A DNA stretch of 63,391 bases, filler included, from Thraustochytrium aureum (taxonomy: Eukaryota), in assembly GCA_012862495.1 (NCBI GenBank). It is 7 parts of 6 records of this genome, joined end to end, with 100 filler letters (N's around TTAATTAATTAA, not from the genome) between each part and the next. Parts side by side here need not be neighbours in the genome. Positions count along the whole stretch, not along the records: positions 1 to 31,642 come from BLSG01000223.1; 6 more parts are not named here. One strand, given 5' to 3'. Positions within the stretch are counted from its first letter, which is position 1. Each line of letters starts with the position of its first letter. The translations under genes were made by a program, and so were the position numbers. Positions 1 to 63,391 of the stretch are shown here, one piece after another. A model generated the notes under the pieces. The model saw nothing but the letters and a program-made list of their open reading frames with translations. It ran no database searches and was not told the DNA's origin.

Positions 1-172
1 GCCGATGGTTATGTATTGTGCCGAAATACACCCTGCAAAGGCGACGGTGGAGCGCCTGGACGAGCAGACGCGCTTCGTGAGCAAGCGCGCGGCAGCAGCG
101 AGTGCAGCGGGCTGGAGCTGGAGCTGGCGCTCGTGGCTCGCTTGGGCTTGCGCGGTCAGGCGTACGGGGAGG

Positions 173-2541
173 ATGAGCGCCGCTGGCGCCGGCGCGTTTG
201 GGACGGCGCACAACGGCGATGGGGCCAAGCACCGGCACGAGTGGTTTCCGCCCCAGGAGGCCGTGGGTGATCCGATCGGGGAGGCAAGCTGCTGATCAAC
301 AATACGCTCACCGGACGCAAGGAGGTTTTTGTGCCTATGAATGGGCGGCGCGTGCTGTTCTACTGCTGCGGACCGACCGTGTACGACAGCACCCATGTGG
401 GCCATGCCCGGACGTATCTTACCTTTGACATCATGCGCCGCGTCCTGTCGGACTACTTTATGTACGACGTGATGTACCAGATCAACATCACCGACATTGA
501 CGACAAGATCATTCTCCGCGCACGCCAGAACGAGCTCGTCCGGCGGCTGGAAGAAGACAGGAGCGTCGACTTTGAAGGCCTGCAGGATCAAGTGGATGCC
601 GCCGTCGAGCTCGCGCGCACGTCTGGCGAGCGCAAACTCGCTGACCTGCGCGCCAAGCTGGCCCAGGCGATCGAGGACAAGAACGGCCGCGCCGTGACCG
701 AGCTCGAAGACCTGCTGAAGATGCAAGAGCAGAAGCAAGACAACTTTGCCAATGAGCTGGCTGCGGTCGAGGCCGCCAAGGCCAACCCTGCCAAGGATCG
801 CGCAGAGCTCCTTGCCGCGGCGCGCTCCATGCTTGCCGGCAAGCTGGACCGCGAGCAAGGCGCTTCCGTGACCGACCACAACGTGTTTAACGCGCACGCG
901 CGCAAGTACGAGCGCGAGTACATGGAGGACATGGCGGCGCTGGGGATCCGCGAACCGGACGTGCTCACGCGCGTAACCGAATACATCCCAGAGATCATCC
1001 AGTTTATCGAAAAGATCATTTCCAACGGGCACGCCTACGCAAGCAACGGCAGCGTGTACCTCTCGCTCACCGCGTTCAAAAAGCAGCACAACTACCGCAA
1101 ACTCAAGCCTGGCGCCGAGGAGGCCTCGGAGGCGGAGCTCGAGGAGAGCGAGGGCGCCCTCGGGGACGCAAACGCCAAGGAAAAGCGCAACGGCAACGAC
1201 TTTGCGCTCTGGAAGGCCTCCAAGGCCGGCGAGCCCGCGTGGGACTCGCCGTGGGGCCAGGGCCGCCCCGGCTGGCACATCGAGTGCTCCGTTGTTGCGT
1301 CCGACATTCTCGGCGAGCGCCTCGACATCCACGCCGGAGGCGAAGACCTCAAGTTTCCCCACCACGACAACGAGCTGGCGCAGAGCGAGGCCTGCTTTGG
1401 GTCGCAACAGTGGGTCAACTACTTTATTCACACGGGTCACCTGCATATCAAGGGTCTCAAAATGAGCAAGTCTCTGAAAAACTTTGTGACGATCCGCCAG
1501 GCCCTGGAGAAGCACTCGGCGCGCCAGCTGCGCATCCTTTTCCTGCTACAGCCCTGGGACGGCCAAATGCAGTTCTCGGACCAGACTGTGGACGACGCCA
1601 AGGCGAAAGAAAAGTCTTTCCGCACCTTCTTCCAGGAAGTTGAAGCCGTGTCTCGCGCAGACTACCTGGATGATGAAGTGGGCTGGCGCATGGGGCAGCA
1701 CGACCACGACCTCGCCGAAGCGCTCCTCGCGACGCAAAGCACCGTGCACCGCTCGTTGCTCAACAACTTTGACACCGCCTCGGCCATGCTTGCCATGCTC
1801 GAGCTTGTCAGCAAGGCCAACGTGTACCTGCGCCTCCCAGACGCCAAGCCCGCGGTGCTGCTCCTTCGCCGGATCGCCACCTACCTCACCTTTGTGCTTC
1901 GAGTGTTCGGTGTAGTCCAGGGCAACGACGATTTCGGCTTTGGCTCAGCGTCCCAGGCGGCGGCCTCTGCGGAGGAAGCCACCGCCCCACTCGTCGACGC
2001 CTTCGTTCGCTTCCGCGAGCAGGTCCGGAGCGCAGCGCTTGCATCTGCGAACAAGGCGGACCCGGCAATCCAGGCCGTGCTCGAGGCTTGCGACGCCGTG
2101 CGCGACGGCGCGCTCGCGGAGTGCGGCGTGCGTCTCGAAGACCGCCCGGACGGGCCCAAGTGGAACTTTGAGGATCCCGAGCTCTTGCGCCAGGAGCGCC
2201 AAGCGAAGGCGGAGAAGGAACTCGCTGCCGCAGAGGCAAAGCGCGAGCGCGCGCATGCGGCAAAGCTAAAGGAGCTGGAGCGGGCGAAGCTCGCCGCTGT
2301 GCCTCCTGACAATTTGCATCGGACCGCAGAGTTCTCTGCCTGGGACGACGACGGCGTGCCGACAGTGCTGGCGGACGGCACTGCTCTCAGCGACGGCCAG
2401 CGCAAGAAGAAGCGCAAGGCTCTCGAAAAGCACGCGCAGAGCTATGCTGACCTACTCGCAAAGGCGGGTGGTGACATTTCTGCGTTTATTGCGAGCCTCG
2501 AAGCAGAGGTTGCCTCGCTCGCCTCGCCCTCGTCGACCTGA
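173..2541 (+). CDS. CARS1: Cytoplasmic cysteinyl-tRNA synthetase (apparent 1-nt frameshift near 275-283)
   Basis: CGPTVYD..HVGHAR (HIGH-type), DFALWK, GRPGWHIECS, DLKFPHHDNE and KMSKS motifs. The N-terminus MSAAG...EWFPPQ from ATG 173 joins LLINNTLTGRKEVFVP if one G is added to the GGGG run near 278. Confidence 0.95.
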
Positions 2542-3502
2542 TGGGTAGTCCCGCAGAGCAAGCATCGCTTCCCAACCTTGCCTTTTCCCGTGTTTTTTTT
2601 TTCGCTCAGCGAGCGCCTGCTTGTCAAACCCCGGCCAGGCCAAGACGTGGCGGAAAGTGGAAATGACCATGGGCCACGGGGAAAGACCCCGCAAAACTTC
2701 TTCCGTTCCCCTATTTTGTGGACTGCAGCGCAACGGACACTACATGGAAGTGCACCAAAAGAGCCGAGGCCGACGATCGATTTTTGGGAGCGCCGTCTCG
2801 TGCATCGATGTCAACTTTGGACAAGTTTTGATTTCGGGCCGTTCAGACGTTGCGTTGGCATGGTCGTGGTCGTCAGTCAGTCCTGAGGCGTTGATGTGGC
2901 GGCTCTGAATCCTGCACCCTTTTTGCTCCCCGATGCCTCGAAAAGTACATCCGGCTTCACGAAAGGTAGGCCTAACGAAATTGTGCTTTTGACCCCTCAC
3001 AAGGAGGAGCGAAGAGGCAGGCACCTTGCGTTGTTCCGTTTCGTCCGTTCGACAACAACATTTGTCACTTGGCGCCCTGCTCGCCCTGCTGGAGGTGGCA
3101 TAACAGGACTTTTTAAAGTTACCGCTCGGAAAGAGTGCGGTTTGGAGAGAGGTCNNNNNNNNNNNNNNNNNNNNNNNNNNNNNNNNNNNNNNNNNNNNNN
3201 NNNNNNNNNNNNNNNNNNNNNNNNNNNNNNNNNNNNNNNNNNNNNNNNNNNNNNNNNNNNNNNNNNNNNNNNNNNNNNNNNNNNNNNNNNNNNNNNNNNN
3301 NNNNNNNNNNNNNNNNNNNNNNNNNNNNNNNNNNNNNNTGGGCGTGCATGATGTGTGCATCGGTGCTAAAGACGTTCGAGAGGCGTACCAAAACAGACTC
3401 GAGTCCTGCAAACGTGAGCAGATCCCGATCAGCAGGTAGAGACAAGAGCATTGCGGATTGAGCGCAACAACCAGCGTAGCACTATCCAGGAGCAGAGGAA
3501 TC

Positions 3503-5312
3503 ATGCGCGGGTCTACCGCGGCAGTCGCTGCGGTGACGTGGTTCGCCGTCCTCGCGGATGCGAATGGAGCACTGCCATACGAGGTCAAAACGGTTGCATA
3601 CAGCCATTTCTCCGACGCGAACCCCATAACTTTCCTTTCCGTCGCGTGCAACGTGTTCTCGATGTCGACAGTCGCGAGCTGCGCTGCCATCCATAGCGAC
3701 ATTCGTGAAGATGGCCTTTGGATCTCGGCGCTCGATTTCTCGGACGGTTCTTGGGCCATACAAAGTGAGGGAAAAGATTGCAACCCAAACTGCTTCGTCC
3801 GTGCTGCACACCTGGAGTTCGAATTCACCCACTCCATCCCACGCTTATAGCGTTTACGGATCCTCGACTTTCGCCGAATACGATACTGCTCCTGGTCTCG
3901 CTTCGTTCTCAAGAGGCTTTGTGACAGAGACAAACTATTACGTTTTCTTGACAGTGAATGGCGACGATATCTACCATGGTTATGATGGCAGCAATTATCT
4001 ATTCAAGTGCGAGTTCGACAAGTGGTGCCTGTCGGAACAATATAGCTACCCTCCGCAAGACATCAAGTTTAGCCCTGATGGGTCGAAGATGTACGTCCTC
4101 TACAACACGCACTTGGAGGAGCGAGACTTCGACGGATCCAACCCTATTACTTTGGTTGGCGAGCCGGGCACAAACGCGGACCAGATTGGCGACGAATCCG
4201 TAGCGAGGCTCAACATGGCCACGAGATTCACCTTCAACATGGTAAACATGGACTTCTACATCGTGAACAATGGCAGATACATCATCAAGTACGAGCGGGG
4301 CGTCGGAACGTCACTTTTCGCAGGGCATCCAGCCGACGCTAATTTCGTTGACGGCCAGGCAACTGAGGCGCGTTTTTCAAACATAATATGCCTTCAAGCT
4401 TTGGTGGCGGCGGAACACTTTCTCATCGTGGACGAAAACGGACTGCGCTCTATCACGGTTGTGACGCCAAGCCCGACTGCAAGCCCAACGACCGCTACCC
4501 CGACTCTGAGCCCAACGACCCCTGCCCCGACTCTGAGCCCAACAACCCCTGCCCCCACTCTGAGCCCAAGCTTGCACCCAAGCTCGAGCCCGAGCTTGAG
4601 CCCGACGACTGCATTCCCGTCGAAAAGCCCGACCAGCGGACCTACACAGAGCCCAACACCAGAGAGCACAAACGCGCCCACATCGGCCCCCACATCGCTG
4701 GAGAGCGAGCAGATGTACTGCAGTGCGATTTCGAGCAAGTCCACGTGCAAGGCGGACGCAAGGTGCCTTTGGAACAGGGGCTGCAATACCATTCTCACGG
4801 CGGCTCCCACTTCTAGGCCTACAGCGAGCCCGATCAATTTCGACTATTGGGAAGACGAGGAGGCCTTTTGCAACGGATTCGTCACCACCGTCTCCTGCCG
4901 CAAGCTTGTCCCGCGCTGCCGCTGGCGCGGATCGAGCAAGTCTGGCGTGTGCCACACCCGATTCGAGCGTCCCCGACACGACGGCCCTTCAAAGGCGCCG
5001 ACCCCGTTCCCAACGCGCTCGCCGACCAACACGGCGGAGTTCTGCAACGGGTTTTCCAATAAGAACGCGTGCACGAGAAGCTCTGGTGGCAAGTGCCTGT
5101 GGGACAATGTCGAAAAGGACTGCGTCGTCCGAACAGCCGCCCCGACGCAAGCGCCGACCACAGAATGCGTCTGCAGGCCGGAGTCTGAGACCACGACGGG
5201 CAGATGGCTCGAGCAAGCCTGCGCCGACATCTCGGATGCGGCGTTCTGCAACGCCAAGACCAGCAGTCTGTGCCAGTGGGATAGCTCACGTGAGACCTGC
5301 GTGAGGGCATAG
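3503..5312 (+). CDS. Secreted protein: signal peptide, NHL/beta-propeller-like region, Pro/Thr/Ser mucin-like linker, four Cys-rich repeats (frameshift near 3772)
   Basis: Signal-like MRGSTAAVAAVTWFAVLADANG from ATG 3503. NHL-like LFAGHPADANFVDGQATEARFS. (T/S)P(T/S) repeats at 4463-4700. Four C-x-C-x-C-x-W-x-C units. An extra A in GGAAAAG reconciles the two ORFs. Confidence 0.7.
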
Positions 5313-5587
5313 CTCTTGAAAGCTCAAGCTTTAGCTTGCCTTCCCCACGGCGCGTTTGCCCGGCCGATGGCTAAAACTAATGAAAAGACAAAGAGCATTG
5401 CATTCACGTCAATTTGCGTCCGCAAGAACGAGCTCGCTGTCGCGCCGAGCGAGCCAAGGTCTGACCCACAGACCAAGGACCGAACTTGACGCGTCGTTTT
5501 GATTGCTCAGAGAGCTGCCCTGGTCAAGACTACTGCCGTTATCATCCTGGAAAGCGTACAGTTGGAACGTCCACCAAACAACAGCCA

Positions 5588-7067
5588 TCAACGAAAGCTT
5601 GGCTTGCGACCCGCGGCACTTGCCCCCGACGATGACGAGCTGGAAAGCGCCGTTCGGCCGGCCTTTGCTGCCACTGGGACTGCGCTTGGTCGGTTGGCCC
5701 TCGCGCCGCCAGAGTTTTCCTTCGCAGGCGCTGGGAGGGCAGTCGTCACAACCCGTTTCTTTTTGGCCGTGATGCTGCTCTTCCACTTGGCCTTGATTTG
5801 CTCGTTCTCCTTCTCCACGTCAGCAACGCGCGCTTTGAGCGCGTGCTCCTTGGCGCGGTACTTTTCGCGTTGCGCCATCAACTTGCCTTGGAGGAGCTCG
5901 AGCTCTGTCTGCTTCTTGCCGATCTCGCTCCAGTGCTCTTTCTCGCGCGCGTTCATCTTGGCGGCTTCGCGCTCCAGCCTGGCCTCATACTCGCGCGACG
6001 CTTGCGACCTGGCTTCCAAGACAAGCTGTGCTTCGCGCTGCTCTTTCGCTGCGAGCGCGCCTTGCGCTTTGGCGAGCTCGAAAAGGGCGTCCTTCAGGTC
6101 GGCGTGGTAGGCCTCCGCCTTGGTCGAGGAACTTTTCTCGGTCTGAACGGTCTGCCGGTGGAGCCCCTCGAGCTCGCGCACACGGAAGCGCAGCGCCTCG
6201 CAGGTCTCGGCGAGGTGCCTCTCCTGCTTTTCGGCAGCAAGGAGCAGATTGTCGCGTTCCCGCCGCATGTCCGATGCGACCTTGAGCGTGTTTTCTTCAC
6301 CCTTGGCCCTTGCCTGGACGGCAGCTCGTTTCGCTTNNNNNNNNNNNNNNNNNNNNNNNNNNNNNNNNNNNNNNNNNNNNNNNNNNNNNNNNNNNNNNNN
6401 NNNNNNNNNNNNNNNNNNNNNNNNNNNNNNNNNNNNNNNNNNNNNNNNNNNNNNNNNNNNNNNNNNNNNNNNNNNNNNNNNNNNNNNNNNNNNNNNNNNN
6501 NNNNNNNNCGTCAAGAGCGGCGCGTAGTCGAAGGAGCTCCCTGTCTCGGCTCTCCATGCCAGCTTTGGCCTGCTCCAGGTCAGAATGTGCTTGCTCGACG
6601 ACGTTTTGTAGCGTCGAAGCGCGCAGTGCTTCGCTCTTGGCCTCGCCGAGGTCTTTGACGGCAGCGTCGAGCTTGGACTGCGTTTCAGCCAGAGCGAGTT
6701 TTGTTTGGCCGGCGACTTGTAGCTGCAGTCGCAATTCGTTGCACTCGGCCGTCTTGGATCCGAGCTCCTCCTTTGCGGTGGTCAGCTCGGCGACGCTGCT
6801 CTGCAGTGCCAGGTTTGATGCTTGCAGCTTTTCGATCGCCTGCCTGCTCTTCACCAAGATCGACGTGAGCGATTTGATCTCGTCTTCCTTGTCCCGGATT
6901 GTCGCGTTTGCAATCTCGAGCTGCTCGGCAAGCTCGGCAGAGCGCTTTTGCAGCATCTCCCCGTCTAGCCCGTGCAGGTTGACTTGCATCAGTCGCTGCT
7001 CGTACTCGTGGCACCGCATCTTCATATTGAACACTTGGCTCTTCAGGTCCTCTACATTGGACCCCAT
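5588..7067 (-). CDS. Long coiled-coil protein with N-terminal centrosomin motif 1 (CM1/Cnn_1N)-like sequence; internal gap 6337-6508
   Basis: MGSNVEDLKSQVFNMKMRCHEYEQRLMQ resembles the CM1 consensus LKxENFxLKLRIxxLEERL. Heptad-rich E/K/L/A/Q sequence on both sides of the gap. Confidence 0.65.
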
Positions 7068-7494
7068 TCTGCCGACCGAGCGCAAGCAGCGTCTCGCAGC
7101 CTGCAGCTCCGCCGGCGGTTATTCCCACGTCCAGGCGAACAGCGCGTCACTCTACCAGCTGCTCGCGGCGCTTCCTGTTGCTCGATGCTCGCACTCCGTC
7201 AGCGCTTGGGCCAGCCAGCCAGCCAGCCAGCCTTCCCGCGTGCCTGCCTGCCGGCGGGCGGGCGTGGACGCGGCGGCCTCCAAACCGCCCGGTCGCTCCC
7301 TTCGTCCCTCCAGCACCGCGACCAGCAGCAACCCAAGCCAGCAGGGCCGCCACGCGACATGCACGCAAGCGCACGGCCACGCGAGCCGCCGCGGCCTTCA
7401 GATCGAGCCTGACTTACCGCCCGCCGCTGGCCTGCCGTCGGCGCCGCCTGTCCTGCTCCCTCCGTTGAGCGTCTGCCGCGAGTCCGTCGCGACG

Positions 7495-7690
7495 GTTTTT
7501 GGGCAAGTTTCTCGTTGTTTTGCGTTGGTTTCTTTTGGTTGTTTTTGGCTGTTTTGGGTTGTTTTTGGGTTGTTTTTGGGTTGTTTTTGGGTTGTTTTTG
7601 GTTGTTTTTGCTCTTTCTGTTCTGTGAGGTTGGGGTTTGGGGGTGTTTTGTTTTGGGGGTTGAGGGATTGTTTTGGAAGGGGGGTTGAAG
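7495..7690. repeat. G/T-rich low-complexity tract with about 5 copies of GTTTTTGG(G)TT
   Basis: Read directly: gtttttgggtt repeated at about 7541-7610, within G/T-skewed flanks. Confidence 0.8.
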
Positions 7691-7859
7691 TAAGGGGTGC
7701 GCGGGGACGGATTTTGTTAACATTTGTGCGGCGAGGGTGGTGTGAATTGAATGAGCGAGGTGGGACGGCGTTCGCGGGCGGCGTTCGCGGGCGGCCGGCG
7801 GAATGGATGGGCGGCTTTGGAGCGCGTGCTACTTGTGGAGAGAGAGGGGGGGAGAGAGT

Positions 7860-10800
7860 TTATTCGCTTTGTTGATGCGATTCGCTACTCGGTTCCTGCC
7901 GGGGGTTGTTGGAGGTCTGCGCGGAATGGGGCTCGGCGAGAACGGGAGCGCCAGCCGCTTTTGCCTCGGCTGGGCTTTCGGGAAAGTAAACCGGCCGTTT
8001 CAACCTTGCGCCATTCTGCGGCAGGTCGGCCAAAAATTTGCCGTCGGCGTCTGCCAGATGGTCCGCCGCAGTCTCTCGCTTGGGCTCAAGGGCAGAGATC
8101 GCTCGCAAAACGTGGCGCTCCGAACTACGAATCTCGAGGTGCATTCGCTCGTTTGAGAGCGAAACCTCGCTTCGTAGATTTTCGATTTGCGCCTCGATTG
8201 CGCGGACTCGGGATTCGATGTCACTGCGCAGCGAGCCAATCTCCGAATTGACAGTGTCTGCGCTTGCTCGAGTCTGGCGGCCAATTTCCTTTCGCAGGTT
8301 GTGAAGCATGCCTTGCCATTCAGAGTTTTCAGCGGTGGCAGCGTTAGAGTCTCCTGGCAGGAGAACGTGCATGTACGTTGGGAACAGAGCGGTGGATCGC
8401 GTCTTGCAAATGTCAATCAGCTTCTCCTTCTCGACCACGATCTTCGCCCGCAGGCGCCAAAACTCGTTCTCAGCAGAGTCGCTCACCTTCTCGTACGAGG
8501 ACGAGAGGATGGCGATGAATAGGTTGAGCAGGATGATCGGCACAAAAATCATCGACACAACAAAGATGATCCGAACCGAGTTGATGTTCTCGGTCTTCGT
8601 CGCGAGGAAGCCCTCCGGCTCGTAGGTCATGAGCATCAACAGCTGGAAAGACGTCATCAAGGCTTCCCCGACGCTAGCGTACTCGTGCGCGGCGGTGTAG
8701 AGAAGCACATACAGGGCTAGAGCCCCGGCCAGAAAAGCGAGGCTCATCACGATCCAAAAGTTGCGCGTTTCATAGAACACTGCGAGGATCATCCGCACCA
8801 AAGAGCCTGTGCCCTCGTAGGCCTGCAAGAAGTACAGTCCTCCGAAGGTCTTGAGATACAGCGAGAAGGCCAGGAAGGACCGAAACCTGTTCGAGGGCAA
8901 TGCCAGCGCGACGAGGGTGGCTATCCCACAGGCGATCGTCGCGGCTTGCAAGACATTCCAAATATCTCGCACATACTTTGACACAGTCAGCCGGCGCATC
9001 TCGGAGAACTCGCGCGCGAGAGAGTGAACGGTGAGAAGCAAGAGCCCCGTCCCAATAAGCCACAGCACTTGGTCGCTTTTCGGGTTGTTTGGGCTGATGG
9101 AGATCGTCGAGCTCGAAAACAAGCAGAATCAACAGGAGCAGCTCCATGCAATACCAGAAAAGGTCGTTACGCAGGGCATGATCCACGTACGCGCTCCACT
9201 TGAATTTGATGATGCTCCGCACGGTCTGGTTGGAGAATAGCGTGACGTCGTCAGCCTCAACAAGTCGGCTCAGCAAGCAAGTACGGTGTCGGTCGGCGTC
9301 GTTCTCGCTCGCGCGTACCAGCGACGAAGCACGCTCCCCGGAGTCGCAGGACCACACGCATCCAAGATCCGGGAACGCGTGAACGTAGTTTCGCAAGAAA
9401 AAGCGCGCCTTCGCCTTGGGCCGTCGCGAGATGATTTTCAGAATCTTGTTGCGCCGCGAAGCCCCAGTCGACACCAGATGCGCCGCGTTAATGTGGGGCC
9501 AGTCCACGCCCTCACTGGGGGAGATGTGGAACGCGGCCCGGCTCATGTCTTCGCAGTTGTGAGCGCGCACAGGCTCGTCGCCGAGCCGCGAGTCGGCCGC
9601 GACGAGCTCAAAGTCCTCGAAGAAGGCTCTGGAGCACTCGGGAAACTTGGCAACGAGCAGCCACAGCGCGCGGACAAAGCCAGCGTCAGCTTGCGCTGCT
9701 CGTGGGAATACCCATGTCAGTTCCTGCTCCCCTTCAGCATCTTCGGCCGACGATCTGGCTGCTTTGGGAGCTTGCTTCGAGGTGCCGCGCGCGGCGAGGC
9801 GACGGCTGCCCTGTTTGCAGCGTGCCTCGAGCTTGTTTCTGGCTCGGATCGACTCGGTGAGCTTTTTCAGCACGTCGTCGACTATCTGCCTCTGATTGCT
9901 GTCAATGGCAGCCTCCAAAACGCGGGAGAATGACTTGATCGGGGAAACGGGCGTGTTGAGCGCGAAAAGCGCCTTAAGGCGCTCCCCGGCATGACTACCA
10001 TGGGCAAAGTGCTCAAAAAGCAGCTCGCCCATTTGGCTCACCGAAAAGGGATCGAGCTCTTCGCCAAGGGCTCTCGCTGAGCCTTCACCCCACTCGAAGA
10101 GGAGGAGCCACTCGGCAAGCCAGGTCGGGGCGACGACCGTTCCGATCGAGATCGGACTTGGCGCAAAGCAAATTCTCTCGCTTGTGTTCCACATGACGCG
10201 GCCTTTGCTGATTCCGACTGCGACATCGCTCACGTTCCACGAGTTGGACTGCAGGGCCTTGACGCATTCTCCGGTCTTCAACGACCAAAACCTTACAGAG
10301 CCTGCCCGTCCACCGGAGATGATCACGTCGCCCTCAAGATCAACAGAGCAGATCGGATCTGTGTGGCCGCGGAGAAATCGCGAACGGCCAGCTCCCAGGT
10401 TGCTGGTCACGCCAATCATCTTGTCCGAGCTGCCCGAGACCAGAACAATGTCGTTGAGCTCGTTGAGCTCCCAAGCGAGGCACGTGACGTCGCTGCCGTG
10501 CTGAAAATCGACGTAAAAGTGGTCATCCGCGACTCCGCCGAGTTCCCAGCTCTTGACCATGGAAGAGCTGTCGCCGGTTACGAGTTTGGTCGGCCCGCAG
10601 AGCCGCATCGTCCTAATCGTGGAGGTTGAGCGTACCTGGAAAAGCTTGTCGCCGTTGCTAGACCACACAGCCACGTCGTAGCCCCCGCTGCTGGCGACGA
10701 GCTCCTGCGCGTCGGTCTCAGAATCGTCCACATACACGTCGATGCACACCACGCTCGCCGCGTGCGCGTTTCTTATGACCCTTTGGCAGGAGAGCGAGTC

Positions 10801-13800
10801 GGACTCGCCCAGTCGGCAGAGCCGCACAGAGCCGCCTTTGCACCCTATTGCGGCGAGCCCCTTCGAAAGCGCTACGCACGAAATTTGCAGCGAGGGTGCG
10901 CCTTTCTCTCCCGGCCCGGCCGCTTCCGACCCGTCAAGAAGCGGCCGTTGCGCTTCGATTTCGCTGAGTTGCAGGCATGACTTTGGCTCTGTGGTATCCC
11001 CAAACGAAACAGAATGCACGCGGACCGCTCCATCGTGAGTTGCGACCAGAAGTGTACCACAATTAAAGACCAGAAGGTTGACGATGTCGTCTGTTTGAAC
11101 CCCCGGGGCCACGTTTGGGTCCGCTTCGTCGTCGTCAAACTTAATCGTCTGAAGTCCAAGGCCCGCAGAGCAAGTCCAGACCTGGATGCAGGCTTCTGGG
11201 CTCGCGCAGACTAGCATGCCGTTCCGGAATGCAAGCGAGTTTGACTGCTCTCTTCCGTAGACCTGCAAAACGCGCAAACACAGGCGGACGTCGAGCGACC
11301 AGATTCGAATCGTGCTGTCCTCCGCCGTGCTCGCGGCGAGGTCCCCGCAGACGGCGACGGCCTGCACGCATCCTGAGTGCCCTTCCAGGATGTGGCACCG
11401 GTCGACGTCTCTGTGCCAAATGCGGAGCGTGCTGTCCATGGATCCAGAAACGAGGCAATCGCTCGTCCCGTCCAAAGTGGCGAGGCATGTCACAATGTCG
11501 CTGTGCCCGCGCAAAGCGTTTACCAGCTCAATGCTGTCGTTAAAATAAAAGACCGGAAGCGCCCGCGATCTAGTCAACCGCGCTCCGGGGATCGCTGACG
11601 AGCCAAGCGCCCTTCGCGCCCCGAGGACGAGAACGTCGCAACGCATCGTCGCATACAGGACTCCACTCCCGTCCACGGCGATACTCAAAATGGTGGCACC
11701 GGGACCAGCTCCAACAGCTGCGCCGCAGTCGAACGCTGGGAGCTCCTCCCAATCGCGGCCTGCCGGGTCCTCGAGCGTGCGCAACGGGTCGGAGAGCGCC
11801 GAGAGCAAGCCTGGCGGAGCGCGCCAGCGGTGAATCGTTGACCCTCCGACAGCAGCGACAACAGGTCCACGCACCGCTACAGTCGTGAGACAGCCCTTGA
11901 CGCTGCGACGGAAGAGTAGTTTCTTCGACGCAAGATCGTGCACGACAACTTGGCCGTTCGGGTCCCCGGTCGAACCCGACGCAACGAGAAATCCGTCCAC
12001 AGCGATGCTCGAGACGCCCCTGGAAACATGACCAACCAATGCATCGCCGGCCCAGCGCGGCCCCGGGCTCCAGCAAAGCAACGCCGGACTCTCGAGACTG
12101 GCCGAGAGCACCGTTCCGTCTTGCGCGATGGCAACCGCGTGGCCGGGCGGGAAACGCAGAAGAGGCAGCGGCGACGTCACCGGCCAACTCCCGAGTACGG
12201 GCGCAGCCTCCGCGCGCGGCGCTGCTCGGCGCTCCGCGACAGACTCGTATAGTTCACTTGTCGGTGCAATTCGCGTGCCGAGGTTTGAGTCGAGACGGAA
12301 CAACCGCTTCGCGAGCGACTCTTGCAGACGGAGAACTCTGCGGACGACGGCATTCTGCGCAATACCCCATTTCAAGCCTTTGCTGCTGATTGTTGGTCTC
12401 GGCTGCACGCCCTCAAGAGGCTGGGTTAGTAGATCCACGTGCTGCGCCGTGGCGTGCGGGGCGCTGATAATCGTCGAGTGGAAGTAGCCCATCGCCAGGG
12501 AGAGCTTGAGGCCAATGATGCTAGCGTCTACCGAGATGCTTTGGTCCTTGTGCAGAAAGGTTGGAATCTCTCCTGGAAGCACGTAGGGATGTAGTTGTAG
12601 CAAAAGCTCGTTGATCTCGCCGCCGGGCTGGATCTTGTAGGCGTCCCCGTAGTACCCGGCGCGACGCAGGCGCTTGAAGAAGTACCACAGATAGTCGTCA
12701 AGGCTGATCGCTGACGAAGGCATGAACCCGGCAAGCGCTATCGGCGCGGCCTCGGAACCTGGAGCCCACTCTAGTTTTTTCCTGAAGCCTGGCTTTTTCG
12801 CTGGATTTATCGCGCCGAACGTCATCTTGCGATTGAATCGTTCGCTCCCACTGTTTTCGACTTCTTCAAGCACGCGTGGCGTCGGCGACGCAACGGCCTC
12901 TTCGCAGCAGTGGCACTCGCAAGTCGCAAAGGCGCGGCGGGGCAGAGTGCGCCACGGCGATTCCAGCACCGTGCGCCCAGCCTGAAAAGAAGGCATCCCC
13001 TGGCGCATGACTGCCGTCGGGGTCGGGAGCAGGGATTTGGGGTTATTGCCTCCGCTTCGGCAGTGCCCACTCCCGTGCGCGCAAGAGTAGCGACAGACTA
13101 GGCAAATTCGCGAGATGCACTCGTANNNNNNNNNNNNNNNNNNNNNNNNNNNNNNNNNNNNNNNNNNNNNNNNNNNNNNNNNNNNNNNNNNNNNNNNNNN
13201 NNNNNNNNNNNNNNNNNNNNNNNNNNNNNNNNNNNNNNNNNNNNNNNNNNNNNNNNNNNNNNNNNNNNNNNNNNNNNNNNNNNNNNNNNNNNNNNNNNNN
13301 NNNNNNNNNNNNNNNNNNNNNNNNNNNNNNNNNNNNNNNNNNNNNNNNNNNNNNNNNNNNNNNNNNNNNNNNNNNNNNNNNNNNNNNNNNNNNNNNNNNN
13401 NNNNNNNNNNNNNNCTCGTCAGTCTATTGCAGGAGACCATGGCCTGCACAGCGACAACATCGCCCATGAGAATCAGCCACTGCACAAACTCTGCCAAAGC
13501 GGGAACTTCGAGCCCGTCGAGCGGAGTGCCGCCCAAGTGCACCACGAGCCGCGCGCAGTCAAATGCTCCTATCCTAATGGCAATGTCAAGCGCGGACACC
13601 TGGGCTCCTTCCAAGTGGCTTGTCAGCGGCGTATTGACGCTCAGGCGGTGGCGAAGACGCTTCTTCATCGGCAGATCGTCCGAGTCACGCACACCAACTG
13701 GGACGTTGTCGTCGTCGATCTGCAGGAACGCCGAAATCACGTCGGCATTGCAGTTCGCGACTGCGAGATGCAGAGGAGTGTATCCCGCCGCGGTTTGTTG

Positions 13801-15201
13801 ATTGATTGGGAGGTACGAGACGAGGCCAGCCGAACCCAGGGCGGCGATCCAGTCCACCCTGGCGAAGAGACCGGACTTGGACAGGAAGTGGAGCGCATTC
13901 CAGTCCTCCGAGTCGGACTGCTGCAGCAATTTGAACCGCTCTGCCGCGTCCGTTTGCGACTGAAGGAGCGTGCAAAAGACTCGGGCGTGGCTATCGGTCG
14001 CCCCACTGGCGGCAAGCATGAGAGCTGTGTGCCTATGCCGCGTAAACTTTGCCAAAAAGTCAAAAGCGCAGTCGTACGACAGAATAAGGTTGACCATTTC
14101 GATGTCGCCGAGGCCGCACGCAAGAATCAAGGCGTTCTCATCGTTGCCTGGCGACCTTGCGCGAACAAAGCTGGCGCGCGCCTTCGCGGTGGCCTCTGCC
14201 GGCTCAGTCAACGCGGTGGGGCGCGCTTTGACGCTGCGGATCACCGCTCGTGCGATTTCGACGCGCGTCGAAGACGTTGCTTTCACGAGCAGCATGAGGC
14301 TCGACTCTCCGAAAGAGGTTCGTTCATTTACGTCGATTCCCTCGACAGCCAGAAGTTGCTCAACTGCGTTCTTGTCGCCGCGATCGCAGGCTGCGTGAAG
14401 GAGCGTGCGGCCGTTGCGCTGACTGCGAGAGTTGATGCTTGCGCGACAGGCGTCGCTGAGTTGAAGCACGCCGAGAGTCAGGTAGTTGTTCATCGCTTCT
14501 TCAATATCCGGGCTGGCATGCGCGTCGCCGATGAGCCTGAGGTGCGCCTGCTCACTCGGGTCACGGTCCGCTACGTCGATCAGATACGGGAGAAGAGTGA
14601 CGCCCCGTGGCGTCAGGTCTTCCTCGATGAGGTCGCCCTCTTGAACGACCATAGGCTTGACAAGGCAGGCATTCGTCAGTAGGGAAACTCTGACCCTCGA
14701 CGCGAACGCCGATGCTGCGTCCTTTGCTGTCTGTAGTGTGGCATTGTAGTCCAGCCCGCACACAAACAGCTCGCTCATCCCGCTCCGCAGTAGCACAATT
14801 CCAATCGCGCCGATCTTGGACTCGAACGAGTCTGTCTCCTCATCTGCGGTTGGGAACATTGAGACGCGCTCCTCGCGCGGGTCGGTCCCGAATTCCCAGA
14901 CCAAGTCCCAGGGCCCCCTTTCAACCCCTTGGTGAAGGGCCGCACCGGGCGTATGCCGCACGCATCGCTCTTCCCTCACGCGGTGGTCTTCCGTGTGCGA
15001 GAGGGACACTACATGTTCCGAGTTGAGGCCAGGGTGGCTTCCGCGGAAAGAGCAGTGGTTGGGGGGATGTGCGACCACGCCGAGCACCACGACGTCGACC
15101 TTTCGCCTCGCCTGATTAATCACGCACACTACCTCGGCTGCCTTTCCTGGTTCGTCGGCGGCGACGTCAACCTGCGCGCCGACAACCAGTAGCACCCGCA
15201 T
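7860..15201 (-). CDS. Giant TRP-type cation channel: degenerate nicotinamidase/isochorismatase-like domain, ankyrin repeats, Cys/His Zn finger, WD40 repeats, 6-TM TRP domain and C-terminal coiled coil (gap 13126-13414; frameshift near 9078)
   Basis: ATG 15201 MRVLLVVGAQ...HPPNHCSF...CVRHTPGAALH...GTDP...LFVCGL. ANK: GRTLLHAACDRG, GYTPLHLAVA. WD40: GHSDIVTCL...SGSMDSTLRIW, GHSGCV, GHTDPI. TRP: IIKFKW, YVRDIWNVL, LLNLFIAILSSSYEKV, EFWRLRAKI. Removing one A in CCCGAAAAGC joins ORF 8770-15288 to ORF 7860-9122. Confidence 0.85.
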
Positions 15202-16398
15202 GCTTCCGAACCCGCAAGTTTGCGCAGCCGCCGCGACAAGAGCGCGACAAGAGCACGACAAGCAAACCACGCTGGACTCGTCAGCCACCGCGTCCCGACC
15301 GCCGGCGCCTTCCTTATTGTGAACTAGGGCGTGAGTTCTCGTCCGCGCCTAATCTGCTGCCACAACCCTGCTTCCGCGGGGCGGGGCGCCGGGGGCGCGA
15401 GAGTCACTTCCGAACGTTGCTCGCGTTGTGCGTCTGGAGATCTGGCGCGTCTAAAGACAGCGAGCGTTCTTTTTGGTTGCACGTTGCTCTCCTCCATCGA
15501 GAGGCGTCCTCGACGCGCACTTTGTGGCGGTCGGTCTGCAGCGCGATAGCAAACTATTGCACAGCACTCACACCGAGAGAGGCGCGCTCGGTCTGCGGAG
15601 ACCTCTTAATTTGCGCCGACGCGGCGCAAGATCGGCTCGGAGACCGTCAGCCAACTATTGATGGCAGCCGTTGGCACCCTCGAGCGAGCTGCACGTTTGC
15701 CTTCGAGGGCCTTGCCCTGCTGCCGATCTTTGCATTGTCATAAAACAAACCCAGTGAAATGTTGCAACGGTTTCACCGGTAACATCCCGCCCCGCTTCCG
15801 CGCATCATGCATGCATGGCATTGGCGCTCCACTCAGTGAGCAAAGCAGGGGTACTCCTGAATGCTGCGAGTGATTCCAGCATACATAGGTGGGTCAGCGG
15901 ACCAGACTGGGGCGCTCGTGCCGTCGAAGAAGTCGAGCTGCCTGGATTATAACCCACTCCACAAACACTCCTCCGAGCATGGTGCTGCGTCAGGGTGATC
16001 AAGTGCTCTTGCAAGAGGAATGCTCCGCTCCCATTGCCAACTCAGCACAACGCAGCATAGGCCAGCAAGCATCCCGATTCGTGTGCCAGAAACTCTTCCA
16101 AGGAGTCCTCCAAGCGCACACGCGCGCGACGGCGAGAGGTTCGAGTGAGTTGATCGCCAAAGGATAATGCGCCAGTCGGCCCACAAGGCTCGCGGGAAAA
16201 GTCAGATTGCTGGTCCAAGCAGGATGGCTGCGAGTCTGCCTTTGAAAAGAGGCCCGGCGACACATGGTCGCGGACGGCGAGGACAACCTTTTCATGTTCA
16301 AAGGTTTCTGTAGCGCGGGCGGCACGGAGCGTCCCACGAGTCGATGCTCAAGGAGAGCGCAAGGAGAGCGCGAATCGATGATCTACTCCACCCCGTGT

Positions 16399-16430
16399 GG
16401 GTGGTGGTGGTGGTGGTGGTGGTGGTGGTG
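16399..16430. repeat. (GGT)n microsatellite
   Basis: About 10 tandem GGT units read directly. Confidence 0.95.
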
Positions 16431-16683
16431 ATGACGGGAGCAACGCAAGGCTAGTGCAGGCGAAGCTGAGCAGTGGGAACGAAACGCGGAGCAAGGCAGG
16501 TTCTTCAAACGCGCATTGCCCAACCTTACTCCATTTCATTTCGTGCAAATCTGAACTGAATCTGCAGCAGGGCTCTAGAAGGACGCTTGCCTGCAAATGG
16601 AGCCTTACAAATAGAGCCTTGCCGGCAGCACCGCTTGGTTCGCGTCCCGCCACTGTCCAGAACAGCGCATTGTCTTTCATGAA

Positions 16684-19600
16684 TTAGTAGAGCCCATCTT
16701 GCGGGTTTTCCACGCGCGAGATGGCGAATGTGGTGAACGAGCCACAGCACAACGTCTGGATCGACGCGCCCACAAGCGAGGCCACAGCGCGCGGCAGAGC
16801 GGTGGCGGCTGTGGCGTCCTTTGCTCGGTCTGTGTTGCCCCACACATAGACGTTGCGCGCGTCGGTTAGCGCAACAGTGTGGCTCCCGCCGCACGAGACA
16901 CTGATCACTTGGATGTCTGCCCCCCAGCGCCCTAGGGACTCGACTTGACGAGGCCCCACCACACCCTCGAGCGTGCCATGGCCAAGCTGGCCCTCCGCGC
17001 CTCGTCCAAAGGTGAACACCTCGCCCTGCTCGGTGACTGCCGCGCTGTGGGAGCGGCCTGCCCCAACCGCGACGACACGGCTCGCGATGTCTACGACTGG
17101 GCGAGGCTCGGCGTTTGGTTCGTCAAATACCTCAACCCCGTATCCAAGCTGGCCCTCGCTGCCGTTTCCCCAAGCATGCAAGGCACCGTCGCCAGTGATC
17201 GCTAGCATGTGCTCGGCGCCTGCCGCGATCGACTTGACGACTTGGCACCCCGCGATATCAACTTGCGAAGGGACACTACAGGCCTCGTCGGTGCCGTTGC
17301 CCAGCTGGCCGTAGTCGTTTTCGCCAAAGGTGAAGAGACGGCCTTCGCGCGTCACGATCGCCGTGAAAGCAGCCCCGCACACGACCTCGATAGCAAAGAC
17401 GCTCTTAAGGGCGTACACCAGCCTCGGCTCGTGCAGTGAACCTGTCGCGTCGTTTGGGTCAACCTCGACGTGATACATCCAGTCGCCAGCCTCACTCTCG
17501 TAAAGTGAGCTCGGGGGGCTAGCACCAGTGACGCGCGTCAACTCGTCTTTGGTGGAGGCAGCGCCTGGCGACGCTGAGGGTTCGACTGCCTCACTCGCGC
17601 CCGGTCTTGGCGGTCGGGCTTGCTCACTTGCCCCTGCTTCATCGGACTCGGCAGTCGCGTGGTTCTCCTCGGCAATGTCGTCGAGAGCGGTGGCAAAGCT
17701 GCGCACCGAAAGGCGCTGCGACCCTGAGAGCTGCTGCATCCTCAAAAGCCGCTCGGAGGGCTTTGCCGTCTCGAACGAGAAAGCCTCGCCTTCCACCACG
17801 ACGCGGACGTTTTGGGGTCGCAGAAAAATGCCATGGTCAGGTCTTGCAGAGAAATAGCGTTTGCCATTGACCTGGCCATCGTTCTTGCCTTCGGGCTGGT
17901 CAAGCTCAACTCCCACCCACAAGCCTGGCGCGAAGTCTGTGAACCCGACGAAACGGATGACGCCACAGTCAAGCTCGCGCTTGGACACAATGTGGACTCG
18001 CCTTCCAACCTCGAGCTTTCGCTTCGCAGAGGACGACGGAGAGCCCAAAGGCTCCACGAGCTCAAATCCCGTCATTTTTGCAGAGTCGTCCTTCGCCTCC
18101 TCCTCGCCGTTCCCGTCTTCCGCCAAAGCGGAGTCCAACTCGCCTAATAGAGGCGCGGATTTCGGGGATGCTGCTCCCGAGCCCCCCTCCGTATCCTGCG
18201 CTATCTCGTCGAGCTCTGCGACGATGTGCTTGTGGAAGAGCATTAGCTCTGGCGACATGTTTCCGCGGCGCCGCGGAGGCTGCTTGCCCGACTGCTTCGC
18301 GGCAGTCAACGACGCGGCACGTTGCTTGCTCGCGAGTGCGCCGATACGGCTGGCTTGCGCCGGGACGTTTAGCTGTGGGAGGCTGGCACATTTGTGCACA
18401 GCACTTGAGCGCTCGCTGGCGACCACGCCACTCGCAGACGAGACAATCGACTTGAACAGGTTCCTGACNNNNNNNNNNNNNNNNNNNNNNNNNNNNNNNN
18501 NNNNNNNNNNNNNNNNNNNNNNNNNNNNNNNNNNNNNNNNNNNNNNNNNNNNNNNNAATGAAGGACTTGCTCGTTCCACTTGCGGCGTTTGCCCGTTCCG
18601 TTCCCGGCACCCGGCCCTTTGCATCTGCTGATCCGAGCGGCACGGCGTCGACTTTGACCTTGGCGTGGTGCTGCTCGATGCCCTCCTGCGCGCTCTTGTC
18701 CCGCTCTTCCTCCTCCCCGTCGTCTTCGTCGCTGCTTCCTGTGGCATCCCCAACATAGTTGGACGCGTCAACTATTCCTTCAAGCGAGTTGGGGCTGGCT
18801 CTGGCCAACTCTGTCGTCGTCGACGCAGTTGACGACGTCCAAACGGAGTCGAGCCCGGACGATAGAGTGCTAATCGTGTGGGCCGAAACAGTCGTTGGCA
18901 GCACCGGGGCGGGGCTCGTGTCTACTGCAAAGTAGAACGGGTTTGCCTCTGGATTCCGGCTCGAGAAAGGGTTGCCCTCAGATTCGTGCCGCCGCGGGCT
19001 GCTTGCAAAACTGGCGGCAAGCTTGCGAGCCCAATCAGGCCACGCTGAATTGCATCCAGCGCTGTCACAGCCGGCCTGAGAATCCGGGCGAGGCTCTTCT
19101 GCGCCCCCCTGGTTGTGCTTGGCTTGCTGCTCTTGCGCGGCAACGGCCACCGGTTCCCTCGAGCAGGATTCCGTCGAGTCCTGCGAGTTCCTCGCACGCC
19201 CGCAATGCACATTGCAATGCTCCCCGCCTAGGCTCTCCTCGTCCTCTGCCGAGGAATTCTCGCGGTCCGGCTGCGATGCCTGGGACGCCGCAGCTGGCGC
19301 GCGTTGCTGGCTTGCGAGCTTGCACGCCTCTGGCGCTCCCGCGACGACGCGCGGTTCACCGGGGACCTGGTCAACGGCAGAGAACGGGTTTTCGCTCCAT
19401 GAAGCCAAGGAGCTCGAGTCCCTGCGGCCCTCATACGGATTCGATCCGAGCGAGCTCGAGTCCAGATCACTGTTTCTAAACTCTTGCACTGCCCAGGGCG
19501 GCCACGCGCTGATCTCCTCGATCTGGTCGTCAAGGAGGCAGTCGTCGTCTCCGCTGAGCTGCTGGGGGCGTTCCCTTTGCTCGAGGCTTTGTTTGGGCGA

Positions 19601-21726
19601 CTGCGGACACGACGTCGGAGACTGGTCTGGCGTTGGCGAGGCCAGCCCGCGAAAGCTCCGCGAGTGGTCAGCGTAGTCGCTTACGTCGCTGCCTCGGCGG
19701 CTCAGAGTTTCGGAGAGGTCGGACCCGCGGTTCGCGCGCATGGACGCATTCGCGACGCAAGCCTCGACCTGACCAAGGTCGAGCCTGTCTTGCTCGACTT
19801 GGTCGCTGTCATGGCCACTACCTGTCTCGAACATGATTGCGTCGCTCGCGTTGAGCTCTGAAGCGCTTGCGAAGTCGCCTATGTCGCGCACTGCGGTCGA
19901 CGCGACCTCGCGGCGCAGCTGCAGTCCGGAGACCCCGCCAGCGGCATCCATGTCGCCCCACACGTAGACCTTGCCATCGGAGGAAACGGCCGCAGCGTGG
20001 GCGTCGCCGCACGAGTGTGTGCTGATGCGAATCTCTCGGTCGCAAAAGTACATGATCGGGCGCGGCATGCGATCGTGCCGCGCCTGCTTGCCGTTTCCAA
20101 GGCAGCCGTCGGCCGCTTTCACCAAACGACAAGAGATCTCCGTCGCTCCCCAAAGCAATTGTGAAGGAGTGCTCGATGTGGGCCTCGAGAAAGCGTGGCT
20201 GCTCAACGCGCTCAATGTTGTAGGCGATGAGGCGGCCGTCCAGAACGGGGTTGCGCTGGCCATCTCCAAAACGGAACGTCCGCGAGGTCTCCGCAAGGAA
20301 TCGCGACGCCACGATGCGCGCGTCTAGTTCGCTGAGCGAGCCGAGAGAGAGCTGGGAGAACCCAGACACGCTGCCGCACTTTAGCCCAGACGAATGCGAG
20401 CGCGAGCTTACCCCGCTCGAGCGGGACGCGCCGCTAGCAGCTGAGCGCGAGCTCGGCTGCTGCTGGCCAGCAATACCGCTTCTAGGTGAGTTGAAGCCGT
20501 GGCCCTTGCGGCTTCGCGGCGTCCCTGTGGAATAGTAGACGACCGAGTGCCGCTCGAGGGCAGAAGCAGACACTCGTTGCGCAGTGCGGCGACGTCGACA
20601 GACCGAACGAGGACCCGCGCTCGCGCGTTGCCAAAGCTGCGTGCATCGGCGAGCCCAGTTCGTACCCAGATGATACGCGAGGCCGCCCTGGGCTTGTCGT
20701 TTGTGGCTCGATACTGGGGGCAGAGGCGCCGTCGGTCCCCGAGGCGGACCTCTCCCGCCGCGCGCGGACACCTCTATCGCCATTGCTGTGCTCCGAAGCG
20801 CTGGCCTCTCTTTCGGCGCTGAGCTCCGAGACTTGCTTGGAGCGAATGTAGCAAAGCGCGTCTCGCTCGGCGTCTTGCGCCTCGACCCCAATGACTGTCT
20901 CTTGGATTGCAGACCACAGCTGGATGCGGTGCTGCACAGCTGGACGGTTGCAGAGCTGGTCCATGGTCGGTCTGTGACTTTCGTCAAGATCGAGCAGAAT
21001 CTGGACAACGTCTTGCAGCGCCTTGGCGTTCGGGCAAGTAGGTGTTGGCATCTCCTCATATTTTCCACGGGTGATCGCGAGTACCAGGGAGGGAATGTTG
21101 GATCCCGAGAACGGCTTGCGCAGCGTGAGGAGTTCGTAGAGCACGCAGCCGAGGGCCCAGATGTCGGACTTTGCATCATAGCGGCGCCCCTCGCAGAGCT
21201 CGGGGGAGAGATAGTAGGGCGTGCCGACGAGCGTGGCGGCGAGGTTGTGATTTGCTCGGAGGACCTTGGCGATGCCAAAGTCTGCCAGTTTGACGACACG
21301 GCGGCCGTGACCCCAGAGCAGGATGTTTTGCGGCTTGATGTCGCGGTGGAGTATATTTTGCTGGTGTACGTACCGCAGCGCTATGCATACCTGCGCAAAC
21401 CACTCCCAGACTTGTTCTACAGGTAGGGGCTCTTTCGCGGAGCTCAGGATGGTGTGCATCGACCCGCCTGCGGCCCACTCCATGACGATGTGCTGCGTGT
21501 TGCAGTCCACGAAGGAGCCGACGTACTGGATAATATTCGGGTGGTTGAGGTCGGCGAGGACCTTGACCTCGTTGACGATGTCCTCTTTCTCTTGGTCGCT
21601 CATGTTGCCCAGGCTATTCAGCATCGACTTGAGCACTAAGAGGCGCCCGTCGCTTTTCCTTCGAACGAGCTTGCAGGTCGCGAACGCACCGCGCCCAATA
21701 GTGTCATACTGCTCAAACTGGTCCAT
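16684..21726 (-). CDS. NIMA-related kinase (NEK8/NEK9-like) with RCC1 repeats and a CAP-Gly domain (frameshifts near 20590 and 20110; gap 18469-18556)
   Basis: Kinase motifs GRGAFA, LVLK, HPNII, ILHRDIKPQNI, DFG, VGTPYYLSPELCE, KSDIWALG. RCC1 repeats (FGENDYGQLG, GRGAEGQLGHG, SCGGSHTVAL). CAP-Gly WVGVELDQPEGKNDG. Confidence 0.8.
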
Positions 21727-22277
21727 CGCGCGCGCTCGCGTGCCTGCGCGGCCTGGCGCGCTCGAGGGACCTGGTCGCAAGTGCCGCTAGCACGAGTTGG
21801 TTTGACCCGACCGCCGGCGCTATCCGGTTCGCAGCGCTACCTCTGGTGCCAGCAGCAAACTGGCGTCTCCCTCGACTGCGCTGCTGCGCGCGCGAAGGGG
21901 GTCTGCGCGCGCGCGAGTCCGGATGGTGGCATTACCTAGCATCATCAGAGGTGGAAGAGTAGGTAAGGAAGGACTGGTGAGTACCGTTGCGTGGCAAATA
22001 GATCCGTTCTCGAAGACGGACCAGAGCTGTGAGTTTTGTGACATCCTGGCCACGGACGCGTCCGCAGGCTTGCGACGCGTAAATCGCATGGCCAGGAGCA
22101 CGATGCCGCAGGCCCCTGGATTTCGATTGTTGGGTTTCATCATATAAAAAAATTACGTAGGATGGGATGCGGGTCGAGCTGGATGGACGCTGGCCACCAG
22201 CGCCTGCCAGCTCACATACAAGGGGCTCGCTCAACAAGCGCCCTCGTAGAAGGCGGCGCGATGCATCGGTCATTCAT

Positions 22278-23124
22278 TCAAGAGGAGATCCGGAGCATCG
22301 CGTGCGGCGCCGAGCCCGACTGCGGCGTGGGCGAGGCCCCAGATGAGGACGAAGGCGGGGATGGCGTTGATGAGGATGACGACGAGGCGCCTGGCTGCTG
22401 CGATGGAAGAGATTTGAGAACCGAGACGAGCTGGCGCGGCTGTCCAAGGACTTGAGAGGCGTCGGACTTTAGCAGAGCCTGACTGGTCGCAGCTGCATAC
22501 ACGCTTCCAGGAATCGGGGCAGCGAGTGCCCTCTGCGACGAGTCCACAGGTTGCGGGTTGCGCTTCTCTTCCACAGAGGAGGCCTCGTCCTCGTCGTCCA
22601 GGTCGCCCTCGTCGGCACCCTCGTCGCACAGGCCATCACTATCGCCGCCCGGCGCCGGCGCTGCGGCACCGCACTGCTGACTTGAAAGGTGCGAGCGTAA
22701 AATAGCAAGGCGGACGTTGTCGCAGACTTTGGCCTGCGCACCCAGCAGCGCCTCGCCAATGGCTGTTTGGCGCTGCAGCACGGCAATGAGCAAGGGCGAT
22801 CGTCCGGCCCGGTCGGTCAGGTTGACGTCCGCGTTCGCGGCGAGGAGAGCCTTGACTGCCGGTAAGCTGCCTCCGTGCACCGCCCAGGCAAGCGCCGTGC
22901 GCCCGCTGGCGTCGCGCAGGTCGAGCGTGGCCCCAAGCTCAATAAGCGCGCTGAGGCAGTCTACGTGATTGTTGGTGGCTGCAGCCATGAGCGGCGTGAC
23001 CCCACACGAGTCGCACATGTCGATGCGGCTCCCGAAGCGCGCCAGGACACGAACGCAGGCGGTGTGCCCACTGAGCGCGGCGTAGAGCATGTGCGTGAGG
23101 CGGTGCTTGTTGTGAAAAGTGTAG
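22278..23124 (-). CDS. Ankyrin-repeat protein (5' part lost in gap)
   Basis: Four ANK repeats: LYAALSGHTACV, GVTPLMAAATNNH, GRTALAWAVHGG, GRSPLLIAV. Acidic and Ser/Pro-rich tail. Confidence 0.8.
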
Positions 23125-23144
23125 NNNNNNNNNNNNNNNNNNNN

Positions 23145-23473
23145 ACGTCGGCCTTCCACAACATGCCTTGGTCGTCCGGGGTACCCGCGCTGTTGGACAG
23201 AATGGCCACATTTGCCTCGCCAAACTCTTCGACGCACCGCCGCACCGAGTCGGCGACGCCTTCGTCGAAGAGCCCTGGTGCGTAGGGCGCCGTCAGCGTG
23301 TTGTCCTTGTCGAAAACGACAAACCTCGTACCTGGCTCGCCCCACTCGCCTCGCACTTTGCCCCAGTCGACCTCGCGCACCGATGACACGACCTTTCCGG
23401 GCAGCGCGAGCCGCGGCTGTCGAGCGACGCGACCAAGCACGCGCAATGCAGCCCAGTTGATGCTCTGGCCCAT
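23145..23473 (-). CDS. GEP4: Mitochondrial phosphatidylglycerophosphatase Gep4/YqeG-type HAD phosphatase (3' part lost in gap)
   Basis: MGQSIN start, HAD motif VVFDKDNTLTAPY, and AILSNSAG motif typical of the PGP phosphatase family. Confidence 0.85.
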
Positions 23474-23880
23474 TATTTCTCCTGCCCACAGACGGAAGCA
23501 GGTCCCAGGCCTCCAAGCGCGGCCCGAGCCGGTCGTCGGGCAGCGTGCTGCGGCGCCAGCTTGTTCTGCGCCAGCAACCTGACGGGCAGGGAGCTGCCCA
23601 CTGCCACGTTGGCTTCGCGCACAGGCAGGACCACTCGTGTAAGTACGACGAAGTCAGGAGACTATGTAAGTGGAGGTGACTCGGACTCGCTCGAGTGGTG
23701 CAGCGAGCACAGACTCGAGGGGCACTCTGTGCGTTGGCAGGCCTGCATGAGTGCACTCGACAAGGGTTGCGGCGCCGCGCTGAGCGCAGCCGCTGCGCCG
23801 CGCTGGCGACCAACGCGATGAAGGCAAAGTTGTTTCATTTACTCGAGCGCTCGCCCGGCCCGGTGTCGAGCTGGAGCTAG

Positions 23881-24881
23881 CTACTTGGTGTCATCGTAAA
23901 ACTTGCGTGCGGCGGCGTCCATGGCCTCGCTCGGCGCCTCGACGCCCGTCCACAGCTCCATCTGCTTGAGGCCCTGCTGCACGAGCATGTCGATTCCCTC
24001 AAAGGTCTGGCAGCCGCAGTTTCCTGCCTGCACCAGCAACGTGGTGCGCCGCGGCCGGTACGCGGCGTCAAAGACCACCGGCTTGTACGCTGCAAGCGCG
24101 GCTTCGTCGGGCATGCGGAACTCGGCCGAGGCAGGCACCGTGCCGATGATGGCATCCACAGGCCCCAGCTCGCTCAAATCGGTGGCCACAGTGCCTCCAA
24201 AACGGTCCGCGACGCGTTGAGCCTTGTCGTGCGACCGGTTGTACACGACAAGCTCGAGGCCGAGCTGCTTGACGCAATAGCTCGCGGACAACGCGGTGCC
24301 GCCCGCGCCGACGACAAGGGCGCGCCCGTGACGCTGGCCAGCATCGGCGCGCTGCTTGAGAGGCGCCTCGAGCAGGCGAAAGATGCCGACCCAGTCCGTG
24401 TTGTCCCCAACGAGTCTCCCGTCTTGGGTCTTGATGATGGTGTTTACTGCCCCGATCGCCTGCGCGGCCTCGGAGAGCGAGTCAAGGAACTGGGAAACGA
24501 TCTCCTTGTGGGGTATCGTGACCGAGGCGCCTCTAAAGCGAGAGCTCGAGAGGACTGCGCGAAGGTAGTCGACGTGAACCGTGTCACACAACGTGTAGTG
24601 TTTGCAGAGTCCCAGTGCGCGAAAACCGGCGTTGTGCATGGCCGGCGAAGGCGACAGCTGGATCGGGTGGCCAAACAGGCAGTAGTGATCCGGCATTGGT
24701 GCCCCGATGGCGGCGCACAGCTCGACCACTGCTGCGGCCGGCCTTTGCGGGCTGACGAGCAAAGGGCCCAGCGACGAGGCGCACAGCGCGGTAGCTAGGG
24801 CCGCGGATGCAGCGACGACCTCCCCCGCGTCGGTCGGAGCAGGCTCGACAATGATTGCCATCCCTGGCGCAGCGCCGGCCA
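23881..24881 (-). CDS. Shikimate dehydrogenase (AROM-like SDH domain); the 5' region extends into gap 24882-25819 and possibly to ATG 25973
   Basis: LFGHPIQLSPSPAMHN, GASVTIPHK, IGAVNTI, GDNTDWVG, VGAGGTA, YNRS, GIDMLVQQG motifs. Confidence 0.9.
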
Positions 24882-25994
24882 NNNNNNNNNNNNNNNNNNN
24901 NNNNNNNNNNNNNNNNNNNNNNNNNNNNNNNNNNNNNNNNNNNNNNNNNNNNNNNNNNNNNNNNNNNNNNNNNNNNNNNNNNNNNNNNNNNNNNNNNNNN
25001 NNNNNNNNNNNNNNNNNNNNNNNNNNNNNNNNNNNNNNNNNNNNNNNNNNNNNNNNNNNNNNNNNNNNNNNNNNNNNNNNNNNNNNNNNNNNNNNNNNNN
25101 NNNNNNNNNNNNNNNNNNNNNNNNNNNNNNNNNNNNNNNNNNNNNNNNNNNNNNNNNNNNNNNNNNNNNNNNNNNNNNNNNNNNNNNNNNNNNNNNNNNN
25201 NNNNNNNNNNNNNNNNNNNNNNNNNNNNNNNNNNNNNNNNNNNNNNNNNNNNNNNNNNNNNNNNNNNNNNNNNNNNNNNNNNNNNNNNNNNNNNNNNNNN
25301 NNNNNNNNNNNNNNNNNNNNNNNNNNNNNNNNNNNNNNNNNNNNNNNNNNNNNNNNNNNNNNNNNNNNNNNNNNNNNNNNNNNNNNNNNNNNNNNNNNNN
25401 NNNNNNNNNNNNNNNNNNNNNNNNNNNNNNNNNNNNNNNNNNNNNNNNNNNNNNNNNNNNNNNNNNNNNNNNNNNNNNNNNNNNNNNNNNNNNNNNNNNN
25501 NNNNNNNNNNNNNNNNNNNNNNNNNNNNNNNNNNNNNNNNNNNNNNNNNNNNNNNNNNNNNNNNNNNNNNNNNNNNNNNNNNNNNNNNNNNNNNNNNNNN
25601 NNNNNNNNNNNNNNNNNNNNNNNNNNNNNNNNNNNNNNNNNNNNNNNNNNNNNNNNNNNNNNNNNNNNNNNNNNNNNNNNNNNNNNNNNNNNNNNNNNNN
25701 NNNNNNNNNNNNNNNNNNNNNNNNNNNNNNNNNNNNNNNNNNNNNNNNNNNNNNNNNNNNNNNNNNNNNNNNNNNNNNNNNNNNNNNNNNNNNNNNNNNN
25801 NNNNNNNNNNNNNNNNNNNCCCTTCCATCGGCGTGCCGGCGCCGCACTGGGGGGGCGCGAAGCTCGCTGGTCAAGTCGCGGCGGCTTGGACGCGCAGGTC
25901 GATCAAGTCCGCGACGCGTGCGATGGACGCGCGGGATGGCGTCGGAAGTGGTGGGTAGCGAGAGTGCGAACATGCGGTTTGTGCTGTGGGGCGG

Positions 25995-27404
25995 CTAGCG
26001 GAAGAGCGGGGCGCGGTCCAGCACCATGCTGCGGTAGACGAGGAGGTAGGTGAGCACGAAGGCGCCCAGGTGGCCCGCGACGGCCAGGGCCGTGAAACTG
26101 AGGTGGACGTTACGTCGGAAGGCGTCGACTGTGGCAATAGCGACGAGCTGGGCGATGGCGATCGGGCAGACAAGGATCACGGCGAGGAGCATGGCGCGGA
26201 TCGCAGTACGCGCGCGAAGGAAGGCACGCTCTGGGACCGACTGCTCGAGCGGGTCGCGCGACCGACCATGGCCCGAGCGCAGCGCGATGAGCGACTGAAG
26301 GTAGACGCCGCTCAAAAGGCCGTAGATGGTGATGATAGTGACCATGAAGAACACGATCACGGCTGCCATGAAGAGCAAGGCCACCGTGTCCCACAGGTCG
26401 GCGTCCTCCGGCTTGGCGATTGGGAGGATAAAGGTGGTGAGGACGATGCCGACGCCGGTCACCGTCGCCAAGAGCGCAGTCCACACGGGCACGAGGTCGG
26501 GGTATCGCACGAAGAGGCTGTTGACACCGAAGAGCGGTCCGTAGAAGCGCATCGACGGGAGGCTCTTGAACAGCATATTGCAGACTTGCCAGAGCCCGCA
26601 CAGCATGGTGAGCACGGCGAGCGTGAATGCAGCCATCTGGAGCAGATTGCAGTCCTTGCGGTAGATGGGCTCTGGCATGAGCATCATCACTTCATAGACG
26701 AAGGTGCTCAACCCGAACACCCAGAACAAGAAGAGCAGGCCGAACTGGCGGTAGGTGGCCTCCTGGATCTGCTTGAACTGCGTTTGCGAGCTGCGCGAGG
26801 GCCTGGAGGGGACACTGTTAGTGCGCTGCCGCGCTACGCCGCCATCCAAGCGCATGCGATTTGGGCTCTCCAGCGGCTGGATCCTCGAGGGTGTCACGGG
26901 GCTCGCGGGCGGTGTTGCCCTGGCAGGGCTTCGTGGCGCTGGCGCGTCCTGTGGCAGCGGGGCCTGTGTGACTGATTGCCGCCCTTTGAACTCGCTGTCG
27001 CTGCTCAGTCCGTATTGGAAGGAATCAGTCCCGACTGTTACGACAGTGTCTTGGATGTTCGCCGCGGCGTCCTCGAATGCGGACCGCGACCTGGTCCTCT
27101 CACGGATTAGGCTTGTGCAGGACATCACCCTCAGCCAGAGGACAAACACGCCCCCGCGGCCCCGGCTCGTGTAGTACATGCCGATCCCGGCGCTCAGCAT
27201 CTGAACGACAGCCACAGCGGCCACGACGGCGTGGGCGGCGTTCCTGGCGTTTTGGCTGACGTGACAAGAGTTCCACTGGGCGAAGTCGTCGACGCCGTCG
27301 AACCCGGCCGGGCACTCGCAGAGCGCGGTCGTCGCATTGCACACACCCTTTACGCCAAGCAGCCAGGCGTCGCTCTCGCAGTCCTCGCCGCACGGGCCTG
27401 CCAT
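25995..27404 (-). CDS. Seven-TM membrane protein with N-terminal EGF-like Cys module
   Basis: C-x3-C...GVCNATTALCECPAGFDG...C at the N-terminus, followed by about seven hydrophobic segments and a long Ser/Pro/Arg-rich first loop. Confidence 0.7.
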   Translation of the reverse strand: MAGPCGEDCESDAWLLGVKGVCNATTALCECPAGFDGVDDFAQWNSCHVSQNARNAAHAVVAAVAVVQMLSAGIGMYYTSRGRGGVFVLWLRVMSCTSLIRERTRSRSAFEDAAANIQDTVVTVGTDSFQYGLSSDSEFKGRQSVTQAPLPQDAPAPRSPARATPPASPVTPSRIQPLESPNRMRLDGGVARQRTNSVPSRPSRSSQTQFKQIQEATYRQFGLLFLFWVFGLSTFVYEVMMLMPEPIYRKDCNLLQMAAFTLAVLTMLCGLWQVCNMLFKSLPSMRFYGPLFGVNSLFVRYPDLVPVWTALLATVTGVGIVLTTFILPIAKPEDADLWDTVALLFMAAVIVFFMVTIITIYGLLSGVYLQSLIALRSGHGRSRDPLEQSVPERAFLRARTAIRAMLLAVILVCPIAIAQLVAIATVDAFRRNVHLSFTALAVAGHLGAFVLTYLLVYRSMVLDRAPLFR

Positions 27405-28611
27405 CCCTGAGCGGCGGAGCCAGCCGAGTTTCAAACTCCTNNNNNNNNNNNNNNNNNNNNNNNNNNNNNNNNNNNNNNNNNNNNNNNNNNNNNNNNNNNN
27501 NNNNNNNNNNNNNNNNNNNNNNNNNNNNNNNNNNNNNNNNNNNNNNNNNNNNNNNNNNNNNNNNNNNNNNNNNNNNNNNNNNNNNNNNNNNNNNNNNNNN
27601 NNNNNNNNNNNNNNNNNNNNNNNNNNNNNNNNNNNNNNNNNNNNNNNNNNNNNNNNNNNNNNNNNNNNNNNNNNNNNNNNNNNNNNNNNNNNNNNNNNNN
27701 NNNNNNNNNNNNNNNNNNNNNNNNNNNNNNNNNNNNNNNNNNNNNNNNNNNNNNNNNNNNNNNNNNNNNNNNNNNNNNNNNNNNNNNNNNNNNNNNNNNN
27801 NNNNNNNNNNNNNNNNNNNNNNNNNNNNNNNNNNNNNNNNNNNNNNNNNNNNNNNNNNNNNNNNNNNNNNNNNNNNNNNNNNNNNNNNNNNNNNNNNNNN
27901 NNNNNNNNNNNNNNNNNNNNNNNNNNNNNNNNNNNNNNNNNNNNNNNNNNNNNNNNNNNNNNNNNNNNNNNNNNNNNNNNNNNNNNNNNNNNNNNNNNNN
28001 NNNNNNNNNNNNNNNNNNNNNNNNNNNNNNNNNNNNNNNNNNNNNNNNNNNNNNNNNNNNNNNNNNNNNNNNNNNNNNNNNNNNNNNNNNNNNNNNNNNN
28101 NNNNNNNNNNNNNNNNNNNNNNNNNNNNNNNNNNNNNNNNNNNNNNNNNNNNNNNNNNNNNNNNNNNNNNNNNNNNNNNNNNNNNNNNNNNNNNNNNNNN
28201 NNNNNNNNNNNNNNNNNNNNNNNNNNNNNNNNNNNNNNNNNNNNNNNNNNNNNNNNNNNNNNNNNNNNNNNNNNNNNNNNNNNNNNNNNNNNNNNNNNNN
28301 NNNNNNNNNNNNNNNNNNNNNNNNNNNNNNNNNNNNNNNNNNNNNNNNNNNNNNNNNNNNNNNNNNNNNNNNNNNNNNNNNNNNNNNNNNNNNNNNNNNN
28401 NNNNNNNGCATTCTATGTGGCACTCGCAGGCCGAGCGCTGTGGGAGAGGCGGCACGTGTCGACCGATCCTCAACGGAGGCAGACAGCGGCAGCGGCTCCT
28501 CCTGGCGTGAGCGTGATTGCGCCACTGGGTTGTACAAAGCGAAACTTCAGATTTTGGCCTGGTGCGAGGTTTGGTTTGGACGAGAGCGCTGCGGCGAGCG
28601 TCTTCTAGGTA

Positions 28612-29640
28612 CTACTCCTTGAAGTTGTCGTCGTCGTCGTCTGCGTCGTCGTCGTCGCCGTTGTGGTAGCTGTGCACGCTGCCTGTGGACGTGAAACGCG
28701 CCGCAGAGGCAAGCGCGTTGCGCGAAGGGTCGAGGTTGAACACCTGTTTGTAGAGCAAGGTCACCTGCTCGACCGAGAGCAAGATGATCATCGCATGCGG
28801 GGCGCAGCGGCCGTAGTAGGCGCCAAAGCCGGTCCAGAGCGCGAAGAAACCCTCCTTGCGCAAGATCTGCGAGGCGCAGTCTGCAACGCCCCGGTACGCC
28901 TTGAGCCCGGTGGCGGGGTCGATGCGCGCGTTTTGCAGGCGGGACTTGATCATGTCGAACGGGAGCGAGAGGAAGGCGCAGCAAAACCCCGCCACGGCGC
29001 TCGAGGCCAGACGGGTCTGGAGCGAGTCCGGGTCCTTGGTGACCTTGACGATGGCCTGCTTGGCCTCGTCGTAGCAGGCGAGCATGCCCACGTTCATGCT
29101 CATGCCCCGCAAGATGTTTGGCATCAGGCCGCTCCAGAGCCCACGCAGGCCCTCGCTCCGGCCGATGCGCATCAGCGCGTCAAACACGTTGCGGTAGTTG
29201 CGGCGGTCTGCGAGAGCTTTGGACCCGTCCGATTGCATCCGGACCAGCGCGACGTCAAAGGGCGTGCCGATGCAGACGGCGATGGCGCCGCTCGCGAGCC
29301 CAGACATGGTCTTCTGCCAGAAGGGGATCTCCTGCCCGCCGTTGATTTCGACGAGCTTGTTCGAGAACGAGCGGTGGAGCCCGATGCGCGCCGTGCCGTA
29401 CGTGGCCTGCCGCGTCAGCGCAGCGGTGAGGCCCGAGTAGAGGCCGGTGACGCCCTCGGCCTGGACCGTGCTGCGCAGGATGTTGAGCGTCGTGGGCTTT
29501 GCCTGCCCTGGCGCGAGGCTCTCGCCGGCGAGCTGCAGGCGCACCTTGGTCAAGTCGATGGGATGAATCACGGTGGACGCGATGCACGCAGCCACGCCGC
29601 CGCACACGAACGGCTGCACCGCCTCGGCTATTGATGCCAT
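28612..29640 (-). CDS. Mitochondrial carrier, 2-oxoglutarate/malate or dicarboxylate-tricarboxylate carrier type
   Basis: Three Px[DE]xx[KR]xR signatures (PIDLTKVRLQ, PFDVALVRMQ, PFDMIKSRLQ), plus RQATYGTARIG and RRNYRNVFDAL. Confidence 0.92.
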   Translation of the reverse strand: MASIAEAVQPFVCGGVAACIASTVIHPIDLTKVRLQLAGESLAPGQAKPTTLNILRSTVQAEGVTGLYSGLTAALTRQATYGTARIGLHRSFSNKLVEINGGQEIPFWQKTMSGLASGAIAVCIGTPFDVALVRMQSDGSKALADRRNYRNVFDALMRIGRSEGLRGLWSGLMPNILRGMSMNVGMLACYDEAKQAIVKVTKDPDSLQTRLASSAVAGFCCAFLSLPFDMIKSRLQNARIDPATGLKAYRGVADCASQILRKEGFFALWTGFGAYYGRCAPHAMIILLSVEQVTLLYKQVFNLDPSRNALASAARFTSTGSVHSYHNGDDDDADDDDDNFKE

Positions 29641-30441
29641 CTTGGCCTCGTCTGCCTGGCGATCTTGAGCATTTTTTCACCGAGCAAGACGGCCCTCGCT
29701 CTCACGTCAGCGCTCGCCGCCCGCCTTNNNNNNNNNNNNNNNNNNNNNNNNNNNNNNNNNNNNNNNNNNNNNNNNNNNNNNNNNNNNNNNNNNNNNNNNN
29801 NNNNNNNNNNNNNNNNNNNNNNNNNNNNNNNNNNNNNNNNNNNNNNNNNNNNNNNNNNNNNNNNNNNNNNNNNNNNNNNNNNNNNNNNNNNNNNNNNNNN
29901 NNNNNNNNNNNNNNNNNNNNNNNNNNNNNNNNNNNNNNNNNNNNNNNNNNNNNNNNNNNNNNNNNNNNNNNNNNNNNNNNNNNNNNNNNNNNNNNNNNNN
30001 NNNNNNNNNNNNNNNNNNNNNNNNNNNNNNNNNNNNNNNNNNNNNNNNNNNNNNNNNNNNNNNNNNNNNNNNNNNNNNNNNNNNNNNNNNNNNNNNNNNN
30101 NNNNNNNNNNNNNNNNNNNNNNNNNNNNNNNNNNNNNNNNNNNNNNNNNNNNNNNNNNNNNNNNNNNNNNNNNNNNNNNNNNNNNNNNNNNNNNNNNNNN
30201 NNNNNNNNNNNNNNNNNNNNNNNNNNNNNNNNNNNNNNNNNNNNNNNNNNNNNNNNNNNNNNNNNNNNNNNNNNNNNNNNNNNNNNNNNNNNNNNNNNNN
30301 NNNNNNNNNNNNNNNNNNNNNNNNNNNNNNNNNNNNNNNNNNNNNNNNNNNNNNNNNNNNNNNNNNNNNNNNNNNNNNNNNNNNNNNNNNNNNGACGGCG
30401 GGTCAGCGGCCGCCCTGCGCGCGCAGGGCGGCCAGCCCGAG

Positions 30442-31206
30442 ATGGCCGTGATGTCCTGGGCGAGGGCGGGGTTGCACCTCGTGGCTGTGCTGCTGGTGCT
30501 GTGCGGCGACTGCCCCTCGTCGACGCTGCACGGCGTGACGGCGCTGCGGCTGCGGCAAAAAGGCACGCTGGAACTCGGTGACGGGACGTTGGCACCGCGG
30601 CCTGGCGCTGCTGTGCGGCTCATCGATTTGAAAGAAGTCGGGCTCGCGGGGGTTGGGTTGCCCAGGCAACCGCACGACCCGCCGTCAGACGCTCTGCAGT
30701 TTCACGGGGCGGCAACTCGCGAGCGCCAAGGCGCCGACCCAAGCCCATCGCCACTAGATGGGCCAGCACAGCTCTCCGAGATCGGCCTGGACCTAGACAG
30801 CCGCTCTGCTCTTGCGGGGGGCGGGGGCAAGGTTGTGGACCGCACGGCGCGCGGAGGCTGGCACTACCGAGGGCGGGACTCCTCACTCGACGACGGTGAT
30901 TATCATCACGGTCGTCGTGCTGGTTGCCTCCTTGGCGCTGCTGGCCTTGTTTTCTTTTTGAAATGCCGTGACGGCAAGAAGGACGAGTCAGAGTACGAGC
31001 GGAGCGTCGAGGAGCGCAAACGGCGGCATGAGGCGCGCCAACCCGGTGCTTCAATCGCCAAGCAAACCAGCGGCGGCGGCGAAAGCTACAGCGGTGACTC
31101 TGGCGCGGACACGCCTGCAGAATTTGAGGTTCCAGACGACGTCCTCCGCGAAATCGCCAAACGGGAGGCTTTGCGCAAGCTCCGTTCAAGCGGACTCATT
31201 CACTGA
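30442..31206 (+). CDS. Hypothetical single-pass (type I) membrane protein; two compensating frameshifts near 30850 and 30927
   Basis: Signal-like ARAGLHLVAVLLVLCG. An alternative frame at 30851-30927 gives TTVIIITVVVLVA, continuous with LLGAAGLVFFL and a charged cytosolic tail. Confidence 0.5.
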   Translation: MAVMSWARAGLHLVAVLLVLCGDCPSSTLHGVTALRLRQKGTLELGDGTLAPRPGAAVRLIDLKEVGLAGVGLPRQPHDPPSDALQFHGAATRERQGADPSPSPLDGPAQLSEIGLDLDSRSALAGGGGKVVDRTARGGWHYRGRDSSLDDGDYHHGRRAGCLLGAAGLVFFLKCRDGKKDESEYERSVEERKRRHEARQPGASIAKQTSGGGESYSGDSGADTPAEFEVPDDVLREIAKREALRKLRSSGLIH

Positions 31207-31642
31207 CTGACAGCCCCAGCGCAGCGCGATGGGGCCGGCCATTTTGTGGTAGAACGCGTCGTGGACTCTAGCGCAATTGATCAACCATGCTAAAGTGCTT
31301 CTGCCCTCTGGCACCAGGTCTGCGTCGCGCAGCTGCGAACCGTTTTGCACAACTTGCAAAGTTGACGCGCGGGCGCGCTGTGCTCCCCAACGCCGCAAGC
31401 AAGCAAGCAAAAGCATTATCGAGCAGCAATCCCGACAGCCGCTCTGCCTGCTGCAAAAGGGCGCCCCCTCCTCCGATGCCGAAGCCCGCGCAGCACCAGC
31501 AGCAACCGCCTCGTCGTGATCATGTCACACACTTGCCCGCCCTCGTCACGGCATCTTGAAAAACAAGATCAAGATCAACCCGTCTCAGTCCCTCCACGCC
31601 TCACCCTAACCCGCCCGAGCCACCCTGCCCCAACCTAGGGTA

Positions 31643-31742
31643 NNNNNNNNNNNNNNNNNNNNNNNNNNNNNNNNNNNNNNNNNNNNTTAATTAATTAANN
31701 NNNNNNNNNNNNNNNNNNNNNNNNNNNNNNNNNNNNNNNNNN
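31643..31742. other. Artificial scaffold-joining spacer N44-TTAATTAATTAA-N44
   Basis: TTAATTAATTAA at 31687-31698 (stops in all six frames) flanked by 44 N on each side. Confidence 0.97.
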
Positions 31743-32251
31743 CGGACCCGCCCATCCCGAAGATCATGCACGACCGCGCGAACAAGATTTTCACCTGGTA
31801 CGAGAATCTCGCGCTCCTCCTCGCTGCCGTGCTGCAAGAGTCGGACAAGAACCCGTTCAAGGCCATGCTGGACCTTTTCAACCGCGTCGCCGGCCCTGAC
31901 AAGGACCGCCCGCATCGCGACCGGAGCTCGTTGCGCAAGCGCCTGCAAAAGCTCCTTCACGCCGAGAAGCTCACGGCCAACTGGCCCGTCGCGCGCCGCG
32001 CCGCAGCCAACCTATTCGTCAACACGGTGCGCGACCTCAGCGGGGAGGCCGACGTGGGCGTCAGGGATGATCTGATAAAGGCCAAGGAGTGGGTCGAGGA
32101 AATATACGTCGACCTGGAGCCCAAGGTGGCCGCGGTCAGGAACAAGAAACCCGGGAATGGAATGAGCGGTTTGCTGGCTTCTTGCAGCCCGCTAGTTGCG
32201 CTGCGCCAGTTCGCTCGCCGGGTTTTGGCGACCCTTACATACAATAAATAG
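31743..32251 (+). CDS. Hypothetical protein, 5'-partial
   Basis: Frame open from the scaffold edge with GC3-rich codons and helical-looking sequence. No family recognised. Confidence 0.45.
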
Positions 32252-32524
32252 GACAATGAAAGATGGACAATGAAATCAAGCTTTTAAAAGTTCCTGCGCT
32301 CTCTGGCAAGGGCCCTCTGGCGGATGGGGTGCGCCAGCGCCGCCGGGATTCCTCGGCTGCTCCGTGATCAGCAGAGGTGCGTCAGTCCGGTGTGTCCGAC
32401 TCTGCTCACGGCGATGAGAGTCCTCCCGCCAATCTGACAGATTGCGTCCACGGCGGCGGAATAGGCGTCGCCGCTGCGACAGAACAGGATCCAATGCGTG
32501 GCGAGCCGCTCTCAACAACGGGTG

Positions 32525-32962
32525 TCAGCGGTCCGCGTCCGCGCGCTCAAGCGGGCTCGGGGCGTGGCGCAACTGCCGATCAATCTGCTCTGCCGTCAAG
32601 CTGCCCGCCATGGCCTCGAAATCTCGGTTAAACACTGACCAGGTACTCAGCGTGCCCGGCGCCCGCGTCCCGAGATTGGTCAGCATCAAATAGAACGCTG
32701 TTCCAATCGCCCACAAAACGTGCGCTCCAAAATCGCCGCCCACCTCGACGAGAAAACGCGCCACAACCCACCACGCGACGACGAGCCAAAACGCCCGCGA
32801 TTCAACGACGCCACGCAACGTCAAGCTGGGCAGCTCGTCGCCCTCATCGTCGGGGCCCGCGCGTTTCCGCACCGCACTGCTCTGGCGGGCAGCACCGGCC
32901 GCATCCTCGCCGTCCGACTCGGCGTCGATCCAGCGCGGGCCTTTCAGCGGTCCATGCGCCAT
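32525..32962 (-). CDS. SAYSD1: SAYSvFN-domain membrane protein
   Basis: Hydrophobic hairpin followed by NLGTRAPGTLSTWSVFNRDFEAMAGSLTAEQIDRQLR, matching the family pattern LG...GELSAYSVFN....I.GTLTAEQFE.ELR. Confidence 0.8.
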   Translation of the reverse strand: MAHGPLKGPRWIDAESDGEDAAGAARQSSAVRKRAGPDDEGDELPSLTLRGVVESRAFWLVVAWWVVARFLVEVGGDFGAHVLWAIGTAFYLMLTNLGTRAPGTLSTWSVFNRDFEAMAGSLTAEQIDRQLRHAPSPLERADADR

Positions 32963-34085
32963 CGAAACACGCCGGCGCCCGCGAACGCCGCGCTCCCGAG
33001 CNNNNNNNNNNNNNNNNNNNNNNNNNNNNNNNNNNNNNNNNNNNNNNNNNNNNNNNNNNNNNNNNNNNNNNNNNNNNNNNNNNNNNNNNNNNNNNNNNNN
33101 NNNNNNNNNNNNNNNNNNNNNNNNNNNNNNNNNNNNNNNNNNNNNNNNNNNNNNNNNNNNNNNNNNNNNNNNNNNNNNNNNNNNNNNNNNNNNNNNNNNN
33201 NNNNNNNNNNNNNNNNNNNNNNNNNNNNNNNNNNNNNNNNNNNNNNNNNNNNNNNNNNNNNNNNNNNNNNNNNNNNNNNNNNNNNNNNNNNNNNNNNNNN
33301 NNNNNNNNNNNNNNNNNNNNNNNNNNNNNNNNNNNNNNNNNNNNNNNNNNNNNNNNNNNNNNNNNNNNNNNNNNNNNNNNNNNNNNNNNNNNNNNNNNNN
33401 NNNNNNNNNNNNNNNNNNNNNNNNNNNNNNNNNNNNNNNNNNNNNNNNNNNNNNNNNNNNNNNNNNNNNNNNNNNNNNNNNNNNNNNNNNNNNNNNNNNN
33501 NNNNNNNNNNNNNNNNNNNNNNNNNNNNNNNNNNNNNNNNNNNNNNNNNNNNNNNNNNNNNNNNNNNNNNNNNNNNNNNNNNNNNNNNNNNNNNNNNNNN
33601 NNNNNNNNNNNNNNNNNNNNNNNNNNNNNNNNNNNNNNNNNNNNNNNNNNNNNNNNNNNNNNNNNNNNNNNNNNNNNNNNNNNNNNNNNNNNNNNNNNNN
33701 NNNNNNNNNCGACGACGACCTTGGCGCACGACGACCTACAGGACGAAGACGACGACTGGCAAGACGACCTGCAGGACGACGACGGCCACGGAGTACGACG
33801 ACGTGCGTGTACAACGACTTGCGCAACGATGACCTGCTCGGCCACGTCAAGGGCGCGTCGAGTACTCTTTGCTGCTCGAAGGAGCTATCATGCCATCGAG
33901 CGCCGCGGTCGCGGGCCGTGCAGTCGGCCATGTGGCTTGGGCCTCGAGGAACGTGCTTGGTGCGACAACAGAGATCGGTTTTCAATTGAAACATGGTGTA
34001 GGTAGATGGACGTCGCCGCGCACGCGCAAAGCGAGCTTGCTGGCAGAGTGAGCAGGCAGGGCGGCGGGCGGCGAGGGAGAGGCAG

Positions 34086-35236
34086 CTAGATGACCGCGTT
34101 GACCATCGCCTCACGGATGACGTCCAGCGACGGCTCGCGGCCAGGCTTGGCCTTGCCGATCTCCTTGGGCGCAGCCGGGAAGCAGAGGATCATAATGGAC
34201 ATGTTGTCCCCAGAGCTCTTCATCAAGCACTCGTCGAGGATCTTCTCGCAGACGGTGCCGATGCCGCACCCAAGCTTCATTGCTGCCATCACGAGCTGCG
34301 TGCACTCAAAGTTGGACATGACATCCCAGATCCCGTCGCAGGCGAGGATTACGTACTGGTCTTCGTTCGTTCGACCTGTTGGTTCATTGTGGTTGGGGCA
34401 AGCCAATCAATCGATTCAGTCAGTGACCGTCTCACACGGGAACGGCGTCACCAGCAAATCACCAGCAAGTCACCAGCAAACCACAAGCAAGCAACAAACG
34501 TACGGATGATGGTGGTCTCCGGGAGCACCGTGATCTGCTGCTTGGACGGCGGAAGGGAGGCGTCCAACTTGTACCTGTAGTCGCCAAAGGAGCGCGCGCT
34601 GGCGAGGTCGCCGTTGATTCGGTTGTCGGACACAGTGCCGCCAGCGGCCTCGACGCGCGCCACCTCCTCCGGGTCGGTGGGCTTTTGGTCCTTGGTCCCA
34701 AACTTGGCCTTGTTGCCCGAGAAGAGCACCGCGCGGCTGTCCCCGGTGTTGGCGAACACAATGTGGTGCTCGGTCAGCATGCAGGCCACGCCAGTCGAGC
34801 CGCTAAAGTCCTGGCCAGACCGGACCTGCGGCATTTCCTTGAGGGTCTCGTCCAGTCGATAAAGCCCTCCATCATCGCCTTGGCCAGCGCCGTGGCCCAG
34901 GTTTTTCCGGGTCGCGGTCGTTCGACTTGACATAGCCCTGGTATGCGTCGGCGCTTTCGATGTGGCTCAGCACCTTGCTGGCCACCTGCTTGGCAATGAG
35001 GTCGCCGCCGTGCCCGTCAAACACGCCGAAAAACCCGATGTTCGGGTCAGACCTGATCGGCAGCTGATGTGCGTGCGCGTCCTCCATGGTGACCCGCCAC
35101 CCTTGCATCGAGCTCAGCGCCCACCGGAGCTCCTTGGTGCCAATCTTGCCCTTGCCGACCAGCGTGTGCTTCTTCGTGATGGGTTGCTGCAAGTACGGGC
35201 TCTGCGCCTCCGCGCCATACTGTTCAGGAAGGCCTT

Positions 35237-35240
<4 letters not shown>
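34086..35240 (-). CDS. Protein phosphatase 2C (PPM1A/B-like); one intron, homopolymer frameshifts at 34855-34905
   Basis: YLQQPITKK, SSMQGWRVTMEDAH, FGVFDGHGG, SGST, ANTGDSR, RINGDLASARSFGD, ILACDGIWDV, SGDNMS. Confidence 0.93.
34376..34503 (-). other. Spliceosomal intron (128 nt) in the PP2C gene
   Basis: GTACGT donor and AACAG acceptor with a CTGAC branch-like sequence. Splicing gives ...PETTII-R-RTNEDQYVILACDG in frame. Confidence 0.85.

Positions 35241-35275
<35 letters not shown>
35241..35275. repeat. (CCTG)n tetranucleotide microsatellite immediately 5' of the PP2C ATG
   Basis: About 8 copies read directly. Confidence 0.9.
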
Positions 35276-36700
35276 TTGCTGCTGCGGGCGAGCGCGCGAC
35301 AGTACTGCTGACGGGCTCGCGGCAGAGTCTTCTGGCGCCGCGACGCGCGAGGAGCGAGCGACCAAGGAGAGGGAGAGAGGCCTGGACTGTGCCGAGTCCC
35401 GGCGCCGCTCGAAAATGCCACGCGGCTCCTGTTGCACCCGCTACCGCTACCGCTGCTGCTGCCGCTGCCGCCGCTGCTGCTGCTGCTGGTTGTTGTGTTC
35501 TTCTTGGCGGTGTGCTGCTGGTGTTCAATGAGGTTGTGCACCGGCAGAGGGAGGGAGGGAGGGAGGGAGAGTCGAAAAAGACGCGGAAAATGACGCCAGG
35601 AAGTCGCGCGCACGCACAGTCTGCTCACTGGAGAGCCAAAGGCGCCTTCGAAGTCCCTGCCTGCCTGCCAGCCAGTGCCTGCCTGGCTCGAGTCGTCGTC
35701 TTGCTCGCGCTTCGTTGTTTTTTTGCGGTTTTTGGCGCCACTTTGCGTGTGTTTCGCGCTTCTCCGCCCTCTAGCACGCCGGGCCGCGACTCGGCGGCGC
35801 GCAGCACGCACCGGCCTGGTTTTGCCGAGCGGGCCGCGTGTGGGGTGTTCTGCTCGACGTGCTGTGACCGCAGAGGCGGGCTTTCTTTCGCAGTGTACCG
35901 GTATTTCTATCGGGTGTGCGCATCGGACTCAAGGTCACGCGACCCAACAACAACTCGATGAAGATGTTGTTGTTGTTGTCGAGTTCGGGCGGTTTTGGCC
36001 AGACCTGGTTGGGCCAGCCGCTGCATGGCCTGCTCGTGCCACCAGCCAGATGTTGGAGCAAGAGACCACGTGGCGGCGATCGCTGGCGAGTCGGCTTTCC
36101 AGCGTGAGCCCACGCCGTCGGTCTGGCCAGACGCGGCTGTCAAAGGCGAGGAGGGAACTGTCTACTCGTACGCGGCCGNNNNNNNNNNNNNNNNNNNNNN
36201 NNNNNNNNNNNNNNNNNNNNNNNNNNNNNNNNNNNNNNNNNNNNNNNNNNNNNNNNNNNNNNNNNNNNNNNNNNNNNNNNNNNNNNNNNNNNNNNNNNNN
36301 NNNNNNNNNNNNNNNNNNNNNNNNNNNNNNNNNNNNNNNNNNNNNNNNNNNNNNNNNNNNNNNNNNNNNNNNNNNNNNNNNNNNNNNNNNNNNNNNNNNN
36401 NNNNNNNCTCGAGGTGTGGCCAAAGTGTCAAAAGAGCGCGTGCAAGGCCCGCGTGGCCAGACCACGCCGTGCATCATACATCCTCGGGAGCGAGTTGCCA
36501 AGTCGTCGGCCAGGTCCCACCCACGCCTCTTGATACGCGCTTGCAGCGTTTTTAATCAGACTGCCTGGTCAGTCCATGATGGCGCAAGAAAGTCTGTGGA
36601 AAGAGTCTGCAGAGCCGCAGTCCATGCCCACCCGCCATCATGCAATTGAGCGGCCTCATTCAAACGCAAGATGCGAAAAAAAAAGGAAAAAAAAACCTTC

Positions 36701-36760
36701 GTTGGCCAGCCCTGTGTTGGCCAGCCCTGTGTTGGCCAGCCCGGTGTTGGCCAGCCCGGT
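36701..36760. repeat. Four tandem 15-nt repeats GTTGGCCAGCCC(T/G)GT
   Basis: Copies start at 36701, 36716, 36731 and 36746. Confidence 0.95.
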
Positions 36761-36939
36761 GTGGCCGTCCCATCCCGAGCAGGCGCTCAAGCTTAGCTAG
36801 GCGCTCGCATCGTGGCTGTCGCTCGCAGCCCCAAGCAAACCCCAAACATCAAAACGCAGCCGCAGCCATCAAGCAAGCAGCAGGCTCACATCACAAGGCA
36901 AACAACGCCCCGCCGGAACAGCAGCGACAGCACGCAGGC

Positions 36940-38073
36940 ATGATGGATTTCCCCCAGAACGACGCAGAGGCGCTCTCGGCAAAGCTGATCCCCGTCGCCC
37001 AGGAAGCACCGCTAGAGTCGCAGAAAAAGCTCGTCCTACACCGCTTCAAAGACAAAACCCTCAAGCTCGTGGACGAACTCTGCCCGCCCCCCATGCCTGG
37101 GAGCAAGAATGTGCTGATCCGCGTCGAGGCCAGCTCGGTTCAGTCCACCGACCTCCTGGTGAAGAGCGGTGAGTACCCGCGCAAGGAACTTAAAAAGCGG
37201 CCCCCGATCACGACTGGGTTCGACTTTGCGGGCCGCATCGTCGCGTTCGGCGACGACGTCGACCAGGACGCGCTTGGCCTCGAGCTCGGCATGTTGGTCT
37301 GCGACATATCCGTCTTGGGCGGCCATGCGCGCTACATCGAGCGCCCGGCCGCAAGCGTCGTCGCGGTCCCAAAAGGCCTGAGCGCCCAAGTCGCCACCTC
37401 GCTTGTGATGTCGTGGATGGCGGCGTACCAGATGCTCTACCGCACCAAAGCGCACGCCCAGGTCGTCGAGCTAAAGGCCCCCGTGCTTGTGCAGGGCGGC
37501 GCCGGGGCCGTCGGCCAGGCGCTCATCACGCTTGCTCGTCGCGAGGGCTGCCAAGTCATCGCCACAGCACGTAGCGAGCACCACGACCTGCTCGCCAAAC
37601 TCGGCGCTCAGCCGCTTGACTACGAAGACAAGGACTGGGTTGCCAAAGCAAAGGCGATGGTTCCCAGCGGAGTGGGCGCCTCCTTTGACGGCGTCTGCGC
37701 GGACGGGTTTCGGTCCTCCAGAAACCTACTCTCACGTCGCGGCGTCCTCGTCATCTACGGCATCCACGCCTTTATGGTCGCCAAGGACCGCCAAGCCCCT
37801 TGCAAGCTCCTCAGCGCCGCGTTTGGCATCTTCCGCACCATGCTAGGGTTTTGCTTCTCCAGCCGACACGTCGACGGCTACAGCATCACCGAGACTCGTC
37901 AAAAGCACCCCGAGTGGTTTCGCGAGGACCTTGCGGCTCTCTTTGAGCTCGCCACGTCCGGCAAGCTGAGCATCCCTGATCCTGAGGTCATCCCCTTCGA
38001 GGAGGTCAACGAAGGCCACGAGCGCCTCATGCGCGGTGGACTCACGCGCAAGCTCGTGCTGCGCCCCGAGTAA
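36940..38073 (+). CDS. MDR-superfamily zinc-independent oxidoreductase (quinone oxidoreductase/VAT-1-like)
   Basis: VLIRVEASSV..TD, PITTGFDFAG, GGHARY, VLVQGGAGAVG NAD(P) motif, C-terminal KLVL. Confidence 0.88.
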   Translation: MMDFPQNDAEALSAKLIPVAQEAPLESQKKLVLHRFKDKTLKLVDELCPPPMPGSKNVLIRVEASSVQSTDLLVKSGEYPRKELKKRPPITTGFDFAGRIVAFGDDVDQDALGLELGMLVCDISVLGGHARYIERPAASVVAVPKGLSAQVATSLVMSWMAAYQMLYRTKAHAQVVELKAPVLVQGGAGAVGQALITLARREGCQVIATARSEHHDLLAKLGAQPLDYEDKDWVAKAKAMVPSGVGASFDGVCADGFRSSRNLLSRRGVLVIYGIHAFMVAKDRQAPCKLLSAAFGIFRTMLGFCFSSRHVDGYSITETRQKHPEWFREDLAALFELATSGKLSIPDPEVIPFEEVNEGHERLMRGGLTRKLVLRPE

Positions 38074-38246
38074 GCCCACAGCGAAACTCGTGCAACCATC
38101 AGCGCTCGAGAGCCAAGAATAGCAGTCACGGCGCAGCGCGTCAAAGAAAGGCCCACATACACTTTTGAACGAATACAAAGAAAGGAAATCATCATGAATC
38201 AACCGAAAGGTATGCGACTGTGCTCGCGCACTACGCGGCTGTGGCG

Positions 38247-38747
38247 TCACGCCTTCGAGCTGCAACACGACTTTGCAGGCGCAGAACCAGCCTCCGACAA
38301 CCCGCCAGGGGCACAGCATGGCGCACTGGCGCTCTCCGAGCAGCGGCACCCGTCCCCGCAATTGCACGGCTTGCCCCATTGGCGTTGACAACCAGGGAAC
38401 AATGGCGCGCTGCGCTCAACCCCGCCCAGCGGCAAAAGCGCCGCGTGGCCATGGTCTTCACAAGGGTAGCACTCACAGGTCTCTGGCGGGCACATGCAGG
38501 CCGCGCCGTTCTGCATGCTCTCGCACTGGACCTGGACCACGACGCTTGCCGACCCGTCGCCAGCAGTCACCCGCAGCCGCTCCAAACCAAGCTTGCCCTT
38601 GCGCAGCTCGCGACCATATATGCGCTCAATCTGGGGCGGCCGGTACCTGTTCAGGAGAAGCGACGAGACGAGCACCGACACGCTCGAAAGCGCCATCGCA
38701 AGAGCTGCCATGAACGGCGGCAGCGCGGCGTGGACGACAGGGTAGAG
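38247..38747 (-). CDS. C-terminal fragment of a P1B-type (Cu+) transporting ATPase with a Cys-rich tail
   Basis: LPPFMAALAMALSSVSVLVSSLLLNRYRPP is the last TM helix with the MxxSS copper-ATPase signature. The rest lies beyond the scaffold end. Confidence 0.85.
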   Translation of the reverse strand, partial: LYPVVHAALPPFMAALAMALSSVSVLVSSLLLNRYRPPQIERIYGRELRKGKLGLERLRVTAGDGSASVVVQVQCESMQNGAACMCPPETCECYPCEDHGHAALLPLGGVERSAPLFPGCQRQWGKPCNCGDGCRCSESASAPCCAPGGLSEAGSAPAKSCCSSKA

Positions 38748-38847
38748 NNNNNNNNNNNNNNNNNNNNNNNNNNNNNNNNNNNNNNNNNNNNTTAATTAAT
38801 TAANNNNNNNNNNNNNNNNNNNNNNNNNNNNNNNNNNNNNNNNNNNN
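38748..38847. other. Artificial scaffold-joining spacer
   Basis: TTAATTAATTAA at 38792-38803 within N runs. Confidence 0.97.
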
Positions 38848-40009
38848 TCGATCCTCGTCGTGGTTCAAATGACTTCTTCTTCGCGTCCACGCCCACGCCC
38901 ACGTCGAGCTGGCAGCCGCGTCGGGCCGTACCGGAAGCGTCAGGCCGCATCCACTGCGAAGCCGCACTGCGCGAATGGACCTCGCCACCGCCCCTGTCTC
39001 GCGCTCCGCCACCGCCTCGGCGCACACCCCTGCGGCTTCGCGCGTTCCGCTGAATCTGAAAGATTCTGTTCCTGCAGTTCGCTGCTCGGAGTGCGTGCTG
39101 CGCTGGGCTGCGCGTAACGCACAAACCGCTGTGCACGCGTTCCGCTGCGCGGCGCGCAAGTCACCAAGGTGTGGCGCACACCGCGTTCCGGTAGAGTTGT
39201 GCACCGGCGGCGTCCGTCGCCGCTGCGAAAAACGCGGACGATGCTCGGAGTCAACTCGGAGCGCTCACACGCCTGCCTGCCTCGCGCGGCCTTCGTGGCC
39301 AGAGGGCCTGGCTGCCATGCATGGCATGGCAAGCATGTGGCTTGCTTGCTTGCTTGCTTGCATGTCGTACTCTGTACTCGCGCCTTGCTGAACGTCTTCC
39401 ATGTCTGTCTTGACACTTTGGGCTGGTGTTTGACATAACAGGACGCGACGCATGCAAGAAAGAAGACGCACGGACGCTCGGACGCGTCCACTGTTCTCGT
39501 GACGCGAGCGCGGCTCGTCGCTTGCGATTGTTCAACCAGGTCCATCGGCTGATCGAGCTCGATCGCGGCCCACGGCTTGGCGGCCGGACTGGTGTGCCCG
39601 AGCGCCTGGCGCGACGCGAGGCGTCCAAGTCGAGGTGGACTTGGCCGACGTTGGAAAAACATCGAGGTGCGAGCTTGAGTCGTGCTCCTCGACGGACTTG
39701 ACGGACGCGGACGCGGTCCAGCGAGACAAGTCAGTCGCAGAACGCTGCAGGACGGCCTGGACGCAGTCGAGGGCCTGCCTGCCTCGGGCCAAGACGTCGG
39801 GAACGTGGAGCTAGCGAGCTGCCTTCTGGCCAGAAGGGGCTCGACAGGCCTCCGAAGGGCGCCTGCGTTGGCTTGCTGAGACGCCCCGCTGGCGCTTGAA
39901 TGAGCAGCAGCGGGGCAAGGAAGGGAAGCGAGCGGTGCACGGACGACGAGCGCGGGGCTGGGCATGCAAGTCTAACGGAGCAGCGAGTCAGCAAGGGAGG
40001 AACGAGCTC

Positions 40010-42389
40010 ATGCGGGCAGATGAAGACGGTGTGCCTGTCGCTGGCGAAGGCGGCGAGGACACCCCGTCACATGGCCAGAGCCTTTCGGGTGCGGAGGCAT
40101 CGTCCGGCTCCTCGACCTCATCTGCAGCGTCATCGTCACGGACCAAACCCCAACCAGCGCCTGCAGAAGCGGCCGGCAAGTCGCGCGCTCGCGTGACGAG
40201 CAAGCAGTCGCTTGGCCCGGGGCGCCGTCAAAGTCATCGCCCCGAGGTCGCCGGGCAAAGCGACAGTCGACGGACACCGAGGCGGAGGACAACGTCGCTC
40301 GCGAGGTCTCGGCCATGGTCGACGGCTGGGCCAAGGCCTCGAGCGAGGAGCCGCCGAGTAGCGGCCCGTCGGCAGCAGGCGCTCTTGCCGGCATCGCCCC
40401 AAGCGCCGAGTCTGGTAGCCAGTTCCCCGCCAATGTGGCGAAGCGGCCTGAGTCGCGGGCCCTGACGCCGCCGGCCAGGCAGAGCCAGCCGCGGCCGCGG
40501 AGTCTGCGGATGACCAGCCCGGGGTACAGACGCTCGACTTGGCCGTGATCCAGGAGAAAATAAAGAAGAGCAGTGCCAGCCCCTTCGCATGCACCGCAGC
40601 GGGGTGCCTGCTCGCCTTCGCTTCCAAGACTCAACTCCGCGAGCACAGCCGATCCCACACCGACGAAGCGCGCGTGTTTCTGTGCGACGTCTGCAGCAAG
40701 TCGTTCACCGCGCTAGGAAGCCTCCGCTCGCACAAGGCGACGCACGCGCGCATGCATGCTCTGGTGTGCACGGAGGCCGGGTGCGGCAAGTCGTATGCGA
40801 CGGCGGAAGGGTTGCGGCTGCACGTGCGCAATCACCACGAAATCTCAAAGCCGTGGGTTTGCACGTTTGCCGGCTGCGGAAGGTCGTTTGTTAGACAGAC
40901 CGACCTCCGCCTGCACCTGATCCGCATCCACTCGAACACGCGGCCCTTCCCTTGCACCGCGGCAGGGTGCAGAAAGAGCTTCGCCTGCTACTCGGAGCTC
41001 AAGCGCCACGTAGCCAGTCACTCGAAGAAGAAGCGCAGGAAGAAGTCGCTCGGTTCGGTCAGCGGGGTCGAGGACGAGAGCGACGCCAGCGGCCCCCAGC
41101 AGCGTGCCAGCAGCGGGAGCATCGACAGCCTGTCGTCGCTGCTCTCAACCCAGTCGGCGCCGAGCGCTCTGAACGTCACCAGCGGCGGCGCGCCCGCCTC
41201 TGCCAGCAGCCTGTCGCCCAACATTTGGAGCTCGAGCCCGGCTGTCGGCATGCCTGTGGCCGCCGTGGGCCACTTCGCGCTCGACGGCGCTCGAACGGGG
41301 CGGATGTCCCAAGGCGCGGGAACCGGCATTCTGAGTCCTCGCCAGCGCTGCTCGTCCTTCACGCTCGCGGCGACGCTCGTGGAGCTACTACGCCCGCGGT
41401 CACCAAGCTCGTGCCGCACGAAAGCGCAAGTTCTAGCGCGGACGACGGAATACCTGCCGCGCCGCGCCAGTCGCGTGGCTCGAAGGGCGGGCCCTCGGCC
41501 CGTGGGCCTAGCCCTGCCCCGGCCCAAGCAGCGTCGACGACCGCAGCAGCCCCCAGCGCAAGGGCTCGGTGGCAGCAAGCTCGGGTTGAGCTTTGGCCAG
41601 GGCCTCTCCACCCTGCATGAGGGCGAAGGGGCCGTGGACGGGGCCCAAGACAGCTCTGCCGCAACTGGTGCCGGCATTGGTGGCCAAACTGGGCCCAGCG
41701 GAGCTGGCGGAGCTGGAGGCGCGCGCGCAGGGCGAGGCCCAGTGCCTGGTTTCGGGGCCGGAATCGGTGCAAGCAGCGCCGATTCCGGCCCCCGTGTGGG
41801 GCAGGCCCCGGCACCAATCAGGACACAGACCCTGGAAACGGTGGCAAGCGTGCTCGCCTCGGCTCGGCCAACGCGCCAACTGGAGGCGCTGAAGGAGCAA
41901 CTGAGGGACCAGCAAGAGCAGATCCAGCAGCACTTGCAAATCCAGCTCCGGCAGGACAATGAGCGTCTGGGCGGTCAGTTCCTGCGCAGGTTTTCTGGCC
42001 AGCGGGATGGCGAGCCCGAGGCAGCTGCGCATTTTGCAGAACCAGGCGTCCGCCGAAACGACACTGGTGACGAGGTAACTGCCGCGCTTGCGCTCGTCGC
42101 GTGGCAAACGGGCGCTTCGGCTTCTGCTCCTGCGACGCCAAGCCTTCGACAGGATACCTCGGCAGCGAGCGCCTCGGCGAGCCACTTGTGGGCTGCTGGG
42201 GCGCAGGTTGGCGGCGGAGCCGGCGGGGCGGCCTGGGCCTACGAGCAACCCGCAAAGGCCCAAACGCCCCCGGCAAGGAGCGGGAACGGCGCGGCCCAAC
42301 TGCAAGCTGGCCTGTACAGCGAGTCTGTCTCTAGGAAGCAAGGCGGCAGCTCTAGGAACCAAGGCGGCAGCTCCAGCAAGCGCGGCTGA
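40010..42389 (+). CDS. C2H2 zinc-finger transcription factor (five fingers, basic NLS); several frameshifts
   Basis: Five C-x2/4-C-x12-H-x3/4-H fingers at about 40585-41022, then KKKRRKK and a Gln-rich segment. The start at ATG 40010 needs frameshift correction and is less certain. Confidence 0.85.
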
Positions 42390-42534
42390 ATTGCTTGGCG
42401 CGCGAACGCGCGGCGCGATGGTAGCCCGAGTCCTTCTTGCTTCGAACTCTACTAGTAGCTAGGAGAGCAGAGAGTCAAGTTTTGTTGTAACAGTTTTGCG
42501 GGTCGCCCTGCCCAGTCCATGGTGCAGAATACAA

Positions 42535-43894
42535 TCAACGCGGCCCGGCAAGGCCAGCAAGGTCCTTCAATACTGCGCTGAGGGCGAGGCGGCCTCGGGC
42601 CTGCCAGTCCACGCCTGCGTCACAGTCGAAGATCTCGAGCGTCGCCGGATTTCCGGTCTGCTTGAGGTGTGTCACGTACGCGTCGTGCTCGCCCACGTCC
42701 GGGTCCTGCGCGGTGGTGAGGACCGTTGTTGGCGGCAAATCGTGCATCCCCGCGAGCCATGGCGCGCAACGCCGGTCACGAGCGTCGCCAGCGTACGCTC
42801 GGGAGCACCAGTTGCCGTGCTTGAGCGAGAGCGGCGACTGGCACAGCACTTGGTCGCCCAGGAGGACCTGGTGCTGGATCACAAACGGAAAGTCGATCTC
42901 GCAAGGCCCCAAGTGGGCGTTGAGCTGGTCGCGCACTAAACTGCTCAGCACTTGAGCTAGTCGGGCGCCGGCTCCGTCCCCAATCAGCACGATCCGTCCT
43001 GGGTCGGCATCCCGCGGCAAGAATAGCCCCTCTACGATGTGCTCCAGGGCGCGGTACACGTCTTCTACGGCGGCTGGAAACGGGGCCTCTGGGGCTAGCC
43101 TGTAGTCCGCCGCGACAACACAAAACCCCTCAGCCGCGAGCGCGCAGCAGAATGCGTGATACTCTGGCAGCGCTGAGCAACCGGCAACGAATCCTCCGCC
43201 GTGCAAAAACAGGGCCACCGGGGTGGAGAAGTACGGCCTGGAGCTCCCGTGCTCGGCCTCGGCGCCGTGGAATACGCGAAGCCGCACCCCAGGGTCGCCT
43301 GCGCCAGAGCCCTCGCTAGCCGCGTCGATCCAGTCGACGTCGTCGCCAGGGTCGCCGCTCAGCACAAAGTCCTCGAAAGAAACACCGGTTTCGCGTCCAG
43401 CCCTGGCGCAGGGACCTCCCACGCGTGCTCCCACAGCTGGAGTATTGGCCGCCTGAATCGCGCAGTGGCGCTCAGCAAGTCCAAGACGCCAGCGATGTTG
43501 CCAAGCTCGCTCTCCGAAGAGGATTCGCATCGCTCGACTCGCGTTTGGGGAGCTGTCGGATCCGCCCTGCCTACGCCCGCCGCGAGGAGCACGGCCGCGA
43601 GAACAGCGTTGGAGAGTTGCGCTCGCGACACCTTGATCGTCGCCAGCGGGCCTTGCGCCGCTCCGGTCACCAGCGCTGCCAGCGCGACAGCGCCAGCAGC
43701 AACCGCCGCATTCCTCCCTCTCCGCCAGCTCCCCGCGAGCCGCCTCCACACCACGACCCCCACCAGTGCCGCGACCACAGCGGCCGCCGCCGCCGGGCCC
43801 CTTCTGCGTCGCGTCTCTTCCTTCCTGCCCGTCTCGGCGCGGGCCTTCTCGAGGCGCTCGCCACGCTCACCGCGCGCTCCTCTTCGCCGCGCAT
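42535..43894 (-). CDS. Hormone-sensitive-lipase-family alpha/beta hydrolase fold protein with N-terminal TM segments; nucleophile Ser replaced (GDGAG)
   Basis: LFLHGGGF, DYRLAPEAPFPAAVED, DPGRIVLIGDGAG, LPPT...DP. The hydrophobic N-terminus lies in ORF 43359-43994. The start (ATG 43894) is inferred across frameshifts. Confidence 0.75.
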
Positions 43895-43920
43895 CTCGGC
43901 CGGCCAGCGCGCGCCAGCAG

Positions 43921-44190
43921 CCGCGCCAGCCGCCTTCGCAGCAGCCGCGCCGCCGCGTCCACCAAACACTTGGTCTTGGGCCCCGTGGCGCCACGACCTC
44001 GCGCAGCCCAGGTTTCGCCGCAACTCATCGCGCAGCCCAGGTTTCGCCACAACTCTATCGCGAGGCCCTACCGCGCCAGCCGCCTTCGCAGCAGCCGCGC
44101 CGCCGCGTCCAGCAACGCCAGGTCTTCGGCCCTTGAGGCGCCACGACCTCGCGCAGCCCAGGTTTCGCCGCAACTCGATCGCGAGGCCCT
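43921..44190. repeat. Two imperfect tandem copies of a ~120-nt unit, the first with an internal ~29-nt duplication
   Basis: ccgcgccagccgccttcgcagcagccgcgccgccgcgtcca at 43921 and 44071. tcgcgcagcccaggtttcgcc(g/a)caactc occurs three times. Confidence 0.9.
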
Positions 44191-44866
44191 CTGCCTACCA
44201 ATCTCCTGCTGGGCACTTGCCCGCCCGCCTGCCTGCCCGCCTGCCTGCCTGCCTGCCTGCCCGCGTGCGGGTATCGGCTTGGCGGCGTTCGTGGTCTGCC
44301 TGCGCGTACTCCGTCACGTCCGTGGCGCCGATGTTTTGTTTTGTTGCTCGTGAGTCCGGCCTGCTGAGGCGAGGGCCCGAGTATCATGATCAGTCTGTCC
44401 ATCGTTGGCCAGGCAGGCGCAGCGCCATCGCGATCAACTGGTTGCCGGTCATCAGAATGCCACGGGACTGGCCTGCGGGCTCGTGAGCTCGCCGTTGCGC
44501 GCGGAGATGTTCTCATGTCGCAGGACGGCTTTGGGAGGCGGCTGGCGGATGGCCGTCGTTTTGCGTGGTTTTTACTGGCGTCTGGGCGCTAGCTCGGGTT
44601 TCTTTGCTGTGCTTTGGGCGCTTGCAGCCCATGGGGATGGTCGGGGGGCCTCTACAGCGTGCCGCCTCCGGGCCGACAGGGGGAAACAAGGGTTGGGAAT
44701 GCCATTTCGTTCAACTTGGGCAGGTCCGCCTGGTGTAGGAGTCACGCCAACCGCACGGCATCAGTACGAGTTGTGGATAGTCGAGTATACGACGGAGCAG
44801 TACGACTCTCGTCTTCACAGGCGTGCGTTTCCCTGAGTTCTGTCGCCCGTCCGTGCAATAAACGTC

Positions 44867-44945
44867 ACACGACCCGCCGATGCACGGACTTTCCATTCGA
44901 TCGAACACGACCCGCCGATGCACGGACCTTCCATTCGATCGAACA
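44867..44945. repeat. Two tandem 38-nt repeats, each with the palindrome TTCGATCGAA
   Basis: acacgacccgccgatgcacggac(t/c)ttccattcgatcga at 44867 and 44905. Confidence 0.92.
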
Positions 44946-45303
44946 GGTCTAGCCTCGAGAGTCGAGAGAGCACTGAGCAAGCCGCGAGAGAGCGAGCCAC
45001 GACGGAGCGATTCAACCACTCGAACTACCTACAACCAAGGAGGACTCTGTGCAAAAGTCGGGATGTGACCATCGGCGAACAGAACGCGCTCGCTTTGTTC
45101 ATGCGTGAAAAAACAGCTTGGGTGAAAACAAACAGCAACGATCAATCCATCGCTCGAAGACAGACTCCGTCTGCCCGAGCGGCTCGGCGGTCGTGCTGCT
45201 GCAGTGCGCTGTGGAACGGGACGCAGGGAGAGCAGCTTGATTCTTCCAGGCGTGCGACGCGCTGGCTGCAGAACGCGCTCGTGGTGCCAACTCTCGAGTG
45301 AAA

Positions 45304-46318
45304 ATGGGATTTTGGGCCCTTTTTGTGCTGGCGGTCGTCGCTGGCTTGGCGGACGCGCGAGAGGCGCTGCGAGGCGGACTGGGCGGGCTGGGGGCTGGGA
45401 GACCGGCTGGAGGACGACGGGTCGCCCGCGTCCTGCAGGGCTGTGAATGACCGGCCCATTATTGGAATCCTGACCCAGCCAGACTCGGGAAAGGAGATCA
45501 TCGAGGCGTCGTACGTCAAGTATGTCGAAGGCGCCGGCGCGCGAGCTGTGCCCCTACGATACAGCGCCACTACGGACGAGCTGCGGAGGGTGTTCGATGG
45601 TGTCAATGGCGTCCTCTTCCCTGGCGGCGCCGCCGACCTCGAGCCAGGCCACCAGTTTTTCGACGCCTCCGCGAGGATCTTCCACTGGGCGCTTGAGGCG
45701 AACAAGGCCGGCATACACATCCCCGTCTGGGGCACCTGCCTTGGGTTCGAGCAGCTCAACATCCTCGCGGCAGGCAGCAACGCCACGGTGCTCTCGGCGA
45801 GCGGCTCCTTCGACTCTGAAGACTACCCCGCACCTCTGACGCTCACCGCGAAAGGGCCGTCGAGCGAGATATTTGGCCGCATGCCCCAACGCCTGCTGGA
45901 GCGCGTGCAGCGGGAACCCATGACCTACAACGCTCACCAGGCGGGCATCACGCCGGAGGTGTTTGCCGAGAACGAGGAGCTGAGCGGGTTTTTCACGAGC
46001 CTCGCCACTTATGTGGACAAGAGCGGCAAGCCGTTTGTGGTGGCGGTTGAAGCGAAGCACGGGCTTCCAATCTTCGGCGTGCAGTTCCACCCCGAGAAGA
46101 CCAACTACGAGTTCCACCTCCCGAGCCGTATCCCGCACGACCCGGACGCCATCTACCTGAGCCAGTATCTGGCGGACCTCTTTGTGGGGCACGCCCGGTG
46201 CAACGACCAGCACTTTGAGGGCGGCTACAAGGCTGAGAGTCGCGAGCTTGTGCAGGTCGTTTGCAGGCGCCACGCCGTGCACGAGGAAGACTATTTCGCA
46301 GAGACGTACGAGTTCTAG
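45304..46318 (+). CDS. GGH: Gamma-glutamyl hydrolase (peptidase C26), secreted/lysosomal; frameshift near 45392
   Basis: Signal peptide MGFWALFVLAVVAGLADA. NDRPIIGILTQ, ASYVKYVEGAGAR, NGVLFPGG, WGTCLGFE (Cys nucleophile), GVQFHPEK. Confidence 0.93.
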
Positions 46319-46426
46319 CTAGTGGCCGCCTCGAGCAGCGACGCGCTCCGCGGAAAACACAAGAAGGCCATCTTCGCTTTGCGCTTCGCGTTGTGTACAA
46401 GCTACTCGTCTACTCTACAAACGTGC

Positions 46427-47298
46427 TCAGGCACCCGTAAGCGGCGTCGGCGCCTCCTCGACGGCCACACCGAGGCAACAAGGACAGCCCGCAGTTCTTC
46501 GGCGCTTAAGCGCCGCGGCGCAGGTCTTGCAAAGCAAGCTCCCGCAGCATGCGGCCCGGGACATGCTGAGCGTTGTGCGGGAGCAGCCGGGGCAGGCCAT
46601 CCCAAATTGAACCGAAGGCTCGCCAGTCACTTGTTGCGGCACTGTGTTCGCGGGCTGCGCAGCTGGACGCACCTCGCCACCCACCCCGGGGGGGCACGCG
46701 CGTCGCCGGGCCCCACTAGTTGCGCAGGGGTTCGCCCGTCCGCGTTCGTGACGGCGGCCAGCGTCGGGTCCCTAGTCCCCAGTCCAACCAAGCCGCGCAG
46801 GCGAGCGAGCGAGCGGGCGCAGTTTTCTTCTCAACAGGCTCGAGCGCGCCGCCCACGGCACGCACGCCGCAAGAGCGAGAGCCAGCGAGCTCGCTCTGGC
46901 GCCAGAGTAGGGCGAGAGGAGCCAACTCACCTGGCAACCAACTCCTCGAGCACTCTCGCGTGCCCTTGGCGAGCCGCCTTGTGCGCCGCAAGGTCGGCTC
47001 GGCCCGCCGCAGTCCTGTCCACGATGCGGGGATCCGCGCCCTGGTCAAGCAGCATCTTGACAACGTCGAGGTGCCCCGAATAGCAGGCGCGGTGCAGCGG
47101 GGTGGCGCCGCAGTCTCGCGCGTTGACGTCGGCGCCAGCTTCCACAAGCGCGGTCGCGACCTCAAGGTGCCCGTGCTGCGCTGCCAAGTGCAGCGCGGTG
47201 TAGCCCCACGGGTCCTGTGCGCGAGCAGCCGCGCCGCCAGAGCTCGCAAGCTTGTCGCGCACCGTCCCAAGCGCGCCCCACTCCGCGGCGGTCAGCAT
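46427..47298 (-). CDS. Ankyrin-repeat protein (ANKRD39-like) with C-terminal Cys-rich RING-like finger; one intron, one frameshift; may be 5'-partial
   Basis: GYTALHLAAQHGH, GATPLHRACYSGH, HKAARQGH. After splicing: DPTLAAVTNADGRTPAQL, then CPGC...CCGSLLCKTC...CPCC. Confidence 0.7.
46772..46930 (-). other. Spliceosomal intron (159 nt)
   Basis: GTGAGT donor and ACTAG acceptor. Splicing removes the stop and continues the ankyrin pattern in frame (VAR-DPTL). Confidence 0.75.
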
Positions 47299-47331
47299 CG
47301 AGCAGCGAATGNNNNNNNNNNNNNNNNNNNN

Positions 47332-47411
47332 NNNNNNNNNNNNNNNNNNNNNNNNTTAATTAATTAANNNNNNNNNNNNNNNNNNNNNNNNNNNNNNNNN
47401 NNNNNNNNNNN
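47332..47411. other. Artificial scaffold-joining spacer
   Basis: TTAATTAATTAA at 47356-47367 within N runs. Confidence 0.97.
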
Positions 47412-48491
47412 CTGAGCAAGCACCGCTTGCCAGCCAAGGTGGTCTGGAAGGCGACCTCGAGCGCACGCTCCGCAAAAGTAGACGCAGCCAAACCCAGAAG
47501 CATGAGGGAAGATCTCGCAGGCCCCGAAGAGGCCCTCCATGCTGCGGTCGCCCTCCTCGTCGATCTCAACAAAGCTCTCGTGCAGGGCCGCCATCTCCGT
47601 TGCGCCGACGCCAAGGTCGGTCTCGAGCGTGTCGAGGTCGCTGCCGATAAAGTCGCTCAGCTCGTTCATAAAGCTCTGGCAGAACCGCTCCACCTCGGCC
47701 TCGGACTTGTAGGTGGGGTCAAAGTCGCTGCCGCCGCGCGAGCCCCCAAAGTCGTAGCCTGTGACCGCGTTCTTCAGTGTCTGCTCCCAGCCGAGCATGC
47801 GCACAGACCCGTGCGAGAGCTGCGGGTGGAACCGCAGCCCGCCGTGGTACGGGCCGAGCGCACTCGAGTACTGGATGCGGTACCCGCGGTTGATGCGCGC
47901 GTTGCCGTTGTCGTCGGTCCAGGGCACGCGGAAGGTGATGAGCCGCTCGGGCTCCATCAGCTGCTTGAAGACCCAGGCGAGCTTGGGCGCGCCCTCAAAC
48001 ATGACGGCCACGTCCTTGGACGCCTCTTGCACGCACTGCAGAAAGTCGATCTGGTACGGGTCGCGCCGGCGGACTTCGTCCACGAGCAGGTCGGCGGCCT
48101 CTTGCCCGGAGGAAAACGTCAGGTTCTTCCCCGCGCGGCGGAACAGCGGCCTCTTCCGCCACGTGGTCACCTGCTCGCGCGTACGGTAGCTCCCGTGCAC
48201 ATCCCCGATAATCAGGCTCTGTTTCACCTTGGCCTTCGCGGCCTTCTCCTTCTCCTCCTGGCCGATGCTCTGCCCGCGGCTCAGCGCCACGCCGCTGTTG
48301 ATCGAGTGCGCCTTCTTCAGCACATGAAACTCCCTGGACTCGTCATCCTCCCCGGTCTGCGAAGGCGTGCTGCCGCCGCTCAGCGCCATCCAGGGCGCGC
48401 CGCCGCCGCCGAGCGCCGCCGCGACGCGGACGTGGCCGAATCGCGCAGGGCCTTGCCCAAGCCGGCCCAAGCCGCCAAGAGACAGCATCAT
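47412..48491 (-). CDS. NADP-glutamate-dehydrogenase-like protein with putative mitochondrial transit peptide, degenerate active site; 3'-truncated by scaffold end
   Basis: RRDPYQIDFLQCV, EPERLITFRVPWTDD, NRGYRIQYSSALGPY.GGLRFHP, GGSDFDP, DLGVG, GFGCVYF. Arg/Gly/Ala-rich N-terminus. Confidence 0.85.
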
Positions 48492-48634
48492 CGTGGACAC
48501 GACCCACCAAACGCGCCGAAACTCCTTCGCCCCTTGCTCCCGCTCCCGCAGCCCGCAGCGCGCTGCCTTTCCCGCCTCGATGCGCGTCTGCTCGTCCCGC
48601 GAATCCTCCGTGCACCGCGGCCCACACCTGCCCA

Positions 48635-49142
48635 CGTCACAGGGGCGGCAAACGTGACGTGACTGCGCGTCTGGCCGCGGGCAGCAGGGCGCGTGACGGC
48701 GGCTCCTTGCGTTACGAGCTGAGTGGGCAACTACGTCGGGAGCGGGACGGTGACTCGATGAGACCGGGAGGCTCTCCGACCGGAGGGTCTCGTCACGGAG
48801 CAGGCTTGCTCGTCACTAGTTGCGATGTGGGCGCCGCGTCACCAGGGGGGAGGTGAGACGTCACTGCGCTTCGTCTTGCGTCGATCGTGTTGGGTAGCGC
48901 GTCACAATCCAGGCCCGTCTCGTCGTCGCTGGCCCCCACGTCACACTGCGCCTCACATCGTCACACCTCGAACCCCTCTCACGTCATGGCGACACCTCAA
49001 CTCGTCACGCCGGAATCGCACCGCGTGACCCCCGCGTCACCTCCCCCTCACCGCTCGTCACCTCAACCACTCTGCCCCCCTCGCCACGTCCACCCCACCA
49101 CCCGACCGCACTTCCCCGTCACCCCCTCCCCCATCCCGTCAC
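48635..49142. promoter_or_regulatory. Dense cluster of CGTCAC/GTGACG motifs (putative regulatory array or degenerate minisatellite)
   Basis: 13 CGTCAC on + and 2 on - within about 510 nt, between the divergent GDH-like and sugar-porter genes. Function is inferred. Confidence 0.5.
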
Positions 49143-49871
49143 CTCCCCCGTCTCCACAACAAACACCACAACGCAAACACAGATCCCCAAGCACGTCCTC
49201 CCTCNNNNNNNNNNNNNNNNNNNNNNNNNNNNNNNNNNNNNNNNNNNNNNNNNNNNNNNNNNNNNNNNNNNNNNNNNNNNNNNNNNNNNNNNNNNNNNNN
49301 NNNNNNNNNNNNNNNNNNNNNNNNNNNNNNNNNNNNNNNNNNNNNNNNNNNNNNNNNNNNNNNNNNNNNNNNNNNNNNNNNNNNNNNNNNNNNNNNNNNN
49401 NNNNNNNNNNNNNNNNNNNNNNNNNNNNNNNNNNNNNNNNNNNNNNNNNNNNNNNNNNNNNNNNNNNNNNNNNNNNNNNNNNNNNNNNNNNNNNNNNNNN
49501 NNNNNNNNNNNNNNNNNNNNNNNNNNNNNNNNNNNNNNNNNNNNNNNNNNNNNNNNNNNNNNNNNNNNNNNNNNNNNNNNNNNNNNNNNNNNNNNNNNNN
49601 NNNNNNNNNNNNNNNNNNNNNNNNNNNNNNNNNNNNNNNNNNNNNNNNNNNNNNNNNNNNNNNNNNNNNNNNNNNNNNNNNNNNNNNNNNNNNNNNNNNN
49701 NNNNNNNNNNNNNNNNNNNNNNNNNNNNNNNNNNNNNNNNNNNNNNNNNNNNNNNNNNNNNNNNNNNNNNNNNNNNNNNNNNNNNNNNNNNNNNNNNNNN
49801 NNNNNNNNNNNNNNNNNNNNNNNNNNNNNNNNNNNNNNNNNNNNNGCTTGCTGGCGAGGGCGGTGGCCGAG

Positions 49872-51289
49872 ATGGCGGATGACGCGGCGCTGCTTGGCGC
49901 GGCGAGCTCGACGGTTGACCGAGGTGCGTGGTGGCGTGCATCGGGATGATTGCGTTCTCGGGAGGCGCGGTGTACGGGTCGAATGTGGCGGCGAGCGCGT
50001 ACCTGGGCGGCGTGAAGGACGAGTTTGCGCTCACGCACGCCGGGGAGCAGCTGGTGAGCTCGGCGGCGACCGTGACGGATGCTGCGTCCATGTTGATTGT
50101 CGGCGCGCTCTTTCTGGATCAGTGGGGTCGGCGGAACACGGTCGTGATCGGAGCCGTGTTCAACGTCCTGGGCTGCCTTCTCGGCGCGCTGTCCGGAAGT
50201 TTGGTGATGCTCGTGCTCGGGCGCTTTGTTCAGGGCGTTGGGAACGGGGTGTGCATGCTTGCCGTGCCGATGCTCGTCGCCGAGACCGCGCCCGCGAAAT
50301 ACCGCGAACTTCTCGTCTCCCTCTTTCAGGTCGGCGTGGTGTGCGGGTTTTCGATGCCTTTCGCGGTCCAGCTGGGTTGGGGATCCTGGCAGCTCACCGT
50401 TCTCGCTGGCGCGATGCCGGGCGTGTCGCTCCTTTTGCTGCTGGGCTCGATCTGGAGCCGCGCCGAGAGCAGGTCGTGGCTTGCAGCGCAGGGCCAGGCC
50501 ACCGGTGCCGTCTTTCCCGAGCAGAGTGCGGTCGCTATTCGGGTGGAGCAAGTCGCCGCTGCTGACGAAGCGCGCCCCTTGCGAGGCGACGCGGGCGACT
50601 CCGCAGCGGAGCGAGGCAGAGGCGATCTAGCGCCGCAGCTTCCGCAAGAGCAAGCCCACGACGACGCCAAGGACGAGCTCGTTTCCTTCAAAATGGGCGC
50701 CTTGCTGGCGGTCGTCATGGCATTTACAAACAACTCGTCTGACGCGATCATTTTCTACGGACCCAACATAATGCAGGATGCCGGGATCGGGACAGAGTCT
50801 TCTCTGTGGACGGCGCTTGGCATCTCGCTGATCAACATCCCAGCTGCGGTGCTCGTGCTGGCGGTGATCAACCGGTTTCCGCGCCGCACGATGCTGCTCT
50901 GTGGTTTGGGCGCCATTGTGGTTTGCTACGTGGCGATCGGCTGTGCGTTCTTGTCAGGCGGCGAGCGCAACAGCGCGCTCATCGTCGCGGCGTTTCTGGT
51001 CCTCATGGTGGCCTACCAGCTTGGCCCGGGAACGCTCTTCGTGGTCATCCTCCCCGAGCTCTTTTTGCAACGGCGACGGGCGCGCGGGATGGCCATTGGC
51101 ACGGTGGCCATGTCTGTCTTTAGCATCCTTTGCAACGGGACCATGCTGACAACCATCAACCTGCTCACGCCAGCTGGGACGTTTCTCCTCTACTCGGTGC
51201 TTTACGGCGCGTGCTTTGCCTTTATTCACCGTGCATTGCCAGAAAGCAAGCAGGTCTGCATCGTCGCAGACTCCACGTCGCCGTTCTGA
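49872..51289 (+). CDS. MFS sugar porter family transporter (frameshift near 49925)
   Basis: DQWGRR, LGRFVQGVG, VAETAPAKYRE, INRFPRR, PELF...RARG, LPESK motifs; about 12 TM segments. Confidence 0.9.
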
Positions 51290-51859
51290 GCAACCAAAAC
51301 CAGGGCCACGGCCGAGACCAAGCAAAGTAGGACAGCAAAGGTCTGCAGACCTGTTTCCTTCGCTCTCTCGCGCGAGAGGTGGTGGCACGCGCGACTTGCG
51401 CGAGCGCTTCCAACCAAGCTTCGGCCCTCCGGCAATCAATCCACCCAGCTGCCTGTCTATTCACGCACGCAGCGCAGGGCGCCTGCGCGCGCCGCGGTTT
51501 GCTGCTGCTCGCATCGGCGGCCCGAGCGGCGTTGCGTGCGAAGCTGAACTGGTGCTGCCTCGTTGAAACTGTACAATCATAAGCTCGAAAGTGTCTGCGC
51601 TCGCTGCATCTCCCTCCCCGGTCACCCAGCAGCAGCAGCGGCGGCGGCGGCGGCGAGGGCTTTGCGTTTGCAGCGAGCGCAGCCGCCTCTTGCCGCGTTC
51701 CGCGTCGCTGACCGGCGGCCAGCGAGCTGTCCGTCCATCTGATCGTGCGCGCAAAGCAACATTTCAGGCGGCGTGACGGGTGGTCGCGGACGCTGACTCG
51801 CCAGCCTTTGCCAGTGCTTAATCGCGCTGCTAGTGCCCGGACGCAGACTGCTGGGCGCC

Positions 51860-52948
51860 ATGGAGGGCGAGCCGTCGTCTGGAGCTGCTGAAATGACGCT
51901 CGACAGTGCCGAGGGCCGCGGAGAGGTCCAAGATGGGGCTGGAAGCGCCCAAGGCGCGAACGGCGCAAGCGGTCCCGCCGGGGGCGATCTGGACGCACGC
52001 CCGAGCAAAAGGACTGCGCCAGAGGACGGCAGCGGCAAGCTCAAACCGTTTCCGAAGTGGTACCAGCAGCGTCGAGCGCCAACGTCCAAGGCGCAAAAAG
52101 CAACGCTTGCGAACGTGTGGCCAAAGTTCGGCAAGTCAGAGCAAACAAAAACGCTCGTGTACGGGCAAGCTGTGGACTTTGATGCCTGGTTCGGCGCTCC
52201 AAAGGAGCCCCCACCCTCTGCGCCTCCTGCGCCTCCTGCGCCCCATGCGCCAACGCTCAAGCAGCCCAGGCGCTGGTTGGACATTGGCTTTGGAACAGGC
52301 GAGTCATTGATTGAGCTCGCGAGCGCCCATCGAACCGATCAATTCGTTGGTTGCGAGATTTACAGGACAGGCCACGCTATCGTAGCAAATGCATGCGAGG
52401 AGCTCGGTATCTCCAACATCCGCCTCGTCGGCGGCGACGCGCGCAAGTTCCTCGCCCGTCAGTGCCCAAACGCAGCCTTTGACGTGGTCAGCGTCTTCTT
52501 CCCCGACCCATTCAGGCACGAGAATGCGGCGGATGGCCTCCGCATCTTCGATGCAACCTTTGTCCGCATGATAACGCCGAAAGTCCGTGGCAGCGCTCCG
52601 GAGCTCCACTTCGCTTGTGATGTAGGCCACTATGTTCTCGCAGTGCTCAAGCTCATGTCCGAGGAGGGTCGGGCTGCTGGCTGGCGCTGCGCCGGGGTCT
52701 GGCGCAGCGCCGGGCCGGGCCTGGCCCACCACGAGGCCGACCTGCACGAGCAAGAGGAAAGACACTCTGCGGTGATTCTTGCGAGCATACCAGACGGCGT
52801 GCCTGTTGCTTTGGAAAGGGCCGCATGGAGGCCGTTGACGCACTTTGAGCGCATTGCCATCGAAGAGGGCCGGTATGTATGGGACGTGTGCTTTACGCGG
52901 CAAGCGCAAGTCGCCGTCGGCACAGGAGCAATCTCGCAGTTTGCCTAA
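51860..52948 (+). CDS. trmB: tRNA (guanine-N7)-methyltransferase, bacterial TrmB-like
   Basis: LDIGFGTG SAM motif, FVGCEIY, NIRLVGGDA, FFPDPF, LHFACD, LTHFERIAIEEGR. Confidence 0.8.
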   Translation: MEGEPSSGAAEMTLDSAEGRGEVQDGAGSAQGANGASGPAGGDLDARPSKRTAPEDGSGKLKPFPKWYQQRRAPTSKAQKATLANVWPKFGKSEQTKTLVYGQAVDFDAWFGAPKEPPPSAPPAPPAPHAPTLKQPRRWLDIGFGTGESLIELASAHRTDQFVGCEIYRTGHAIVANACEELGISNIRLVGGDARKFLARQCPNAAFDVVSVFFPDPFRHENAADGLRIFDATFVRMITPKVRGSAPELHFACDVGHYVLAVLKLMSEEGRAAGWRCAGVWRSAGPGLAHHEADLHEQEERHSAVILASIPDGVPVALERAAWRPLTHFERIAIEEGRYVWDVCFTRQAQVAVGTGAISQFA

Positions 52949-53081
52949 AAACGCGCTCGCCAGTTCCCTCGCAGGCGTTGGCGGAGCGCCTCCCAGGTCT
53001 CTGTAAATAGATTTGTCGTGAACAACGCACGCCTTCCCGGGCCGGCTTTTAGTAAAGCTCTTGCTGCTGGCGGACGCGCCC

Positions 53082-53978
53082 CTACTGCGTTTGCTTGCGC
53101 TGCAACTGCCAGGCGTCCAAGGCAGCCCGCATCTTTCCATTGAGCCGCACAATTGGCCGCTTCGCCTGCACGATCTGAAGCGCTTGCTCGTAGTCTTCGG
53201 CCGCCCCTGCAAGCACAAGTGCGGCGCACAAGACAGTTGTGCTCCTGCCGATCCCGGAGGCGCAGTGGCAAAGCGTGGGGCCTTCCTTGGCGCCCTGGAC
53301 GATTTTGCGCGCTGCGAGATCAATGTCGTCGACGCTGGGCGGGTTGCCGTCCCACACAGCGATATTGACATACTCGTCGCTTTGGCCGCGCTCGGGGAAT
53401 TCTGTGGTGAGGTCGACAATCATTCGCCACCGCGGGACACCAACCACCCAGTCTGAAAACCAGCCGCCGATGTACATGTTCGGGGCGACCTCGTTCGCGT
53501 CGTCGATGTGGCGCCGAAACAGAAGCCGCTTCGAGTAAATCGCCGCCAAGTTGATTGCATGAAAGGGCCAGAACAGCACGTAGGACCACACCGGCACCTT
53601 CCCGGTGCGCGTCGACTTGCCAATCACCTTGTCTCCTCGTCGCAGAACAACAAGCTGGCCAGCCCGAGCAGCAGCACGGTCGCGTACAGGCCAGCGATGC
53701 GACGGCCGACCCGCCGCGCACCGCAGTCCNNNNNNNNNNNNNNNNNNNNNNNNNNNNNNNNNNNNNNNNNNNNNNNNNNNNNNNNNNNNNNNNNNNNNNN
53801 NNNNNNNNNNNNNNNNNNNNNNNNNNNNNNNNNNNNNNNNNNNNNNNNNNNNNNNNNNNNNNNNNNNNNNNNNNNNNNNNNNNNNNNNNNNNNNNNNNNN
53901 NNNNNNNNNNNNNNNNNNNNNNNNNNNNNNNNNNNNNNNNNNNNNNNNNNNNNNNNNNNNNNNNGTGAACACGGCCAT
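53082..53978 (-). CDS. Dual-specificity phosphatase-family protein with N-terminal TM segments (gap 53730-53963)
   Basis: EVAPNMYIGGW, IVDLTTEFPE, VWDG, HCASGIGRS (HCX5R), KRPIVRLN. Confidence 0.85.
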   Translation of the reverse strand: MAVFXXXXXXXXXXXXXXXXXXXXXXXXXXXXXXXXXXXXXXXXXXXXXXXXXXXXXXXXXXXXXXXXXXXXXXXXXXXXXXXGLRCAAGRPSHRWPVRDRAAARAGQLVVLRRGDKVIGKSTRTGKVPVWSYVLFWPFHAINLAAIYSKRLLFRRHIDDANEVAPNMYIGGWFSDWVVGVPRWRMIVDLTTEFPERGQSDEYVNIAVWDGNPPSVDDIDLAARKIVQGAKEGPTLCHCASGIGRSTTVLCAALVLAGAAEDYEQALQIVQAKRPIVRLNGKMRAALDAWQLQRKQTQ

Positions 53979-54317
53979 CTCTCCCTCCCGCGCGCGCGCC
54001 GAGCGCCGCGGAACAGACGCGGCCGCTTCTCTGCCTGCGCGAGCGCCTGCAGGAGACGCGCGCCGCCAGCGCAGACGCAGAGCGCTGGAGCGTCAAAGGC
54101 CGCGCTTCGAGACTGCACACTTTCGGCAGTGGTGTACACGAGTACGAAGTACGACGTGAAGAAAAGTCAAGGTCGAGGTTTATGTTACCGTTCGCACGTC
54201 CACGTTCTTGAGCGTGCGAGCGTGGGCAGCTGCCGCTGGCTTGGCACGAGGCAGGCAGGCCAAAGGCGTGCTTCCCTGGCGCCGCGTCGTCGGCCGGGTT
54301 AAATGTCCAGGTCATCG

Positions 54318-55276
54318 TCACTCCAGCCGTCGCCTTCCGCCTCGCCGGGATCGGCTTCGCTTTCGTCCGCTAACGCGCGAGTCCAGAACGGCTGCGCGAA
54401 CGCCATCGAGCTGGTTCGGGTTGATTGCGTTGGCAGCGTCGGCTTGGTTGCTGCTGCTCAACGTGGCTGGTGACTCGTGCCCGCCCTCCTGGTTGGAGCC
54501 TGTCGAAAGGTGCACGTCGGACTGATTCCCCAGCGATTCCTGCGGCTCGCGAGCTTCAGATTGGTTTGTCGACGGAGCCACATCACTGCCCAGCTCCTGG
54601 TTCGCAGAAGGAAGAAGCTCTTGGTTTCGAGGCGGCTGTGCGGCGCCCTGATCGGCTCCTTCGGCCGGGCCTAAATCGACTTCGCCAGAAGCATTTTGAG
54701 CGGACGCTTGCCCAAGAATGGCACCCGTCGCAGAGCCAATGTGAGCAGCGTCATAGGCGTTGGCGACTACCTCGGTAGTTTCTACGGGTGCTGCAGGCGA
54801 GGTGTCCGTGTTGGCGTCATCAAGCTCTTCGTCGCGTGGCCAGCCTTCGCCAGAGGTGCCCATCGGGGCTGAGCGGCTCTCCTCGCCACCATCGCTGGCG
54901 TCTGTGGTGAGCGCGGGTTCGATCCGCTGCTCTGGCGCGTCTTCGCCAACATCAAGGTCATCGTCGCCGTCAGCAACTGAAACAGGCTGCGCTGCTCGTG
55001 GGGCTTTTGACTCCAGCTTGTCAAGCACCACTCCTTCGCGTTCGGCCTCGTCAAGGGCTCCCCTCAGCACTCGCGAGTCGATCACCTGGTTGCCATCAAA
55101 GCTATCGTCTGTATCCCGCGCATTGTTCGAATCAACCGCACCTTGCCCCATGCAACGACCTGAGTCTGCGTCGCCACGGTCGGCCACCGTTGATTGAGCA
55201 GCATCTTGAACGCTTGCTTCAATAGTTTCACCTTGCTCCTGGCCTTTGACTTCCGGCGAATCAATGTCTTCCTCCA
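54318..55276 (-). CDS. Acidic low-complexity protein fragment, 5'-partial
   Basis: Frame open from the scaffold edge (EEDIDSPEVK...) to a basic C-terminus RKRSRSRR. No domain recognised. Confidence 0.5.
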
Positions 55277-55376
55277 NNNNNNNNNNNNNNNNNNNNNNNN
55301 NNNNNNNNNNNNNNNNNNNNTTAATTAATTAANNNNNNNNNNNNNNNNNNNNNNNNNNNNNNNNNNNNNNNNNNNN
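55277..55376. other. Artificial scaffold-joining spacer
   Basis: TTAATTAATTAA at 55321-55332 within N runs. Confidence 0.97.
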
Positions 55377-55750
55377 GGCGGCTTTTGAAACATGACTTTC
55401 TGGCCCGGTTGAGCCCGGTTTGGTGGGCCGCGGTCTACCGAGCGGCAGTTGTTTGCCGTCGGGAGGGTGCCGCCCAGTGGGGCGTTGAGTCTCCAGGATT
55501 CACCGCGCTAACCGTGACCTCTATCCCGTGCCTTGGCAAGAAACAAAGTTCGCAGGAGTATTTTGCAACTCGCGAGACAGCCTTCCGGAATTCCAGGACC
55601 TTGCGCACTCGTTGCTCGAGTGCATACCGCGGTAGGCACGGGTGCCATCGCAGATCATCAGAGGCAGAACGTGCCATCGCTCATCAGGCGAGAGTGTGGC
55701 GAGAAACTGAAAATGGAGCATTAGCTTGCTTTTTAGACACTTGTTGACCA

Positions 55751-57690
55751 TCAGCGAGTCTCGTCGCCTTCATCGTTGGAAAACGTCTCATCGCCGTCAT
55801 CATCAGCACCGCTCCGTGCCGTCCCCGAGCCGCTCGGAGCGTCCTTGGCCTGGCGCTTTTCGGCGAGCCTCTGTGCTTTAGCGCGCGTCTTGGTAATCTG
55901 CTGCTGCAAGAACGCCAATGTGGCAAGCGTGGCAAAGTCTTGCACGGAAGCTATGTCAGACGGCGTGAAGGGGTCGCCGGCGATTCGCCCATTTGGCGAG
56001 AGCTTGTTGGCAACGACCACGACCGCAACGACCTTGTCGCGCATTAAGATTGGGTAGACAACCAGGTTGCGCACGCCGTTGCTGCCGATGCCGTCTACAA
56101 GCGCGTCGAAACGCATGTCGCCCTCCACATCATTCACAACCTGCATGCTCTTCTCCTCGATGACGGCGCCCACGATGCCCGTGTCCTTTGGGAACCGGCC
56201 CGTCCACAATCGCGACCCAGAAGGCCCCGAGCGCCGCGCGGCCGAAGAGCGCTCGCGGTACGAAAGCAGCTCGTGGTTTTTTTGGCCACGACATAAACCT
56301 CGGAGCGCTCAGCGCCGATGACGAGTCGCAGCCGAGACTTGATCACCTGGACCAAGTTTTCGAATTTCGCATCAACCAGCATGCCCTTGACAAAGTCGAT
56401 CGAGGCGTCGAACCGCTGGCGGCTCTTTCGAGCAGCCGACTTGTGCTCGACCTGAGCCGACCTCAGCTTTTCCTTGTGCTCGTCCTGCACCTTTTGTGCT
56501 GCAGCAAGCTGGTCTCGCGCGGCGGCGAGGACGCCCTCTGTCTCCTTGAGGTTTGCCTCGGCAATATGCAGGTCGCGCTGGGCCTGGAGCATGTGCTCCT
56601 TAAGCCGCGCTTTGTCGGCAGCCTCAGCCGCGAGGTCCTCTTCGAGCTGCGCGACGCGCTCGCGAAGGAGGACCGTCTCCCGGTCGGAGCCAGCGGCAGG
56701 CGGCAATTTGATGCTTGGCGCGCGCTGGAGCGCCTGCACACTCGAGCTGGGCCGGGCCAGCGACGGCGGTGGGGGGTTCATGCGTGGTTGCGTGCTCGCG
56801 CGCTCAAGTTGCGGCGGGGGGGCTTCTGGAGTGCGGCGCACAGGTGATGTGTTTTGGCGGTGCATTGGCGGCGGCCCGCGCTGCGACAAAACTGTGGGCG
56901 CCTCCAGGAAGCCTTCTTGGTCTTCCTCCGAGGCCTCTTCCAGCTGAAGGCCTGTGCTCGGCTTTGCGATTGGCGCGAGATGCGACTGCGACCGAGACCG
57001 AGCTCTGTCCAATAGCGCGCCCGGCGGCGGGCCGCGAGGGGGCGGCGGCTTGTGCACCGGGGGCGCCCCCATCGACCTTCGTTGCTGCGTCATACTTGGG
57101 TGGCGCTGGCCCGTCTCTGACAGCAGGCTATCGGTCCCGCGCCGCTCCATCGGTGGTGGAGCCTGCTGGCGCGGGCCTGCGTTGTGTGGCCCTTGGCCCG
57201 GCGCTGCCCCCCCACGGAGCTGCTGCGTAGTGCGTACCAGCTCGTGAGCCGCGGCGATCGCCCGCTCCAGCTCGCGAACCTTGGCGTTCGGTACCGGAAC
57301 AGCCGCCTCGCCGCCATCTTCTGGTGCGCCACCGTCGTTAACGCCCCCTGCTGCATACTGGTGCTGGATGCCAGAGTCTTGGCGGTTCAGCGACGCCCCA
57401 GTTGGCGGCGGCGGGACGACCATTCGCTGCGACGGAGCGCGTACAAACTTGCGCGAGCCATCGTCTGACTTGCGCCGCTCTGAAAGCGTCATTTGGTCCT
57501 TCATTATCGAGAGGACGAGCTCTGGCGCAGCGTCCAGGTTGTTGCGGATCCGCGCGTTCTCGAGCCTTTTAAAGTGCTGGTACGCTTCCTTCACGGGCGT
57601 CTCCCCCAGCGAGACGCGCGTCCGAGCCAGAAGCTCTTCAAACCCGCGGAGGTTGACCCCGCCTCCGATTGACCGCGTCGAGCTGCCCAT
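55751..57690 (-). CDS. Pro-rich, coiled-coil protein with C-terminal GAF domain (frameshift in the A7 run near 56280)
   Basis: IGAERSEVYVV...RFPKDTGIVGAV...VNDVEGDMRFDALVD...RNLVVYPI...VVVVANK...FTPSD is the PDE-type GAF NKFDE pattern. Confidence 0.75.
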
Positions 57691-57728
57691 CCTTTGCAGC
57701 TGCCCAGGCGGCGGCGCCCTCGCTGCGG

Positions 57729-57828
57729 NNNNNNNNNNNNNNNNNNNNNNNNNNNNNNNNNNNNNNNNNNNNTTAATTAATTAANNNNNNNNNNNNNNNN
57801 NNNNNNNNNNNNNNNNNNNNNNNNNNNN
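57729..57828. other. Artificial scaffold-joining spacer
   Basis: TTAATTAATTAA at 57773-57784 within N runs. Confidence 0.97.
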
Positions 57829-59089
57829 AGCCGCTCGCGTCGGCCGCGCCAGAACAAGCGCCAGGCGGCGCCGCTGCGGCCCCTGCGGGATGCACACCAA
57901 ATCCTTTCACAACACCAGCCCCGGCGCTTCTGCCGCCACCCGGCCCAGGGCCGGGGCCCTTGCTGGCGCTGGCGCCGCGAACGCAAGCAAGTGGTGGGCC
58001 CCTCACCGCCGAGCAGATCGCGCTGATCACGGCACAAGAGTCCAAGGTGCCGACGCAGCACTTTTTCGCCGCTCAACGCGGCAGGCGCGGCCGCCCGCGG
58101 GCCGGGGGTGACGGGCCGAGAAAGCGCCAGCGATTCAACGTGGCGCCGCGCGGCGACTGCTGGTACTGCCTCGCCTCCCCCTCGTGCGAGGCTCACCTCG
58201 TCGTCAGCGCGTACGAGGACACGTACATCTCGCTGCCCAAGGGCGGGCTCAGCGCGCAGCACTGCCAGGTGATCCCCGTCAGCCACGAGCCCTACCTCGC
58301 AGCCTTAGAAGGCGAGGTGCTAGAACAGGTGGTCAGGTTCAAGGCCTCGCTAGAGGCCTACTTTGCCTCCTTTGACTGCGTGGCGGTCTTTTTCGAGCGG
58401 AGCCTCGTCTTCGAAAAGGCGCTGCAACGCCATGCCTTCTTGGAAGCCATCCCGATCCCCAAGTCTTCGCTGGGCGCTGTGCAGGGCGTGATCGCTGCGC
58501 AGGCCAAGCGGTGCGGCTTTTCGTTTGACACCGAGCTCGCTCGCGGCGACGAGGCGCAGATGGGGGCGATCCCCGAGGCTGCGCGGGGCGACGGCCTGGC
58601 CTGGCTCAAGGCGCTCGTGGACGCCAAGCCAACAGACGGGCAGGAGGAGGAGTATTTTTTACTTGGAGGTTACTGGGGGCGGGTTTGCGCCGCATGTTTT
58701 TCGGCTCCCTGCAGGGCTGGACATGGACGCGCGGCTGCGGCTGCCCTTGCACTTTGCCAGAATGGTCGNNNNNNNNNNNNNNNNNNNNNNNNNNNNNNNN
58801 NNNNNNNNNNNNNNNNNNNNNNNNNNNNNNNNNNNNNNNNNNNNNNNNNNNNNNNNNNNNNNNNNNNNNNNNNNNNNNNNNNNNNNNNNNNNNNNNNNNN
58901 NNNNNNNNNNNNNNNNNNNNNNNNNNNNNNNNNNNNNNNNNNNNNNNNNNNNNNNNNNNNNNNNNNNNNNNNNNNNNNNNNNNNNNNNNNNNNNNNNNNN
59001 NNNNNNNNNNNNNNNNNNNNNNNNNNNNNNNNNNNNNNNNNNNNNNNGACTTTAAGGACGGCTACGACCGGTTTGACCCGTTCAGCTAG
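57829..59089 (+). CDS. CWF19L1: CWF19-like protein 1 (CwfJ C-terminal domains), 5'-partial, gap 58769-59047
   Basis: CWYCLASP..EAHLVVS....YISLPKGGL...HCQVIPVSH, VFFER, HAFLEAIPIP, LHFARMV, terminal FK..YDRFDPF. Confidence 0.85.
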
Positions 59090-59318
59090 CGAGAGTCTGT
59101 CCGAACAGCAGAAGCGGCCGGGTTGTCGGGCGCGCGCGCCGCGCAGCTGCCCCTGCCCGGCCCGGCCCTGCCCTCTGGTTTCAAGATCCCTCGCAAGGCT
59201 GTAAAGCGGGCAGCCCTGCCCCCACCTGCTGGATAATCTGTAAAAAGCAAACCGTGAGTATCTGTACAGGAATCTGTGAAAGGGCGGCGTCGACAGCAAG
59301 CAGGCGCGAGCCCGCCAC

Positions 59319-60302
59319 TCATGGACCCGTGCGGAAAAGCAGGTGAAAGGATGCCACGACGCATCGGTAGCACTTGCCATCCCGGTTGTCCGTGGGGGTT
59401 TTAGGAGCGTAAAACGGCGTGTCGCGAGGAACGAGCCGATTGAACGCGGTTCCACAGACGCACCCGATGAGCCAGATGCCGAGGATTGCGAGCGTCAGGC
59501 GCCGGATCGTGTTGAAGAAGACTTGCGGCACGCCGTTCTTGTCCGTCTCCGTCTTGCACACCTCGTAGCCGAGAACGAGGACGAGGCTGTAGATGAGAAA
59601 GAACACGACGAAAAAGTTGCACGTCCGCACCACCATTGGAGCGTTCTTCGCGATGAAGCCCATGGCGCTCTCGAACTTCGAGAGGCGCCGAAAGTCGTCG
59701 TCCCACTTGTCTGCGTAGATAAAGTAGCCCCAAGAAATGAGCGCAGAAGCAAGGCCCATCAGCAGGAAGAACACCGCAAAGGCGTACAGCACGCTCACGA
59801 CCGTGCCGCGGAGGAGGGCTGGCGGCTCGGCCAAGATCTTGCAGCTGTCCGTGAGATCCGACAGGCCAACCTGCTTGAACCCCTCCACCCCGGGGGTCGT
59901 GCACAACGAGAACGTGTCGCACGGCTGGAACACCGAGACGGAGGACGGGGTTTCGCTGTTGCAAATGTAGCACGAGCCCTGGATCGCCGACACCTCGTTG
60001 AAGCGGTTGAGCGAGAGTTGCGTGCGCGCCTCGCCCGAGCTCGCCTGCCAGGCGTTAAACGCAGCAGACGAAGGGAATCCGTAGGCTGCCGCCTCCCCGT
60101 TCAGAGGGTCCGTCACATCATAGCACGCGCAAGCACTGTACTGCAGCTCGCCATCCGCGCCGTCCTCAATCAGCAGCGGGCACACCTGCGTGCACTCCGC
60201 CGAGTGGCTGCCCACCTCCACGAACGCCGCAATCGATATCGCCAGGTACAGCAGCGCGCAGACCACGTAGTACCAGGCATAATTCCTCGACCCAGACCCC
60301 AT
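59319..60302 (-). CDS. Four-TM membrane protein with a large Cys-rich first extracellular loop
   Basis: TM1 WYYVVCALLYLAISIAAFV, then about 140 aa with multiple Cys, then three further hydrophobic segments. Confidence 0.65.
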   Translation of the reverse strand: MGSGSRNYAWYYVVCALLYLAISIAAFVEVGSHSAECTQVCPLLIEDGADGELQYSACACYDVTDPLNGEAAAYGFPSSAAFNAWQASSGEARTQLSLNRFNEVSAIQGSCYICNSETPSSVSVFQPCDTFSLCTTPGVEGFKQVGLSDLTDSCKILAEPPALLRGTVVSVLYAFAVFFLLMGLASALISWGYFIYADKWDDDFRRLSKFESAMGFIAKNAPMVVRTCNFFVVFFLIYSLVLVLGYEVCKTETDKNGVPQVFFNTIRRLTLAILGIWLIGCVCGTAFNRLVPRDTPFYAPKTPTDNRDGKCYRCVVASFHLLFRTGP

Positions 60303-60534
60303 CTTCGCCGGCGCGCCCGTCCCAGGCTGCCGCCAAGCCGCGCACGAACGCCGCGGGGAATCGGGGAGCTCAGCCGTGCAAAATATGCACGTTTCGGCGC
60401 TCGCCCGGGCCGCACCCACTCGCGCGCCCAACGCCCAGCAGCGACGCCGCGCCCGTTGCGCCTCTGCCCTGTGCGGTGCGGGTCTCTTCGTCGTCTTTCC
60501 GCTATTCATGGTCCTTGCCTTTGTTCTGCGATAT

Positions 60535-60633
60535 NNNNNNNNNNNNNNNNNNNNNNNNNNNNNNNNNNNNNNNNNNNNTTAATTAATTAANNNNNNNNNN
60601 NNNNNNNNNNNNNNNNNNNNNNNNNNNNNNNNN
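60535..60633. other. Artificial scaffold-joining spacer
   Basis: TTAATTAATTAA at 60579-60590 within N runs. Confidence 0.97.
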
Positions 60634-61276
60634 NCGGCGGGCTGTCGATCGATATCGGTCTCGATCGCTCGGACAGCGGCCGCTCGGGGCCGCCAAGAGC
60701 AGGCCTGCGCGTGCGGGCTGCTTTCGCGTTTCTTCGCGCATCGGACGGCTTGGCCTCGTTGGTTTCGACGGAGGCGTGGCGCCGCGTTCTGGCTCCCGAG
60801 TCCGAGCATGCCGGCCACGACACGGAGAAGGCAGCTAGCTGGCTACGGCACGGAGAAGCAGCTGGCTGGCATCGATCCCTCTCCCTCTACTCGCTGGAGC
60901 TCCATGCTTGGCCAACGCTCGCCTGGCCGCTGGCCTCGACAGTGAAACCCCCGCTGATGGCAGGTTGCCACGACGCTGGTGGAGGGAAAGCAAGCATGCC
61001 ACGGAGCTGGCCAATGGCGCGTTTTCCCGCGGCCGCGCGCCTCGACACTGGCGGGTCGCCACGATGCTGCGCGACTCGGAGTCTCGCTCGCCAGCGGCGT
61101 CGGCCAACTTGGCAACGATCGACTCGTTGCTCGTCCGGCCGCGCGAGGAACGGTTTTTTGCGGAAGATCTTGCATCACTCGTCGTCGCAGCATTCACCTC
61201 GCAGGCAGTCTGGCAGAGCTCATCAGACGGACGAGGGAGGGCTTGGCAGCACACTGCGGAGCGCGTTGAGCGGTGA
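60634..61276 (+). CDS. Possible 3' fragment of a hypothetical protein (frameshift near 60900)
   Basis: Protein-like overlapping ORFs running from the scaffold edge. No family recognised. Confidence 0.3.
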
Positions 61277-61338
61277 CTGCGGCGCCGTGCGGGGACCTGG
61301 GACGTCACTGAAGGGGCCGGCGTCGAGCTGCTGGGAGG

Positions 61339-62156
61339 ATGGGCAACGTCCTGCAGGCTTGCCTTGGTGAGGAGGAGGACTACGTGCCGACGAGCGGGAA
61401 TGTGGTCAAGAAGACCAGGCAGCCGCCGCTAGAGTCGGAACGGCTGCAGGGCGCCGCGGCTGGACGGGGGGCTGAACGCACGGAAGCTAGTGGTACCGGG
61501 GCGTCGGGGGGCGATGGGGCTGGCCTAGCGGACGGGGCAGGCGACCTCGCTCTCGATGGCCCTGCTCCAGCGCCTGCGGCAGCCAAGACGGAGGACGCCG
61601 CTCCCAAAGCGGAGTCCAAGACGGAGGTCGCCGCTCCCAAAGCGGAGGCCAAGACGGAGTCCAAGTCGAAGGACGCCGCTCCCAAAGCGGAGTCCGAGTC
61701 GAAGGACGCCGCTCCAAAGACGGAGGCCAAGACGGAGGTCGCCGCCCCCAAAGCGAGGCCAAGTCGGAGGAAGCTCCCCTAGCAGTGGACGCACCTGCCC
61801 TCAATGAGGTGGAGAGCGAGGCACCAAAAGCAGTTGAGCCCACCCCCAGTGCCGCCCCCGCGTCGAATGGCCCGGCTCCAGTCAAGAAAGATGCCCCGAG
61901 TGCCGTGCCTGCGCCCGTGGAGAGCGCGACGCCCGAGCCCAGTGGCACCAAGGCCGCTGAGCCAGCGAGCACGCAAAAGGTCGCGGACGCTCAAGCGCCG
62001 AGCAGCGACAACAAGGCTGCACAAGGCACTGCGCCGACAGAAACGGCCAGCAGCGATGCGGCGGGGGTATCAGCGGCCGGCGAAGACGGCAGCGCCGCGG
62101 GGCCAGTGTCAAAGTCCAAGAAGCGGCGCAACAGGAAGAAGAAGTCCACCAAGTGA
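61339..62156 (+). CDS. N-acylated hydrophilic low-complexity protein with AAPK(A/T)E repeats (frameshift near 61750)
   Basis: MGNVLQAC (Gly2 plus nearby Cys). Five AAPK repeats at 61590-61755. Basic tail KSKKRRNRKKKSTK. Confidence 0.7.
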
Positions 62157-62204
62157 ACACGCACAAAACCAACAACGTATTACCCCCTCTATTCTCCTCA
62201 TCAA

Positions 62205-63391
62205 TCAATCGCTGTCAGAGTCCGAGTCAAACGTAATCCGCTTGCCTTGAAATGCTGCCGAGTTCATCTTGGCAGCAAGCTCCTTCTGCCTGCGCTTGGC
62301 TTCCCACGAGGGGTGCAGTGACTCTGGCTCTGGTTGGGCCGGCTTTGCGGCAGCGCGCCTCGTCTGCGCCGCCGGTGCAACGCTGGCCTTGCCTAAAGTC
62401 TTTTCAGCCACATTGCCGCCTGTGTTGGAGGGGGCTGCCTCCGTCCGAGCGCGCTTCTCGGCTGGCTTGCTGCCTGCTCTTGCGTCGGCTGCAGCCACAG
62501 CGGCGCCCTTCTCCGCAGGCTTGCGCTCGCTCGTGGCGGCCGCGGCCTCTGCCTGCGACTCTCTCCGCGCCAACTCCTTCTCCTTCTGTAGCGCGAGCCT
62601 CTGTCGCTCGCGTTGGCCAGTGCGGTTGCGCTTGCCAGCCACCGTCGCGAGCTCCAAGTGAGCGTGCGGGTCGGTTGGGTCGATCCCTCTGCTCTGAACC
62701 TTGTCCTCGAAAACGGCAGCGTGGCGCTTTTTCCAGTGTGCTGCGCGGGCCTCGGTCGTCGCGAACCTAGCGCCACAAGAGCCGATGCCACACGGGAGCT
62801 TCTTCTCCTGCCTTTTGGCAGCCGGCCTATTGCCGTCGTCGCCAGGGGTGGCGGGGTCTGTGGCCTCGGCCCCATCCTCTGGCCGTTTGCGCTTCTTCTT
62901 GTCGCGCTTCTCGCGGATGCGCACCTGGTCGGCCTCCTCCTCGAGCCGCCGCACAGCAGCGAGCACACCCTTGGCGCGCGGAATGCGCTCTTCGACGCCC
63001 TTGGCAAAGTCTCGCTCCGCCTCGTTCTCGGCGGCGACCGCTTGGCTGTCTTCGCCAGATGCCTCCCCGGCGGCGGCGCTCGACCACTCTCGCAAGAGCT
63101 TCTTGGGGACCGCTACATCGACGCTCTCGACGATTTTGAGCGCGATCGCGTGGTAGTCTACGCCTCGCACGAGCCGCAAGCGCCGCTCGAGCTCGGCGAC
63201 GCTCAGAACGCGCTGCTTGCCCTTCTTTGCGCTCCCCTCCCCAGCGCGCTCCGAGTCACCGCCGCCTTCCGCCGGTCCTGCTCCGTCAAATCCTTGCCAG
63301 CAACCATGTCCTTGTGCGCCTTCTTGAGCCTCCGCACGACGCGCTGGACCTCGAAAGCCTTGGCCTTCTTGCACTCGGCGCTCACGTCGCG
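62205..63391 (-). CDS. BUD22/SRFBP1-family nucleolar protein, 5'-partial, frameshift near 63230
   Basis: KKAKAFEVQRVVRRLK N-terminal motif, KRNRTGQRERQ, and C-terminal LHPSWEAK...FQGKRITFD. Confidence 0.8.
   Translation of the reverse strand, partial: RRERRVQEGQGFRGPARRAEAQEGAQGHGCWQGFDGAGPAEGGGDSERAGEGSAKKGKQRVLSVAELERRLRLVRGVDYHAIALKIVESVDVAVPKKLLREWSSAAAGEASGEDSQAVAAENEAERDFAKGVEERIPRAKGVLAAVRRLEEEADQVRIREKRDKKKRKRPEDGAEATDPATPGDDGNRPAAKRQEKKLPCGIGSCGARFATTEARAAHWKKRHAAVFEDKVQSRGIDPTDPHAHLELATVAGKRNRTGQRERQRLALQKEKELARRESQAEAAAATSERKPAEKGAAVAAADARAGSKPAEKRARTEAAPSNTGGNVAEKTLGKASVAPAAQTRRAAAKPAQPEPESLHPSWEAKRRQKELAAKMNSAAFQGKRITFDSDSDSD

Follow-up and report, generated by a model that had tools for sequence, protein, structure and literature searches.

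The window, i.e. the whole stretch of 63,391 nucleotides of Thraustochytrium aureum DNA that was analyzed, carries on its minus strand a single open reading frame (ORF) of approximately 2,400 amino acids, which comprises a PncA (nicotinamidase)-like domain, ankyrin repeats, a Cys/His-rich motif, a RyR-like remnant, WD40 repeats and a Group-1 TRP-like channel. Residues 1-205 are a real PncA-fold domain devoid of the catalytic residues. The fusion of a dead PncA domain to ankyrins, WD40 repeats and a TRP-like channel in one ORF, as proposed previously from the sequence alone (hereafter the sequence-only reading), was thus supported. Sequence comparison suggests that the window copy is a paralogue with shuffled domains and an eroded pocket, carried on a TRPW-like channel. 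The best overall explanation, to which we assign a probability of roughly 55%, is that relatives lacking the catalytic lysine bind nicotinamide, while the window domain is a structural remnant and its channel is gated otherwise. The features of the gene are given below together with the evidence for each; X1, X2 and X3 denote contigs of public sequencing runs, which were compared with the window assembly.

14587..15201, minus strand: PncA/nicotinamidase-fold domain, residues 1-205 (phmmer, NCBIfam, HMM, model, fold searches, residue alignment)
13417..14469, minus strand: ankyrin-repeat region, residues ~245-595 (Pfam Ank_2, E 2.7e-21; colinear with the first ankyrin block of the family)
13126..13414, no strand: 289 N in the assembly, a gap spanned by one X1 contig
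12898..13125, minus strand: second half of the Cys/His-rich motif (family alignment), a possible zinc finger with no Pfam match
12481..12744, minus strand: probable eroded RyR repeat, located where the relatives have the first of their RyR repeats
10144..11550, minus strand: WD40 repeats that probably form parts of two propellers (Pfam)
9078..9260, minus strand: pre-S1 segment and first transmembrane helix (hydropathy, frames)
9077..9077, no strand: extra base causing an apparent frameshift, absent from X1, X2 and X3 contigs
8409..9076, minus strand: S2-S6 of the channel domain and a TRP-helix-like segment (Ion_trans, E 7.6e-13; TIGR00870, E 1.7e-9; hydropathy)
7860..8345, minus strand: C-terminal tail with a probable coiled coil (~8070-8345; weak Pfam coiled-coil matches below cut-off) and the stop codon

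The PncA-like pattern, which the sequence-only reading had followed from ATG 15201 over about 180 residues, extends over residues 1-205. Residues 1-204 matched the A. baumannii nicotinamidase 2wt9 in a phmmer search (E=1.2e-4), and the domain matched NCBIfam PRK11609 (E=4.9e-4). An HMM of 49 PncA enzymes scored the domain with 69.9 bits compared to 4.3 bits for the best of 1,000 shuffles; these enzymes are the aligned subset of 80 metagenome loci fetched with motifs of the query, so that the match at HPPNHCSF was selected for. An AlphaFold2 model built on the PncA alignment reached a pLDDT of 86.7 and leans on this alignment, as a single-sequence model (pLDDT 33) was unusable. With the model as query, Foldseek ranked 2wt9 first (E 1.3e-11, TM 0.73), VIA gave a Z score of 22.0 with 195 residues aligned at an rmsd of 3.0, and nicotinamidases occupied the top ranks in both searches. 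The modelled domain shows the isochorismatase-like alpha/beta fold of active nicotinamidases, consistent with the retention of fold motifs noted before. Of the two matches anticipated by the sequence-only reading, that to a nicotinamidase structure was obtained, while the Pfam scan of the channel ORF revealed no match to Isochorismatase (PF00857).

Next to this intact fold, the active site is largely replaced. Using the numbering of M. tuberculosis PncA in the available text of PMC3025910, the catalytic triad is substituted at all positions (Asp8 to Gly8, Lys96 to Phe104, Cys138 to Ala154 or Thr155, the latter choice depending on the aligner owing to a one-residue deletion at this site). Two metal ligands are gone, with Asp49 lost and His71 replaced by Arg79; His51 and His57 are retained as His45 and His49. 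The loss of the triad and of two metal ligands had been recognized by the sequence-only reading and was confirmed by alignment, but that list was incomplete since the pyridine pocket has disappeared as well (Phe13 to Val13, Trp68 to Arg76, Tyr103 to Val113, cis-Ala134 to Asp151). In total, only two of the 11 key positions are retained, and the domain possesses neither the triad nor the Asp/His/His metal site nor the aromatic pocket with cis-Ala134 that characterize an active nicotinamidase. Trp68Leu and Phe13Leu are described in the same source as substrate-binding mutants of M. tuberculosis PncA with very low activity. Because aromatic cage and two metal ligands are replaced, canonical binding of nicotinamide by the window copy appears unlikely.

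A HMMER search with residues 1-250 against 1.84 billion representatives yielded 117 matches, 25 of which, picked by length, were scanned with Pfam. Ten displayed ankyrins downstream of a PncA-like domain (P0008, P0009, P0010, P0011, P0021, P0030, P0047, P0072, P0084 and P0089; the domain of P0084 was detected solely by the custom PncA HMM). RyR repeats were present in nine of the ten, Ion_trans in six and a polycystin domain in one more, and two end past the RyR repeats; WD40 repeats were found by Pfam in none. The search for the layout suggested by the sequence-only reading therefore returned PncA-ankyrin-channel relatives, but none with WD40. Sequences with a named source come from the stramenopile Platysulcus tardus, from one MMETSP and one further EukProt transcript and from CAK9073272.1 ('Ryanodine receptor 3'); this name and 'nicotinamidase/pyrazinamidase' mask the family in databases.

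The N-terminal 595 residues of the window protein are colinear with this PncA-ankyrin-RyR-ankyrin-PKD2-like family. BLAST against P0021 gave 29% identity over 643 columns (E 3e-56), and the family HMM scored 316.9 bits. The window shares with the family an N-terminal PncA domain lacking the catalytic lysine, an ankyrin block and the Cys/His-rich motif, the last of which scored 7.0 bits compared to 5.8 bits for the best of 500 shuffles and is weak by itself. A suspected likeness of this motif to a UBR box received no confirmation from Pfam. Instead of tandem RyR repeats, the window contains one remnant at 12481..12744, which was aligned by position and is not significant alone (repeat HMM 0.1 bits, under several shuffles; no Pfam match). 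Past the RyR position similarity stops: in the relatives a second ankyrin block comes next, then a PKD2-like channel with a long S1-S2 loop (174-223 residues in six, 100 in one), whereas in the window protein these places are taken by WD40 repeats and a channel whose S1-S2 loop is short (approximately 12 residues).

Further searches retrieved no orthologue with the same PncA-ankyrin-WD40-TRP layout beyond near-identical strains. A word-index search with residues 1-250 against proteins of 1,122-3,570 residues gave none among 1,342 candidates, but this search is weak because it missed relatives later found by HMMER; the same type of search with the channel domain against longer proteins gave none among 1,940. 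An alignment search over proteins of 4,674-5,000 residues returned 19 unrelated ankyrin proteins and nothing else. In the ESM Atlas, residues 1-330 of the window protein retrieved ankyrin clusters alone, below 0.9, and residues 1-235 of P0089 retrieved ordinary nicotinamidase clusters. The 80 loci of the metagenome scan carry stand-alone PncA-like ORFs of 180-343 residues, and in 14 viral loci the PncA part alone was matched.

Several of the retrieved proteins show other domain combinations. P0030 (2,003 residues) joins PncA (Lys to Ala, Asp to Cys) and ankyrins to an EF-hand and a polycystin/PKD channel without RyR repeats; its PncA domain lies apart from the main clade of fused domains, so that P0030 may have arisen by an independent fusion or may be a family member that has diverged. 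P0047 (2,009 residues) harbors an RGS domain between its RyR repeats, hinting at G-protein coupling. P0004 (964 residues) consists of four tandem PncA-like domains, each without the catalytic Lys and Cys. PncA is also combined with a protein kinase in P0091 (Lys to Met), with NUDIX in P0067 and with a flavoprotein in P0046.

The membrane part of the window protein belongs to a different channel type. Its best match in the PDB was insect Inactive (E 2.1e-8), and among solved structures the pore is nearest to insect Inactive and TRPA1. Five of the six helices passed the hydropathy threshold. Pfam and PDB searches with the pre-S1 region were without match, and the segment 11551-12258, which appears beta-rich, had no Pfam match. 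TRPW channels, which combine WD40 with a Group-1 TRP domain, were defined and reported across eukaryotes in a June 2026 preprint (bioRxiv 10.64898/2026.06.15.732144). In accordance with the description available there, the window protein has WD40 repeats N-terminal to a six-helix Group-1 TRP-like membrane domain, short extracellular loops and a TRP helix; TRPW also has a C-terminal coiled coil, for which the tail of the window protein gave weak Pfam matches below cut-off. The window protein is predicted to be a TRPW-like, calcium-permeable cation channel. TRPW as described in the accessible text differs in carrying ankyrins between WD40 and membrane domain, whereas the window protein starts with PncA and ankyrins.

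Comparison of the fused PncA domains revealed a common loss. The catalytic lysine is missing in all 13 fused rows (11 clusters at 90%, window included) but retained in 87 of the 105 other PncA-like domains whose alignment includes this column, and its loss was probably one ancestral event rather than eleven. In P0008, P0021, P0072 and P0089 the lysine is replaced by alanine and all ten other key residues are intact; P0030 retains nine, with Asp replaced by Cys. Six fused clusters including the window are pocket-eroded, each in a different manner. The four pocket-intact relatives are more conserved in PncA (48-68% identity) than in the ankyrins (29-49%), whereas the window differs from the family to a similar extent in both (25-33% and 26-36%, respectively). 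In a tree of 52 rows, 35 of which were drawn at random from 88 others, a 99/92 branch set 16 of the 17 fused domains and look-alike fragments, window included, on one side and left P0030 outside. The end branch of the window domain is the longest (1.6 compared to a median of 0.62) and joins a second long branch, P0084. Strong conservation of the pocket in spite of a missing lysine is the pattern that would be expected of a binding-only domain, and an eroded pocket on a long branch that of a remnant. On these grounds P0008, P0021, P0072 and P0089 are candidate sensors rather than the window copy, whose domain is likely a remnant of an ancestral nicotinamide sensor.

A sequence of events compatible with these patterns would start with an ancestral fused nicotinamidase that lost only its catalytic lysine, by which hydrolysis would stop and nicotinamide would still be held by metal and aromatic cage. 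The bound state might be relayed via ankyrin and RyR repeats to the pore. In some paralogues the pocket would have been lost too, and finally PncA, ankyrins, Cys/His motif and first RyR repeat would have been joined to a WD40/Group-1 TRP channel, whereby a Group-1-like channel would have acquired the N-terminal module of a Group-2-like one. The window domain may now be a folded cap or a surface for protein contacts, and its channel could be gated by other means, for example by lipids at a transmembrane pocket as in TRPW1, for which the accessible part of 10.64898/2026.06.15.732144 reports gating by a fatty acid of bacterial origin that acts at a membrane pocket. The broader proposition is tentative and in our estimate falls somewhat short of an even chance: that protists possess an undescribed family of TRP/PKD2-like channels whose built-in receptor for nicotinamide is a nicotinamidase minus one catalytic lysine, and that the module was later moved to a TRPW-like channel and eroded.

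If true, NAD turnover of the cell itself, its prey or its neighbours would be coupled to calcium entry, and nicotinamide gating as in animal TRPV channels would have been reached by a different route. Intact stand-alone enzymes, fused domains with loss of the lysine only and fused domains with eroded pockets such as the window copy would form a natural series, the second after TRPM2. Since the lysine-deficient domains are approximately 230 residues long and expressible alone, nicotinamide gating of calcium channels in unicellular eukaryotes is directly testable. The main value of the window protein would lie in the evidence it provides for module shuffling between Group-2 and Group-1 TRP channels.

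Against the remnant reading, we counted the retention of the fold motifs and of two histidines, which might point to a site for another ligand or for a metal. In such a rewired site, His45, His49 and nearby acidic residues would bind another ligand or a metal and modulate the channel. Both histidines lie inside a well-kept motif of an intact fold, and P0084 shows a similar Arg...Glu pattern at the positions of Trp68 and His71. However, the residues at these positions vary among the six fused members with eroded pockets, which therefore share no new pocket, and the second histidine is retained in almost all rows, eroded or intact. We consider a rewired site unlikely.

Clearly improbable is the mechanism favoured by the sequence-only reading, in which the dead window domain binds nicotinamide or nicotinate and thereby gates the channel. 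It draws on the nearest fold being that of nicotinamidases, on nicotinamide gating of the invertebrate TRPV channels OSM-9/OCR-4 and Nanchung/Inactive (accessible text of PMC5064019) and on Inactive as the best solved relative of the pore. Yet the equivalents of Phe13, Trp68, Tyr103, cis-Ala134, Asp49 and His71 are all replaced, and it is the metal that tethers nicotinate in the A. baumannii enzyme, according to the part of PMC3025910 at hand. Binding of either compound is unsupported for the window copy also because its domain forms the longest branch in the tree, and the sensor idea fits the relatives that lack the catalytic lysine alone much better. The analogy to animal TRPV channels holds insofar as nicotinamide does gate TRPs, but it is loose: in the accessible text of PMC12808645 the ligand site is a cavity in the ankyrin domain of Nanchung and not a PncA-like fold, and these closest solved relatives of the window pore are without a PncA domain.

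For the family, we gave very little weight to the idea that the lysine-to-alanine members are chanzymes, i.e. slow active enzymes turning over the channel ligand locally. In its favour, four of the 11 clusters retain Asp, Cys, cis-Ala and all metal ligands, of which the Cys would be dispensable for binding alone, and P0072 has a lysine one residue upstream of the catalytic position. On the other hand, hydrolysis by M. tuberculosis PncA Lys96Gln was undetectable according to the available text of PMC3025910. The idea is inapplicable to the window copy, which has no nucleophile at the respective helix.

All readings of the window copy as a channel subunit depend on the continuity of its gene. 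The frame opens at ATG 15201 on the minus strand with no in-frame Met upstream, crosses the ankyrin repeats and enters the 289-N gap. Beyond the gap, 1,348 open codons lead via the WD40 repeats to the first membrane helix, and the remainder of the Ion_trans domain lies in another frame of the window assembly. One X1 contig joined 13125 to 13415, its shorter flank being 71 letters long, and a second X1 contig covers 12140-13082; none of the contigs reaches across the whole gene, and no RNA data set carrying it was listed. The window may derive from the X1 sample; X2 and X3 were counted once because their rows are identical and look like one data set. The homologous module picks up directly past the gap with approximately 39 residues skipped in comparison to the relatives, and the real gap therefore probably measures about 117 nt (39 codons). 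Together, the bridged gap and the absence of the extra base at 9077 from the run contigs establish one ORF, so that the continuity across gap and frameshift presumed by the sequence-only reading was borne out. An intron as cause of the frameshift was dropped, since the DNA contigs are without the extra base. That the PncA-ankyrin and WD40-TRP halves are separate genes, an assembly chimera or a pseudogene is the least probable reading of all, even though the gap size was deduced from homologues only, no single contig runs from end to end and the layout is unmatched among ten fused relatives, for the Cys/His motif carries on in frame beyond the bridged gap into the long open stretch, and two data sets are free of the frameshift.

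Among the coding differences listed between strains, 10 of 14 (X1) and 13 of 24 (X2) are synonymous, with eight more outside those listed; as the listed differences are mostly synonymous, the channel gene looks maintained at the sequence level. Three replacement and four synonymous differences listed for the PncA-like domain are too few to assess constraint on the pocket. Outside the ORF, small indels relative to X1 or X2 contigs at 15264, 15470, 7752 and 15734-15739 indicate scattered indels in assembly or strain.

With respect to known systems, the classic example of a TRP channel on which a metabolic enzyme became a ligand sensor is TRPM2 with its NUDT9-H domain, a case that has been proven experimentally. 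NUDT9-H is a C-terminal NAD-metabolite enzyme domain whose activity was lost in some lineages. The window protein resembles TRPM2 in design principle and differs in fold, ligand and position of the domain. PncA/Pnc1 enzymes (PDB 2wt9, 3r2j, 9u8m, 3pl1) share fold and motif order with the window domain, which differs in the replaced triad, two metal ligands and aromatic cage and in its fusion to a channel.

A second June 2026 preprint (bioRxiv 10.64898/2026.06.15.732245) describes a C-terminal isochorismatase-like domain in 14 of 18 Craspedida TRPVs of choanoflagellates. As in the window, the PF00857 enzyme superfamily is fused to a TRP channel, but there the domain is C-terminal and sits on a TRPV, and the likeness is one of description. 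Its main text, in the part available, notes a NUDIX fusion to TRP and mentions neither nicotinamide nor nicotinamidase, and likewise neither RyR nor stramenopiles. In the accessible text of both preprints, the description of TRPW mentions neither a PncA nor a RyR domain. The relatives were first suspected to be oomycete PKDRR proteins, which also combine a PKD-type channel with tandem RyR repeats; this was ruled out by the layout given in the available text of PMC4820453 and PMC7399828, in which the RyR repeats are C-terminal to the channel, in contrast to the N-terminal PncA, ankyrins and RyR of the relatives. The window likewise deviates from PKDRR, with no RyR match in its tail and no long S1-S2 loop. 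Hydrolase, nicotinamidase, isochorismatase and WD40 are unmentioned in the accessible text of both PKDRR papers.

The literature searched, with most subscription journals outside its coverage, contained no paper describing an N-terminal PncA-channel fusion. The PncA-ankyrin-WD40-TRP architecture thus seems undescribed, as the sequence-only reading had supposed, although supplements of both preprints may list further architectures. The novelty was somewhat overstated insofar as TRPW and the choanoflagellate TRPV isochorismatase are published, and an enzyme domain on a TRP channel, even one of the isochorismatase superfamily, is already known.

The window as a whole is eukaryotic DNA in which long frames run without introns and N-gaps are frequent. 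From 31643 on, repeated linkers of 44 N, 12 bp and 44 N demonstrate that it consists of joined contigs; neighbours beyond this position are therefore not true context. Just upstream of the channel gene, positions 16687-21726 on the minus strand encode, in successive frames, a protein kinase domain and then two sets of RCC1 repeats with a CAP-Gly domain between them, which probably constitute one NEK-like gene with assembly breaks, the NEK label stemming from sequence reading. The other neighbours are ordinary, with a cysteinyl-tRNA synthetase at 271-2538 on the plus strand and a shikimate dehydrogenase (23884-24876) and a mitochondrial carrier (28615-29640) on the minus strand.
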